A stretch of 55,937 nt of DNA from Planctomycetota bacterium (GTDB lineage: Bacteria; Planctomycetota; UBA11346). A program made the translations under genes and the position numbers. The notes under the pieces are model-generated. The model did no database searches and had not been told where the DNA came from. It saw nothing but the letters and a program-made list of their open reading frames with translations. The DNA is taken from NCBI GenBank assembly GCA_038231435.1, contig JBBRLJ010000034.1, positions 1 through 55,937 on the forward strand. Direction: 5' to 3'. This document shows positions 1 through 55,937 of this stretch, piece by piece (within the stretch, counting starts at the first letter, position 1; each line of letters opens with the position of its first letter).

Positions 1-7
1 CCCGCAT

Positions 8-130
8 CGGGCGCCGAGTGACGTTGGGCGGATACCATGGGCAAAGCCCATCCGCCCACGCCTTCGCCGGCCCCCGGCGAATGCGAGTCCCGACAAAGCC
101 CGTGGGGGCCCGGGGGCAAAGCCCCCGCAC
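8..130. repeat. Structured interspersed palindromic element (REP/MITE-like family A)
   Basis: TGGGCGGA..ATGGGCAAAGCCCATCCGCCCA hairpin, TTCGCCGG/CCGGCGAA hairpin, then CCCGACAAAGCCCGTGGGGG-GGGGGCAAAGCCCCC. Related copies at ~7558, ~48045, ~55716 and ~55863. Confidence 0.75.
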
Positions 131-136
131 AAATAG

Positions 137-997
137 TCAGACGGCGGCGTGGACCGGCGGCAGGACCGGATCCATCGGCTGCACGATCTTGCGGCGCTCG
201 GGCGACAGGCGCGCCAGCAGCTCCGGGGACGGACGGTAACCATTGCGGAAGTTGCCCCAGCTCGGCCCGTAGCGGTAGATGCTGATGCGCCGCTGGCCCG
301 GATTCACCCGCGCCGCGGAGCCGTGCATCAGCGCGTCGACGAACAGCAGAGCGTCGCCGGCCTGCAGGTGCACCTCGACGGCTTGCTCGACGCCGTCCAT
401 GGAATCGGAATTGCCCCAGCCCTTGCTCTTCGACGCCACGTCCGGGTGCTCGAAATGGGATTTGTGGCTGCCGGGGACCACCATCGTCGCGCCGTCCCCG
501 GCGCCGATGTCGGTGTAGGCGATGATGACGTTCACCTGTCCGCAGTGGAATTTGCGGTCGCGTACCGCGTACTGCGTGCGCTTGCCGCACCCCGCCATGC
601 CCGAATGCATGGGGATCGCCTGGCCGGGCGTGCGGATGTTGGCCATGCACTCGTCGATGAACAACGGGCCATGGCAGTAGTCGAAGGTGCCATCGCCGCC
701 GACGAAGGTGCGCACGCGCTCGATGTAGTTCGGGTGATCGATCAGCCGTTCGAACGCTTCCCCGCCTTCGTAGATCTGCTGGAGGTTGAGCCCGGCCTTG
801 CCGTCGTAGTCGTGGCCATGGATGTAGCCCTCCCAGTCGCCGGTCTTCAGGTGCTGCAGCGAATCGATGACGCGGTTGCAGTCGGCAACCTCGGTGCGAT
901 TCAAGGCGCCACGGATGACGATGAAGCCGTTGAGGTCGAAGAAGAAGATGTCGCGGTCGGTAGGGGTGACGGCGCCTGGATAGAAATTGGTCGACAT
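137..997 (-). CDS. Phytanoyl-CoA dioxygenase (PhyH) family Fe(II)/2OG oxygenase
   Basis: N-terminal FDLNGFIVIRGAL, GATMVVPGSH motif, AGDALLF..ALMHG..N...RR. Confidence 0.85.
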   Translation of the reverse strand: MSTNFYPGAVTPTDRDIFFFDLNGFIVIRGALNRTEVADCNRVIDSLQHLKTGDWEGYIHGHDYDGKAGLNLQQIYEGGEAFERLIDHPNYIERVRTFVGGDGTFDYCHGPLFIDECMANIRTPGQAIPMHSGMAGCGKRTQYAVRDRKFHCGQVNVIIAYTDIGAGDGATMVVPGSHKSHFEHPDVASKSKGWGNSDSMDGVEQAVEVHLQAGDALLFVDALMHGSAARVNPGQRRISIYRYGPSWGNFRNGYRPSPELLARLSPERRKIVQPMDPVLPPVHAAV

Positions 998-1113
998 GGT
1001 GCGAGCTCCAATGAGGCAGGCGTGGCTATGCGAATGTTCGGGAAGCAGATATGCGACAGAATACGTATCGATATCGAGTTTGCTTCATCATTTCGGTTGC
1101 CACACTGGGCGAA

Positions 1114-1956
1114 ATGTTGCACGACGCATCTGGGCCGACGTGGCGACAGACCTGTTTCGTGCCCGCGGCGGGTCCCGAGCTCGAAGGCTCCGAGGTGGCC
1201 ATCGAGGTGCTCGGACGCTTCACCAGCCGCGGCGGATTCGATCTGCGCCAAGTGCCGCGGCGGGTGTCGGTGCACGTGGTGCACGCCGGCGAAGGTTCGG
1301 TCGAGATGGGCGGACGGCGGTGGCGCGCGGGACCGGGATCGGTGTTCACCTTCGCGCCCGGCTTCGACGTTCATTATTCTGACCATCCGGATCGGCCGTG
1401 GCGCTACAGCTGGTTCACGCTGGTGGGCACGCGCGCGCGCGAACTCGCGGCGCAGCTCGGCGACGAACCTGGCCCCTGGTGCCGCGATGATCTGCCGGTG
1501 GGCCGCGTCATCGGCCTGCTCGACGAGGTCGAGGGCGCATTCCGCAGCGAGGACCACTCGTCCTTCTTCCCGCAGTGCGCGGCGTGGCGGCTGCTCGACG
1601 CGCTCAGCCCGCGCACACCCGGCTCCGACCGCACCGCGCATCTCGCCTCGGCGGTGCGGCGCATCCTCGACGAGCAGTTCGCCTTGCCGCTGAAGATCAG
1701 CTCGCTCGCCGGCCAGCTCGGCGTGGATCGCAGCACGGTGTTCCGCCGCTTCCAGGCGCTGTACGGCTGCCCGCCGAAGACCTACCTCGATCGCCAGCGA
1801 CTGGAGCATGCGGTGGCGCTGATGCGCGATGGTGCATTGGGCATGGCCGACGTGGCGCAGCGGTGCGGTTACGCCAGCGCGCACCGCTTCTCGAAAGCGT
1901 TCAGAGCGCGCTTTGGCGTCGCCCCGACGCGCTTCCGTGGCGGCGCCTCGCCATGA
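1114..1956 (+). CDS. AraC family transcriptional regulator
   Basis: Cupin-like N-terminus and C-terminal double HTH (LAGQLGVDRSTVFRRF...VAQRCGYASAHRFSKAFRARFGVAP). Divergent from the PhyH gene. ATG 1114 chosen as start. Confidence 0.9.
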   Translation: MLHDASGPTWRQTCFVPAAGPELEGSEVAIEVLGRFTSRGGFDLRQVPRRVSVHVVHAGEGSVEMGGRRWRAGPGSVFTFAPGFDVHYSDHPDRPWRYSWFTLVGTRARELAAQLGDEPGPWCRDDLPVGRVIGLLDEVEGAFRSEDHSSFFPQCAAWRLLDALSPRTPGSDRTAHLASAVRRILDEQFALPLKISSLAGQLGVDRSTVFRRFQALYGCPPKTYLDRQRLEHAVALMRDGALGMADVAQRCGYASAHRFSKAFRARFGVAPTRFRGGASP

Positions 1957-2063
1957 GCCTGCCACTGCCACTGCCACGCCCATCGCCGTGAGCCTTGGTA
2001 GGTGCGAGTGGGTTGGGGGCCGCGCGCGGCCCATTTCGCCTGTCTTGCCGATCCCGGGCGAGG

Positions 2064-2414
2064 ATGATGGCAACGAGGACGCCGCGCATGAATCACTACA
2101 GCCGCATCAGGCAGCAGATCAGCTACATCATCATTGCCGCGCCGCGTTTCCCGGCCGAGGATGGCACCGACACCAAGCGCGAATTCGACCGACTGTTCAA
2201 GGTGCTGGCCGAGGCCCAGGGCATGACTCAGGATGCGCAGAAACGCGGCGCGCTCGAGCAGGCTAGTCGCGAGGCGCGCGGCGCCCTCACTTTCTACGAA
2301 GCCGACAATGCCGCCGAAGCAGTGAAGCTGCTACGCACGGCCGAAGCGCGTTTCAAGGATCTGAATCCCTCGCGCATCATCCCCGCCGATCCTCCGGCCA
2401 AGCCGAAGGCCTGA
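2064..2414 (+). CDS. Hypothetical small helical protein
   Basis: Clean ORF with host-like codon usage and GAGG before ATG 2064 (alternative start 2088). Confidence 0.6.
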   Translation: MMATRTPRMNHYSRIRQQISYIIIAAPRFPAEDGTDTKREFDRLFKVLAEAQGMTQDAQKRGALEQASREARGALTFYEADNAAEAVKLLRTAEARFKDLNPSRIIPADPPAKPKA

Positions 2415-2439
2415 GCGCACCGAGGCGACAGACGTCGGA

Positions 2440-2997
2440 CTACTTCGTCAGCGACTGCAGCGTCTCGAGGCTCTTCTGGTAGCCAGGGACCTTGTCAACC
2501 GGGGTCGCGTCCAGGAGCGCCTTGCCGATCGTGCCGTCTCCGAACACCGACTGCAACTTGGTCGCCGCGGGGACGTCCTTGAACTTGGCCGCGAAGCCGT
2601 CCTTGCTGTCGGTGCTGGTGGTGAGCTTGGTGAAGGCGCCATCGCTCGCGACCTTCTTGTTGTCCGAGAGCGATTGCAGATCGGTCTTGAAGCCTTGGGC
2701 GAGCTTGAGCCGGTCGTCGCCCTTGGCCGCGTCGCCGCCGCCGACGAGACCGCCGAGCTTGCTGGAGACGCCGGTCGCCTTGCACGCGCTCACCAGTACG
2801 TCTGCAGCCGACGAGCACTTCTTGAGGAACGATTCGTTCACCTCGGGCTGCGTGGTGGCGGGCGCGGCGGCGGCTGGAGCGGATGGTGCCGCCGGCGTCG
2901 CGGGCACGGGCGCGTCGGCGCCGCGCGCGGCGGGTGCCATCGCGCAGAGCAGGGAGAGGGTCAGGGAGAGGGTCGTGGCGATCGCGCGGTGCGACAT
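2440..2997 (-). CDS. Secreted hypothetical protein
   Basis: Signal peptide MSHRAIATTLSLTLSLLCAMAPAARGA, Pro/Ala linker, Lys-rich helical domain. AGGAG RBS. Confidence 0.7.
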   Translation of the reverse strand: MSHRAIATTLSLTLSLLCAMAPAARGADAPVPATPAAPSAPAAAAPATTQPEVNESFLKKCSSAADVLVSACKATGVSSKLGGLVGGGDAAKGDDRLKLAQGFKTDLQSLSDNKKVASDGAFTKLTTSTDSKDGFAAKFKDVPAATKLQSVFGDGTIGKALLDATPVDKVPGYQKSLETLQSLTK

Positions 2998-3159
2998 GGA
3001 GGCTCCTGGGGGAGGGTGTTGTCCATCGCGCGGCGGCGGACGCAAGCCGGCATGGCGAATTGGTGACCCGCGACGAGGAATTGTGACCACTTGCAGAGGC
3101 GAGGCCGCTCTGGTGGACGAGCGTACAGCCCTTAGATTTCCATGCTCGGAGCCACCCAC

Positions 3160-4716
3160 ATGAGCGCCTCTTCCATCTCAAGTAAGACCTCCAGCAACAC
3201 CGTGCACGGTCTCGCGACCGATCTCGAGATCTGGTTCATCACCGGCAGCCAGCATCTCTACGGCCCGGAGGCGCTGAAGGAGGTGGCTTCGAACTCGCAG
3301 AAGCTGGTGGCCGGCCTGAACGGCACCAAGCGCCTGCCGCTGAAGCTGGTGTTCAGGCCGATCGTCACCACGCCGGATTCCATCCGCGAGTTGTGCCTCG
3401 AAGCCAACAACAATGCGAAGTGCGCCGGGCTGATGCTGTGGATGCACACCTTCTCGCCGTCGAAGATGTGGATCGGCGGTCTCACCGCCCTGCGCAAGCC
3501 GATGTTGCACCTGCACACCCAGTTCAATCGCGACCTGCCCTGGGAATCCATCGACATGGATTTCATGAACCTCAACCAGGCCGCGCACGGCGATCGCGAG
3601 CACGGTTTCATCCACACGCGCCTGCGCCTCGAACGCAAGGTGGTGGTGGGGCACTGGCAGGACACCGAGGTGGTCGACCGCGTCGCCGCCTGGATGCGCG
3701 CCACCCGCGGCTGGGCCGACATGCAGGGCGCGCGCTTCGCGCGCTTCGGCGACAACATGCGCTTCGTCGCGGTCACCGAGGGTGACAAGGTCTCGGCCGA
3801 GATCCGGCTCGGCTACTCGGTCAACTACTACGGCGTCGGCGATCTCGTGCACGAGATCGACCGCATCACCAACGCCGCCGCCGACACGCTGTGCGCCGAA
3901 TACGACGAGTCCTACCAGGTGGTGCCGGCGCTGCGCAAGGGCGGCGCCAAGCGCGCTAATCTGCAATACGCCGCCAAGATCGAGCTCGGCCTGCGCGCCT
4001 TCCTCGAGCGCGGCGGATTCAAGGGCTTCACCAACACCTTCGAGGACCTCCACGGCCTGAAGCAGCTCCCGGGCCTGGCTGTGCAGCGCCTGATGGCCGA
4101 TGGCTATGGCTTCGGCGCCGAGGGCGACTGGAAGACCTGCGCCCTGCTGCGCGCGATGAAGGCGATCGCCGCCGACCTTCCCGGCGGAACCTCGTGGATG
4201 GAGGACTACACCTACCACCTCGACCCCAAGGGGCCGCTGGTGCTCGGCGCGCACATGCTCGAGGTCTGCCCGTCGATCGCGGCCGCCAAGCCGGTGCTCG
4301 ACATCGCGCCGCTCGGCATCGGCGGCAAGGATGATCCGGTGCGCCTGGTGTTCGACGCCAAGGCCGGCCCGGCGCTGAACGCCACCATGATCGATCTCGG
4401 CAATCGCTTCCGCCTGATCGTCAACGAGCTCGACACGGTCAAGCCGCCGAAGCCACTGCCGAAACTGCCGGTGGCGCGCGCGGTGTGGAAACCGCGGCCC
4501 GACTTCAAGACCGCGGCCGCGGCTTGGATTTTGTCGGGCGGAGCGCACCACGCGAGCTACAGCTCGGCGGTGACCACCGAGCATCTCGAGGACTTCGCGG
4601 CGATCGCCGGCATCGAGATGGTGACGATCGGCGAGGGCACCAGGATCAGCGATCTCAAGCGCGAGCTGCGCTGGAACGAGCTGCACTACCATTTGGCGCA
4701 AGGTATCGGCCGGTAG
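3160..4716 (+). CDS. araA: L-arabinose isomerase
   Basis: [60 protein letters not shown] and GGAHH motifs. Confidence 0.97.
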
Positions 4717-4733
4717 CATCTGCCGATAGCAGC

Positions 4734-5140
4734 GGCCATCATCGAACGCGATGCCGGCGTTGGCTCACCGCTCGCGGTAGATGACTACCGCTTCGGGATC
4801 GCCGCCTTGGCCTCGCGCTCGATGATGGTCCTCGCGGTTCTTCGCGGACTCGAACCGGAGACTGGCCAGTAACGAATGCGAGGCTGGCGTTGGCTCACCG
4901 CTCGCGGTAGATGACTACGGCTTCGGGATCGCCGCCTTGGCCTCGCGCTCGATGATGCTCCTCGCGGTTCTTCGCGGACTCGAACCGGAGACTGGCCAGT
5001 AACGAATGCGAGGCTGGCGTTGGCTCACCGCTCGCGGTAGATGACTACCGCTTCGGGATCGCCGCTTTGGCCTCGCGCTCGATGATGGTCCTCGCGGTTC
5101 TTCGCGGACTCGAACCGGAGACTGACAAAAAGCGAATGCG
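4734..5140. repeat. Tandem array of three 130-bp units (ERIC/BIME-like ~97-nt hairpin plus 33-nt linker) and a partial fourth
   Basis: Units start at 4734, 4864 and 4994. The cores are nearly identical (single substitutions at 4919, 4958, 5066). Internal GCGGTAG/CTACCGC stem; outer arms 4734-4755 and 4809-4830 match 19/22. Confidence 0.9.
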
Positions 5141-5180
5141 CGCACGACAGCGATCTTCTGGATCGCTGTCGTGCGCGCAT
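5136..5180. terminator. Perfect 20-bp hairpin between the convergent araA and LemA genes (putative bidirectional terminator or stabiliser)
   Basis: ATGCGCGCACGACAGCGATC-TTCTG-GATCGCTGTCGTGCGCGCAT, with an A-run at 5127-5131 that gives a U-tract on the minus strand. Confidence 0.6.
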
Positions 5181-5230
5181 CCGATCATGGTCCTGGCTGT
5201 TCCTCGAGGACTCGAATGGTGACAGGGGGA

Positions 5231-6568
5231 TCAGGGCTTGAGCTTCACTTCAGGCGCGGATTGCCGGGCGACTTGTCCGTCGGAGCCGGCATCCATCTCG
5301 GCCATCAGCGCTTGGCGGCGCATGTGGGCGATGCGGGCGACCACGATGTCGGGAAAGCGTTCGAGGCGGGTGTTCCAGTGGGTGGCGATGTCGTTGAAGT
5401 AGGCGCGGGCGAGGGCGATGCGGTCCTCGCAGTCGATGAGCGAGGCGTGCAGGGCGGCGAAGTTGCCTTGCGCCACGAGCTTGGGATAGGCCTCGGCAAC
5501 GGCGGTCAGGCGCGGCGACGCCGCCAGCAGATCCGGTCCCGGCGTGCCGGGTGGCGTCACCAGCAGCTGCGAGCGCATCATCGCGACGCTCGCCTGCGCG
5601 CCGGCCTCGTGCGCCGCCATCGCCTCGACGATCGGCACCAGACGGGTGATCAGGTCGAAGCGGCGGCGCAGTTGAACCTCGATGTTCGACCAGCCCTGGC
5701 GAACGCGGTTGCGCAGTTCGACCAGGCCGTTGAAGACCAGCCACGACCAGCCGACGAGCCTGGCCGCGACATAGCCGCCGGTGGCGATGGCCGCTGCGGG
5801 GATCGCGTCCATGGGGTCGTGGTAGGGCGAGAGCGCGCCGGCGAGCCAGGCCGAGCCGCCGACGGCGATCAGCCACGCACCGATCTGCAAGGCCAGCGCC
5901 GCCCAGAAATAGCCCTTGGCCACCGCCTGTTCGCCCTGCACCGAGATCACGAACATCGGCGTGTCGCGATCGTAGGCGATCTCGGCGGCGGCGATGTCGT
6001 CGCGTTCGCGCGCATGCCCGAGGACGTAGAGCTGGGCTCCGAGCGGTATGATGGTCTCGTGGAAGCGCCGGCGCATGTCCGAGTTCGAGATCGCCTCGTC
6101 CGGACCCTTGGCGTAGTAGAGCGCGTCGCCTGGCTCGCATTGCGTATCCAAGGACGTGCTGCCGACCACGCGTGCGCCTGCGGGATCGACTCGCACCGCG
6201 CCGGACTCGTCGGCGAGCTCGAACAGGCACTCCTCGCCGCCGCTGGCCACCGTGGTCCAGCCTGATTCGTGGCGGGTGCGCGTCTGGGTGTTGCCCTTGG
6301 AATCGGTATAGGTCTCGCGCACGGTGCGCGACCAGTGCTCGTCGACGCTCCAGCGGTAGTGCACGCAGCGTTCGCCGGCGAGGTACGAGATCAGCGGATG
6401 CGCGCAGCGCGTTTCGGCGACGACCTCGACCAGGCCGATGAACACGCCTCCTGGATGCGAGGTGGGCAGATCGCGTATCAGGCGCCAGCGGCGTTCGTGG
6501 CGAGCCGAGAACAGCAGCAGCACCAGCGCGATCGCCGCGATGCCGGCAAAACCCCAGTGCGGATCCAT
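5231..6568 (-). CDS. LemA family protein with N-terminal GIDE-like membrane domain
   Basis: C-terminal FNGLVELRNRV.QGWSNIEVQLRRRFDLI..L and EAYPKL...EDRIALARAYFND...FP (LemA). N-terminal TM + IRDLPTS..GLVEV...FELADESGAVRVDP (GIDE-like). Confidence 0.8.
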   Translation of the reverse strand: MDPHWGFAGIAAIALVLLLFSARHERRWRLIRDLPTSHPGGVFIGLVEVVAETRCAHPLISYLAGERCVHYRWSVDEHWSRTVRETYTDSKGNTQTRTRHESGWTTVASGGEECLFELADESGAVRVDPAGARVVGSTSLDTQCEPGDALYYAKGPDEAISNSDMRRRFHETIIPLGAQLYVLGHARERDDIAAAEIAYDRDTPMFVISVQGEQAVAKGYFWAALALQIGAWLIAVGGSAWLAGALSPYHDPMDAIPAAAIATGGYVAARLVGWSWLVFNGLVELRNRVRQGWSNIEVQLRRRFDLITRLVPIVEAMAAHEAGAQASVAMMRSQLLVTPPGTPGPDLLAASPRLTAVAEAYPKLVAQGNFAALHASLIDCEDRIALARAYFNDIATHWNTRLERFPDIVVARIAHMRRQALMAEMDAGSDGQVARQSAPEVKLKP

Positions 6569-6710
6569 GACGTCTTGTATCGCGCGCTCGGGGCCGGACT
6601 AGCGCCGCGCCAGAGCGGCGTGAAACGAGCGGTCCTCCCACGGTCCTTTCGCGGGAGGACCTTCCGTCGGTGGGCCTCTCCGTGGGAGAGCCTTCGCCCG
6701 CCTTGCCGTC

Positions 6711-7391
6711 TCAGCTTCCACCGAGATTGCCGTCTGGCTGCATCGTCCGAACGACCGCCCGGCCGACCAGCAGCGACAGGAACAGGATGCCTGCCGAGAA
6801 CAACGCCGGCCTGCGGCCACTGCTCAGGCGCTGGTCCCACTCGCCGTTGAGCGCGACGTAGATGCGCACGTCCTCGTATCCGTCGCCCTTCCTCACGTAC
6901 TGACGCACCAGCGCCTCCTGGCGCATCCCGGCCTTCTGCATCACCCGGCCCGATGCCGGATTGCGCGTGAAGTGATGGGCCTCGATGCGGTTGAGCCCCA
7001 GCTTCGCGAAGCCGACGCCCAGCACAGCGCGCGCCGCCTCGGTGGCGAAACCCTGATTCCAGTACGGCGCGCCGATCCAGTAGCCCAGCTCGGCGCGGTC
7101 GTGGCGCTTGGCGATGGTCAGGCCGACGGCCCCGACCAACGCGTCGTCCTCACGGCGGGTGATGGCGAAGGTCGCCTGTTCGCCGGCAGCGAATGCCGGG
7201 GCGTGCGTGCGGATCCACGCTTCCGCGAGGCCGTCGGGGTACGGATGCGGGATCAGCAGCGTGGTGTCCGCCACCACGCGATCCCCAGCGAGACGCTGGA
7301 CCTCGGCCGCGTCGGCCAGGATGAATGGGCGCAGTCTCAGCCTGAGCGTCGCCACCGTCAGCGGCGCCGCGATCCGGTTGTGCATGACCAT
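6711..7391 (-). CDS. GNAT N-acetyltransferase, RimJ/RimL type
   Basis: RLRLRPF, AELGYWIGAPYWNQGFATEAA, NPASGRVMQKAGM. Start at 7391 or 7385. Confidence 0.9.
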   Translation of the reverse strand: MVMHNRIAAPLTVATLRLRLRPFILADAAEVQRLAGDRVVADTTLLIPHPYPDGLAEAWIRTHAPAFAAGEQATFAITRREDDALVGAVGLTIAKRHDRAELGYWIGAPYWNQGFATEAARAVLGVGFAKLGLNRIEAHHFTRNPASGRVMQKAGMRQEALVRQYVRKGDGYEDVRIYVALNGEWDQRLSSGRRPALFSAGILFLSLLVGRAVVRTMQPDGNLGGS

Positions 7392-7557
7392 GATCGAACC
7401 CCCAGAATACCCGGCACCGCCCGAAATGGGGATGCTCATATAAGGAAACACGCGTGATGGTCTTCGCCCATTACTCACGCACAGCACTCACGCACAGCAG
7501 AACTCAGCGCCCTTGCCCGTGCCGTGCCCTCAATCCGGAGCGAGGCTACCGGGCGAA

Positions 7558-7611
7558 CCCCGACAAAGCCCGTGGGGTAGACCCAGCGGGCCGTAGGGGC
7601 GGAGTCCCTGA
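7558..7611. repeat. Partial family A palindromic element
   Basis: CCCGACAAAGCCCGTGGGG...GGGCCGTAGGGGCGGAGTCCCT matches 89-130 and 55798-55851. Confidence 0.65.
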
Positions 7612-7616
7612 AAAAA

Positions 7617-7756
7617 TGGCTGCTGGTCGGATGGAACCGACGACCCGGATTCACGCCAGTTACGCGAGGACCCATTTCCCGCTCGCGCGCGGATTGAGGA
7701 ACTACCGGGCTTGAGGCTGTTCGATGATCAGGACGGCGTACGTCCCAGCAGCAGCC
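7617..7756 (-). ncRNA. Putative tRNA-like structured RNA (140 nt) with an expanded central arm
   Basis: Minus strand: 8-bp terminal stem GGCTGCTG/CAGCAGCC plus A (ends ..GCCA); D-like arm GGACG-TACGC-CGTCC; T-like arm GTCGG-TTCCAT-CCGAC abutting the terminal stem; long central arm (GCCCGG/CCGGGT, TAGTT/AACTG, CGCGAG/CTCGCG). Flanked by U6 runs. Confidence 0.55.
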
Positions 7757-7768
7757 AAAAAAGGATGA

Positions 7769-7779
7769 TTGTCAAAGAG
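7769..7779 (-). promoter_or_regulatory. boxA-like antitermination motif CTCTTTGACAA
   Basis: Resembles the Nus-factor boxA consensus (GYTCTTTAANA) and lies 12 nt upstream of the tRNA-like RNA. Confidence 0.45.
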
Positions 7780-7815
7780 GGCCGAATGGCCTGAACGACA
7801 GCCGGCCGGTAAACG

Positions 7816-7843
7816 AAAAAACCCCGGCTGGTGAGCCGGGGTT
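7816..7843 (-). terminator. Intrinsic terminator, candidate attenuator
   Basis: Minus strand AACCCCGGCT-CACC-AGCCGGGG followed by TTTTTT, about 30 nt after the stop of a short leader ORF. Confidence 0.75.
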
Positions 7844-7871
7844 CGGTGAAGGCGCGCCTAGGAGGCAGCCG

Positions 7872-8033
7872 TCATCCCGAATTCCCGGAAGCTGAAGCAT
7901 TGCCGACGTGATCGGCGCAGGGCGTACCCATGGCCATTGCCGTGACCGGACCCGCTGCGGCCACGATCGCGGACGATCGGAGCTGCGATGGCGAGCAGGA
8001 GCTCAGCACGGCGGTAAGGGTGCATGCGGACAT
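7872..8033 (-). CDS. Putative leader peptide / small protein (53 aa)
   Basis: GGAGG RBS 9 nt before ATG 8033; MSACTLTAVLSSCSPSQLRSSAIV...GNSG*. Lies between a TTGACA promoter box and a terminator. Confidence 0.4.
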   Translation of the reverse strand: MSACTLTAVLSSCSPSQLRSSAIVAAAGPVTAMAMGTPCADHVGNASASGNSG

Positions 8034-8075
8034 GGAAGCAGGCCTCCGGGTGAATGAGTGGGCGGGTACTGACGC

Positions 8076-8104
8076 AGTCATAAACGCTTCATCGGGTATG
8101 TCAA
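8076..8104 (-). promoter_or_regulatory. Putative sigma70-type promoter
   Basis: Perfect TTGACA (8104-8099), 16-nt spacer, imperfect -10 TATGAC(T). Confidence 0.45.
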
Positions 8105-8123
8105 CAATCGGCTCATCAGGTCG

Positions 8124-8948
8124 TCACGAGTGCAGCAGCTTGATCAGGCAGCTGAAATCCTCGTCGCCCCAACCGCGCCGCATGCCGTGGTCGTACAGCG
8201 CCTTGAGGGTGCGCAGCGCCGGCAATTCGAGCGGCTTCGCGCTCTCGAGCGCGAGGTCGAGATCCTTGTTCATGTGCTTGAGCGAAAATTGTGGCGCGAA
8301 GTCCGCGGCCTTGAGCTTCGGTTCCTTGAGGTCAGAGATCCCGGAGCGCGACGCGTTCAGGCGCAACGCGTCGAAGAAGGTGGTGTCCGGGATCCCGGCG
8401 CGGCGGGCGAGTTCGAGGCTCTCGGCGAGCGCATGTCCGACCAGCGCGATGTTGACGTTCATCGCCAGCTTCAGCGACGAGGCGCTGCCGATCGCGCCGA
8501 CGTGCAGGATGGCCTTCGACAGGCGCGTGAGCGCCGGGCGCGCGCGTTCGAGCACCGCCGGATCGCCGCCGGCGTAGAACACCGTCTGGCGCTGTTCGGC
8601 CGCTGGCTTGCTGCCGGTGAACGGCAGGTCGAGGTACGCCGCGCCGCGCGCGGCGACTTCGGCGGCGAAGCGCGTGGTCCACGCGGCGGAGATGGTGCTC
8701 GATTGGGCGACGATCATGCCGGGGGTGAGCGCCGGCCCGATGCGTTCGAGCACCTGACCCACCGCCGGCGGATCGGCGACCACGATGATGACCAGTTCGG
8801 CGCCCGAGACCGCCTGTCGCGCGTCGGGTTCGAAACCCGGCCCTGGTTTCGGCGTGCGGTTCCACGCGCGCACCTCGTCACCGTCGGCCTGCAGATTCCG
8901 CGCCCACACGCTGCCTATGATGCCCAAGCCCAGGATCGCGATACGCAT
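8124..8948 (-). CDS. NAD(P)-dependent oxidoreductase, 3-hydroxyisobutyrate dehydrogenase family
   Basis: MRIAILGLGIIG Rossmann motif, WNRT, SSTIS, YLDLPFTGS, LKLAMN, FSLKHMNKDL. Confidence 0.9.
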   Translation of the reverse strand: MRIAILGLGIIGSVWARNLQADGDEVRAWNRTPKPGPGFEPDARQAVSGAELVIIVVADPPAVGQVLERIGPALTPGMIVAQSSTISAAWTTRFAAEVAARGAAYLDLPFTGSKPAAEQRQTVFYAGGDPAVLERARPALTRLSKAILHVGAIGSASSLKLAMNVNIALVGHALAESLELARRAGIPDTTFFDALRLNASRSGISDLKEPKLKAADFAPQFSLKHMNKDLDLALESAKPLELPALRTLKALYDHGMRRGWGDEDFSCLIKLLHS

Positions 8949-9048
8949 GACGGCCTCCGGAGCGGACCATAGCGTCTGCCGCCGCTGGGACAGCGCGAGA
9001 GGCGTCCGCGCCGTTGCCGTCCGCGCCTCGCTTCCAGGATGTGCGCGC

Positions 9049-10374
9049 ATGCCGCCGATCGAGACCATCGCGAAGCCGATGCCCGGCACGGGCCCGGGGG
9101 CTGCACCATCAACCGAAGTCGACATCCAGCGCGTCTACGATCGTGCGGCTCGGCGCCTCCTGCCATTCTTGTTCATCTGCTACGTCGCGAACCACCTCGA
9201 CCGCGCCAACCTCGCCTTCCTCAAGACGCCCCTGAAGGCCATCGGCATGGACGATGCCGCGTTCGCGCTCGCGGTGGGCTGCTTCTATCTCGGCTATGCG
9301 CTGTTCGAGATACCCAGCAACCTGGTGCTCGCCCGCGTCGGCGCGCGGCGCTGGATCGCGCGCATCATGATCAGCTGGGGTCTGGTCGCCTCGGCGATGG
9401 CACTGGTAGCGACGATCGCGCAGTACAACGGCCTGCGTTTCCTGCTCGGCGCCGCCGAGGCCGGCTTCTATCCCGGCGTCATCCTCTACCTGACGCGCTG
9501 GTTCCCGCCCGAGCGGCGCGCGCGCGCGACGGCACTGTTCCTGACCTCGATCCCGCTCGCCTCGGTGATCAGCGGCCCGCTCACCAGCGAGTTGCTGCGG
9601 CTCGATGGTGCCGCGGGTCTTTCGGGCTGGCGCTGGGTGCTGCTGCTCGAGGGCCTGCCGCCGATCGTGCTCGGCATCGCGGTGCTGCGCTGGCTCCCCG
9701 ATGGGCCGGGCGACGCCCGGTGGCTGGCGCCGGCCGAGCGGGCGGCGGTGCTCGCCGACCTTTCGCCGGCCGCGGATGACGAGCATTCCTTCGTACGCAG
9801 CCTGCGCGACCCACGGCTGTGGATGCTGAGCGGGCTGTACTTCCTGCTGGTGATCGGGCTCTATGGCGTGACCAACTGGCTGCCGCCGATCATCCGCTCG
9901 CAGCCGTTCCTGGCCCACGCGCCGGAGCAGGCGATCGGCTGGCTGGTGGCGGTGCCGTTCGCCTGCGCCGCGGTGGCGATGGTGCTGGTGGCGCGCTCAT
10001 CGGATCGACGCGGCGAGCGGCGCTGGCATACCGCCGCGACTGCGGGGGTGGCGGCGGCGGCGCTGGCCATGGCCGCATGCGTCCCGCAGTCGCAGGCGCT
10101 GCTGATGATAGCGCTGAGCATCGCCTGCATGGGTGTCTTCGCCACGCTCGGACCGTTCTGGGGACTGGCCACCTCGGTGACGCGTGGCCGCGCCAGCGCC
10201 GGCGGCATCGCGCTGATCAACTCCATCGGTTGCCTGGGCGGGTACGCGGGGCCGGTGCTGTTCGAACGACTCGGGCGGCTGCACGGGCCGGTCCACGCCG
10301 GATACCTCGGTCTGGCGGCGTCGCTGGCGTTGCTGGCGATCACGGTGCCGCTGGTGCGGGCGCGCGGTAGATGA
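9049..10374 (+). CDS. MFS transporter (ACS family, organic/sugar acid)
   Basis: RRLLPFLFICY...LDRANL, FEIPSNL..RVGARRWIARIM, RFLLGAAEAGFYPG; about 12 hydrophobic segments. Confidence 0.92.
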   Translation: MPPIETIAKPMPGTGPGAAPSTEVDIQRVYDRAARRLLPFLFICYVANHLDRANLAFLKTPLKAIGMDDAAFALAVGCFYLGYALFEIPSNLVLARVGARRWIARIMISWGLVASAMALVATIAQYNGLRFLLGAAEAGFYPGVILYLTRWFPPERRARATALFLTSIPLASVISGPLTSELLRLDGAAGLSGWRWVLLLEGLPPIVLGIAVLRWLPDGPGDARWLAPAERAAVLADLSPAADDEHSFVRSLRDPRLWMLSGLYFLLVIGLYGVTNWLPPIIRSQPFLAHAPEQAIGWLVAVPFACAAVAMVLVARSSDRRGERRWHTAATAGVAAAALAMAACVPQSQALLMIALSIACMGVFATLGPFWGLATSVTRGRASAGGIALINSIGCLGGYAGPVLFERLGRLHGPVHAGYLGLAASLALLAITVPLVRARGR

Positions 10375-10398
10375 CGGGTGGATGTGGATAGCGGCGGT

Positions 10399-10478
10399 GA
10401 GGGTTCGAGGGCTCGAAGGTGGGAAGGCTCGAAGGTAAGAAGATAAGAAGGTAAGAAAGCTTGAAGGCGCGAGGGCGG
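10399..10478 (+). repeat. Ten degenerate 8-nt GA-rich tandem units
   Basis: gagggttc gagggctc gaaggtgg gaaggctc gaaggtaa gaagataa gaaggtaa gaaagctt gaaggcgc gagggcgg. Confidence 0.8.
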
Positions 10479-10531
10479 CCGGACGGCACGTCATGTGTGG
10501 GCGTTCTCCCCAGTGGCGTGATTGTCGCGAT

Positions 10532-10601
10532 CGGCATCGGCGTCAAGGCCGGGCCGCGGTGGCCGCGGTGGGCGGGGCGCCCAGCCTTGACTCCGATGCC
10601 G
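10532..10601 (+). promoter_or_regulatory. Leader hairpin with GTCAAGGC/GCCTTGAC stem upstream of four-helix-bundle gene 1
   Basis: CGGCATCGG-c-GTCAAGGC (10532-10549) pairs with GCCTTGAC-t-CCGATGCCG (10584-10601). Confidence 0.6.
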
Positions 10602-10628
10602 TGCGTGGTGGGGCGCAAGGAGAACGAC

Positions 10629-10976
10629 ATGCAGAGATTCGAGGATTTGGGCGTGTGGCAGCGGGCGGCGGGGTTGGCGGAGAGGATTCGGCAAGAGCGG
10701 GGACTGCAGCGCAGCGGCGATGGATTGCGCAGACAGATCCGTCGGGCGGCGACATCGATCGTCTACAACATTGCTGAAGGACATGGCCGCTCGTGCGATG
10801 GCGATTTCCATCGCTTCCTGGCGATCGCGGGCGGTTCGTGCGCCGAAGTGCAGGCGCAATTGCGCATGGCGCTCAACGCAGGCCTCATTGCCCGCGATCG
10901 TTTCATCGCGTTGCTCGACGAAGCGATCGCGATCGGTTTCATGATCCGCAATCTACGACGGCGTCTGACCGGGTGA
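10629..10976 (+). CDS. Four helix bundle protein (23S rRNA IVS-protein / bAvd-like family)
   Basis: FEDLGVWQRA...QIRRAATSIVYNIAEG.GR....F.RFL.IA.GS..E...QL; AAGGAG RBS. Confidence 0.9.
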   Translation: MQRFEDLGVWQRAAGLAERIRQERGLQRSGDGLRRQIRRAATSIVYNIAEGHGRSCDGDFHRFLAIAGGSCAEVQAQLRMALNAGLIARDRFIALLDEAIAIGFMIRNLRRRLTG

Positions 10977-11026
10977 GTCGAGAGGCGCGGCAGCCACCGC
11001 ACGCCCTCTGGGCGTGCATGTCCGGA

Positions 11027-11368
11027 TCACGACGCCCAGCGTCGCCGAAGGGCGCCGAGCATCCAACCGATCTGCTGGGCGGTGTCGATGAGGTCGAGGA
11101 AGGCTTCGCGGTCGATGTACCCGCAGGCATACGCGCGACGCAGCTGGCACTGCGCTTCCGCGCAGGAACCATTCGCGATCGCGAGGAAGTGCGCGAACTG
11201 CGGAGCGCTACCGCGCTCAGAGCCTTCGGCGATGTTGTCCGGAATCGATGCCGCTGACCGCTGCAACTGCGACGCCGCATCCGCCCGCATCCGCCGCGTC
11301 ACGATGTCCACCGCGATCGCGAAATCCTGCGCCTTCTGCCACACGATGAGTCTTTCGAACCGAGCCAT
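11027..11368 (-). CDS. Four helix bundle protein (second paralogue, convergent)
   Basis: FERLIVWQKA...QLQRSAASIPDNIAEGSER....F.HFLAIANGSCAE..CQL; AAGGAG RBS. Confidence 0.9.
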   Translation of the reverse strand: MARFERLIVWQKAQDFAIAVDIVTRRMRADAASQLQRSAASIPDNIAEGSERGSAPQFAHFLAIANGSCAEAQCQLRRAYACGYIDREAFLDLIDTAQQIGWMLGALRRRWAS

Positions 11369-11412
11369 GGTTGTGCTCTCCTTCGCAAAAAACCCAGCGA
11401 AGGAGCGCAGCT

Positions 11413-11472
11413 GTCAAGGCTGCGAACCGCGGTTCCTCCGCGGCGATCGGCGCCCCGACGATCGGCCTTGAC
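11413..11472 (-). promoter_or_regulatory. Leader hairpin with GTCAAGGC/GCCTTGAC stem upstream of four-helix-bundle gene 2
   Basis: GTCAAGGC 11413-11420 and GCCTTGAC 11465-11472, the same 8-bp stem as upstream of gene 1. Confidence 0.6.
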
Positions 11473-11528
11473 TGCGAGCACGTTCGCTACGATCGCGAAT
11501 TCGAGGAGAGCCCCACAGAAACCGCGCC

Positions 11529-11580
11529 TCCTCTATGTCCTCTTCCCTCTTCCCTCTTCCCCCCACTCCTCTTCCCTCTC
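11529..11580 (-). repeat. GA-rich 7-nt tandem repeat (GAAGAGG x4 plus degenerate units)
   Basis: Plus strand reads cctcttc-cctcttc-cctcttc...cctcttc; purine-rich on the sense strand of gene 2. Confidence 0.75.
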
Positions 11581-11820
11581 GCTCGCTCACGCATCCCTCG
11601 GCCAATCCCTCGATATCCAGCCGTTCGCCGATCCTGCCAGCATCGGCGGTGCCGCGCGCGAATAGCGTCGGATCGTGTGCTTTGGGCGTCACGTGGCGTC
11701 ATCAGGGGAATGGGGCGCGTGCCGACGCAGACAGGGTCGCATGCCGGGAGAGAGATCCCCGCGATGGGGCCGGCGATACAATCAGGGCTGGAGGGCGCCC
11801 ACCGGCGCCGCACACACACC

Positions 11821-12708
11821 ATGAGCACGACCCGCACCGGTTCCTTCCCCATCGGCTTCCGTCGCGGTTGGAGCGACTGGCAGAAGGATCTCGACGGCCT
11901 GATCCGCTTCGCCAAGACCAGCGGCTTCGAGGCCATCGACGTCGGTCCGTTGCCGAAGGCCGAGCTCGAGCGCATCGTCGCCGGTGGGCTGAAGATCGGC
12001 ACCATCGACCTGATCGGCCCCTGGTCCGACCTCGCCTCCTCCGACGCCGGCAAGCGCGCCGCCGCGGCCACCAAGAACGCCGAGTACGTGGCGTCGGTGG
12101 CGCACTTGTGCGCGAACTTCTTCACTGTGATCATCCCCGAGGACCACGCGCGCAAGCGCGCCGAGAACTTCAAGCTCGCGGTCGAGGGCTACGGCCAGCT
12201 GTGCGCCGCCATGGTGGCGAGCAAGACCCGCATCGTCATCGAGGGCTGGCCCGGCGGCGATCCGCACCTGAGTTCGCTGGCCTGCTCGCCCGCCGACTAC
12301 CGCGCCTTCCTCAAGGAGCTGCCCGCGGCGAGCGCGTGCATCAACTTCGATCCGTCGCACCTGGTGCGCATGGGCGTCGACCCGGTACGCTTCCTCGGCG
12401 AGTTCGCGCCGCGCGTGCGCCACGTGCATGCCAAGGACACCGAGATCTCGCCTGAGGACCTCTACGAACACGGCTGGTCGCAGCCCGCCACCTTCGCCAA
12501 GGGCCACGGCTTCGGCGGCACCTACTGGCGCTACACCATTCCCGGGCATGGCCAGATCCGCTGGTCGCGTTGCTTCGACCTGCTCAAGCAGGCCGGATAC
12601 GCCGGCATGGTCTCGATCGAGCTCGAGGACGAGAATTTCAACGACAACACCGCCGCGGGAGAGCAGCGCGGCTTGACCGCTGGCCGGGATTTCCTGATCT
12701 CCGCCTGA
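11821..12708 (+). CDS. Sugar phosphate isomerase/epimerase (xylose isomerase-like TIM barrel)
   Basis: IVIEGW, INFDPSHL, HVHAKDT, IPGHGQIRW, VSIELED metal-binding motifs. Confidence 0.88.
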   Translation: MSTTRTGSFPIGFRRGWSDWQKDLDGLIRFAKTSGFEAIDVGPLPKAELERIVAGGLKIGTIDLIGPWSDLASSDAGKRAAAATKNAEYVASVAHLCANFFTVIIPEDHARKRAENFKLAVEGYGQLCAAMVASKTRIVIEGWPGGDPHLSSLACSPADYRAFLKELPAASACINFDPSHLVRMGVDPVRFLGEFAPRVRHVHAKDTEISPEDLYEHGWSQPATFAKGHGFGGTYWRYTIPGHGQIRWSRCFDLLKQAGYAGMVSIELEDENFNDNTAAGEQRGLTAGRDFLISA

Positions 12709-12818
12709 GCATGCGATGATGGAGGCTGCCGCCAGGGAGTCGGAATAGCGGGAGCCCGATTCCCGCTCGCTCCACGCTCCTTGAGCGGGACGGGCGGGAC
12801 GCCACGCTTCTGGTTACA

Positions 12819-14528
12819 ATGCCTACGCGCGTCCTGAAAACCTGGCTGGCTTCTTCCCTCGAACGCATCTATCCGGCGAGCGCGCCGCGCGCTCGTGCCC
12901 GTCTCGCGCTGGATGCCGCGCGCGGTGAGCGGGTCTCGTTCCAGGTGGCGGTACGCAACGGTGCTTTGGCGCTCAAGACGGTCGCGCTCGAGCTGCTCGC
13001 TTCCGGAGGGATCGCCACGCGTGTGCGTCGCGTCGGCTACGTGCCGGTTGCGCACCTGAACCCCGACACTCCGCTCGCCGAACTGGAGGGGGCGGCGAGC
13101 ATCCCAGGCTTGGTCCCGGATCCGTTGTTCGACGAGACCCAGGTCATGCTCGGAGGCCACGAGACCCACGCCTTCTGGTGCACGCTGACGGTGCCGGCCG
13201 AGGCCACGGCGGGCACCCACCGCATCGTGGCGAGGTTGTCGCTCGCAGGAGGCGCGGCGGAGCCCCTGGGGCAGCTCGAAGTCACGGTGACCGTCCATGC
13301 GCTGACCCTCGAGCCGCGGCGCGATTTTCCGATCATGCAGTGGTTCTACGCCGACGCCCTGTGCGACCACTACCGCGTGGAGCCCTTCACGGAGACGTTC
13401 TGGGGGATCCTGCGTCCGTATCTGCGCAATCTGGTCGAGCACTTCCAGGACACGGTGTACACGCCGGTGTTCACCCCGCCGCTCGACGGAGTGAAGCGGC
13501 CGACGCAGCTGCTCGGGGTGCGCCGACAGGAGGACCGCTATCGATTCGACTGGTCGATGGTGAAGCGCTGGGTCGATCTCGCGCGCGAGGTCGGCATCAC
13601 GCGCTTCGAGTGGACCCATCTATTCACCCAGTGGGGCGCGCGCCACGCGATCCGCATCTACGAGGGAGGGGGCGTCGCGGGAACCGGCGAGCTGCTGTGG
13701 GATCCGGAAACCGCGGCGACATCGCCGACCTATCGCGCGTTCCTCGCGCAGTTCCTGCCGGAGTTCGCGTCGTTCCTCGACCGCGAGAGGCTGCTCGGGG
13801 CGTCCTTTTTCCACATCTCCGACGAGCCGAGCGGCGATCACGTCGGGCCCTACCGCCAGGCGCGCGGGCTGATCCGCGAGTTGGCGCCATGGATGACCAC
13901 CATCGATGCATTGTCGCACGTCGAGTACGCCCGAGAGGGGCTCGTCGATCTGCCGGTGGCAGTGATCGATCGCTATCAGGAATTCGTTGACGCGGGGGTG
14001 GCCTGCGGCGCGTATTTCTGTTGCCAGCCGCGCGGGGCGTTCCTCAACCGATTCATGGATACGCCGTTGGCGAAGATCCGCATGAGCGGCTGGCTGTTCT
14101 TCCGTTTCCAGCCACGGCTGTTCCTGCACTGGGGCTACAATTTCTGGCACACCCGCGATTCGCGCCGGCTCATCGACCCGTTCGCCACCAGCGACGCCGG
14201 CAACTGGCCGAATTGGAGCTATGGGGATCCGTTCTGCGTCTATCCAGGCGAGCACGGCCCGATCGATTCCATCCGCTGGGAGGTGTTCGCCGAGTCGATG
14301 CAGGATTTCGCGCTCTTGCAGACCGTCGGCGCCGACCCCGCCGGCCGTCCGCTCGCGGCCCTGCGCGGCTTCGGCGATTTTCCCAAGCAGGCGACCTGGA
14401 TCGTTTCCGCGCGGCGGCGTCTGCTTACCGCCGCCGTGGCAGGAGGTGCCACGGGCCTCGCGCGCTCCAAGCGCCGGACCAAGCCTGCGGCGCGGCGTGG
14501 CGCGCGCAAAATGCCAAGCGGGAGATAG
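12819..14528 (+). CDS. DUF4091-domain protein (GH123-like putative glycoside hydrolase)
   Basis: ARGERVSFQV, HISDEP, YFCCQP..FLNRF, FLHWGYNFW, GDPFCVYPG...SIRWE. Confidence 0.8.
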   Translation: MPTRVLKTWLASSLERIYPASAPRARARLALDAARGERVSFQVAVRNGALALKTVALELLASGGIATRVRRVGYVPVAHLNPDTPLAELEGAASIPGLVPDPLFDETQVMLGGHETHAFWCTLTVPAEATAGTHRIVARLSLAGGAAEPLGQLEVTVTVHALTLEPRRDFPIMQWFYADALCDHYRVEPFTETFWGILRPYLRNLVEHFQDTVYTPVFTPPLDGVKRPTQLLGVRRQEDRYRFDWSMVKRWVDLAREVGITRFEWTHLFTQWGARHAIRIYEGGGVAGTGELLWDPETAATSPTYRAFLAQFLPEFASFLDRERLLGASFFHISDEPSGDHVGPYRQARGLIRELAPWMTTIDALSHVEYAREGLVDLPVAVIDRYQEFVDAGVACGAYFCCQPRGAFLNRFMDTPLAKIRMSGWLFFRFQPRLFLHWGYNFWHTRDSRRLIDPFATSDAGNWPNWSYGDPFCVYPGEHGPIDSIRWEVFAESMQDFALLQTVGADPAGRPLAALRGFGDFPKQATWIVSARRRLLTAAVAGGATGLARSKRRTKPAARRGARKMPSGR

Positions 14529-14585
14529 CCTCGCGCCAGTCCGCTTGACGATGGATATGACGCCTCGGGAGGTGACGATGACGGC

Positions 14586-15410
14586 ATGAAGCCACCCGCC
14601 ATCGCTGTCGCCGTCGTCCTCGCTTCCGGATGCGCCGTGCTCGGTGCCTGTTCGCAGCGGCAGCACCCGGTGGTCGAAGCGACAGTCGAGCCTGCTGCGT
14701 CGCTCGTCGGACAGACCCCACAGCAGGCGGCCCCCGCCGTGGTCAGTCCCGTTCCCGCGGCGAATCCTGCGGTAGATGCTGCGACGCAGCCGGATCCTCC
14801 GCCGATGCGGGTGATGCTCGCCGACTCGGCACTGCGTCGCGACGCGCTGCGCGCCGTCCTCGACCAGGAGGTTCCGCCCGCGGATCCAGGACGGATCACC
14901 TGGGCGGCAGAGGCGTCAGGCGCCGCGTTCGAGGCTCGCGACTACGTGCGTGCCGAAGCGCTGCTGCGCGAGATCGGCGCGGCCATGCCGGACAATGCCA
15001 TGGTCACCGCCAACCTCTCGGTGAGTCTCGGCAAGCAGGGCCGCTACCTCGAGGCGCTTGCTGAAGCCGATCGGGCGTTGACCCTGCCGGAGGTCGACGC
15101 GATGCACGCGCACGCGGTACGCGCCAGCTGGCTTTGGCATCTCGGCCGAAGGGAGGAAGGGCGAGCAGCCTTCGCCGCCATCCCCGTGCCCGCCACCACT
15201 GACGACCCCTACGAGATGTACCAGGGCTGTCGCGCCTGTTTCGCGGCCAGCTCCCACGACCTGCCCACCTTGCGCGAGAGCATCGGCATCCTCAAGAGCC
15301 TCGCCGGACAGTCCTTCGATTTCGTCCGCGGCGATGTCATCTTCGATCAGTACCGCGCCGAGTCGTGGTTCGTCGATCTCGTCGGAGAGACGCTGTCGCC
15401 GGATCTCTGA
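14586..15410 (+). CDS. Putative lipoprotein with TPR-like repeats
   Basis: Hydrophobic N-terminus with LASGC/LGAC lipobox; ANLSVSLGKQGRYLEALAEADRAL. Confidence 0.65.
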   Translation: MKPPAIAVAVVLASGCAVLGACSQRQHPVVEATVEPAASLVGQTPQQAAPAVVSPVPAANPAVDAATQPDPPPMRVMLADSALRRDALRAVLDQEVPPADPGRITWAAEASGAAFEARDYVRAEALLREIGAAMPDNAMVTANLSVSLGKQGRYLEALAEADRALTLPEVDAMHAHAVRASWLWHLGRREEGRAAFAAIPVPATTDDPYEMYQGCRACFAASSHDLPTLRESIGILKSLAGQSFDFVRGDVIFDQYRAESWFVDLVGETLSPDL

Positions 15411-15584
15411 GCGGCTCGTCGTCGTGCGCTGCGCGCGGACTCCGGGCAGGAGGTCACAGGTGGCTGAAGCGAGCGTTTGATACGTTTTCATGAGGTGATC
15501 CGAGGCTCTCCGAGCGGAGCTGGTGCGGGCGTCCGAGGCATGTACACCTGCCACCCCGCCCGCTCAGCAGTCAGGAACGCCATC

Positions 15585-18500
15585 ATGCCCATCTTCGATC
15601 GTCTCCGCTCCATCGATCGCATCTGCGCCTTGGTCGCTCTCGCCACGCTGGCGTATGCGCTCGCCGCTGGTGCCGTGCAGGCGGCCGACTTCGCCTGGAT
15701 CGAGGCCGAGACGCCCACCAGCGCGCCGCCGGCGGAGCTTGGCTACGAAGCCAAGGCTTGGGGCAACGCCTCCATCATGTCGGGCGGCAAGGTGCTCCAG
15801 CTCTCGGTGCCCGAAGGCGAGGGTGAGAAGAAGCTGGGCAAGGACGGCGCGGTCTTCTCGTACGACTTCACGCTCGATGGCGCGGGCAAGCACCAGGCCT
15901 GGGCGCGCATCGGGTTCGAATGGGTGCGCTCGGATTTCGATTGGCGCATCGACTCCGGCGAGTGGAAGACCCTGAAGCCCAGCGAGCCGACCTGCGATCT
16001 GCAGTTGATCCAGGATTGGAACGAGCTGGCGTGGATCATGCTCGGCGAGCAGGAGCTCACCGCCGGCAAGCATTCGCTGCAGATCCGCCATCTTCCGCAG
16101 ACCCGACAGGACAAGGACAAGACGGTCCCAGCGCGCAACCTGCACATCTCCGACTGCTTCTGCATCAGCAAGGGGCCATTCCGTCCGAACGGCCGCTTCA
16201 AGCCCGGCGAGGATCATCAGGCGGAGCCGGACAAGGCCGCGGCCGCCAAGGTCTTCGAGGTCGCGCTCGGCGCCAAGCCCGAGGAGCGCGCCTCGCTCGA
16301 GCTCAGCGGAGCGTGGCAGTTCGCGCGTTGGGACGAGGCCACGGTGAAGGAGGAGGAGCGTCTGCAGCCCGCCGAGGCGTTGCCGCAGGAGTTGGATGCG
16401 CTGCCGTGGTTCGGCATCGAACTGCCCGGTGACCGCGACCATCGCCGCCCCGAGTTCTCGATGGCGCACCGCTACATCTACCGCACCAGGGTGAAGATCC
16501 CAGCCGAGGCCAAGGGGCGTGGATTCTTCCTCGATTTCCAGAATTTCAGCATGGTGGCGACGGTGTTCGTCAACGGCCAGCGCTGCGGCTGGAGCAAGGC
16601 CTGCTCGACCTCTTGGCAGTGCGACATCACTCCCGCGGTGAAAGCGGGCGAAATCAACGCGCTCGCGGTGGTGTTCAAGGATTGCTACTACGCGATCCAG
16701 GACACCAAGGACGACACGCGGCACTTCTTCAACCTGCCCCACGGTTTCCTTGGCAATCAGGGCGTCAGCATGAAATTCGACATGCCGATCTGCTGGGACA
16801 CGCGTACCGGCATCCTCGATCCGGTGTCGCTGGTGGTGGCCGGCGCTGCGTATGCCAGCGATGTCTTCGCCAAGCCGTCGGTGAAGCGCAAGGAGCTCGG
16901 ACTGGAGGTCACCCTGCGCAATCCCAGCGCCGCCGAGATCACGGCCATGGTCGAGAACGAAGCCGGCGCCATGACCAGCGGGGCTGCTCCTGAGAAGACC
17001 TTCAAGCCCCAATCGGTGACCATCCCCGCCCACGGCGAGAAGACCATCGCCATCGCCGAGCCATTCGAGAAGCCGCGCCTGTGGTGGCCGAGCGATCCGC
17101 AACTCTACACGGTGACCACGAAGGTGTCGATCGGCGGCAAGCCGGTCGACGTGCGCCAGACGCGCTTCGGGTTCCGCGAATGGGAATGGGACAGCTCAAT
17201 GTTCAAGCTCAACGGCGTGAAGTGGCAGCTGCGCGCCGACATCGAGTACGGGGCATCCCCCCAGGCGTTCGTCGAGTCAGCGCGCAAGACTGGCCAGAAC
17301 ATGATGCGCTACTGGTTCGCCGCAGGCTGGGCTGGGATGAACCGCCGGCAGGTGCTCGACTATTTCGACGAGCAGGGCATGTGCGTGCGCAACAGCGGCA
17401 TCTTCGACGGCGAGGGTGCGAATTACGGCCTGGTCGTCAACGACGGTGGTCGCAACGTGGCGCGCAAACCGCTCTTCGACAACTGGATCGAACAGCTCAA
17501 GGCGTGGGTGCGCACCGAGCGCAACCATCCCTCGGTGTTCGTGTGGTCGATCGAGAACGAGATCACCTACATCAACTCCTGCAATCTCGGTCTCGCCGAC
17601 ATCGTCGAGCCCGAGATCCAGCGCGGTGCCGACGAGGTGATGGCGATCGATCCCACCCGTCCGGCAATGGAGGACGGTGGGCGCGCGCTCAAGAAGGGCA
17701 CCATGCCGATCAACGGCTGCCACTACAACGACGGCATCCGCGCCTTCCGCGAATATCCGGATGCCGCCTACGACACCGCCTACTGGTACCAGCACATCGA
17801 GCGCGAACACTGGCCGATGGTGCCGAACCGCCCGGTGTTCCACGGCGAATGCTTCTTCGCCAACGGCTATACCCCGGCGCAATTCGCCGATCTCGATGGC
17901 GACCGCTGCTACATCGGCATGTCCGAGACCGCGCACGCCCAGGGCCTCTACGGCAAGATGCTCTCCGAAGGCTGGCGCTGGAGCGGCGTCGCGGCATTCC
18001 AGTTCTGGGCCGGGCACGCCGATGGTTCGGTGTTCAACGCCTGGCAGCCGGTGTGCGTGCTGTGTCGCGAGTGGAACTGGACCTTCGGCGGCGGCTCCGA
18101 GATCACGCGCACGCTCAAGGTGCTCAACGACACCAACGCCGCTGGCGCGATCGAGATGGGCTGGGCGCTGACCGTGGGCGGCAAACCGGTCGCCGGCAAG
18201 AAGCAGACCTTCGATGTCCCCGCTGGCGAGACCCATGACGTGGCCATCTCCTTCAACATCCCGAAGGTGTCGGAGCGCACCCCGGGCGAGCTGGTGCTCA
18301 CCTGCTCGCGCGACGGCAAGGAGGTCTTCCGCGAGATCAAGAAGCTGATCGTCATCGACGCCGACGCTGGACCCAAGCCGAAGTTCGCCAAGGGCGAGCT
18401 CGTGGTCATCGATCCTGCCGGCACGGTGAAGGCGCGCCTGAAGAAACGCGGCATCGACTTCGTCGAGGCGGCGTCGGCCGAGGCCGTGCCGGCGTCCGCC

Positions 18501-20741
18501 AAGGTGGTGGTGGTGGGCCCCGACGCGATCAGCGAGGCGCTGTCGACGGATCCGCTGTGGTACGCCATGGCGGTGCGCGGCGTGCGCCTGCTGGTGCTCG
18601 ACCAGGCATCGCCCCTGCATTTCCAGGCGACTCCCGCCGACTTCGAGGTCTCGAACCTCTCTGGCCGCATCGCCTTCTCCGAGGATCTCGGCCACCCGGC
18701 GTTCGCCGGCCTCGAGCAGTGCGATTTCTTCACCTGGAGCAAGGACCACGTCGTCTACCGCAACGCCTACCGCAAGGCCACCCGCGGCGCCCGCTCTCTC
18801 GTGCAGTGTGACAGTGAGCTGAACTATTCCGCGCTCGTCGAATGCCAGGTCGCCGACAGCGTGATGCTGCTGAGCCAGCTGGTCGTCGGACAGAAGCTCG
18901 ACTTCGATCCGGTGGCGCAGCGGGTGTTCGACAACCTGCTCGCCTACGCCGCCTCGTACCAGGCGGTGCGCAAGGGCACCGCGGTGGTGGCCGACGCCTC
19001 GACGCCGAAGGGCAAGCTGCTGAAATCCCTCGGCATCCAGTCAGAGGAACGCAAGGATCCACTCGCCGCCATCAGCGGAACCGAGGGCATAGCGGTCATC
19101 GATGCAACGCCCGCCAATCTCAAGACGCTGGCCGGCGCCCTGGACAAGGTCAAGGCCTTCACCGCCAAGGGCGGCTGGCTGATGCTGTGGGGCGTGACTC
19201 CCGAGGGCCTGGCGGATTACAACCGCATCGTCGGCTTCGAGCACGTCATCCGCCCGTTCCAGCTCGAACGCGTGGTGTTCTCGGCGCTGCGCGATCCGCT
19301 CACCTCGGGCCTGACGCTGCGCGACGTGGTGATGGATTCGGGCGAGCAGATGAATTCATGGGCCGGGCTGTGCTGGCCGGACGAGACTGCGTTCTCGCAC
19401 ATCCTGGACTACGACGACATCGCCCCGTTCGCGAAACTGCCGACTCCAGAGCAGTTGGGCAAGCCGGCCGGCGCGAGCGTGCCCCGCTTCGACCACTGGC
19501 CCGCGAACATGGTCAACGGCTTCACCGCCGACGATACCTGGCGCCTGTGCTACTCGATCCTCCTCGACCGCGGCGACAAGACCAAGTGGACGATGGAGCT
19601 GCCGCACGAGGAGGAGCTGACGAACTTCTCCATCGTGCTGAATGTCATTTACCACAAGGTCACCACCATCAACCTGTACTTCGACGAGGATCCGACGCCA
19701 TTCACCATCCACACCCGTCCAACCCACGACCGGCAGGATTTCTCGGTCGCGGGCAAGAAGGCCAGGAAGATCACCATAGAGCTGGCCGAGTGGGAGAAGA
19801 GCGGCACCGGCAACGTCATCGGCGTGGACAACCTGTGGCTCGGCGTGAAGCGGCCGGAGGCGTTCCTCAAGAACGTCAAGCCGCTCCTGAACATCGGGGG
19901 CCTGATGCGCTACAGCATGGGCAAGGGCGGTGTGGTGCTCAACCAGCTGAACATCCTCGAGAAGGAGCAGAAGCCGATCAACGCCGAGAAGAAGGCGAAC
20001 ATCACCAAGGTGCTGCTCAAGAATCTCGGCGCGGTGTTCCAAGGCGGACAACCGGTGGTGGTGGGATCCAGCCTGGCCTACGCGCCGCTGTCCTTCGGCG
20101 AGGGCCGCTACAACGCCTACATCACCAAGGAACATGCCCCGGCGTGGTTCGCTTCCGATCGCGATCTCGGCCACATCCCGGCCGGTGACAACAAGTTCGC
20201 CGGCGTCACCTACCGCCTGCTCGACTTCAAGACTTCGCCAGTGCCATCCTGCGTGATGCTGCAGGGACCGGGCTCGGCGACCACCCAGAAGGAAGTGACC
20301 GGCATACCGGTCGGCGCGACCTGCGACGCGCTGTTCTTCCTCCACGCGTTCAATGCGACGGATGCCGCGAAGCACTGGAAGCAGGACCGCAACCATCCGA
20401 ATCCTCCGGCGCTATTCACCTACGTCGTGCACTACAAGGATGGCAGCGCCGTCTCCGTGCCGGTGGTCTGGAAGGAGGGTGTCGCGCATTGGCGCGATAA
20501 GGAGCCCAAGGCCCTTTCCGGCGCCGCGATCGGCTGGTCGGCGCCCTTCCCAGGTGACGCCTCCGGCGAGCAGGCGACGGTGTACTCGATGCAGTGGGAC
20601 AATCCCACGCCTGGCGTGGCGATCGAATCGATCGACCTGCGCTACGCCGAGGGTGGAGCGCAGTACGGCACGCCCGTGCTCCTCGCGATCACCGCCGCCA
20701 CCGTGCAGAACCCGGCCAAGAAGCCTAGCGCGGCGAAGTGA
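15585..20741 (+). CDS. Large secreted multidomain glycoside hydrolase, family 2-like
   Basis: Signal peptide ending AVQA; ATVFVNG, PRLWWP..PQLY, TRFGFRE..FKLNG, RNHPSVFVWSIENE acid/base motif; long C-terminal extension. Confidence 0.85.
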   Translation: MPIFDRLRSIDRICALVALATLAYALAAGAVQAADFAWIEAETPTSAPPAELGYEAKAWGNASIMSGGKVLQLSVPEGEGEKKLGKDGAVFSYDFTLDGAGKHQAWARIGFEWVRSDFDWRIDSGEWKTLKPSEPTCDLQLIQDWNELAWIMLGEQELTAGKHSLQIRHLPQTRQDKDKTVPARNLHISDCFCISKGPFRPNGRFKPGEDHQAEPDKAAAAKVFEVALGAKPEERASLELSGAWQFARWDEATVKEEERLQPAEALPQELDALPWFGIELPGDRDHRRPEFSMAHRYIYRTRVKIPAEAKGRGFFLDFQNFSMVATVFVNGQRCGWSKACSTSWQCDITPAVKAGEINALAVVFKDCYYAIQDTKDDTRHFFNLPHGFLGNQGVSMKFDMPICWDTRTGILDPVSLVVAGAAYASDVFAKPSVKRKELGLEVTLRNPSAAEITAMVENEAGAMTSGAAPEKTFKPQSVTIPAHGEKTIAIAEPFEKPRLWWPSDPQLYTVTTKVSIGGKPVDVRQTRFGFREWEWDSSMFKLNGVKWQLRADIEYGASPQAFVESARKTGQNMMRYWFAAGWAGMNRRQVLDYFDEQGMCVRNSGIFDGEGANYGLVVNDGGRNVARKPLFDNWIEQLKAWVRTERNHPSVFVWSIENEITYINSCNLGLADIVEPEIQRGADEVMAIDPTRPAMEDGGRALKKGTMPINGCHYNDGIRAFREYPDAAYDTAYWYQHIEREHWPMVPNRPVFHGECFFANGYTPAQFADLDGDRCYIGMSETAHAQGLYGKMLSEGWRWSGVAAFQFWAGHADGSVFNAWQPVCVLCREWNWTFGGGSEITRTLKVLNDTNAAGAIEMGWALTVGGKPVAGKKQTFDVPAGETHDVAISFNIPKVSERTPGELVLTCSRDGKEVFREIKKLIVIDADAGPKPKFAKGELVVIDPAGTVKARLKKRGIDFVEAASAEAVPASAKVVVVGPDAISEALSTDPLWYAMAVRGVRLLVLDQASPLHFQATPADFEVSNLSGRIAFSEDLGHPAFAGLEQCDFFTWSKDHVVYRNAYRKATRGARSLVQCDSELNYSALVECQVADSVMLLSQLVVGQKLDFDPVAQRVFDNLLAYAASYQAVRKGTAVVADASTPKGKLLKSLGIQSEERKDPLAAISGTEGIAVIDATPANLKTLAGALDKVKAFTAKGGWLMLWGVTPEGLADYNRIVGFEHVIRPFQLERVVFSALRDPLTSGLTLRDVVMDSGEQMNSWAGLCWPDETAFSHILDYDDIAPFAKLPTPEQLGKPAGASVPRFDHWPANMVNGFTADDTWRLCYSILLDRGDKTKWTMELPHEEELTNFSIVLNVIYHKVTTINLYFDEDPTPFTIHTRPTHDRQDFSVAGKKARKITIELAEWEKSGTGNVIGVDNLWLGVKRPEAFLKNVKPLLNIGGLMRYSMGKGGVVLNQLNILEKEQKPINAEKKANITKVLLKNLGAVFQGGQPVVVGSSLAYAPLSFGEGRYNAYITKEHAPAWFASDRDLGHIPAGDNKFAGVTYRLLDFKTSPVPSCVMLQGPGSATTQKEVTGIPVGATCDALFFLHAFNATDAAKHWKQDRNHPNPPALFTYVVHYKDGSAVSVPVVWKEGVAHWRDKEPKALSGAAIGWSAPFPGDASGEQATVYSMQWDNPTPGVAIESIDLRYAEGGAQYGTPVLLAITAATVQNPAKKPSAAK

Positions 20742-22878
20742 CGCCGTCCCAGGTCGCGGCTCCGGTCCCCGACCGGTCCGCGCCCGATGACGGCATCCAC
20801 GCCAGCGAGGCGCGGAAGGCGAGGTCGTCGCCGCACCACATGGGGAAGTTCGTTCCCCAGAGGTTGTTGACCAGGTTCAGGTGCAACCCGCCCGCCAGAT
20901 CGGGGTGCTCGTCGGTGAACTCGTAGAGTTGCGGACGCCCCGGAGCGATCAGGTGCGCGTCGGGCGTGAGCAGCTCGAGCCGCTCGCGGCCGTCATCGTT
21001 CAGCGCGCCTCGCCCGACGCCGTGCAGGGGTCGGCCGCCGCGCGCGGCGACCGCGGTGGGATCGACCAGCTGGCCGAGCTTCTCGAAGCGCCAGCGCGAC
21101 GGATCCGCCACCCGCGGCTGGAAGCTCCACCACATCGCCTCTGGCAGCCTGGTCGCGCCCTTGCCGGTCCATGCGACGCGCGCATCCATGCGGCCGCATG
21201 TCCGGCTGTTGGAAAGAGGCAGCGAGATCAGCAGCTGCGCCTCTGCCGGGGCTCCGGCGAGCTCGACCGCGGCTTCGGCGAAGCGCAGGCCGATCGCGAT
21301 CTCCACCCGATCCGCGGCATCGCGACGGCGAACGGAGGCAACCATCGGATCCCACCAGCGCGAGACCGCCGTGGTGCCCTTCAGGCCGAGCTTGGTGAAC
21401 TCCTCGAGCAGCCATTCGCCGGTGCCGGTGCAGTACTGCGCGACGAATCGCCGGCAGTCGGCGTCGTCGAAGGTCTGGTAGCGCAGCCGCGCAAGATGGC
21501 CGCCCGGCGCGACGCGATCGGCGCCGTCGGCGCCGATCAGCGACGAGACGCCGCCATGCGCGGCGTCCAGCCGCATGCGCCAGTCGCCGGCGTGGATCCC
21601 GGCGCCCGGATCGATCACCTGCCACGCATTGGTGTTGGTCATCGCCGGGGAAAGAGCCAGCAGCGCGGCCTCCGCCTCCGCCTTCAGCGGTGGCTCGAGC
21701 GCCTCGACCGCCAGCTCCAGGTAGTCGCGCTGTTCCTGCCAGCTCGCCTCGGCGCCGCGGAAGCAGCCGCGGTGGCGCACGCGCGCGAAGTCCCCGTTGT
21801 CCCAGTGGGTGCGGTCGTGGTGGGTGTGCCCGCTGAAGCTGACGCCCCAGGTGTGCTCGGGAACCAGCAGCATGTTCTTCGAGAAGCCGAGCCAGGCGGC
21901 GCCATCGCGCGCCAGCCGGCCATCGCGCAGCCAATCGGTGCGCAAGCGCTGCAGCGCGCGGAAACGCGTGGTCTTCCGCGGATCGGTACCAGTGCCGTGG
22001 ATCCACGAGTCGCCGATCTCGAGCTCGACCACCGGCAGTCCGGCGGCGCGCGCGACGATCCCGGCGGCCCAGTCGTCCATGCGGCCGGCAACGATCTCGG
22101 CGCCGGGATAGCGCGCCTCGGCGTCGGCGATGTCGGCGCGGATGTCGTGCGTCGAGGGGACCTCCATGTTGTCGCCGACGAAGCGCCACTGCAGAACCTG
22201 GTCGTCGCCGGGCAGGCGTACGGCGTTGGCGTAGCCTGGCTCGTACGCGACCACCAGCTCGTTGCCGAGCGCATCGCGCCAGCGGAAGGCGGGAGGAACC
22301 ACGGGGGAAGGCGACATCGGATTGACGCCGATGTGCAGGAACTCGATGCCGCAGCGGGCGAGCACGCCGACCAGGCCACGGGTGTGACCGGGGACGTCGG
22401 TAAGCTTTGCCGCGCGCGTGATGATGCCGAAGCGGCGATCGAGGCGGCGCGAGAGCTCGCAGCCGAAGGCGCACAGTTCCTCGTCCATCAATTCGGTATG
22501 GGTGGTGAAGGGCAGGGCGTGCCAACTGATGTCGCCTTCGGCCAGCGCGCGCTCGATCTTGCGCAGCGCATCGCCGTCGAGGATCTCGAGCGCCTCGTGC
22601 GCCAGCCACGCTGGCACCGTCCACACGAACGAGCGCTTCCCGCGTTCCTCGCGCAGTCGCCGCGCGGTGTCAGCGGCCACGCCCATCATCCAATGGATGG
22701 CGTCATGGGTGACCTTCGCCGCCATCTCGGTGAAACCCACGTCGAGATGGTTCTTGTACACCTGTACCACGCGCCGCACCGGCATGGATTCGGGATTGGC
22801 GCTGAGATTGGCGGCGGAAGTGGCGGCTGGAACCGCGCCTGGAGCAGGCGAGCGGACAGGTGCGGCGGGAAGTGACAT
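20725..22878 (-). CDS. DUF5054-domain protein (GH38/57-like putative glycoside hydrolase)
   Basis: KNHLDVGFT, WHALPFTTHTE, TDVPGHT, EIGDSWIHG, EHTWG, NLVNNLWGTNFPMW. Confidence 0.8.
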   Translation of the reverse strand: MSLPAAPVRSPAPGAVPAATSAANLSANPESMPVRRVVQVYKNHLDVGFTEMAAKVTHDAIHWMMGVAADTARRLREERGKRSFVWTVPAWLAHEALEILDGDALRKIERALAEGDISWHALPFTTHTELMDEELCAFGCELSRRLDRRFGIITRAAKLTDVPGHTRGLVGVLARCGIEFLHIGVNPMSPSPVVPPAFRWRDALGNELVVAYEPGYANAVRLPGDDQVLQWRFVGDNMEVPSTHDIRADIADAEARYPGAEIVAGRMDDWAAGIVARAAGLPVVELEIGDSWIHGTGTDPRKTTRFRALQRLRTDWLRDGRLARDGAAWLGFSKNMLLVPEHTWGVSFSGHTHHDRTHWDNGDFARVRHRGCFRGAEASWQEQRDYLELAVEALEPPLKAEAEAALLALSPAMTNTNAWQVIDPGAGIHAGDWRMRLDAAHGGVSSLIGADGADRVAPGGHLARLRYQTFDDADCRRFVAQYCTGTGEWLLEEFTKLGLKGTTAVSRWWDPMVASVRRRDAADRVEIAIGLRFAEAAVELAGAPAEAQLLISLPLSNSRTCGRMDARVAWTGKGATRLPEAMWWSFQPRVADPSRWRFEKLGQLVDPTAVAARGGRPLHGVGRGALNDDGRERLELLTPDAHLIAPGRPQLYEFTDEHPDLAGGLHLNLVNNLWGTNFPMWCGDDLAFRASLAWMPSSGADRSGTGAATWDGVTSPR

Positions 22879-22958
22879 GGACGCTCCATGCGCAGGCGAC
22901 TGGGACCGGGACTGCGCGCCATGGTGGCGACATCTATCCGTGGTGGAATCGCCGCATC

Positions 22959-22976
22959 TGCTTATGCAGATAAGCA
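22959..22976. promoter_or_regulatory. Palindromic operator candidate TGCTTAT-GCAG-ATAAGCA
   Basis: AT-rich inverted repeat in the divergent DUF5054/LacI gap, overlapping the LacI start codon. Confidence 0.55.
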
Positions 22977-23971
22977 TGCCTGGCCCGCCTCCTTCGCGTC
23001 CCGCCCCGACCCAGCGCGAGCTGGCGCGCCGCGCCGGAGTCACCCAGGCCTGCGTCAGCATGGCCCTGCGCGGCTCGCCGCGCATCGCACTGGTCACGCG
23101 CACGCGCATCCTGGAGCTGGCGCGCGCCGTTGGCTACCTGCCGGATCTCGCGCTCTCTGCCCTGGCGCGCCGCCGCTGGCAGGCGCCACGCGCAGGGATC
23201 ATCGCCTACTTGGGCAGCCGAGCGCATGGGCTCGATGGCGAGCACGATCGCTACCTCGAGGCCGCCCGCGCGCGCTGTCTCGAGCTTGGGCTGCGCCTGT
23301 GGTACCTGCCGCGCACCCGGGGCGATGACGCCGATGTGCAGCGCGCGCTCGAACGCACGCGCGTGGCCGGCGTGATCGTCGGGCAATCGACGTCGCTCGA
23401 ACGCCCGCGCCGTCTGGCCTGGGAACGTCTGCGCGCGGTGCACTGCGGCCTGATCGTGCCACCGGAATCAGGAGACGTGGTGTGTCCGGACCTGCCATCG
23501 GCGGTGCCCGAGGCCTGGCGACGCCTGGCGGCGCGCGGCCACCGGCGCATAGCCGCGGTGCTGTTCGCAGATCCGCGCGCGCACTCGGAGCAGATGCTCG
23601 CCGGAGCCCTGCTCGCGCTCGAGCGCGCGCACGGTGATCGCGCGCGCCTGCGCGCTTGGATCGGCTCGCGCCGCGACGCGCCGGCCGCGCTCGCGTGGAC
23701 GCGCGCACAGCGCGCGGACGCGATCCTGGGTTACGATCCAGAGTTGCATGACCAGCTGCGCCAGGCGGGGATCAGCGCGCCGTACGCCGCCATGGCCACG
23801 CTGCCCGACCGGCCCGATGTCGCGGGCATGGAGCTGCCCTTCGCCGCGGTCGCGTCGGCCTCGGTCGAACTGTTGGCGGAGCGCATGCGCGACCCGCCAG
23901 GGCCGCCGCCGCGCAGGCGGGTGCATCTCATCGAGATGCGCTGGCGGGAGGGGAGCTCACTCGGCAGGTGA
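22976..23971 (+). CDS. LacI family transcriptional regulator
   Basis: PTQRELARRAGVTQACVSMALRG..RI...TR.RI...A...GY HTH, followed by a periplasmic-binding-like domain. Confidence 0.85.
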   Translation: MPGPPPSRPAPTQRELARRAGVTQACVSMALRGSPRIALVTRTRILELARAVGYLPDLALSALARRRWQAPRAGIIAYLGSRAHGLDGEHDRYLEAARARCLELGLRLWYLPRTRGDDADVQRALERTRVAGVIVGQSTSLERPRRLAWERLRAVHCGLIVPPESGDVVCPDLPSAVPEAWRRLAARGHRRIAAVLFADPRAHSEQMLAGALLALERAHGDRARLRAWIGSRRDAPAALAWTRAQRADAILGYDPELHDQLRQAGISAPYAAMATLPDRPDVAGMELPFAAVASASVELLAERMRDPPGPPPRRRVHLIEMRWREGSSLGR

Positions 23972-24054
23972 GCCGCTCAAAGAGATGCGCTTTCAAGACT
24001 GCTCAGGACTCTCCAGGCCGCACCAGCATCAGGGCCGTCGGTCCGAGCCGTCTG

Positions 24055-24588
24055 TCATTTGGTCGCGGCGATCGACTTCGCGTGGTCGCCGCCGTCGGTG
24101 GTCACCGAGACGGTCATGCCGGCCTTGAGGTCGGCTATCGCCACCTTCTTGCCGTCGAGGGTGATGGTGGTCTTGTCGTCGACCGACATCGTCATCTTGG
24201 TGCCGGCATTGGTCGAGATGGCGATGCTGTCTTGGGTATGGCTGGAGAGCGTGCCGGTGCGCGTCCTGGTGCCATCCGAATTGGTCACCACCTCGTCCGT
24301 GCGCGTGCCGTTGGTGCCGGGCGTGCCGGTCGGCCCTTGGGCGTTCGCTACCGCGGCGTTGCCCGCAGCCGATGGACCGTTGCCGCTCGGCACGGTGGCG
24401 CTGCCCGCGCCGGCGGGCCCCTGGCCGTTCGGGGCGATGGTGCCGCTGCCACCGGCGGAGGGCGCGTCGGGCGATGCGACGAAGCCGCCTCCAGCCGAGA
24501 TCACGCCGTCCTGGGCATGGGCCTGCGCGGGTACGACCTGGGCGGTGACCAGCATCAGCACGGCGGCGAAGAAGGGCGAGGTGGTCAT
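24055..24588 (-). CDS. Secreted low-complexity protein with C-terminal small beta domain
   Basis: Signal peptide ending AHA, G/P/A-rich linker, VDDKTTITLDGKKVAIADLKAGMTVSV. Confidence 0.65.
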   Translation of the reverse strand: MTTSPFFAAVLMLVTAQVVPAQAHAQDGVISAGGGFVASPDAPSAGGSGTIAPNGQGPAGAGSATVPSGNGPSAAGNAAVANAQGPTGTPGTNGTRTDEVVTNSDGTRTRTGTLSSHTQDSIAISTNAGTKMTMSVDDKTTITLDGKKVAIADLKAGMTVSVTTDGGDHAKSIAATK

Positions 24589-24731
24589 GATGGGCTCCAG
24601 TGGATGCAGGCGGGCACCGTCACGTGGACGAGTGGCAGTGGTGTGCTTGCCAGCAAACCCCGGCGGGGATCGCACGCAAGCGATGACGACGCGGGCTTGA
24701 CCGCGCTGCGCCGCGCCATGCGCTGGCGGCG

Positions 24732-25475
24732 ATGTCGGATGCCGCATCGGACCAGGCAGGTGAGGCGATCGACCGCTTCCTGGCGCGCCGCACCCGCCTG
24801 GCATGGCGCGATGTCCGTCACGCCATCCAGCAGTGCCGAGTCACCGTCGATGGCATCGTCTGCAAGCACTACCACCGCGCCCTGCGCCCGGCCGACCTGG
24901 TGGCCCTGGATGGCGTGGTGATCGCCGATGGCCCGGACGACGCGGTGCTCATCTGCCATAAATCCGTTGGCGTGGCCTGCAGCCACCTGCTCGCCGACGC
25001 GCCGCTCATCTACGATCTGGTGCCTTCGGCGCTGCGGCACCCGGATCTGCAGACCGCGGGCCGGCTCGACCGCGACACCACCGGGCTGATCGTGCTCACC
25101 ATCGAGGGCGCGCTGATCCAGCGCATCACCTCGCCGAAACGCGAGCTGTGGAAGCGATATCGGTTCGCGTACACGGGCGCGCTCGTCGCTGACGCCATCC
25201 AGCGAGTCGGGGTGGGCCTGGCGCTGCCCGATGATCCGAGCCCTTGCCTGCCGGCCTGGCTCACCCTGTCTCCCGACCCATCGGCGTCCGGCGGCGCGGG
25301 TACGCTCGAGATCCGCGAGGGTCGCCACCACCAGGTGAAGCGCATGATCGCCGCGCTCGGCGGTAAGATCACACGCCTACACCGCGATCGCATCGGCGCG
25401 CTCGAGCTGCCAGCCGACATCCAGCCGGGGGAGATGCGCGCCGCGCGTCCGCACGAGCTCGACGCGTTGCCCTGA
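24732..25475 (+). CDS. rsuA: RsuA family rRNA pseudouridine synthase
   Basis: S4-like N-terminus, catalytic GRLDRDTTGL, EGRHHQVKRM, LHRDRIG. Confidence 0.85.
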   Translation: MSDAASDQAGEAIDRFLARRTRLAWRDVRHAIQQCRVTVDGIVCKHYHRALRPADLVALDGVVIADGPDDAVLICHKSVGVACSHLLADAPLIYDLVPSALRHPDLQTAGRLDRDTTGLIVLTIEGALIQRITSPKRELWKRYRFAYTGALVADAIQRVGVGLALPDDPSPCLPAWLTLSPDPSASGGAGTLEIREGRHHQVKRMIAALGGKITRLHRDRIGALELPADIQPGEMRAARPHELDALP

Positions 25476-25600
25476 CGTCGGCGCTCGTGAAAGCGTGCTG
25501 CTGGTCAGCCGCGGCCCCACGCACGCGCTGGGCGAGGAAAAGCTGCCGATGTTCCGTATGACCCAGGCGCGCGACGACGTCTGAATCTAGCCGGCGGACC

Positions 25601-26551
25601 TCAAGCCGCCGTTGCGGCGGCGAGGATCGCTTCGGCCTGGGCGAACAGCGCTGGATCCACGTGCTTGCCCGAAACGGAGGCGTTCTCGGCGACCTGCTCG
25701 GCTCGCGACGCGCCGATGATGGCTGAGGCGATGTTCGGCTCGCGCAGCACCCAGGCGAGCGCGAACTGCGCGATCGACATCCCCGCCGATTCGGCGAGCG
25801 GCTTCAGCCGCTGCACCGCCTCGAGCACGGCCGGCTTCATCAGGTCCTGCTTGAAGTGCATGTTCATCGCGCTGTTGGTGGCGCGTGAGCCGGCGGGCGG
25901 CGGCGCTCCCGGCTTGTACTTGCCGGTGAGCACGCCCTGGGCGAGCGGCGACCACACGATCTGCGAGATGCCGTGCTGCTTGCACAGCGGGATGACCTCG
26001 GCCTCGGGGCCGCGCCACAGCATCGAGTACTGCGGCTGGCTCGAGACGAAACGCTCGACCCCGGCCATGGCGATCGCGGCGCGGATCTTGTCGGCCGGCC
26101 ACTCGCTGAAGCCGATGTGCCTGACCTTGCCCTGGCGCACGGCGTCGGTCAGCGCGGACATGGTCTCCTCGAGCGGCGTGTCGGGATCGTAGCGGTGGCA
26201 CTGGTACACGTCGATGTAGGGGGTGCGCAGGCGCGCGAGCGAGGCGTCGAGCTGCTTGACGATCTGCGCGCGCGACAGGCCCTTGTCGGTGGGCGTCATC
26301 GCGAAAAAGAGCTTGGTTGCGAGCACGTAGGAATCGCGCGGCACCCCGGCGAGCGCCTGGCCGAGCACGGTCTCGGCGGCGCCCTTGCCGTAGGCGTTCG
26401 CGGTATCGATCAGGGTGATGCCGGCGTCGAGCGCCGCGCGTACGCACGCCAGCGACTGCTGGGTCTCAACGCCACCGGCATAGGTGAGCCATGAGCCGAG
26501 GGCGATCTCGGATACCAGGGGGCCGTTGGCGCCGAGCTTGCGGTACTTCAT
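25601..26551 (-). CDS. Aldo/keto reductase (Kv-beta/Tas-like)
   Basis: VSEIALGSW, IDTANAYG, LATK, DVYQCHRYD, GKVRHIGFSEW, WSPLAQGVLTGKY. Confidence 0.93.
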   Translation of the reverse strand: MKYRKLGANGPLVSEIALGSWLTYAGGVETQQSLACVRAALDAGITLIDTANAYGKGAAETVLGQALAGVPRDSYVLATKLFFAMTPTDKGLSRAQIVKQLDASLARLRTPYIDVYQCHRYDPDTPLEETMSALTDAVRQGKVRHIGFSEWPADKIRAAIAMAGVERFVSSQPQYSMLWRGPEAEVIPLCKQHGISQIVWSPLAQGVLTGKYKPGAPPPAGSRATNSAMNMHFKQDLMKPAVLEAVQRLKPLAESAGMSIAQFALAWVLREPNIASAIIGASRAEQVAENASVSGKHVDPALFAQAEAILAAATAA

Positions 26552-26762
26552 CGAGGTGCGCTCTTCATCTTCATCGCGGTGTCTTCCTTCAAGCGCGAGC
26601 CCCTGGCCCGCGAGCCGGGAGGATATCGGATCAGCCGAGTCGCGCACCGTCAATCGCACGGACCGGGCGCAAGATGGCAGGGCTTCCAGCACGCCGCCCG
26701 CGTGTTCAGATCACCGTGTGCCCGATTGTCCGCATGAGCGCGTGGTCAAGCGCGGAGGCGCC

Positions 26763-27602
26763 ATGCTGTGCGCGGCGTGCGGAACGGATCTCGCCAGCGG
26801 CATGCGTCCGCTCGCCGGACCTGGACATGAGACGTCCGCTGTCCCGTCGCTCGCGGGGATCCCCACGCGCACGCTGGTCGCCATGGCGGCCGGATTGGCG
26901 ATCGCGACCGTCATCGTGCTGGGCGCCGGCCTGCCGAACTGGATCGTTGCCACCTTGGCGACGCTGTCGCACGAGATGGGGCACGCGACGTTCGGCTGGC
27001 TGCTCGCGCATCCGAGCATCCCGTCTTTCGACTTCGGCCATGGCGGCGGCGTCACCATGGTCGGCGAGCGCAGCGACCTGCTGACCGGCATCTACGCGTG
27101 CGGCCTCGGCGCTTATCTGTGGACGCATCGCCGCAATCGCGTCGGCTGCGTGGTGGTGGGGATCGCCGGTGTGGTCCTCGCCGGCTTGGCTTTCAGCGAT
27201 CTGGGTGACCTGCTGATCCTCTCCGGCGGGCACCTGGGGCACATCGCCATCGCTGGGATCTTCCTCTTCCGCGGGTTGACCGGCGTGTCGGTGGTCCACG
27301 GCGTCGAGCGCTGGCTCTATGCGGTGATCGGTTGGACGATGTTGCTTCAAGCCATGCAGATGTGCTGGGTAGTCGCGTTCGTACCTGAAGCGCAGGACCG
27401 CTACCTGGAGGGCAAGTGCGGCATGGATAACGATTTCGTGCGCATCGCGGACGGAGCCGGGCTCACCTTCCAGGGCGTGGCGGTGTTCCACCTGGTCCTC
27501 AGCCTGCTCGTCCCGGTCGGCGCATGGGCGGTGTGGAATTGGCGCGAACGGCTGGGAACGTGGATCCACGCCATCGCCCGACTGGACGGCCGGTCGTCTT
27601 AG
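26763..27602 (+). CDS. Membrane metalloprotease-like protein (M50-like, HEXXH) with N-terminal CxxC
   Basis: GGAGG RBS, MLCAACG, SHEMGH, several TM segments, C-terminal NDF. Confidence 0.7.
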   Translation: MLCAACGTDLASGMRPLAGPGHETSAVPSLAGIPTRTLVAMAAGLAIATVIVLGAGLPNWIVATLATLSHEMGHATFGWLLAHPSIPSFDFGHGGGVTMVGERSDLLTGIYACGLGAYLWTHRRNRVGCVVVGIAGVVLAGLAFSDLGDLLILSGGHLGHIAIAGIFLFRGLTGVSVVHGVERWLYAVIGWTMLLQAMQMCWVVAFVPEAQDRYLEGKCGMDNDFVRIADGAGLTFQGVAVFHLVLSLLVPVGAWAVWNWRERLGTWIHAIARLDGRSS

Positions 27603-28615
27603 CGCCCGCGCCACTCGCTGGGCGTGCGGCCCTTCCGCTTCTTGAACACCAGGCTGAAGTACTGCGACGAGCTGAAGCCGAGATCGAGCGCGATGTCGGT
27701 CACCGCGTCCGCGCCCGCGCGCAGCCGGCGCGCCGCCTCATCGACGCGCAGGGTGGTGAGGTATTCCAGCGGCGTCTCTCCGACTTCGCGCTTGAAGGCC
27801 ACGGTGAAGTGCGAGGGCGTGAGCCTCACGCGGGCGGCCAGCTCGGGCAACGAGGGCGGATCGGCGAGGCGCGTCGGTAGCCAGGCGAGCAGCTCCGAGA
27901 ATCCCGCGCGCATCGCTCCGCCGAGCGCGCGCTGCGGAGTGGCGCGTTCGCGGTGTGCGATCGCCAGGCGGGTGACGAACACGAACAGCTCGATCAGCAG
28001 CGCCTGGATCTGCAGCACCGTGAGCATGCGCGAGGGGGCATCCTGGCCATCGATGCGGTCGAGCTCGTGGAGCATGCTCCGGTAGATCCGCTCGGCGCCG
28101 TGGCCGCCGGGGATGACCCGGCTGGCGAGCGGTTGATCCTCGGCTACCGCGCAGGCCTCGGCCGCGGCCAGTCCCATGTCGGATCCAGCGATCGCAGGCA
28201 TGAATGGCGGATGCGCAGCGATCCCGCTGTTCTTCAGTGTCGGACTCAGATTCTGATCCGGTGCCTGCCTCGGTACCGAGGTCCGAGTCAAGGACAGCTG
28301 CTCCGGATCGAAGCCGACCGCGAAGTTGTGGTTCGGGTCACGCGGATCGGGAACTCCGGCATGCGCCTCGCCCGGCCTGCTGACGTAGAAGTCGCCGGGA
28401 CCGAGACGGAAGCGCTCGCCGCCGGCGCTCCACTGCGCATGACCGGCGAGGAAGTAGCAGATCTCGAGCGTCGGATGGGTGTGCGCCGGCAGCACATGGT
28501 CCGCAGTGCAGACCGCTTCGTTGACGTGGGTCAGCGCCGGCAGCTCCGCCAGGGGCGATTCGAAGGAATGGAACAGCGTGAAGCTGCCCGGCACCGCGCC
28601 ACGGAACCGGCTCAT
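27599..28615 (-). CDS. AraC family transcriptional regulator
   Basis: Cupin HTHPTLEICY; HTH LAARVRLTPSHF..AFK...IALDLGFSSSQYFS.VFK. Confidence 0.9.
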   Translation of the reverse strand: MSRFRGAVPGSFTLFHSFESPLAELPALTHVNEAVCTADHVLPAHTHPTLEICYFLAGHAQWSAGGERFRLGPGDFYVSRPGEAHAGVPDPRDPNHNFAVGFDPEQLSLTRTSVPRQAPDQNLSPTLKNSGIAAHPPFMPAIAGSDMGLAAAEACAVAEDQPLASRVIPGGHGAERIYRSMLHELDRIDGQDAPSRMLTVLQIQALLIELFVFVTRLAIAHRERATPQRALGGAMRAGFSELLAWLPTRLADPPSLPELAARVRLTPSHFTVAFKREVGETPLEYLTTLRVDEAARRLRAGADAVTDIALDLGFSSSQYFSLVFKKRKGRTPSEWRGR

Positions 28616-28794
28616 CCCCTGCCGCCCGCATCGGCGCCGATGAATCCCGCACGGGGATCGATGGAACCTGCACGCCAGCCCGGGCCGCGGGCATACGCTC
28701 CAGGCTGTACGTCGATCGCACCCATGCGTGGGACTATCCACGATTCCGACCTCGGACCAGCGCCGGCTTTCCGGCTCAGCCATCAGGACTCGCG

Positions 28795-30910
28795 ATGATC
28801 ACCATCCACATCGTCTTCAACGCCCACATCGATCCGATCTGGCTGTGGCCGTGGACGTCCGGCCTCGACGAGGCGCTCGCCACCTGCCGCAGTGCCTGCG
28901 ACCGGCTCGATCTCCATCCGGACCTGTTCTTCAGCCAGGGCGAGGCCTGGCTGTTCAGTCAGGTCGAGCGCGCGGATCCGGCGTTGTTCGCGCGCATCCA
29001 GGCGCACGTGCGTTCCGGGCGCTGGGAGATCGTCAATGGCTGGTGGACGCAGCCCGACTGCAACCTGCCCAGCGGGGTCGGCTTCGAGCGCCAGATCGGC
29101 ATCGGCAAGGCGTACTTCCAGGATGTGCTCGGAAGCTTCCCGCGTGTCGGCTATAACATCGACAGCTTCGGCCACGCCGCGACGCTGCCCGGGTACATGC
29201 GCGCCGCCGGTCAGGACCGCTACGTGATGATGCGCCCGCAGGAGCACGAGATGAAGCTGCCGGCGCGGTATTTCCGCTGGCGCGGTTTCGAAGGCGGCCC
29301 CGAGGTCACCACCTTCCGCATCGCCTGGTGCTACAATGGCGGCCAGGATCTGAATCTGCTCAAGGCGTCGCTGAACGATGTGCCACCGGGCTTCGAGCAC
29401 ACCATGGCGTATCTGGGTGTGGGCGACCATGGCGGCGGCCCCACCGAGGAGCTGATCGCCTGGTGCCGCCAGAATGTCGACGCCATTCCCGGCGCCAAGC
29501 TGGTGTTCTCTACCCCGGGCAGATTCTTCGACGCCATCGAGCCGCGGCTCGCCGAGCTGCCGCTGGTCACCGGGGAACTGCAGCATCACGCGATCGGCTG
29601 CTTCAGCGTGCACCGCCCGGTCAAGGTCGGCATCAAGCGCGCCGAGCACCTGCTGCGCATGGCCGAGATCACGCTCGGCGACCGGCCCGAGACGGACGCG
29701 GCTGCCCAGATCGACGAGGCCTGGCGCAAGGTCTGCTCGCACCATTTCCACGACACCATGGGCGGCACCTGCATCCCCAGCGCCTACCGCGCGGTGGACG
29801 ACCAGCTCGGCTACGCGGCGGCGGTGGCCGACGACCTCATCCAGTTCGGCCTGCGCGCGCGCATGCGCGCGCTGCCCGACGATCCGCTGCCGCGAGTGGT
29901 GCTGTTCAACGCCTCCGACGCGCGCTTCGATGGCTGGATCGAGTGCGAGCCGTGGCTCGAGGGCATCTGGAACAGCGGCTGGCGCCTGCTCGACGAGGAC
30001 GGCGGCGAAGTGCCGTTCCAGGGCTTGCAGACCGAGGCGCTGGTCGGCTTCGGCCTGTCGCGGCTGCTCGTGCGCCTGGCCATCCCGGCGGGTGCGTGGC
30101 GTGTGCTGCGTCTGTCGCGCGACGCGCGTCCGGCCGTTATCGTGCCGCGCGCGCGCGTCCGGAGACGCGTTGTGCAACGACGCGGGCGTGCGGCTCGATC
30201 TCGAGCACCAGCGTCTGCATGGACCGCTGGGTGAGCTCGCCCTGCCGCGCCTGGAGATGGTCGAGGACCTCAGCGATACCTGGTCGCACCGCATCGACCG
30301 CTACGTCGCCGGTCCGGTGATCTCGCCCATCTGGTCGGCGCCATCGGTCATCGACGATGGGCCGCTGATGGCCTCGTCCATCCAGACCGGCACCATCGGC
30401 TCGAGCAGGTTACGCGCCGAATGGCGCGTGCATGCCGACGAGCCGGTCGCCGAGCTGCGGCTGTCGGTGCATTGGCTCGAGAAGCACAAAGTGCTCAAGC
30501 TGACGCTGCCGTTGCCGAGCGCGTCGCCAGGACGCCTCGACGGCATTGCCGGCGGCGCGATCGCGCGGCCGGCGGATGGCCGCGAACTGCCGCTGCGCGA
30601 TTGGACGCTGATCGAGCTCGGCGGCGGCAAGCGCCTGGGGGTGGTGAGCCCGGACACCTTCGCCTTGGATGGAGATGCGCGTCGTGTCCGCCTGACCCTG
30701 CTGCGCTCGCCGCTGATGGCGCATCACGAACCCCATCTCGGTTCGGCCGGGAGGTCGACCGTGGCCGACCAGGGCGCGCATGAATTCCGATTCCGGTTCC
30801 ATGTCGGTGGCCAAGCGGAGCGGTCACGTCTCGAAGCGGAGGGGCTGGCAATGGGCAGGGCAGTGATCACCGCAGATCTCACCAGGGGGATGAAGGCGCG
30901 CGCGTTCTGA
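28795..30910 (+). pseudogene. GH38 alpha-mannosidase-like glycoside hydrolase split by a frameshift at ~30146-30157
   Basis: NAHIDPIWLW, GYNIDSFGH, GVGDHGGGPT, HFHDTMGGT in frame 1. The C-terminal domain (DTWSH, LTLLRSP, DQGAHEFRF) continues in frame 2. The switch falls at a (CG)6 run. Confidence 0.8.
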
Positions 30911-31084
30911 CGGAGGGCTGAGGTCGCGTGGAGCGCTGTAACACACACGGATCCCGTGCGTGCCGGCCTGGTGTCAGATTCGCGGACGCGTCACGCCGTC
31001 GGAGCGGAGCCATTGAATGCACGGCGCGCAGTCCAAGCTGGCCGAGTGTTCATCTGCCGCTCTTCCGCCTCCCGAAGGATCGAC

Positions 31085-33412
31085 ATGGCAGTTGCCGCCC
31101 ACCCCAGCCGACTCTCCATGTGCGTGCTGCTCGCGCTTCCGCTCGCACTTTCACTCGCGCTTTCCCTCGCATCCGCGGCCGCGGCTGAGCCGGCGTCCGA
31201 TGCGTCGGGGGAGCGCCTGGTGGTGTGGGACGGCGAGAAGGCCGCCATGGGCGGCTCGTTCTGCGATCCGAAGAACGGCGCGAACGCGCTCGCCGCGCAG
31301 AACGACGAGGCCCATGGCGGACGCTCCGCCGTGCGCTTCCATGGCGAGGGATCGGGCTGGATCGGCGGAGCCTGGAATTGGCACGCGTTCTATCCCGCCG
31401 ACTCGGGCGACGACATCGGCTCGTACGCGAACCTCTCGTTCTGGATCAAGGCGACCGTCGCCGAGGGGCAGCTCGCGGGACTGAACGTGCACCTGTCGTC
31501 CTCGAACAAGGGTGTGACCGGAGACATCGACGTGAAGGGCTACTGCCCCGACCTGACCGATGGCGCGTGGCACGAGGTCGAGATCCCGCTCATCGACCTG
31601 CTCGAGAAGGCGAAGGACTTCGATGCCAGGAAGGCCTGGGAGCTCGGCATCGGCACGTGGTCCGGGCCGGCGCGCACCTTCACCGTGCTGATCGACGACA
31701 TCGCCTTCGACAAGCGCCACGTGCGCCCGCATTCCCGGCCGGTGAGCCTGCCGGAGCCACGCAAGCCATCGCCGCTCGGTGATCAGGTCGTCGAGATGTC
31801 GGCGACCATCGATACCAGTGCCGAGGGCACCCCGATAAGCCCGTACATCTACGGCATCGCCATGGGCGACCGCAAGATCGCGGTCGAGGAGGGGGTGACG
31901 ATCGAGCGCGCCGGCGGCAATCCGATCACCCCGCTGGATTGGCGGCGCGGCTTCTCGGGCAACGGCGCGGACTGGTTCTTCACCAACAACGGCGCCGAGA
32001 CTCCGCCCGAGAAGAATTGGCTGGTGACCTTCCACTCAGAGGACCGCAAGGCCGGACTCGAGAGCTACCTGTGCATCCCGATCATGGGCAGGGTGGCGAA
32101 GGATGCGACCTCGTACGGCTTTGATCGCGCGAAGTATCCTGAGCAGGAGAAGTTCGCCGACGACGCCCCGCATGCGGGGGCCGGGAATGGACGCGCGCCG
32201 AAGAAGGATGCCGGCGGCAAGCCCGTGCTCGACGCTAACGGCCATCCCGTCTTCGAGGACATCGTCCCCGATCCCGACGACAGCTCGGTCGTGAAGACCC
32301 CGAAGGAGCAGTGCGACATGCTGCGCTACATGATCGAGGACATGCAGTACGGCCGCGCCGACGCGGGTGGAGTGAAGTACGTCGCGCTCGACAACGAGCC
32401 GGCGTTGTGGTCGGGTACCCATCGCGCGATGCACCCGGCTGGGGTATCATACGACGAGCTGTGGGAGAAGACCGAGACCTGCGCGACCCTGCTGAAGGCC
32501 ATCGACCCGGGCGTGCAGATCGCCGGCCCCACCTCATGGGGTTGGACCGAATACTTCTTCTCGGGACTGGATTCGCAGCTGATCGCGCAAGGCAAGGGCA
32601 GCTGGGACGCGCCGCCCGATTCGGCGGCGCATGGCGGGATCCCGCTCACCAAATGGTACCTGGCCAAGCTGGCCGAGCACAAGGCCAGGACCGGAGTGTC
32701 GCTGGTCGACATCCTCGACGTCCACTTCTATCCCCAGGCCGCCCCGGGTGGCAAGCGCGGCGAGGCGATGACCCGCGAGGCGCTGGTGCAGGAGACGCGG
32801 GTGATGTGGGATCCGACCTGGAAGGATCCGTCGTGGATGGGCACCAACGCCGACAAGCCGGGCGTCATCCGCCTGATTCCGATGATGCGGGAGTGGATCG
32901 CGCAATGCAATCCGGGCATGCACCTGAGCCTCGGTGAATACAATTTCGGCGGCGAAGACGACGTCGCGGGAGGTATCGCCCAGGCCGAGTTGCTGGGAAT
33001 CTATGCGCGCGAGCGCGTCGACTTCGCCTTCTACTGGTTCGCCCCGGCGATGAACGCGCCGACCTACTTCGCCTACAAAATGTTCCGCAATCCCGACGGC
33101 AGGCACACCGCCGTCGGCGATCGCTGCTTGCCGTCGAGCGTCGATCGCGCCGATGATGTCTCGGTGCACGCTTCGAAAGATGCCGCGAGCGGGCGCATCG
33201 CCGTGGTCATGGTCAACAAGCGCGGCGCGACCGGCGCGAAGGTGGCGCTGAAGCTCTCCAGCGCAGTGCCGGCTCAGGAGCCGGCGTTCTACGAATACGG
33301 TCCCGCCGACCCCGGCTGCATCGGCCTGCTGCCGAAACGTACGGTCTCGGGGGACACCATCGCCATCGAGCTGCCGGCGATGACAGCGCTGCGCTTCGAT
33401 CTCATGCCCTGA
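31085..33412 (+). CDS. Secreted GH44 family glycoside hydrolase with N-terminal carbohydrate-binding-like domain
   Basis: Signal peptide; [48 protein letters not shown]. Confidence 0.85.
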
Positions 33413-33581
33413 GTGGACCTCCGCGCGGGGCATCGTTTCCCCACCGACATCCGCGCCGCACCCTGACCCGTATCCTCCGAATGCGGGTGACGCCAGCGTA
33501 TGCCGGATGGAAGAGATCGGTTTCACGCCGTTCCCCTGGCCCAGACTGTGCGGCGATCCGAGCAACACCCACGGAACCACC

Positions 33582-34127
33582 ATGACGACAACTCCCTCCT
33601 CTAGCGGCAACTCTAGCGGCAACTCGAGCGGTGACACCAGCGGCGGCACCACCGGTACCACGCTGATCGCCACTTTCGGCGCCGGCTGTTTCTGGGGCGT
33701 CGAGGCGGCCTTCCGCCAGGTTCCCGGAGTCACCGCGACCGCGGTCGGCTATCTCGGCGGCACGCTGCCGGATCCCACGTACCACGACGTCTGCACCGGC
33801 TCGACCGGTCACGCCGAGGTCGTGCAGGTCACCTACGATCCGGCGCGGGTGTCGTACGAGCGCCTGCTCGAGGTGTTCTGGGCCGATCACGATCCCACCA
33901 CCCGCGACCGGCAGGGCCCCGACGTGGGCACCCAATATCGCTCCGCCGTCTTCTACCACTCGCCCGAACAGCAGGCGGCGGCGCTGGCGTCGAAGGCGCG
34001 AGCGCAGTCTCGCCACCGACGCCCGATCGTCACCGAGATCACCCCGACCTCGTCCTTCTACCGAGCCGAGGAATACCATCAGCAGTATCTCGAGAAGCGC
34101 GGGCAATCGAGCTGCCACATCAAGTGA
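33582..34127 (+). CDS. msrA: Peptide-methionine (S)-S-oxide reductase
   Basis: [34 protein letters not shown]. Confidence 0.96.
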
Positions 34128-34196
34128 GTCCAATCCCCAACGGGGGAAGCGAAGGCAGCGGACACGAAGCGGACAAGATGCGGAACAGGAGCGGCC

Positions 34197-34604
34197 ATGG
34201 GCGACAAGCTCGAACTCAGTGATGAAGCCTGGCGCGCGCGGCTGACACCCGAGCAGTACCGCGTGCTGCGCCGCCACGGCACCGAGCCCGCCTATTGTGG
34301 CGGCTACGCCGCGCAGAAGGGGCACGGGCCGGGCACCTACGTGTGCGCGGGCTGCGGCGGCGAGTTGTTCTCGTCGACGACGAAGTTCGAATCCGGATCC
34401 GGTTGGCCGAGCTTCTTCCGGCCGATTCCCGGCCGCGTCGAGGAGCAGGCGGATGACGCCCATGGCATGCGCCGCACCGAGATCCACTGCGCGCGCTGCG
34501 GCGGCCACCTCGGCCACGTCTTCGACGACGGTCCTAAGCCGACAGGGTTGCGCTACTGCATCAATGCCGTGTCCTTGGAATTCGTCCCCTCGACCACGGG
34601 GTGA
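34197..34604 (+). CDS. msrB: Peptide-methionine (R)-S-oxide reductase
   Basis: CxxC pairs, [26 protein letters not shown]. Confidence 0.96.
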
Positions 34605-34631
34605 CGCGGCGAACGGCGCGTGGCGGAGCGC

Positions 34632-35105
34632 TCAGTGCGCTCCACTATGTGGACCACTATGTGGACCAGCATGTGGACCAGCATGTGGACCAGCATGCGG
34701 ACTCGCATGGGTGCGCTTGGCCGGCTGGCCGGCCGGCGAGGCGCCCGCATCGTGCGGGATGTCCTCCTCATCGAGATGGAAGCGATGCAGGAAGCGATGG
34801 ATGAGCGGGGAGAGCGCCAGGCCGATGGTCGCGATCAGCATCAGTCCGCTGTAGAGGGCATAGGCCGAAGCGAACAGCTTGGCGCCGTCGCTGTGCAGTT
34901 CGGCAACTGGTCCCATGCCGCCGAGGATCATCGAGGCGTTGTAGATCGCGTCGACCCATGCGAGCCCGGCGAGCTGGTGGTACCCCACCGTGCCGACGGC
35001 GAGCGAGAAAACCATGATGCCGAGCGCCAGCGCGGCGCAGGCTGCGAGGCGTTTGACGAACACGTGCAGGGGCAGGAGGGGTTCGCGGCGGTGTTCATAG
35101 AGCAT
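34632..35105 (-). CDS. Small membrane protein (K+ channel pore-like domain) with C-terminal H(A/S)GP repeats
   Basis: TM-GYH...WVDAIYNASMILGGMGP...KLFASAYALYSG; tail HASP-HAGP x3-HSGP-HSGAH. Confidence 0.7.
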   Translation of the reverse strand: MLYEHRREPLLPLHVFVKRLAACAALALGIMVFSLAVGTVGYHQLAGLAWVDAIYNASMILGGMGPVAELHSDGAKLFASAYALYSGLMLIATIGLALSPLIHRFLHRFHLDEEDIPHDAGASPAGQPAKRTHASPHAGPHAGPHAGPHSGPHSGAH

Positions 35106-35232
35106 GACCCATGATGCACGTTGGCTCGAGGATTGGCAGCGGGCGTCCGCGCGACGCTCGACGCACGCGGGGCGCGCCCTGGCGCGCGGAGATCCTTTGG
35201 CCGGCGGCCGATCGGCCTATCGTGGGCCTCCG

Positions 35233-36120
35233 ATGATCCCCACCCTTGCCCTCGCCGCCGGCGCCAACGCCCAGCTGCTGACCAACCTGATCAATGAATA
35301 CGACCAAGGCGCGCACCTGGCGCACGCTGCGGCCTCGTCGCTCGCGCGCCGGTGGATGCTCGACCGCCAGGATTCGCCGGTGATCGAGCCGCTCGCCTCG
35401 ACACTGCGCTGGGCCTTGTGGAGCGGCGGCGCGACCGGCGGCGCGCAGGATGGCCCCGCGGTCACCGACGACGCACGCATCGCCCGCGTCCTGGGCGAAC
35501 GCGATGTGGGCTGGTGGCTCCGCCTGCTCTCGAACCAGGGCCTGGCGCTGTTCGCGCTCGAGAACGGCGCGCCCAAGACCGGGTGGACCGCGCACGACCA
35601 GGCGCGCGGCCAGGCATCGGCCGCGGCCTTCCTCGACAAAGCCGACGGCCTGAAGGACCACCAGGCGCTGGCGGTAGGCATGTGGCATTGCCTCAGGCGC
35701 TTCGCCGCCGAATGCTTCTACGGCACCAACAACCGCCTGCTCCATCCGCTGCGCGCGATGTCGCTGGTCTGCGGGGTGCCGCTGGTGCTCGATCCGCAGG
35801 TGCGCAAGGGCATGTCGCTCGCCGGTGCCTCGGGCTTCACCTCGCTCGAGATGACCCAGTACACCGCGCCTTCGTTCGCCGAGGGTTTCGCCGCGCTCTA
35901 CGTCGCCGCGCAGTTCGCCGCCGGGCCCGAGGGCAAGATCCTCGCTGACGCCGCCGAACGCAGCAAGCAGCCGGCGCTGCGCACCCAGCCGCTACGCGCG
36001 CTGGAAGTGGTGCTGCACATGCAGGGGCGCAAGGAGCGCAAGGTCGTCGAGTTCAAGGGCTGGCGCGACCAGTGGCAGGTGGATTTCCTGGGCTTCGCCA
36101 AGCTCGCCTATCACGATTGA
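35233..36120 (+). CDS. Hypothetical protein
   Basis: Long ORF with host-like codon usage, convergent with the kinase gene; no recognisable motif. Confidence 0.6.
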   Translation: MIPTLALAAGANAQLLTNLINEYDQGAHLAHAAASSLARRWMLDRQDSPVIEPLASTLRWALWSGGATGGAQDGPAVTDDARIARVLGERDVGWWLRLLSNQGLALFALENGAPKTGWTAHDQARGQASAAAFLDKADGLKDHQALAVGMWHCLRRFAAECFYGTNNRLLHPLRAMSLVCGVPLVLDPQVRKGMSLAGASGFTSLEMTQYTAPSFAEGFAALYVAAQFAAGPEGKILADAAERSKQPALRTQPLRALEVVLHMQGRKERKVVEFKGWRDQWQVDFLGFAKLAYHD

Positions 36121-36152
36121 GCGCGATTGATGGCTCCGAAGCCTAGAGGCTG

Positions 36153-39100
36153 CTATTTTTCGCGCACCAGCGCGTAGCCGCTCAGGCTCTTCCCGTCCGC
36201 GACCACGACCATTCCGGATAGCACCAGCGGCGCGGCGATCGGCGCCTCGGGCAGCTGCAACGAGCGCAGCAGCTTGCCGGTGGCGAGGTCGAAGACGCTG
36301 ACCATGGAGGCGTCGTCGCAGCACGCGACCCAGGCGCCATTGATCGAGACATCCGTCGCGCCACGGCCCTTGGCGAGCGCGGCCGACCACGCGGGCGCAA
36401 AGCCGTTCCCGTTCCACTTCGTGAGTTCGAGAGCGCCTCCAGTCGCGACCAGCAGCGAAGATCCCTGACTCGCGAGCAGCAGCTGCTTGTCGCTCAAGCT
36501 CGCGGCCGGCAGCTCCTGGTAGCGGCCCTTGACCTTGTGCAGCACGCGCGTTCCGGACGAGGTGGGCACCACCAGGCAGGCTCCGCCAGCGATCACCGAC
36601 ACCGCGCCAATGCGGATCGCGGCTAGCGGCAGGCTCTGGAGCAGCTGGCCTTCCTGATCGAGCATGCACAGGCTGCCGTCGTCGATCACCGTCACCGCCT
36701 CGTCCTCGACCATCAGCCAGGGGTCGAGCTTGCCGGTGAGTGCGAAGGACCACATCTGCTGGTCGTCGCTGCGGGCGGTCAGCGCGAACGCATTCTCGGT
36801 CTTCTCGACCGCGAAGCACGCGCGCTTGCCGACATGGAAGAGCAGCTCGCGCTCTCCGAAAGCCAATGCAGGAGGTGCGCCGCGATGGACGACGCGCGCC
36901 GCTCCGAAGGCGCGCGGGGTCGCGTGCACCGCCACGCCGAGCCCGTCGTCCGAAGCCAGCCACAGCGTGTCGGAATCCATGTCGCGCGACGGCAGCCATG
37001 AGGATCCGGGCTTGGGCGCTTCTGGCAGCGCCGACCCCTCGAGCTTGGCGAGTGTCGCGCCATCGGCGGGGTTGCCGAGCAGCACGGCGTGGGCCGCGAT
37101 GACGATGAAGGAATCGCCGTGCGTCCCCACCTGCGCCCACTCGCCGAGATCCACCGGCACCGTCCAGCTCGGCGCGTCGGTCATGGTCAGGGTGTACACG
37201 CGTTCGCCAGGCGTCGCATCCGGCGGCACCGTCAGAGAGGCCTTGCGGAATCCATCGGCGCTCACGGTCAGCCGTGTCAGGCCGTTGGCGCGTCGGCAGA
37301 ACAGCAGTCCGCCCGACGCGGGCATCGTCGCCCCGTCCACATCGAGCGTCACCGCCGTGGCGTCGGGGCCGTGCACCGCGAGACGTCCGGGTAGGGGCAG
37401 CCGCGCGGCGAGACCGCCGATGCGCTTGGTCGCGGAACGGAAACGTTCTGCGCGCGCCAAGGCCTCGGCGGGATCGTTCTTGGCGATGGCGAGAATGGCG
37501 GCCAGCTCGGCGTCGATGGGATCCGCCTCGGCGGAAGCCTGCTTGAGCACCGCCTGCACGCGCTCGGCGTCGGCGCCCGCGCTCGGCAGCAGCCGCTTCG
37601 CTTCCGCGCGCACCGCGAGCCAGTCGACCGATTGATCCTTGGCCATGCGCTCGAGCTCGGCGATCCCCGCGTGCCCGGAGGCCGCGGGAACTGGGGTGTG
37701 GGTGATCGTGGCTCCTGCCACGGGCCCCGCTGCCGTCTCGTCGGGAGCATGCCGCGACAGCATCGACCATCCGCCGATGGCTCCGGCGGCGACCACCACG
37801 CAGGCGACCGCGGCGATCATGCCGAGCTTGCGTCCGTGGGCGGCCCGCACCGCCACGGCCTTGGCGAGCAGCTGGCGGCGCGCGACTTCAGAGGGGACCG
37901 CCTTCGCGCCGAGTTCATACGCTACGATGGCCTCGCGCCAGCGTCCACCTGCGGCATGGACGTCGCCTTCGGCTTCATGACCCTTGGCCTCGGCGACGCG
38001 CAGATTTCCGGCTGCGTTGTGCACGTGATCTGATGACGAGGTCTTGCCAGGCTTGCTGACATTCGCGTCCTTGCCGTCCTTGGCATCGGCGGCATCGGCA
38101 GGCTTCGCCGCCGCGGAGCGTGCGCGCGCCGAGTCCGATCCGAGCGCCCCGCCTTGGGTGTCCGGCGCATTCTCGGAGGACTTCGCTGACGCACTCGTTG
38201 TCGAGTTCCCGGTCGGGAGTTTGGCGGATGATGCCGTCTTCGTCGGCGCGGGCGGTGGCTCCGCCGCCGCGGCGCCGAAGGTCACGGGTCCCGCCGCGGC
38301 CGGCGGCGCCGGTGGGAGCTCGGGCTGGACCTGGAGGTAGTCGGGGATCGCGAACGGCTTCTTCGCGCCGTCCCCGGCCGGCGTGGCCGGCGTCGCGGCC
38401 GGTATTGCGGCTGCGGGAGGGCGCGCCGGACCGTCGAGGCCTAGATCGATGTCGCGGACCTTGGGCGCGTCGCTGGCGCCGTCGCTACGCGCGGCGACGC
38501 GCGGCGACGCGTCCTTGGCGGCATGTCCCGATGCTGGTGCCGACGAATCCTCGAAACTCTTGAGCGAACGCGCCTGTTGCGCATCGGGTATCCCCGCGTC
38601 GGAGGCGTTCTCGTCCAGGCGCGCGACTCCGAGCACCGACGAGCCGGTGGCCGCGGCGGTGCGTGGGAGCATGGTCGAGCCGGTCGCGGTCGCCGGCGGC
38701 TCCAAGGGCTTGCCATCGCCATCGACCGCGTCGGTGGCCATGGTCGCCATCTCGGCGATCTGCTCTCGCCGCGCGTCGCCGGCGGCGATGGTCATGAGGT
38801 TTTCCGGCAGCGACGCCGCCAGCGCGGCGAGCTCGCGCGCGAATGCCGCCGCGTCGATGCGTTTGGCCTGATCCTTCACCAGCGCCTTGGCCAGCAGCGC
38901 GTCGAGGATCCCCAGGTGCGGGACCCGCTCGGCCAGGAGCGGCGTGGGAGCGGAGACATGGCACTGGATGGTCTCGAGCGAGGAGGCGGAGCGGTACAGG
39001 GGCTCGCCAGCGACAGTGTGGAAGAGCGCGCAGCCGAGGCTGTAGATGTCCGACGCGCGCGTGGGTTCCTTGCCGCGGCACACTTCGGGCGCCATGTATG

Positions 39101-39689
39101 CCGGCGTGCCGAGCGCCATCCCGGTCATGGTCAGGCCGATGCTGTCGTCGGCCTTCGCGAGTCCGAAGTCGGCCAGCTTGGCCGTGCCCGAGCGGGTGAC
39201 CATGATGTTGTCGGGTTTGATGTCGCGATGGACGACGCCAACGGCATGCGCCGCGACCAAGCCCTCGGCGGATTGGCGGTAGAGATCGAGGGCGGCGCGC
39301 ACCAACATCGGTTCGTTCGCGAGTTCTCCGATCGAGCGGCCATCGACGAACTCCATGACCATGATCAGCAGCTGCTTGCCATCGGGACCGAGCAGCGGAC
39401 CGAAGTCGTGGCAGGTGACGATGTGCTGGTTGTGGAGCCGGGCGAGAGTCTTGGCCTCGCGGTTGAAGCGCTCGACATAGGCCGGATTCGCGGCCAGGTG
39501 CGTGGCGATCACCTTGATCGCCACCACTCGGTCGAGGCGCAGCTGGCGACCGCGGTAGACGGCGCCCATGGCACCGGCGCCGAGCAGGGCCTCGAAGGCG
39601 AGCGAGTCGGTGCGGTATCCGATGAGGGGATCCACCGCCGTGCCGGTCTCATCGGATGAGCCGAAGCCCGGGCCGGATGCGGAGTCCAT
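36153..39689 (-). CDS. Membrane-anchored Hanks-type Ser/Thr protein kinase with C-terminal beta-propeller-like region
   Basis: LGAGAMGAVY, VAIK, HRDIKPDN, DFGLAK, GTPAYMAPE, SDIYSLG; long P/A linker; TM (MIAAVACVVVAAGAIGGW); PQQ-like repeats. Confidence 0.92.
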   Translation of the reverse strand: MDSASGPGFGSSDETGTAVDPLIGYRTDSLAFEALLGAGAMGAVYRGRQLRLDRVVAIKVIATHLAANPAYVERFNREAKTLARLHNQHIVTCHDFGPLLGPDGKQLLIMVMEFVDGRSIGELANEPMLVRAALDLYRQSAEGLVAAHAVGVVHRDIKPDNIMVTRSGTAKLADFGLAKADDSIGLTMTGMALGTPAYMAPEVCRGKEPTRASDIYSLGCALFHTVAGEPLYRSASSLETIQCHVSAPTPLLAERVPHLGILDALLAKALVKDQAKRIDAAAFARELAALAASLPENLMTIAAGDARREQIAEMATMATDAVDGDGKPLEPPATATGSTMLPRTAAATGSSVLGVARLDENASDAGIPDAQQARSLKSFEDSSAPASGHAAKDASPRVAARSDGASDAPKVRDIDLGLDGPARPPAAAIPAATPATPAGDGAKKPFAIPDYLQVQPELPPAPPAAAGPVTFGAAAAEPPPAPTKTASSAKLPTGNSTTSASAKSSENAPDTQGGALGSDSARARSAAAKPADAADAKDGKDANVSKPGKTSSSDHVHNAAGNLRVAEAKGHEAEGDVHAAGGRWREAIVAYELGAKAVPSEVARRQLLAKAVAVRAAHGRKLGMIAAVACVVVAAGAIGGWSMLSRHAPDETAAGPVAGATITHTPVPAASGHAGIAELERMAKDQSVDWLAVRAEAKRLLPSAGADAERVQAVLKQASAEADPIDAELAAILAIAKNDPAEALARAERFRSATKRIGGLAARLPLPGRLAVHGPDATAVTLDVDGATMPASGGLLFCRRANGLTRLTVSADGFRKASLTVPPDATPGERVYTLTMTDAPSWTVPVDLGEWAQVGTHGDSFIVIAAHAVLLGNPADGATLAKLEGSALPEAPKPGSSWLPSRDMDSDTLWLASDDGLGVAVHATPRAFGAARVVHRGAPPALAFGERELLFHVGKRACFAVEKTENAFALTARSDDQQMWSFALTGKLDPWLMVEDEAVTVIDDGSLCMLDQEGQLLQSLPLAAIRIGAVSVIAGGACLVVPTSSGTRVLHKVKGRYQELPAASLSDKQLLLASQGSSLLVATGGALELTKWNGNGFAPAWSAALAKGRGATDVSINGAWVACCDDASMVSVFDLATGKLLRSLQLPEAPIAAPLVLSGMVVVADGKSLSGYALVREK

Positions 39690-39956
39690 CAGGGGTATAT
39701 GCCTCACGACCGCCGGTGGTGTCAAGCGCCGCTGGTCGCCGGATGCTGTCCAAGCGTTGCGCTCAGAGGCATGTGGGGCCTTCTCCCTGGTTCGCCGCCA
39801 GCTCACCGCCGGCGACTGGCGGGACCGGCGGGTTGCGCCGTGGCGTGGCGGCGACGATCCTGGAGACGGGTGTAACCGGAGCGCCGGCCCCGGCGTTATC
39901 ATCATCATGGTCGCCGACACGATCCCCAGCACGGACGCCCGCCAGGATTCCCGCGC

Positions 39957-40571
39957 ATGCCCGACCCCGACCCCGACCTGGCATCGCGCCTGGAGCGTAT
40001 CGCCGCTGGCGACCACGATGCCGCGCGCGAGCTGGTTGAGCGTTGCCATCCGCTGGTCGCCAAGCTGGCGTGCGCGCATCGTCCGCGTTCACTCTCCGAA
40101 GAGGACCTCGTCCAGGAGGTGTTCATGAAGATGTTCGCCCATCTTGATCGCTATCAGCCGCGCGCCGGAATCCCGTTCGAGCACTGGCTCTCGCGCCTGG
40201 CCGTCAACACCTGCCTCGACGCGCTGCGCGCCGAACGCCGCCGCCCGGTGGAGCGGAGCGCCAGCGCCGGCGGCAGAGGCTCCATTGGTGCCATTGGTGA
40301 AGGCGAGCGCGGCTGGCTCGAGTCCCTGGCGGTCGACGGGGCGCCCGCGGTCGAGGATGCGCTCGCGGCCCGCGAGCTGGTTGAGATGCTGCTCGCCCGC
40401 CTCGAGCCGCGCGATCGCCTGCTGCTGACCCTGCTCGACCTCGAGGAACGCAGCGTCGCCGAAGTGGCCGAGGCCACAGGCTGGAACCGCACCCTGATCA
40501 AGGTCAGGGCGTTCCGTGCCCGGCGCCGCCTGCGCGCCGTGGCCGAGCGCCTGCGCCGGGAGCCGTCGTGA
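39957..40571 (+). CDS. ECF RNA polymerase sigma factor
   Basis: EDLVQEVF.K, WLSRLAVNTCLD (region 2); SVAEVAEATG...IKVRAFRARRRL (region 4). Confidence 0.92.
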   Translation: MPDPDPDLASRLERIAAGDHDAARELVERCHPLVAKLACAHRPRSLSEEDLVQEVFMKMFAHLDRYQPRAGIPFEHWLSRLAVNTCLDALRAERRRPVERSASAGGRGSIGAIGEGERGWLESLAVDGAPAVEDALAARELVEMLLARLEPRDRLLLTLLDLEERSVAEVAEATGWNRTLIKVRAFRARRRLRAVAERLRREPS

Positions 40572-41065
40572 GCTCATTCGACGAACGTTGGCGCCGCCTG
40601 GCCGCCGCGTCGCGGCGCGCTCCCCAGCCGCCGCTCGCGGCGCTGCCGGAGCGCATCGTCGCGTTGCGCGCGCCGGCGAGAGGGGCATCGCCTGGACCAT
40701 ACCCTGGACGATCGTTGCTGGAGCGCTTCGCCTTGCGCGCCGCGTTCGCGCTCGGCGCTGCGGCCTACGCCGTCGCGGCGTGGCTGCTGCCGCTGTCGCT
40801 CGATGGCGACGGCCGCGGCATCGCGCCGCTGCCGCGCCCATCGCTCTCAAGCATGATGGCGCTGCCGAGGCCTCCGGGCCTGCCGCCGCCGCGCGGCCTG
40901 TTCATGGCGATCGGCGACGCCGTCGCGTCGCTTTCTGGCGGCTGGTCGATCACGCGCGGGACCTCCGTGGATGGAGCTGCGCCCGATCCCCAGGATCCCC
41001 ATCAGCCCGCCGCCGCGCCATCCCCCGACCATCCCACCCGCAACGCTTCGGGAACTTCCCTATGA
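40568..41065 (+). CDS. Putative membrane anti-sigma factor
   Basis: GTGA overlap with the sigma stop codon; FDERWRRL N-terminus, one hydrophobic segment, Pro-rich tail. Confidence 0.55.
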   Translation: MSSFDERWRRLAAASRRAPQPPLAALPERIVALRAPARGASPGPYPGRSLLERFALRAAFALGAAAYAVAAWLLPLSLDGDGRGIAPLPRPSLSSMMALPRPPGLPPPRGLFMAIGDAVASLSGGWSITRGTSVDGAAPDPQDPHQPAAAPSPDHPTRNASGTSL

Positions 41066-41652
41066 TCATGGCCGACGTCCTCACCTGGTTCCTCGTCATC
41101 ATCGGTACCTGGGTGGTGCTGAACTGCTATTGGCTCACCGCGGCGGCGCTGTTTCCGCGCGTGGTCGACGGGTGCGCGGAGCGCTACGCTCGCCGTCCGA
41201 TCGCCGCCACCATGGTCGGAGTGGGCATCCTCGCGCCGCTGATGGTGTTCGCGATCACCGCGATGAAGGTGGCGAATCATCCGCTGGTCGGAGGCGCGAT
41301 GCTGGCGCTGCTGTCGGTGCCGGCGTTTCTGGCCTTGATCGGCTCGGCCGGACTGGCGCGGCGCATCGGCGCGGGGCTGTCCTCGGATACGGCGACGATG
41401 CCCGTCTGCGTCGCCCGCGGCGGTGCGGTGCTCGCGTTCACCTTCCTGCTGCCGTTGGTCGGTTGGTTCGTGGTCCTGCCATTCGCCCTGGTCAGCGGTT
41501 TCGGCGCGTCGGTGATGGTCCTGTGGAGCAGGGCCTTCTCGTCCCGGTCGGAAACCGCGGCCACCACCGGCGCGGCGAGGCGCGTCCAGGCGGTGCCCGG
41601 AGACGCCAACGACGCGCCGTCGGTCATCACCGTGGTGTCGGCTCCCAAGTGA
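41062..41652 (+). CDS. Integral membrane protein
   Basis: ATGA overlap; 4-5 hydrophobic segments. Confidence 0.7.
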   Translation: MIMADVLTWFLVIIGTWVVLNCYWLTAAALFPRVVDGCAERYARRPIAATMVGVGILAPLMVFAITAMKVANHPLVGGAMLALLSVPAFLALIGSAGLARRIGAGLSSDTATMPVCVARGGAVLAFTFLLPLVGWFVVLPFALVSGFGASVMVLWSRAFSSRSETAATTGAARRVQAVPGDANDAPSVITVVSAPK

Positions 41653-43163
41653 ACATCGTACCCGCGGCGATCACGGCCAGCCGCGGCGCGCCTCGCGGGC
41701 GCACCACGCGGCGCGATCTGTTGTTGCTGATGGGCGGAGCTTTCGCGGTGCTGGCCTCGGGCTGCTCGGTTCCCGGGATCCTGGCTCCCGCCGGACCGGC
41801 GGCGGCGTTTCCGCCGCCAGGCGGCGAGCGCATCGACGAGCTCGGCCACGTGCTCTCGCGCTGCAGTTTCGGCATCGCGCCGGGTGAGCGCGCCGAGGCC
41901 GGCGCGCTCGGCATCGATGCCTGGCTCGAACGCCAGCTCGAGCCGGCGGCGATCGATGACGACGCCTGCGAGCGCTTGGCACGCGGGTTCAGCGTGCTCG
42001 GTGAACCCGCTGGCGAGCTGTACGAATACAAGAAGGAGGTGGTCGCGCGCGAACTGGCCCAGTCGACGCTCATGCGCGCGGTGCATTCGCGCCGCCAGCT
42101 GTACGAGGTCATGGTCTCGTTCTGGAGCGACCACTTCAACATCGACCTCTCGAAAGCGGATTGCGCATGGCTGAAGGCGGCCGACGAGCGCGACGTCGCT
42201 CGCGCTCATGCGCTCGGCAGGTTTCCGGATCTGCTGCGCGCCTCGGCGCTGAGCCCGGCGATGCTGTGGTACCTCGACGGCCGCGAGAACCGCCGTGCCT
42301 CGCCGGATGACCGCCCGAACGAGAACTACGCGCGCGAGTTGCTCGAACTGCACACCCTGGGCGTCCACGGCGGCTACAGCCAGCGCGATGTCATGGAGGT
42401 CGCGCGTTGCCTCAGCGGCTGGACGGTGCGCGACCGCTCGCGCTTCCGCAAGGGCATGGTCGAATTCATTCCCACGGCGCACGATGACGGCGAGAAGCTG
42501 GTGCTGGGCCAGCGCATCGCCGCCGGGGGCGGCGCGGGGGATCTCGACCGCGTGTTGGCCATCGTCTGCGCGCATCCCTCCACCGCCCGCCACATCGCCA
42601 CCAAGCTGTGCCGGCGCTTCATCGCCGAGGATCCTCCCGCTGCCGCGGTCGACGCCGTGGCCGGGGCATTCACCGCGAGCTCCGGCGACGTCCGCGCGGT
42701 CATGCGCGCGCTGTTCGCGTGCCCGTCCTTCCGTGCCGAGGAGCCGGAGCTGCGCGCGTTGCGCGGGGCCAAGCTCAAGCGCCCGTTCCACTACCTGGCG
42801 TCGATGCTGCGCGCGACCGATGCGGTCACCGACGCCTCCAGGCAGCTCCTCGACCATCTCGCCGCGCTCGGGCAGGTGCCGTTCCGCTTTCCGACGCCGG
42901 ACGGCTATCCCGACACCGCGGCGGCCTGGAAGGATGGGCTGCTGTGGCGTTGGAAGCTCGCCGCCGCGCTCGCCGCGAACCGCATTCCCGGCACCCGCAT
43001 CGACGCGGACGATCTGCTGCGGCGCGCCGGAGGTGCAGACGGGCTCGCCCGGCATCTGCTCGGACGCGCGCCGGATCCGGCCGAACGCCGCGCGCTCGAT
43101 GCGGCGGGGCCGTCGCGGGCGCTGGTACTGCTGCTGTCCTCGCCCGCGTTCCAGCGTTGCTGA
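41649..43163 (+). CDS. DUF1800 family protein with Tat/lipoprotein signal
   Basis: TRRDLLLL...LASGC; QLYEVMVSFWSDHFN, SPAMLWYLD, PNENYARELLELHTLG. Confidence 0.9.
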   Translation: MNIVPAAITASRGAPRGRTTRRDLLLLMGGAFAVLASGCSVPGILAPAGPAAAFPPPGGERIDELGHVLSRCSFGIAPGERAEAGALGIDAWLERQLEPAAIDDDACERLARGFSVLGEPAGELYEYKKEVVARELAQSTLMRAVHSRRQLYEVMVSFWSDHFNIDLSKADCAWLKAADERDVARAHALGRFPDLLRASALSPAMLWYLDGRENRRASPDDRPNENYARELLELHTLGVHGGYSQRDVMEVARCLSGWTVRDRSRFRKGMVEFIPTAHDDGEKLVLGQRIAAGGGAGDLDRVLAIVCAHPSTARHIATKLCRRFIAEDPPAAAVDAVAGAFTASSGDVRAVMRALFACPSFRAEEPELRALRGAKLKRPFHYLASMLRATDAVTDASRQLLDHLAALGQVPFRFPTPDGYPDTAAAWKDGLLWRWKLAAALAANRIPGTRIDADDLLRRAGGADGLARHLLGRAPDPAERRALDAAGPSRALVLLLSSPAFQRC

Positions 43164-43181
43164 CGGGACAGGTCGACCGCC

Positions 43182-44285
43182 ATGGATCCCACCACGATCG
43201 CGCATCCCGGCTCCAGCATCGGACGCACACTGGTGGTGGTGTTCCTGCGCGGAGGAGCCGACGGGCTCAGCCTGGTCCCCCCGGTTGGCGACGATGATTA
43301 TCACCGCGCGCGACCACGCATCGCCGTGTCGGCGAAGGAAGGCGTCGCGCTCGACCACCGTTTCGCGCTGCATCCGTGCCTCGCCGCGCTCGAGCCGGCC
43401 TTCCACGAGGGCTGTCTGGCGGTGGTGCCGGCATGCGGCTCTGACGACGACACGCGCTCGCATTTCGAGGCCCAGGATCTGATGGAGCATGGCAGCCGCA
43501 CCATCGCCGGGGGTTGGATCGGTCGCTGGCTGCGCCGCTCCAGCCACGGCGAGTCGGCGGCGCTGAGCGCGTTGGCATTGGGCTCCGAGGTTCCGGAGAG
43601 CCTGCGTTCCGCGCCCAGCGCGACGGTGCTGCGTTCGCTCGACGACCTCGCGCTGGACGTCGATGCGCCGCCGCGCGCTGCGATGGCCGAGCTCTACGCT
43701 GGCGACGACATGCTGGCGGCCTCGGCGCGTGACGCGCTGTCGGCGGTCGAGCGCATGGGGCGCCTGCGCGCTGACGCCTACCGGCCCGAGCGCGGCGCGG
43801 TCTACGCCGACGAGGCGTTCGCATCCGGTCTGCGCCAGATCGCCCAGCTGGTCAAGGCCGAGGTCGGCGTCCAGGCCGCGACCATCGATCTCTTCGGCTG
43901 GGACAGCCATTTCCTGCAGGCGACCTTGATCGAGCCGCAGATGCGCATCCTGGCGAGCGGCCTCGCGGCGTTCGCTGCCGATCTCGGTCCGCGTCTCGCC
44001 ACCACCTCGGTGGTGGTGATGAGCGAATTCGGCCGTCGGGTGCACGAGAACTCGGCCCTCGGCACCGATCACGGGCGCGGCGGCGCGCTGTTCGTGTTGG
44101 GTGGCGGCGTGCGGGGCGGCGTGCATGGCACCTGGCCAGGGCTGGCCGATGGCAGCCTCGACGGCCCGGGCGACGTGGCGGTGGCCAACGATTACCGCGA
44201 TGTGCTGGCGCCGGTGCTTGCGCGTCATGGCGGTGGGGCGGACGCGGCGTTTCCGGGCCGCGCGTTCGCCGATTTCGCCATCTGA
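43182..44285 (+). CDS. DUF1501 family protein
   Basis: LVVVFLRGGADGL, RSHFEAQD, GWDSH, SEFGRR..EN...GTDHG. Confidence 0.9.
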   Translation: MDPTTIAHPGSSIGRTLVVVFLRGGADGLSLVPPVGDDDYHRARPRIAVSAKEGVALDHRFALHPCLAALEPAFHEGCLAVVPACGSDDDTRSHFEAQDLMEHGSRTIAGGWIGRWLRRSSHGESAALSALALGSEVPESLRSAPSATVLRSLDDLALDVDAPPRAAMAELYAGDDMLAASARDALSAVERMGRLRADAYRPERGAVYADEAFASGLRQIAQLVKAEVGVQAATIDLFGWDSHFLQATLIEPQMRILASGLAAFAADLGPRLATTSVVVMSEFGRRVHENSALGTDHGRGGALFVLGGGVRGGVHGTWPGLADGSLDGPGDVAVANDYRDVLAPVLARHGGGADAAFPGRAFADFAI

Positions 44286-44392
44286 GCGAGCCAAGGGCGG
44301 CGGCCGGCCGCGTTGACGCTTGCGCTCGCCCTCGCCCTCTACCTTGCCGCGTGCGGGCCTTGTGCATGCTCGACGCAGCTCGAGGAGAGCAC

Positions 44393-45424
44393 ATGCGCAT
44401 CCATCCGCTCCTGTGCACGCTCAACATGTTCCGCCTGCTGAGCGTGCTGCTGATCGTAGTCTCGGCCGCGAACATAGCCGCGCCCATAGCCTCAGCCGTG
44501 GAGGAGCCGGCGCCCGATCGCGGCGCGACGCGCGCGCGCATCGATGAACTGACCAAGGCCTTCACCGTCCTCAAGCATCCGGCGACCCTCGGCCTGCTGC
44601 GCGAGGCCATCGCGCTCTCGATCTCGTTCGGCGCGCCCGCCTACAACGCCGGGGATCACGCCGCATGCGGCGATTTCTATGCCGAGACCGCGGTGAATCT
44701 GGTGAAGGCGTTTCCCGCTGACGCCATGGCGACCCAGGATGCCGCCCGCGGACTGCGCGAACTGCGCGCGTCGACCGAGCGCGCCGCGCACATCACCGAT
44801 GCCGATCGCCGCGCGTGGACGATGCGTTTCGGATTCGATCAGGTGACCATGGCCTGTGACGCGATGGGCCAGCATGGAACGATGCTCGCGCGCTCGGGGA
44901 TGGAGTACTTCCATCGCGCGGATTACGAGGAGGCCGAACTCGCCTTCGCCTCGGCGCTCGAGATCCAGACCGAGCTCTCAGGAGGAGGCATCGACTCGAT
45001 CCCCTGGGAAGTGCGCTTCGCCGGAGTCATGCGCGGACAGACCCGGCTCGCGCTCGGACACATCGCGGATGCCGCGGCGATGGTCGGCGCAGGCATCGCC
45101 GTGACGCCGGAGCTGGCCAAAGCGGATTTCGACCTGCACGGGCTGTATGGTGAACGCGTGGAGCTCGACCACGCGCTGGCCGATCTCGCCGTCTACGTCG
45201 ATCAGCATCCGCAGGAGGTGGACGCGCGCTTCCTGCTCGGCTTCGAGCAGCGCTTCACCGGCCGCAAGGACGAGGCCGAGAAGACCTTCGCCCGGGTGCT
45301 GATCCTGGTCCCCGGCCATGCCGGCGCGCGGCTGCTTGGGCGGCCGAAGGGCGCGGCTGACGCGGGCGGCGATGCGGGCGCCGGCGACGCGGGGGAGGGT
45401 GGCGCCGACAGCGCGGTGCCCTGA
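44393..45424 (+). CDS. Secreted TPR-containing protein
   Basis: Signal peptide, helical domain (AI..GAPAYNAGD..AC..FY), TPR-like repeats; GAGGAG RBS. Confidence 0.7.
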   Translation: MRIHPLLCTLNMFRLLSVLLIVVSAANIAAPIASAVEEPAPDRGATRARIDELTKAFTVLKHPATLGLLREAIALSISFGAPAYNAGDHAACGDFYAETAVNLVKAFPADAMATQDAARGLRELRASTERAAHITDADRRAWTMRFGFDQVTMACDAMGQHGTMLARSGMEYFHRADYEEAELAFASALEIQTELSGGGIDSIPWEVRFAGVMRGQTRLALGHIADAAAMVGAGIAVTPELAKADFDLHGLYGERVELDHALADLAVYVDQHPQEVDARFLLGFEQRFTGRKDEAEKTFARVLILVPGHAGARLLGRPKGAADAGGDAGAGDAGEGGADSAVP

Positions 45425-45485
45425 GGCCCGAACGACGGCCACTGCCTTTTTGCTCCACCCTGCTAGCCTGCGCGCCGAGGTTCAC

Positions 45486-46523
45486 ATGCGGACTCCGCGG
45501 TCATCCGTCAGGCTTTGCGACTGGGCGATCGTCACGCCGATCGTCACGCCGATCTTCATGTCGATCGCCACGCTGATGATCTCGTTGATCGGCGTCGCCG
45601 TCCTCGGGGCCGCGGACGGCCCGTTGCCGGCGACCCAAGGCCCCGATGACCCGGGCACCACGCGCGGCAGGCTGGTCGTCGATGGCGTCGAGCGCACCTT
45701 CGTGCGCTTCATCCCGAGATCGCACAAGCCGGCGAAGCCGTGCGCGCTGGTGCTGGTCCTGCATGGCGGCGGTGGCCAAGGCGACGGCATGGCCAACGTT
45801 ACCGAGCATGGCTTTGAATTCCTCGCCGAGAAAGACGACGCGGTCATCATCTATCCCGATGGCATCGAGAAGAACTGGTACGACGACCGCGAGGGCGTCG
45901 ACAGCTACGCGCACCAGCACAAGGTCGATGACGTAGGTTTCATCCGTCGGCTGGTCGCCGATGCCTCGAACGCATCCAAGATCGATCCCGACCGCGTCTA
46001 TGCGACGGGTATCTCCAACGGCGCCATGATGTGCTATCGCCTGGCGCGCGAGCTGCCCGGCACCTTCGCGGCGATCGCGCCGGTGGCAGGCCTCCTGCCG
46101 GTGGGCGCCTCGACCAAGCCGTGGCCGAAGCCGCTCTCGACCTTGCTCATCCAGGGCTCGCAGGATCCGCTCATGCCGTTCGATGGCGGCGGCGTAGCTG
46201 GCAGTGGGCGCAATCCGGAACGCGGACGCGTGCTGTCAGCGGCGGATACCGTGCGCTTCCTGGTCGAGCAGGACCACCTCACCGGGGCGGCGCGCACGGT
46301 CGTGCTGCCGGATACCGATCCGCACGACGCGACCACCACCAAGGCAGAGATCTACGGCGCCGAAGGCGGTACCTCGGTGGCGTGCTACGTGGTCGAGGGC
46401 GGTGGGCACACCTGGCCGGGCGGCAGGCAATACCTGACCGAGCGGATCATCGGCAAGACCAGCCATGATTTCGAGGCGTGCGCGGTGATCTGGGAGTTCT
46501 TCGCGAAACATCCGCGCTTTTAG
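45486..46523 (+). CDS. PHB depolymerase/LpqC-like alpha/beta-hydrolase esterase
   Basis: LVLHGGGG, YPDG, DDVGFI, GISNGA nucleophile elbow, GGGHTWPG. Confidence 0.88.
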   Translation: MRTPRSSVRLCDWAIVTPIVTPIFMSIATLMISLIGVAVLGAADGPLPATQGPDDPGTTRGRLVVDGVERTFVRFIPRSHKPAKPCALVLVLHGGGGQGDGMANVTEHGFEFLAEKDDAVIIYPDGIEKNWYDDREGVDSYAHQHKVDDVGFIRRLVADASNASKIDPDRVYATGISNGAMMCYRLARELPGTFAAIAPVAGLLPVGASTKPWPKPLSTLLIQGSQDPLMPFDGGGVAGSGRNPERGRVLSAADTVRFLVEQDHLTGAARTVVLPDTDPHDATTTKAEIYGAEGGTSVACYVVEGGGHTWPGGRQYLTERIIGKTSHDFEACAVIWEFFAKHPRF

Positions 46524-46628
46524 TTGGGGCTTTCAGTTGGGGGACTTTCAGTTGGGGGACTGCGGCCCCCCAACATCGGCCTGCCCCTACCGACCGGGGC
46601 CTCACGCTGTCCTGCCCCCCAGGAGCCG
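46518..46628. repeat. Palindromic element family B, copy 1, with a duplicated 15-mer
   Basis: TTTCAGTTGGGGGAC x2 (46531-46560), GGGGGAC/GCCCCCC hairpin, CTGCCCCTACCGACCGGGGCCTCACG. Confidence 0.7.
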
Positions 46629-46749
46629 GGGAGCAGGATGTGAATGCAGGCATCGCTTCGCCGCCTGGGTGAGGCTCGCCGCGATTCTTGCGTGGCGATG
46701 GGCTCGATTTGGGGAGGTGATCGGGTAGACAGGGGGCATTGGAGGTCGC

Positions 46750-47361
46750 ATGCGGCATGTCATCGGTTCGGTGATCCTCATCGCCTTGGCTGCGAGCGCG
46801 CGGGGGGCGGTCGCCGCGGCGCCCGTCGACGGGGCGCCCGCTGGAGGGGGGCGGGCGGTGCATGCGCATGACGCGCACAGCGTGCGGCTCGGGCTTGAGA
46901 TCGAGCGGGCGGGGCGCGACGATTACGACGCCTTCCATGGCAGTGGACACGCCGGGGTCAGCGAGGTGTTCGGCGTCGGCTGGGACATGGGCATCATGCT
47001 GCGCGGGCACTACAACTGGACGAACAGGAGTGGCGATCTGCCCACCGGCGACATCAACTATCTGCTGGTGCCGAAGTATCGTTTCCACCAGGACGACGCG
47101 TTTTCTCCGTACCTCGGTCTTCAGCTCGGCATCACCACTTCGTGGTACAGCCACAACACCGGCGTGGTCGGCGGCACCGGTTCGGTCACCTACGACCGGC
47201 GCATCGCGCACACCGCCACTGGCGGTGGCGTGGCCGGCTTCGACTGGTTCCTCGATCGCAAGGTCAGCCTGTTCGTCGAGATCAGCAGCCTCTACACCGT
47301 CGTCGACAACGATCTGGTGCGCTACAACGACCTAGTGCTCGGTTTGTCGTACTGGTTCTGA
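46750..47361 (+). CDS. Outer-membrane beta-barrel protein
   Basis: Signal peptide, alternating beta strands, FSPYLGLQLG, terminal LGLSYWF aromatic signature; GGAGG RBS. Confidence 0.8.
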   Translation: MRHVIGSVILIALAASARGAVAAAPVDGAPAGGGRAVHAHDAHSVRLGLEIERAGRDDYDAFHGSGHAGVSEVFGVGWDMGIMLRGHYNWTNRSGDLPTGDINYLLVPKYRFHQDDAFSPYLGLQLGITTSWYSHNTGVVGGTGSVTYDRRIAHTATGGGVAGFDWFLDRKVSLFVEISSLYTVVDNDLVRYNDLVLGLSYWF

Positions 47362-47362
47362 C

Positions 47363-47445
47363 TTTTAGTTGGGGATTTACGACCCCCAAAACTTCGCGCT
47401 GCCCCTACCGACCGGAGCCTCACGTCGCGCTGCCCAAGAAGGAGC
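47363..47445. repeat. Palindromic element family B, copy 2
   Basis: TTTTAGTTGGGG..CCCC hairpin and CTGCCCCTACCGACCGGAGCCTCACG, a direct repeat of 46518-46628. Confidence 0.7.
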
Positions 47446-47508
47446 TGGTTGCTGTCAAAACCAGGCAGGCTCACCGCCTGGTTGGCTCCGAGTCCAGTCC
47501 AGCCTGAC

Positions 47509-47922
47509 TCAGCAGTTCGCTTCGAAGGCCTTGGTGAAGGTCTCGGCGATCTGTTGCGGATAGCGGCCTTCGATCTGGTGGCGGTGCAGGACCCACACCA
47601 CTTCGCCGTCCTTGAGCAGCGCGGCGCTCGGGCTCGACGGGGGATATTCGGCGAAGTGCTTGCGCGCGGCGGAGACGGCGTCCTTGTCGACGCCGGCGAA
47701 CACCGTGAGCACCTGGTCGGGCTTCTTGGCGGCCTTGGCCAGCGCCTCGGTGAGCCCAGGACGCGCGCCGCCGGCGGCGCAGCCGCACACGCTGTTGATG
47801 AACACCAGCGCGGTGCCCTTCTTGGCCAGCGCGGCATCGACTTCCTGCGCGGTGCGCAGCTCGGTCAGACCCATCTCCTGGACTTCCTCGCGGATGGGAT
47901 CGGTCAGTTCGGCTGGGTACAT
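47509..47922 (-). CDS. BrxA/BrxB family bacilliredoxin (YphP/YqiW-like)
   Basis: INSVCGCAAGGARP (CGC motif), TVFAGVD, PPSSPS..L.KDG, RHQIEGR. Confidence 0.9.
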   Translation of the reverse strand: MYPAELTDPIREEVQEMGLTELRTAQEVDAALAKKGTALVFINSVCGCAAGGARPGLTEALAKAAKKPDQVLTVFAGVDKDAVSAARKHFAEYPPSSPSAALLKDGEVVWVLHRHQIEGRYPQQIAETFTKAFEANC

Positions 47923-48044
47923 GGCGGGCTCCTCGGGGGTCGGGACATCATCATGCACGCCCCCCACGGAAGTGAAGGGTCCGCGAAACGGGTCTGCGGA
48001 TGCGTCCTGCGTCCCCCGTCGTCCCACCCGTGCGGCTTAAGCCG

Positions 48045-48170
48045 CGAGCGCCCGCCGAGCTCCGATGTGCGTGAACAATGGGCGGAGCCCATCACGCAAA
48101 CGTTCTGGCCGGGACGGCCAGAACGAAGGACGACAAAGGTCGTGGGGGCTCGGGGGCGGAGCCCCCGCAC
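48045..48170. repeat. Family A palindromic element (diverged copy)
   Basis: TGCGTGA..ATGGGCGGAGCCCATCACGCA, TTCTGGCC/GGCCAGAA, CGACAAAG..CGTGGGGG..GGGGGCGGAGCCCCCGCAC. Confidence 0.7.
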
Positions 48171-48176
48171 TCCTAG

Positions 48177-49796
48177 CTAGCGCGGGGCAGCAGCCTTGGC
48201 CTGGGCCCTGGCCTTCGCCAGGCCCGGCTCCTCGCCGGCGAGCGCGTACTCGACGGCTTCCTCGAGCGCGCGCCAGCTGGCCTCGATGATGTTCTCGCTG
48301 ACGCCGACGGTGCCGAACGAACGTCCGCCGAAGTGGTGCTCGATGAGCACGCGCACTTTGGCCGCGGTGCCGTCGGCGCTGTTCACCACGCGCACCTTGT
48401 AGTCGACCAGGTGCAGGTCCTTCAGCTCGGGATACGACGGCAGCAGCGCCGACATCAGCGCTTGGCTCAGCGCATCGACGGGGCCGTGGCCCTCGGCCAC
48501 GCATAGGCGCAGCTGCCCGTCCACGGTGAGCTTGACCGTGGCCTCGACCAGATCGACTGCGTCATCCGCCGTGCCCAGCCCATGGATGCGGTAGTGGTGG
48601 AGCGTGAACGGATCCGCGAAACCGCCGACATGGCGGCGCACCAGCAGATCGAAGCTCGCGTCGGCGGCCTCGTAGCTGTAGCCGGCGTTCTCGAGCTCGA
48701 CCACGTCGGTGAGGATGGTCGCCACCACCGCGGCGTCGTTCAGCTGCGGATAACGGGTCGCGAGCTTGGCCTGGATGTTCGAGCGGCCGGAGAGCTCGCT
48801 GACCAGGATGCGACGGGTATTGCCGACGGTCTCGGGCTCGACGTGTTCGTAGGTCAGCGCGTTGCGCTGCACCGCCGAGACGTGGATGCCGCCCTTGTGA
48901 GCGAACGCCGAGCGTCCGACGAACGGCTGGCCGGTGGGGCCCTGCAGGTTGATGCGCTCCCACACTGCTCGGCTGACTTCGGTGAGGCGCGCGAGCCGGC
49001 CGTCGGGCAGGCAGCGGATGCCGAGCTTCAGTTCGCAGTTGGCGATCACCGCGGTGAGGTCGACATTGCCGCAGCGCTCGCCGACACCGTTGATGCAGCC
49101 CTGGGCCTGCACGCAGCCGGCCTGGATGGCGGCGAGGGTATTGGCGACCGCGAGCCCGCCGTCGTTGTGCACGTGGATGCCGAGCTTCGCGTCGGGCAGT
49201 CGCGCGCGCACCTCGGCGATCGCACGCACGATGTCCTGCGGCAGGCTGCCGCCGTTGGTGTCGCACAGCACCAGGCGCGATGCGCCGGCGCGATGCGCGG
49301 CCTCGATGGTGTCGAGCGCGTACGACGGATTCGCCTTCCAGCCGTCGAAGAAGTGTTCGGCGTCGTAGAACACCGGCCGCGCCGTCTCCTTCACCAGGAA
49401 GGCGACCGAGTCGGCGATCATCGCCAGGTTGTCCTCGAGCGGCACGCGTAGCGCGTCGCGCACGTGCAGATCCCACGTCTTGCCGAAAATGCAGGTGACG
49501 TCGGCCTTCGCCGACACCAGCTTCTGCAGGTTGTGGTCATCCGCCGCGGCAGTCTTGGCGCGCCGCGTCGAGCCGAAAGCCGAGATCTTCGCCTGCAGGC
49601 CTGGCAGCTCGCGTACCTTCTCGAAGTAGGCCTCGTCCTTGGCGTTGGAACCGGGCCACCCGCCCTCGATGAAGCCGATGCCCAGGTAGTCGAGGTCCAC
49701 GGTGAGCTTGAGCTTGTCGACGAGGCTCAGGCTCACGCCTTCGCCCTGCGCGCCATCGCGCAGCGTGGAATCATATATTTCGAGCATGTCAGGCAT
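48177..49796 (-). CDS. cimA: Citramalate synthase
   Basis: YDSTLRDGAQGEG, IEGGWPGSN, FGKTWDLHV, DAEHFFDG, AFAHKGGIHVSAV, YEH..PE.VGN, DYKVR. Confidence 0.92.
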   Translation of the reverse strand: MPDMLEIYDSTLRDGAQGEGVSLSLVDKLKLTVDLDYLGIGFIEGGWPGSNAKDEAYFEKVRELPGLQAKISAFGSTRRAKTAAADDHNLQKLVSAKADVTCIFGKTWDLHVRDALRVPLEDNLAMIADSVAFLVKETARPVFYDAEHFFDGWKANPSYALDTIEAAHRAGASRLVLCDTNGGSLPQDIVRAIAEVRARLPDAKLGIHVHNDGGLAVANTLAAIQAGCVQAQGCINGVGERCGNVDLTAVIANCELKLGIRCLPDGRLARLTEVSRAVWERINLQGPTGQPFVGRSAFAHKGGIHVSAVQRNALTYEHVEPETVGNTRRILVSELSGRSNIQAKLATRYPQLNDAAVVATILTDVVELENAGYSYEAADASFDLLVRRHVGGFADPFTLHHYRIHGLGTADDAVDLVEATVKLTVDGQLRLCVAEGHGPVDALSQALMSALLPSYPELKDLHLVDYKVRVVNSADGTAAKVRVLIEHHFGGRSFGTVGVSENIIEASWRALEEAVEYALAGEEPGLAKARAQAKAAAPR

Positions 49797-50039
49797 CCTG
49801 ATCCGCGTGGGTGGAAGTAGTCGTCACGGCCCCGCCGACTCGATCAGAGCGAAGCAACATGTAGTCGGCGGAGGACCAGGCTTGGCGCTGCGAGGGATGT
49901 CGGCTAGGAGCCGCTGCTAATTCGGATTCGGAGGGACATGCGTCGCATGCCCATTTCTACCGCCTTCACAGCGAGAGACAAGCTCAGACGCGCAGCTCCG
50001 GACGATTCCCCCGCCGCAGACCATCGCGCCGCGCCAGCG

Positions 50040-50256
50040 GCGAAAGCAGCGCAGCTGCGTAGGGACACGGCCTCTCCGACGGGCGTACACCAGGAGTCCA
50101 TGTGCGTGCCTCGGAGGGTGTCGGGGGCACAGCCCTGACGCGGGGGTGGTCTGGGGGGCGCGACCCCCGGATCTGTCGCGAGCGAAGCGAGCAGGGCGTC
50201 GCGCCGTACAGCGGCGGTAGCAGCGCAGCTGCGAGCGGCGTAGCCGCCGACGGCCG
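50040..50256. repeat. Cluster of short palindromes (REP-like) between the NifU-like gene and cimA
   Basis: AGCAGCGCAGCTGCG twice, GGGGCACAGCCC, GGGGGGCGCGACCCCC, GCGAGCGAAGCGAGC. Confidence 0.45.
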
Positions 50257-51018
50257 TCAGAGGTTGAGAAAATCAGCGGACTCGTTCCCCGAAACCTTGA
50301 CCTGGAGGGTGGTTCCGAGGTGGTTGTTGAGCGAATCCTGGATGAACTGCAGCGTGCCGCCGATCGAGGACGAGCAGCTGCCGCAGGCGCCATGGTATTG
50401 CACCATCAGGTCCTGATCCTTGAGATCGACGAGATCGATGCCGCCGCCGTCACTGGCGAGGGCAGGACGGACGTGCTGATCGAGTACCGACTCGATGCGC
50501 CGGACCTTCTCGAACAGGCCGATGTCGATCCAGGGGAGTTCTGCGGAGACGCCTCCGCCAGCAGGCGCGGGCGGCTTGGGCGCGGCACGCTCGGCGGCCT
50601 TGGCCAGCACATAGAACGGCTGGTCGGCATCCGACCCGAGATGCAGGGCGGCTTCGGGCGATCCTTGACGCAGGTGGGCATCGACCTGGCGCGGAGTGAT
50701 GAGCGCGGCCTGGGCGAGCGGCTTGCCCAGGCACAGCTCGGCCATGGTGTCGTACGCGGCGAGCAGATCGCCGCCGGCTGGCGAGCGGAAGCGGATGTCC
50801 CGCACCACGCCGCCGCCATCGACCATCATCCATAGGTTGATGTGGTCCGGCGCGCTCTCGGCGCCGTGGGCGGTGACGATCAGCGTGCAGCCCTGGGCCT
50901 TGGCATCGCCCTCGGTCAGCTCGCCCGCGTGGCGCAGGCGCGCGATGCGGGCGCGCACCGCCGGGGTGGGGTCCGCGGTCGCTGTCGACGAGGGGGTTGA
51001 CGGATCGGAGCTGCTCAC
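50257..51018 (-). CDS. NifU-like Fe-S carrier: degenerate IscU-like N-domain plus NifU C-terminal domain
   Basis: VRPALASDGGGIDLV...YHGACGSCSSS (Nfu CxxC); N-terminal VRDIRF...ELCLGKPL.QA..IT. GTG start. Confidence 0.82.
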   Translation of the reverse strand: MSSSDPSTPSSTATADPTPAVRARIARLRHAGELTEGDAKAQGCTLIVTAHGAESAPDHINLWMMVDGGGVVRDIRFRSPAGGDLLAAYDTMAELCLGKPLAQAALITPRQVDAHLRQGSPEAALHLGSDADQPFYVLAKAAERAAPKPPAPAGGGVSAELPWIDIGLFEKVRRIESVLDQHVRPALASDGGGIDLVDLKDQDLMVQYHGACGSCSSSIGGTLQFIQDSLNNHLGTTLQVKVSGNESADFLNL

Positions 51019-51127
51019 GACAGCGATCGTAGCGCCGCCGCCTAGTGCTCCCAGCGGTAATTCGTGGGGTTAACGACTGGCCCTACAGTCCTCGGCGGTG
51101 CGAGCTCGGACGGTTGGCGGAAGACGA

Positions 51128-51970
51128 TCAGCTCGGCAGGTTCAGGCGGCGCGCAACCCAGGCATGCCAGCGCCGGCGGCGCACATGCACTGGCAGTTGG
51201 ATCGGCTTGGCGCGCACCAGCTCCGCGGCTTCGGCGGGCGACATGCCCGCGATCAGCATATCCGAGAGCTGTTGGGTGATAGCCGTCTGGTAGCCCGGCT
51301 TGTTCCCCCAATAATGGTCCAGCCATTCCTTCGCGGGGATCAGCCGACCGGTCGCCGCCAGCGCCAGGCTGAGCGAGAACTGCTCGTTGAGCGTGTGGTT
51401 GCCGATGCCCGCGCAGAGCGTGTCGCAGGTACCGAGGGCGCGCTCGACGAGCTCCTTGCCTGCGGGGCCGACGCCCACCACGCCGGCATTCCACATCACC
51501 GTGCCCTGGTCGACCGCCAGCCCACCCCAGCTCTTGCCGCCGGTGAGCGCGTACAGCGCGCGATCTCCGCGGCGCTTGCTCGAGGCGAGGCGCTGCTCGG
51601 GCTCGTGCATGGCCACCTCGCCCCGCGCGAGGCGCTCGACCAGCGGGGCCAGATCGCGGCGCGCCAGCACGTCGCTGTCGAGATAGACGACCGCCGCCGA
51701 TCCGTCGATCTGGGAACGGATGCACTCGAGCTTGATGCGCCAGAAGAATCCGTGCGCCCCGCGCCACGCGGCCATGGTGGCCTGGTCGACGACATGGACG
51801 CGGACGCGCGGATCGCGGCACAGCCAGGCGTAGCGCTGGGGGCGATCGCTGGCGATCACCACCTCCATCGGCGCGGGCGCGTGGGCGAGCAGCGACAAGG
51901 CCGCCAGGTTCGCCTGCCAGGCATGCGATTCCGCCTCGCCGAACACCAGCACCAGGTAGCGCGTGAGCAT
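51128..51970 (-). CDS. Putative GT-A fold glycosyltransferase
   Basis: VYLDSDV (DxD), WNAGVVG, EQFSLS, HYWG; divergent from the LPS GT operon. Confidence 0.7.
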   Translation of the reverse strand: MLTRYLVLVFGEAESHAWQANLAALSLLAHAPAPMEVVIASDRPQRYAWLCRDPRVRVHVVDQATMAAWRGAHGFFWRIKLECIRSQIDGSAAVVYLDSDVLARRDLAPLVERLARGEVAMHEPEQRLASSKRRGDRALYALTGGKSWGGLAVDQGTVMWNAGVVGVGPAGKELVERALGTCDTLCAGIGNHTLNEQFSLSLALAATGRLIPAKEWLDHYWGNKPGYQTAITQQLSDMLIAGMSPAEAAELVRAKPIQLPVHVRRRRWHAWVARRLNLPS

Positions 51971-52089
51971 CGGGAGGGACTGTACTCAGCCGCCAGGCCG
52001 GACAACGCATGGCGCGCCGGTAGGAGGGCTTTAGCCTCTGCACTGGCATGAGCACACGACCACGGCTGACACGGGTTCGCTGAACGCTG

Positions 52090-53187
52090 ATGGCCAGGCG
52101 CGTCCTGATGGTCAACACCGAGCACGGCTGGCGCGGGGGCGAGAACCAGGTGTGGCTGCTCGCCACCGGGTTGTCCGCCCGTTTCGAGTCGCACACCGTC
52201 TGCCAGGCCGGCGACGAGCTAGAGCACCGTCTGTCCGAGACCGGGGCGCTCACCGTGCCGATCACGGCGCGCGGTGGCTTGGATCTGCTCGCGGCGCGGC
52301 GGATGCGCCGCGTGATCAAGGAGCTCGACATCGCCATCGTCCACGCGCACACTTCCCATGCCCACTCGCTGTCGATCCTCGCCTGCCTCGGCACGCGCGT
52401 GCCGCTGGTGGTGACGCGTCGCGTCGCCTTCTCGCGCACGATGAATCCGCTCAGCCGTTGGAAGTACCGCCGCGCCAACCGGCTGGTGGCGGTGTCCGAA
52501 GGAGTCAAGCGCGCGCTGGTCGCGGGCGGTGTCTCCGACGAGCGCATCGAGGTCATCCACGACGGCATCGACTTCGATCGCCTCGCTCCGGCGACCGAAC
52601 AGCAGGGAAAACCGCTGCGCGAGGAGCTCGCGATCCCGGCGGACGCCACGCTGTTCGGCATTGTCGCCCAGCTGACCGCCGAGAAGGACCACGCCACGCT
52701 CCTGCGCGCCTTCGTGCAGGTAGAGGCCGCGCTGCCGTCGGCGTGGCTGGTGATCATCGGCGACGGCGAGCTCGAGCGCGACCTGACCGCGCTCGCTGGG
52801 CAGCTGCGCCTGGAGCGCGTGCGCTTCGCCGGCTACCGCCGTGACATCTCGAACGTGCTGCGCGCTCTCGACTGCTTCATCCTGTGCTCGCGGCACGAAG
52901 GCCTCGGCTCGTCGATCATGGACGCGATGCACGTCGGCCTGCCGGTTGTGGCCACGCGGGTCGGTGGGATCCCCGAGCTGATCACCGACGGTGCCGACGG
53001 GGTGATGATCGAAGCGGGCGATCCGGTGGCGCTGTCGGCCGCCCTGCTGCGCATCGGCTCGTCGCCCGAGGAACGCGCCCGGCTCGGCGCCGCCGCGCGC
53101 GCGACCGCCGCCGCGCGTTTCCCGGCGGTGCATATGGTCTCCAAGTACGAAGCTCTCTACGAGCGCGTGCTGGGCGGCACCGCATGA
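52090..53187 (+). CDS. Glycosyltransferase family 4
   Basis: WRGGENQ, VHAHTS, KDHATL, EGLGSSIMDAM..GLPVVATRVGGIPE. Confidence 0.93.
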   Translation: MARRVLMVNTEHGWRGGENQVWLLATGLSARFESHTVCQAGDELEHRLSETGALTVPITARGGLDLLAARRMRRVIKELDIAIVHAHTSHAHSLSILACLGTRVPLVVTRRVAFSRTMNPLSRWKYRRANRLVAVSEGVKRALVAGGVSDERIEVIHDGIDFDRLAPATEQQGKPLREELAIPADATLFGIVAQLTAEKDHATLLRAFVQVEAALPSAWLVIIGDGELERDLTALAGQLRLERVRFAGYRRDISNVLRALDCFILCSRHEGLGSSIMDAMHVGLPVVATRVGGIPELITDGADGVMIEAGDPVALSAALLRIGSSPEERARLGAAARATAAARFPAVHMVSKYEALYERVLGGTA

Positions 53188-54041
53188 CCGCCTCACCATC
53201 ATCCGCCGCGCCATCCACCACGCCGTCCACCCCGGATCGAGCCACGGCGAAGCTGGCGATCTCGGCGGTGCTGATCGTCAAGAACGGCGAGAAGCATCTC
53301 GAGCGCGTGCTCGCTGCGCTGGGGTTCTGCTCCGACATCCTGGTACTCGATTCCGGATCCACCGATCGCACCATTGAGATCGCGCGCGCGCACGGCGCGC
53401 GCGTGGAGCACCAGGATTTCCTCGGCTACGGTCCGCAGAAGAACCGCGCGGTGGAGCTGGCGCGCCATGACTGGGTGCTGGTGATCGACGACGACGAGGT
53501 GCTCGATGCGGAGTCGGCCGCCGCCATCGCGGGACTCGATCTCACGGACGCCTCGCGCTGCTGGCGCGTCCGCCGCCGCACCTACGTCGGCGCGCGCGAG
53601 GTACGTTGGGGGCAATGGTCGCCAGACCACAGCCTGCGCCTGTTCAACCGCACCATGTCGCGATTCAACCAGGCGAGCGTGCACGAATCGGTGCGGCCCG
53701 CCGGGCAGGTGTCGACGCTTCCCGGCGCTATCCACCACTACAGCTACGCTGACTACGCCGAGGTCTTCGCGCGCATGGACGTGTACGCGCGAGCCAAGGC
53801 CGACAGCTACCGCGCGCGCGGCCGGCGCTGTGGTCCGCTCTTGCTGCTGATGCGTTCCGGTTGGGGATTCCTGCGCAGCTACGTGTTCAAGCTCGGCTTC
53901 CTCGACGGCAACGCCGGAGTGATCGTCGCGCTGTCGCTCGCGGTGGATGTGGCGCTCGGCCTGGCGATCGCCAGCGAGCCGACAGGAGCGAAGGGGATGG
54001 ACGCGCCCGCTGGCGACGCCGCCGGAGAGGGCAGGGCGTGA
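53184..54041 (+). CDS. Glycosyltransferase family 2 (WaaE/KdtX-like)
   Basis: ISAVLIVKN, DSGSTD, GYGPQKN, WVLVIDDDE, VHE, GFLDG; ATGA overlap. Confidence 0.9.
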   Translation: MTASPSSAAPSTTPSTPDRATAKLAISAVLIVKNGEKHLERVLAALGFCSDILVLDSGSTDRTIEIARAHGARVEHQDFLGYGPQKNRAVELARHDWVLVIDDDEVLDAESAAAIAGLDLTDASRCWRVRRRTYVGAREVRWGQWSPDHSLRLFNRTMSRFNQASVHESVRPAGQVSTLPGAIHHYSYADYAEVFARMDVYARAKADSYRARGRRCGPLLLLMRSGWGFLRSYVFKLGFLDGNAGVIVALSLAVDVALGLAIASEPTGAKGMDAPAGDAAGEGRA

Positions 54042-55099
54042 AGCGGCTGGTCGTCAATTTCGCGCGCGTCGGCGACATGGTGCTGCTCTCACCGCTCCTG
54101 CGCCAGCTCGGGCGTTCGGGCCGGATCGAGCTGCTCACGCGCCCGTGGGGGCGTGCGGTACTGGGCGAGCAGCCCTGGCTCGGCGCGATCCACCAGCTCG
54201 CCAAGCCGCATCGCGGCCACGGTTTCCCCGGAAGCCTGTTCTTCGGCGCGCCGCTGCGCGAACTCGCGGCGACGCTACGCGCCAGCGCCTTCGACGAGGT
54301 GGTGGTGTTCCGCCAGGAATCCAAGCAGGTGCGCGGCTGGCTCGAGAGTTGGCTCGGCTCCGCGACGCTGCGCGAGCTCGACGCCAACGCCCCGGGCGGC
54401 GCCACCCGGCATCCGCTGGACATCTACCGCGCGGCGCTCGCCCAGGGTGGGTTCGACGTCGAGGGCTACGATCCGGTCCCACGTCTCGAGGTGTCCGCGG
54501 CCTCGCTCGCTAAGGGACGGGCGCGCGTCGGCGCGCTGGGCGCGCGCGTGCTCTCGATCCAGGCCGGGTCGTCGCTCACCCATCGGCTCTTCCGCAAACG
54601 GCCCAACCTGAAGGGGCTCACCCCGGCGCAGTGGGCGGGCCTCTTGGAGCGGATCTTCGCCGCGGGCGATGCCGACGCCGCGATCCTGCACGGTTCAGCG
54701 CCCGAGGGCCGCGAGGCGCGCGCGATCCGCGCGGCCCTGCCCGCGGCGATCGGGGCGCGCGTGCACGATTGGACGGGCGATGCGCCGCTCGAGCAGCTGC
54801 CCGGCATCTTCTCGGCGGTACGCGCGCTGATCTCGGTGGATACCGGTCCTGCGCACATGGCGGCCGCCGTCGGCTGTCCCTCGCTGGTGATCTTCGGGCC
54901 ATCGGATCCGGCGCGCTGGCAGCCGCGCGGACCGGGCCCGGTCGAGCCGCTGGTCGGATCGGCGCCGTGCCAGTTCTGCGTCGAGACGACGGCGTTCAAG
55001 CGCTGCCGTTCCAACATCTGCCTGAACACCCTGCCGACCGAGACGCTGTTCGCCGGTTGGCGCCGCCTGGCGGCGCGGCTCGAGCCGGTGCCGGCGTGA
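54038..55099 (+). CDS. Glycosyltransferase family 9 (heptosyltransferase-like)
   Basis: RVGDMVL..PLL, ISVDTGPAHMAAAVG.P...IFGP, CxxC..C...C tail; GTGA overlap. Confidence 0.9.
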   Translation: MKRLVVNFARVGDMVLLSPLLRQLGRSGRIELLTRPWGRAVLGEQPWLGAIHQLAKPHRGHGFPGSLFFGAPLRELAATLRASAFDEVVVFRQESKQVRGWLESWLGSATLRELDANAPGGATRHPLDIYRAALAQGGFDVEGYDPVPRLEVSAASLAKGRARVGALGARVLSIQAGSSLTHRLFRKRPNLKGLTPAQWAGLLERIFAAGDADAAILHGSAPEGREARAIRAALPAAIGARVHDWTGDAPLEQLPGIFSAVRALISVDTGPAHMAAAVGCPSLVIFGPSDPARWQPRGPGPVEPLVGSAPCQFCVETTAFKRCRSNICLNTLPTETLFAGWRRLAARLEPVPA

Positions 55100-55160
55100 C
55101 GCGCGACGAGCATCAGAGGCGCAGGGGATCTGTGTCGCCACGGCCGGGCCTGTCGCACGC

Positions 55161-55628
55161 ATGAGCACGACATCGCCATCCCGATCGGGACTGCTGGTCG
55201 ATGCGCAGCTCCTGACGCCGCTTCCCGACGCCGCGGCGATCGCCTTCCTGCTGCGCATGAACGCAGCAAGCGTGGCGGTGATCGCCATCGGCGCCGCGGC
55301 CGGCAGCGAGAGCGCCTTGCGCGCGACATGGGCCGATCGTGGCATCGACATCGCCGCGTCGGCGCCGCTCACCGCGACCGGCTTGCGCGCCAAGACCCTG
55401 CTGGGGATCCTGCGCGATGCCGGAACCGACGTGCTGTCCAGCTGGCTGGTATCGCCGGATCCGTCGGTGATCGCCCCCGCTGCCCAGGCCGGACTCGCCG
55501 GCGTCATCCTGGTCGGCGTGGACGCGCCGCCAGGTGATCACGGCCTGGTGGTCAACCGCGCCGACAATCTCGCCGACGTACCGCGCGTACTGGTTCCCCG
55601 CGACGGCGGCTGCTGGCATCAGAGATAG
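55161..55628 (+). CDS. Degenerate HAD-like (GmhB-like) protein
   Basis: GLLVD at the motif-I position; SWLVS....IAPAAQAGL..VILV...ADNLAD resembles a HAD C-terminus; follows GT9. Confidence 0.5.
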   Translation: MSTTSPSRSGLLVDAQLLTPLPDAAAIAFLLRMNAASVAVIAIGAAAGSESALRATWADRGIDIAASAPLTATGLRAKTLLGILRDAGTDVLSSWLVSPDPSVIAPAAQAGLAGVILVGVDAPPGDHGLVVNRADNLADVPRVLVPRDGGCWHQR

Positions 55629-55715
55629 TCCGGCGTCATTCGTCCGTCGTCGGACAGACGAACGCGTATGCCCGTGCTGATCTCGTATTCGGGGGCCCCA
55701 TCGCTCCGCGATGGG

Positions 55716-55937
55716 GCGGGCGCCGAGGGGCGGTGGGCGGATAGAATGGGCGTAGCCCATCCGCCCACGATGTCGCAGCGCAGCGAAGACATCGAGCCCC
55801 GACAACGCCCGTGGGGTCGGCCCATGAGGGCCGTTGGGGCGGAGCCCCTTAGACCAGAAGCTGCGGGCGCCGAGGGGCGGTGGGCGGATAGAATGGGCGT
55901 AGCCCATCCGCCCACGATGTCGCAGCGCAGCGAAGAC
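55716..55937. repeat. Two tandem family A elements (147-bp period, second truncated by the window end)
   Basis: GCGGGCGCCGAGGGGCGGTGGGCGGATAGAATGGGCGTAGCCCATCCGCCCACGATGTCGCAGCGCAGCGAAGAC is identical at 55716 and 55863. Confidence 0.88.

Follow-up and report, generated by a model that had tools for sequence, protein, structure and literature searches.

A tail-to-tail pair of four-helix-bundle genes in a Planctomycetota genome, each preceded by a predicted single-stranded-DNA promoter

Promoters that act on single-stranded DNA, the subject of the Frpo/ssi literature (PMC9849209, PMC11541004), have so far been shown in the leading regions of enterobacterial plasmids. Class-2 promoters (klcA/ardA type) of pESBL were mapped by 5' RACE (PMC12672017). 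ssp2 is also reported to block second-strand synthesis, and Frpo transcripts are reported to be able to prime it (10.64898/2026.01.09.698686). On the F plasmid, the hairpin that precedes the antirestriction gene (class 2/ssp2) is adjoined by GCGAAGC and has a CAAGGG/CCCTTG core; boxes assigned from folding in this study read TTGCAT-15 nt-TAAGAT, with a paired T followed by a bubble. Antirestriction, DUF932, methylase and ParB genes are carried in the F leading region. The second relevant system is the protein family PF05635. ORF-bearing 23S rRNA intervening sequences contain tandem heptamers upstream of an ORF which is apparently unexpressed (PMC4990558). PF05635 is reported to be structurally homologous to Avd (PMC10053308) and has been reported in cas loci (PMC3936711). 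Further literature consulted comprises PMC13478746, PMC8700078 and PMC2864571. A literature search, with most subscription journals outside its coverage, returned no paper that ties the PF05635 family to single-strand promoters or to tail-to-tail gene pairs.

The locus described here lies on contig JBBRLJ010000034.1 (C34) of genome G000. All coordinates refer to the window, the whole stretch of 55,937 nt that was analysed. Two four-helix-bundle genes (PF05635/TIGR02436) stand tail to tail with 50 bp between their stops, gene 1 at 10629..10976 on the forward strand (115 aa) and gene 2 at 11027..11368 on the reverse strand (113 aa). The two proteins are 46% identical and were assigned by HMM matches to PF05635 (89.9 and 99.8 bits, cut-off 33.8) and to TIGR02436 (86.9 and 94.5 bits, cut-off 24). 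In a tandem-repeat scan, module A is bounded on its outer side by an 8-mer array of GAAGGCTC/GAAGGTAA words (10399..10467, forward strand; 10405-10467 as called by the scan), which stops 161 nt before the gene 1 ATG, and module B by a 7-mer array (11539..11579, reverse strand; GAAGAGG in the sense of gene 2), which stops 170 nt before the gene 2 ATG. As mutual inverted ends the outer arrays do not stand out (left by right duplex -38.7, shuffles -44.9 +/- 5.0); complementary arrays are visible by eye at solo copies in relatives. Hairpin A (10500..10625) folds on the reverse strand, the template of gene 1, with arms 10532-10554/10579-10601 that are 91% complementary. Hairpin B (11372..11510) folds on the forward strand, the template of gene 2, with core arms 11413-11420/11465-11472, and its span takes in the complement of the ribosome binding site (11378-11383). 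Both leaders contain the arms GTCAAGGC/GCCTTGAC, at 10542/10584 in leader A and at 11413/11465 in leader B, and both are more stable than shuffled sequences (DNA z -4.5 to -6.4; 0/200 shuffles as good). A Shine-Dalgarno sequence AAGGAG precedes gene 1 at 10617..10622 (forward strand), potentially pairing with TTCTCC at 10504-10509, and gene 2 at 11378..11383 (reverse strand). By HMM match, the host genes outside the unit encode an MFS transporter (9049..10374) and a xylose-isomerase-like TIM barrel (11821..12708), both on the forward strand. The first-pass annotation had described the converging paralogues 50 bp apart, the arrays, the stems with shared arms and the AAGGAG sites, and all of these were borne out. 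It had also proposed the 9-mer TCGCGATCG as a shared signal. This word is indeed present in both leaders; it occurs in 694 copies in the genome, is found five more times within the two ORFs taken together, and it is shifted by 9 nt relative to the hairpin between the two leaders. Being out of register, it is not a shared element.

We read each hairpin as a predicted single-stranded-DNA promoter, so that exposure of either strand would lead to transcription of one four-helix gene; the probability of this reading is put at roughly 0.58. The conserved hairpin letters make more sense as a template-strand promoter; the far arm carries a -35/-10-like pattern. In hairpin A, the predicted -35 box TTGACG (10541..10546) and the predicted -10 box GACAAT (10521..10526) lie on the reverse strand, 14 nt apart. 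In hairpin B, the predicted boxes TTGACT (11468..11473) and TACGAT (11488..11493) lie on the forward strand, again 14 nt apart. Since the genes are tail to tail, this gives one predicted promoter per strand. Once the template strand comes free, its far arm would fold back to act as the non-template strand. RNA polymerase would then see a paired TTGAC, pairing up to -12 and an open stretch from -11 to -7. The transcript would begin a few bases ahead of the Shine-Dalgarno AAGGAG and have a short leader without the anti-Shine-Dalgarno letters. In duplex DNA the boxes are directed away from the gene, and the Shine-Dalgarno sequence would be masked in any read-through RNA, so the gene would be off twice over in the duplex state. 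Like Frpo transcripts, the four-helix transcript could in addition prime second-strand synthesis.

The letters behind this reading were counted across the family. With four of 115 leaders excluded because their anchors were poor, and with duplicates collapsed, 100 distinct leaders were obtained, whose template-strand far arm has the consensus TTGACN-14 nt-nAnnnT. An A at -11 together with a T at -7 is found exactly 14 nt after TTGACN in 96 of the 100, a count that, like the other family counts, ignores kinship between leaders which are not independent. Other spacings of the -10 pattern fit 0-4 of 101 leaders, and all 16 assessable leaders of G000 have the -11A/-7T pattern. Position -12 is T in 54/100 and G in about 42/100. 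The A at -11 and the T at -7 are Watson-Crick paired in only 2 and 8 of 100 leaders. The six pairs just above them are paired in 82%, compared with 44% in shuffles (maximum 50%), and the helix shows compensatory changes in which the near arm co-varies with the far arm. Far arms retain the TT of the -35 box in 99/100 leaders, near arms in 89. In family leaders cGNAg triloops, reported to form unusually stable DNA mini-hairpins (PMC13037366), lie on the template strand in 99 cases and on the sense strand in 7. Two further counts gave 115 vs 0 and 146 vs 0; this bias is absent in the leaders of G000 itself (1 vs 2).

Part of the same evidence fits an RNA leader, which would hide the Shine-Dalgarno sequence in read-through mRNA and be bound or opened by the Avd-like protein, or be cut by RNase III as rRNA intervening sequences are. 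Folded as RNA, the sense strand is the more stable one (-78.8 vs -71.3 and -87.3 vs -78.9 kcal/mol). G-T wobbles favour the sense strand by 103 to 46, with 84 of them from one position that forms a conserved sense-strand U-G pair in 84/100 leaders, and far-arm letters able to pair with the Shine-Dalgarno sequence are found in 98/101. Avd itself is a positively charged pentamer that acts with RNA (PMC6182149). The present proteins differ from it in being near neutral (K+R 9-15, D+E 10-13). An RNA leader accounts neither for the -11/-7 spacing of the bases left unpaired (A and T) on the other strand, nor for the strand bias of the cGNAg loops, nor for the recurrence of the core before ArdC/KlcA/DUF932/RadC genes (see below). 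Moreover, RNA tetraloops are rare on the sense strand (cUUCGg 3, GNRA 5) and no Rfam family reaches threshold. We regard the RNA leader as possible, if unlikely, as the whole explanation. The proposal of an autoregulatory RNA-protein pair is not supported as the main reading, since the conserved letters fit a template-strand promoter better; an RNA-level lock may still operate beside it.

Some observations also count against the single-strand promoter reading. The usual sigma-70 spacer is 15-19 nt, and the 14-nt spacer falls short of this range. A 1-nt bulge on the opposite arm is missing in nine G000 leaders, the type of gene 1 included. The G at -12 in about 42/100 leaders, the missing triloop bias in G000 itself and the scarcity of the -10 pattern at hairpins beside IS elements also weigh on this side. 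The conserved G-U pair and the sequestration of the Shine-Dalgarno sequence also fit RNA control. Furthermore, the copies occupy ordinary chromosomal intergenic sites and not leading regions.

Measured against the plasmid promoters, the leaders have the long template-strand stem-loop directly before the gene (DNA z -6.4 for hairpin A and -5.6 for hairpin B), a CAAGG/CCTTG core, and far-arm -35/-10 boxes that point to the hairpin base; the spacer between these boxes is short, and a bubble opens at -11. Across the family GNA mini-hairpins occur, and homologous hairpins precede antirestriction-type genes. The differences from ssp2 and its class are that many chromosomal copies exist here, between host genes such as liv, MFS and isomerase genes and with no oriT or leading region, that the gene is of the four-helix-bundle type, that the spacer is an atypical 14 nt rather than 15, and that each unit has two opposed copies and flanking 7/8-mer arrays. 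Beyond the core, no sequence homology to ssp2 could be aligned.

A search pattern for the core only, including neither the -10 box nor the gene, matched at least 127 stretches of genome contigs and at least 123 of metagenome contigs. Among the matches listed, titles name Acidobacteriota, Pseudomonadota, Planctomycetota and others. Among the genome contigs, a four-helix gene lies downstream of 31 of 126 distinct hairpins among the matches listed; some of these repeat family genomes already counted, and the 31 were kept out of the family leader totals. For the remaining hairpins, again among the matches listed, 70 downstream ORFs were scanned and 26 had a Pfam hit, of which 19 are DUF932, ArdC, RadC, antirestriction (KlcA-type), SymE or methyltransferase genes. 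We take ArdC, RadC and SymE to be of the same kind as the genes of the F leading region. The metagenome set gave 45 Pfam hits for 77 scanned ORFs among the matches listed, 35 of them of the same kinds (with ParB) and a further six of them four-helix genes. The -10 pattern nAnnnT is found at 14-16 nt in 18/19 (genome) and 30/35 (metagenome) hairpins before such genes, 48/54 together. It is rarer at hairpins beside IS elements (7/17) and at others (28/76), and control spacings gave 5/95 and 4/95. A conserved version of this promoter before a multi-copy chromosomal gene, shared with antirestriction genes in several phyla, would widen the mechanism. At three loci, two successive genes each follow a hairpin of their own and both hairpins are oriented alike, an arrangement also seen in plasmid leading regions (KlcA+DUF932 in L199, DUF932+RadC in L231, ParB+DUF932 in L443). 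The same core was also observed directly after IS110 transposases (L201, L216, L219, L225, L265) and within or adjoining IS21-like elements (L204, L218, L238, L243, L263, L271); in these IS-linked hairpins the -10 box is weaker or 16-nt-spaced.

The boxes could also be an ordinary duplex promoter that fires outward and gives rise to antisense RNA or to transcription of a neighbour. Some IS21-like elements do have the same boxes with a 16-nt spacer, facing the next IS gene. At the present locus the spacer is 14 nt and the boxes face the repeat arrays only, the window contains no sigma-70 site with a 16-18-nt spacer between 10300 and 11830, and a duplex promoter does not need the complementary near arm that co-varies. 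Such an outward promoter is very improbable.

With the 23S rRNA intervening sequences (S23p/IVP; Xcc0516, PDB 2GSC), the unit shares the protein family, upstream heptamers and a protein apparently not made from an ordinary transcript. Xcc0516 is also the nearest structure for the products of genes 1 and 2 in a PDB search, which returned no sequence match to Avd for either protein. A single-sequence AlphaFold model is all-helical and weak (pTM 0.39). The unit differs from the intervening sequences in lying between MFS and isomerase genes instead of in an rRNA helix, in having a promoter-like hairpin of 130 nt and two genes, and in having outer arrays that do not pair specifically into an ORF-enclosing stem. 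The promoter reading would date the synthesis of the S23p/IVP protein, namely only while its DNA is single-stranded. In contrast to the setting of Avd in diversity-generating retroelements, this genome (88% complete) contains no reverse transcriptase, by the absence of a PF00078 match, and the proteins are not strongly basic. The unit is not a diversity-generating retroelement. The radC RNA motif (RF01754), named after radC genes, gives a weak match on the gene 2 template strand through shared UCAAGGCUGC and CGCGGUUC letters; it scores 20.1 bits against a gathering score of 40 and was not found in 20 related loci.

A profile search of G000, at 88% completeness, found 17 PF05635 genes, 12 of them tail to tail, so that the pair is not the one-off it was first taken for. 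The leader is present at all 16 of these genes with intact upstream DNA, which upholds the earlier view of repeat, hairpin and gene as a conserved module. Three pairs share the A+B build, the present one on C34 and those on C13 and C25; in each, the A end has the 8-mer word and the B end has GAAGAGG. Over all copies outside C34, the 8-mer word class marks the A end on C13, C25, C6, C30, C23 and C28, and the GAAGAGG word marks the B end on C6, C13, C25 and C28. Other copies carry other array words, so that GA-richness is not a general feature as had been supposed. At two further loci (C6, C47) one gene has been lost, and three gene-less remnants retain two ends (C28 36.4 kb, C14 82 kb, C25 46.3 kb). 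Between copies dS is 0.4-1.1. Mean dN/dS is 0.17 for the gene 1 type and 0.19 for the gene 2 type (five copies each). Both genes are under purifying selection. Such selection on scattered, old copies suggests that the four-helix protein is likely to help the unit spread, via a single-stranded stage.

The copy on C13 is an insert of ~1.4 kb between livK and livH. In eight relatives this gap measures 14-24 nt (three), 88 and 138 nt (two), or holds a gene-less 8-mer hairpin (one) or other inserts (two), and the leader is absent from the gap in all eight examined. The liv site is an empty orthologous site for a sister copy. That the unit moves, as had been proposed, is thus supported by the many copies at unrelated sites and by a sister copy at a site that is empty in relatives. 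Inspection by eye revealed no target duplication at the liv-site copy. The DEAD-box/fabD-type (C50) and xylA (C23) sites show no synteny in relatives, nor does the present site, as the MFS and isomerase genes are not adjacent in three relatives inspected; the C28 site is occupied by a different gene in G001. Contigs of five DNA runs contained no circle junction and no empty allele, and the joints seen match relic copies elsewhere in the genome. Taken as a whole, the locus is a real, recurring mobile unit with what is predicted, from its letters, to be a known promoter type in an unexpected setting.

Hairpins and arrays might instead be DNA ends that a REP- or IS200/IS605-like transposase recognises in trans; the pair would then be a composite with two such ends, and its promoter-like letters a binding site or a relic. 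Relics without a gene still have both ends, tail-to-tail pairs are far commoner than head-to-head ones, and related hairpins flank IS110, IS21 and other transposases. Against this, no mobilising enzyme was found in the genome: its lone Y1 transposase gene is flanked by repeats that differ from the cassette hairpins. In addition, neither a target duplication nor a fixed cut site is visible by eye, dN/dS values of 0.17-0.19 mean that the cargo is needed, and the -11A/-7T letters are near invariant. Ends of this kind, with no promoter function, are quite improbable.

The four-helix gene is present in 30 of 48 genomes of the family, with 0-30 copies each. A check proposed in the first-pass annotation, namely for the stem upstream of other PF05635 genes, gave a positive result: in the loci fetched, a set complete for 11 genomes with one locus each for the remaining genomes, a leader is found upstream of 115/131 PF05635 genes with >=200 nt of upstream DNA, a count that is partly circular because the profile was seeded from 76 of those leaders. 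Of the 16 leader-less genes, 14 fall in two branches of their own. The exact hairpin pattern is found in 0/377 sampled genomes of the phylum outside this family, and a plasmid DNA search gave chance matches only. Distant protein relatives occur on 16 plasmid records, and one viral contig has the hairpin pattern before an ORF that matches no family.

Tail-to-tail genes make up 19/28 in G056, 2/9 in G036, 2/13 in G049 and 0/72 in seven other genomes. Head-to-head orientation was observed for one pair, and the sole tandem case is a gene split by an IS. The two partners of a pair belong to distant branches and are not the same from genome to genome; tail-to-tail pairing therefore probably has several origins. 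Within one genome, most pairs are duplicates and not independent events. A head-to-head arrangement would cover both strands equally, which counts against the promoter reading given the single such pair. Strand coverage alone does not explain the dominance of tail-to-tail pairs, and leader plus array may serve as moving ends. A bolder proposal is a minimal chromosomal mobile element with a single-stranded DNA stage. Its folded ends would be promoters and second-strand priming signals, its sole protein would be an Avd-like pentamer made only at that stage, and tail-to-tail fusion would make either strand self-starting. We consider it speculative and rather unlikely; if true, it would provide a function for the orphan 23S-IVP family.

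Several further features of the genome were observed. G000 contains 113 clusters of 7/8-mer arrays, 101 of which lie away from any leader, and the clusters inspected include gene-less nested inverted hairpins between genes (e.g. C4 91926-92100, C25 4686-4990, C9 14170-14283). The Y1-type (RAYT-like) transposase gene (C28 22446-23483, L088) encodes 346 aa and has short GGACAGACAT-type repeats on both sides. In the flanks of 15 cassette or relic loci of G000 (~200 nt each side), C is depleted and G enriched on the strand that leads 5'-3' into the unit; at the present locus this footprint covers window positions 10300-10399 and 11580-11680, with edges placed by eye. The skew is +0.45 at 0-50 nt, +0.38 at 50-100 nt and +0.12 at 100-200 nt. 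It is positive in 28/28 flanks, compared with about -0.02 at the ends of 1646 ORFs, and is weaker (+0.15) at gene-less arrays. The loss of C extends into host codons (14/72 lost within 100 nt, 73/764 farther away) and proceeds by all three routes. Since it is not specifically C-to-T, plain cytosine deamination is unsupported as its cause. Elsewhere in the window, a 130-nt unit is repeated 2.9 times at 96% identity (4743-5124), and a gene for a GIDE-domain/LemA fusion lies on the reverse strand at 5231-6568.
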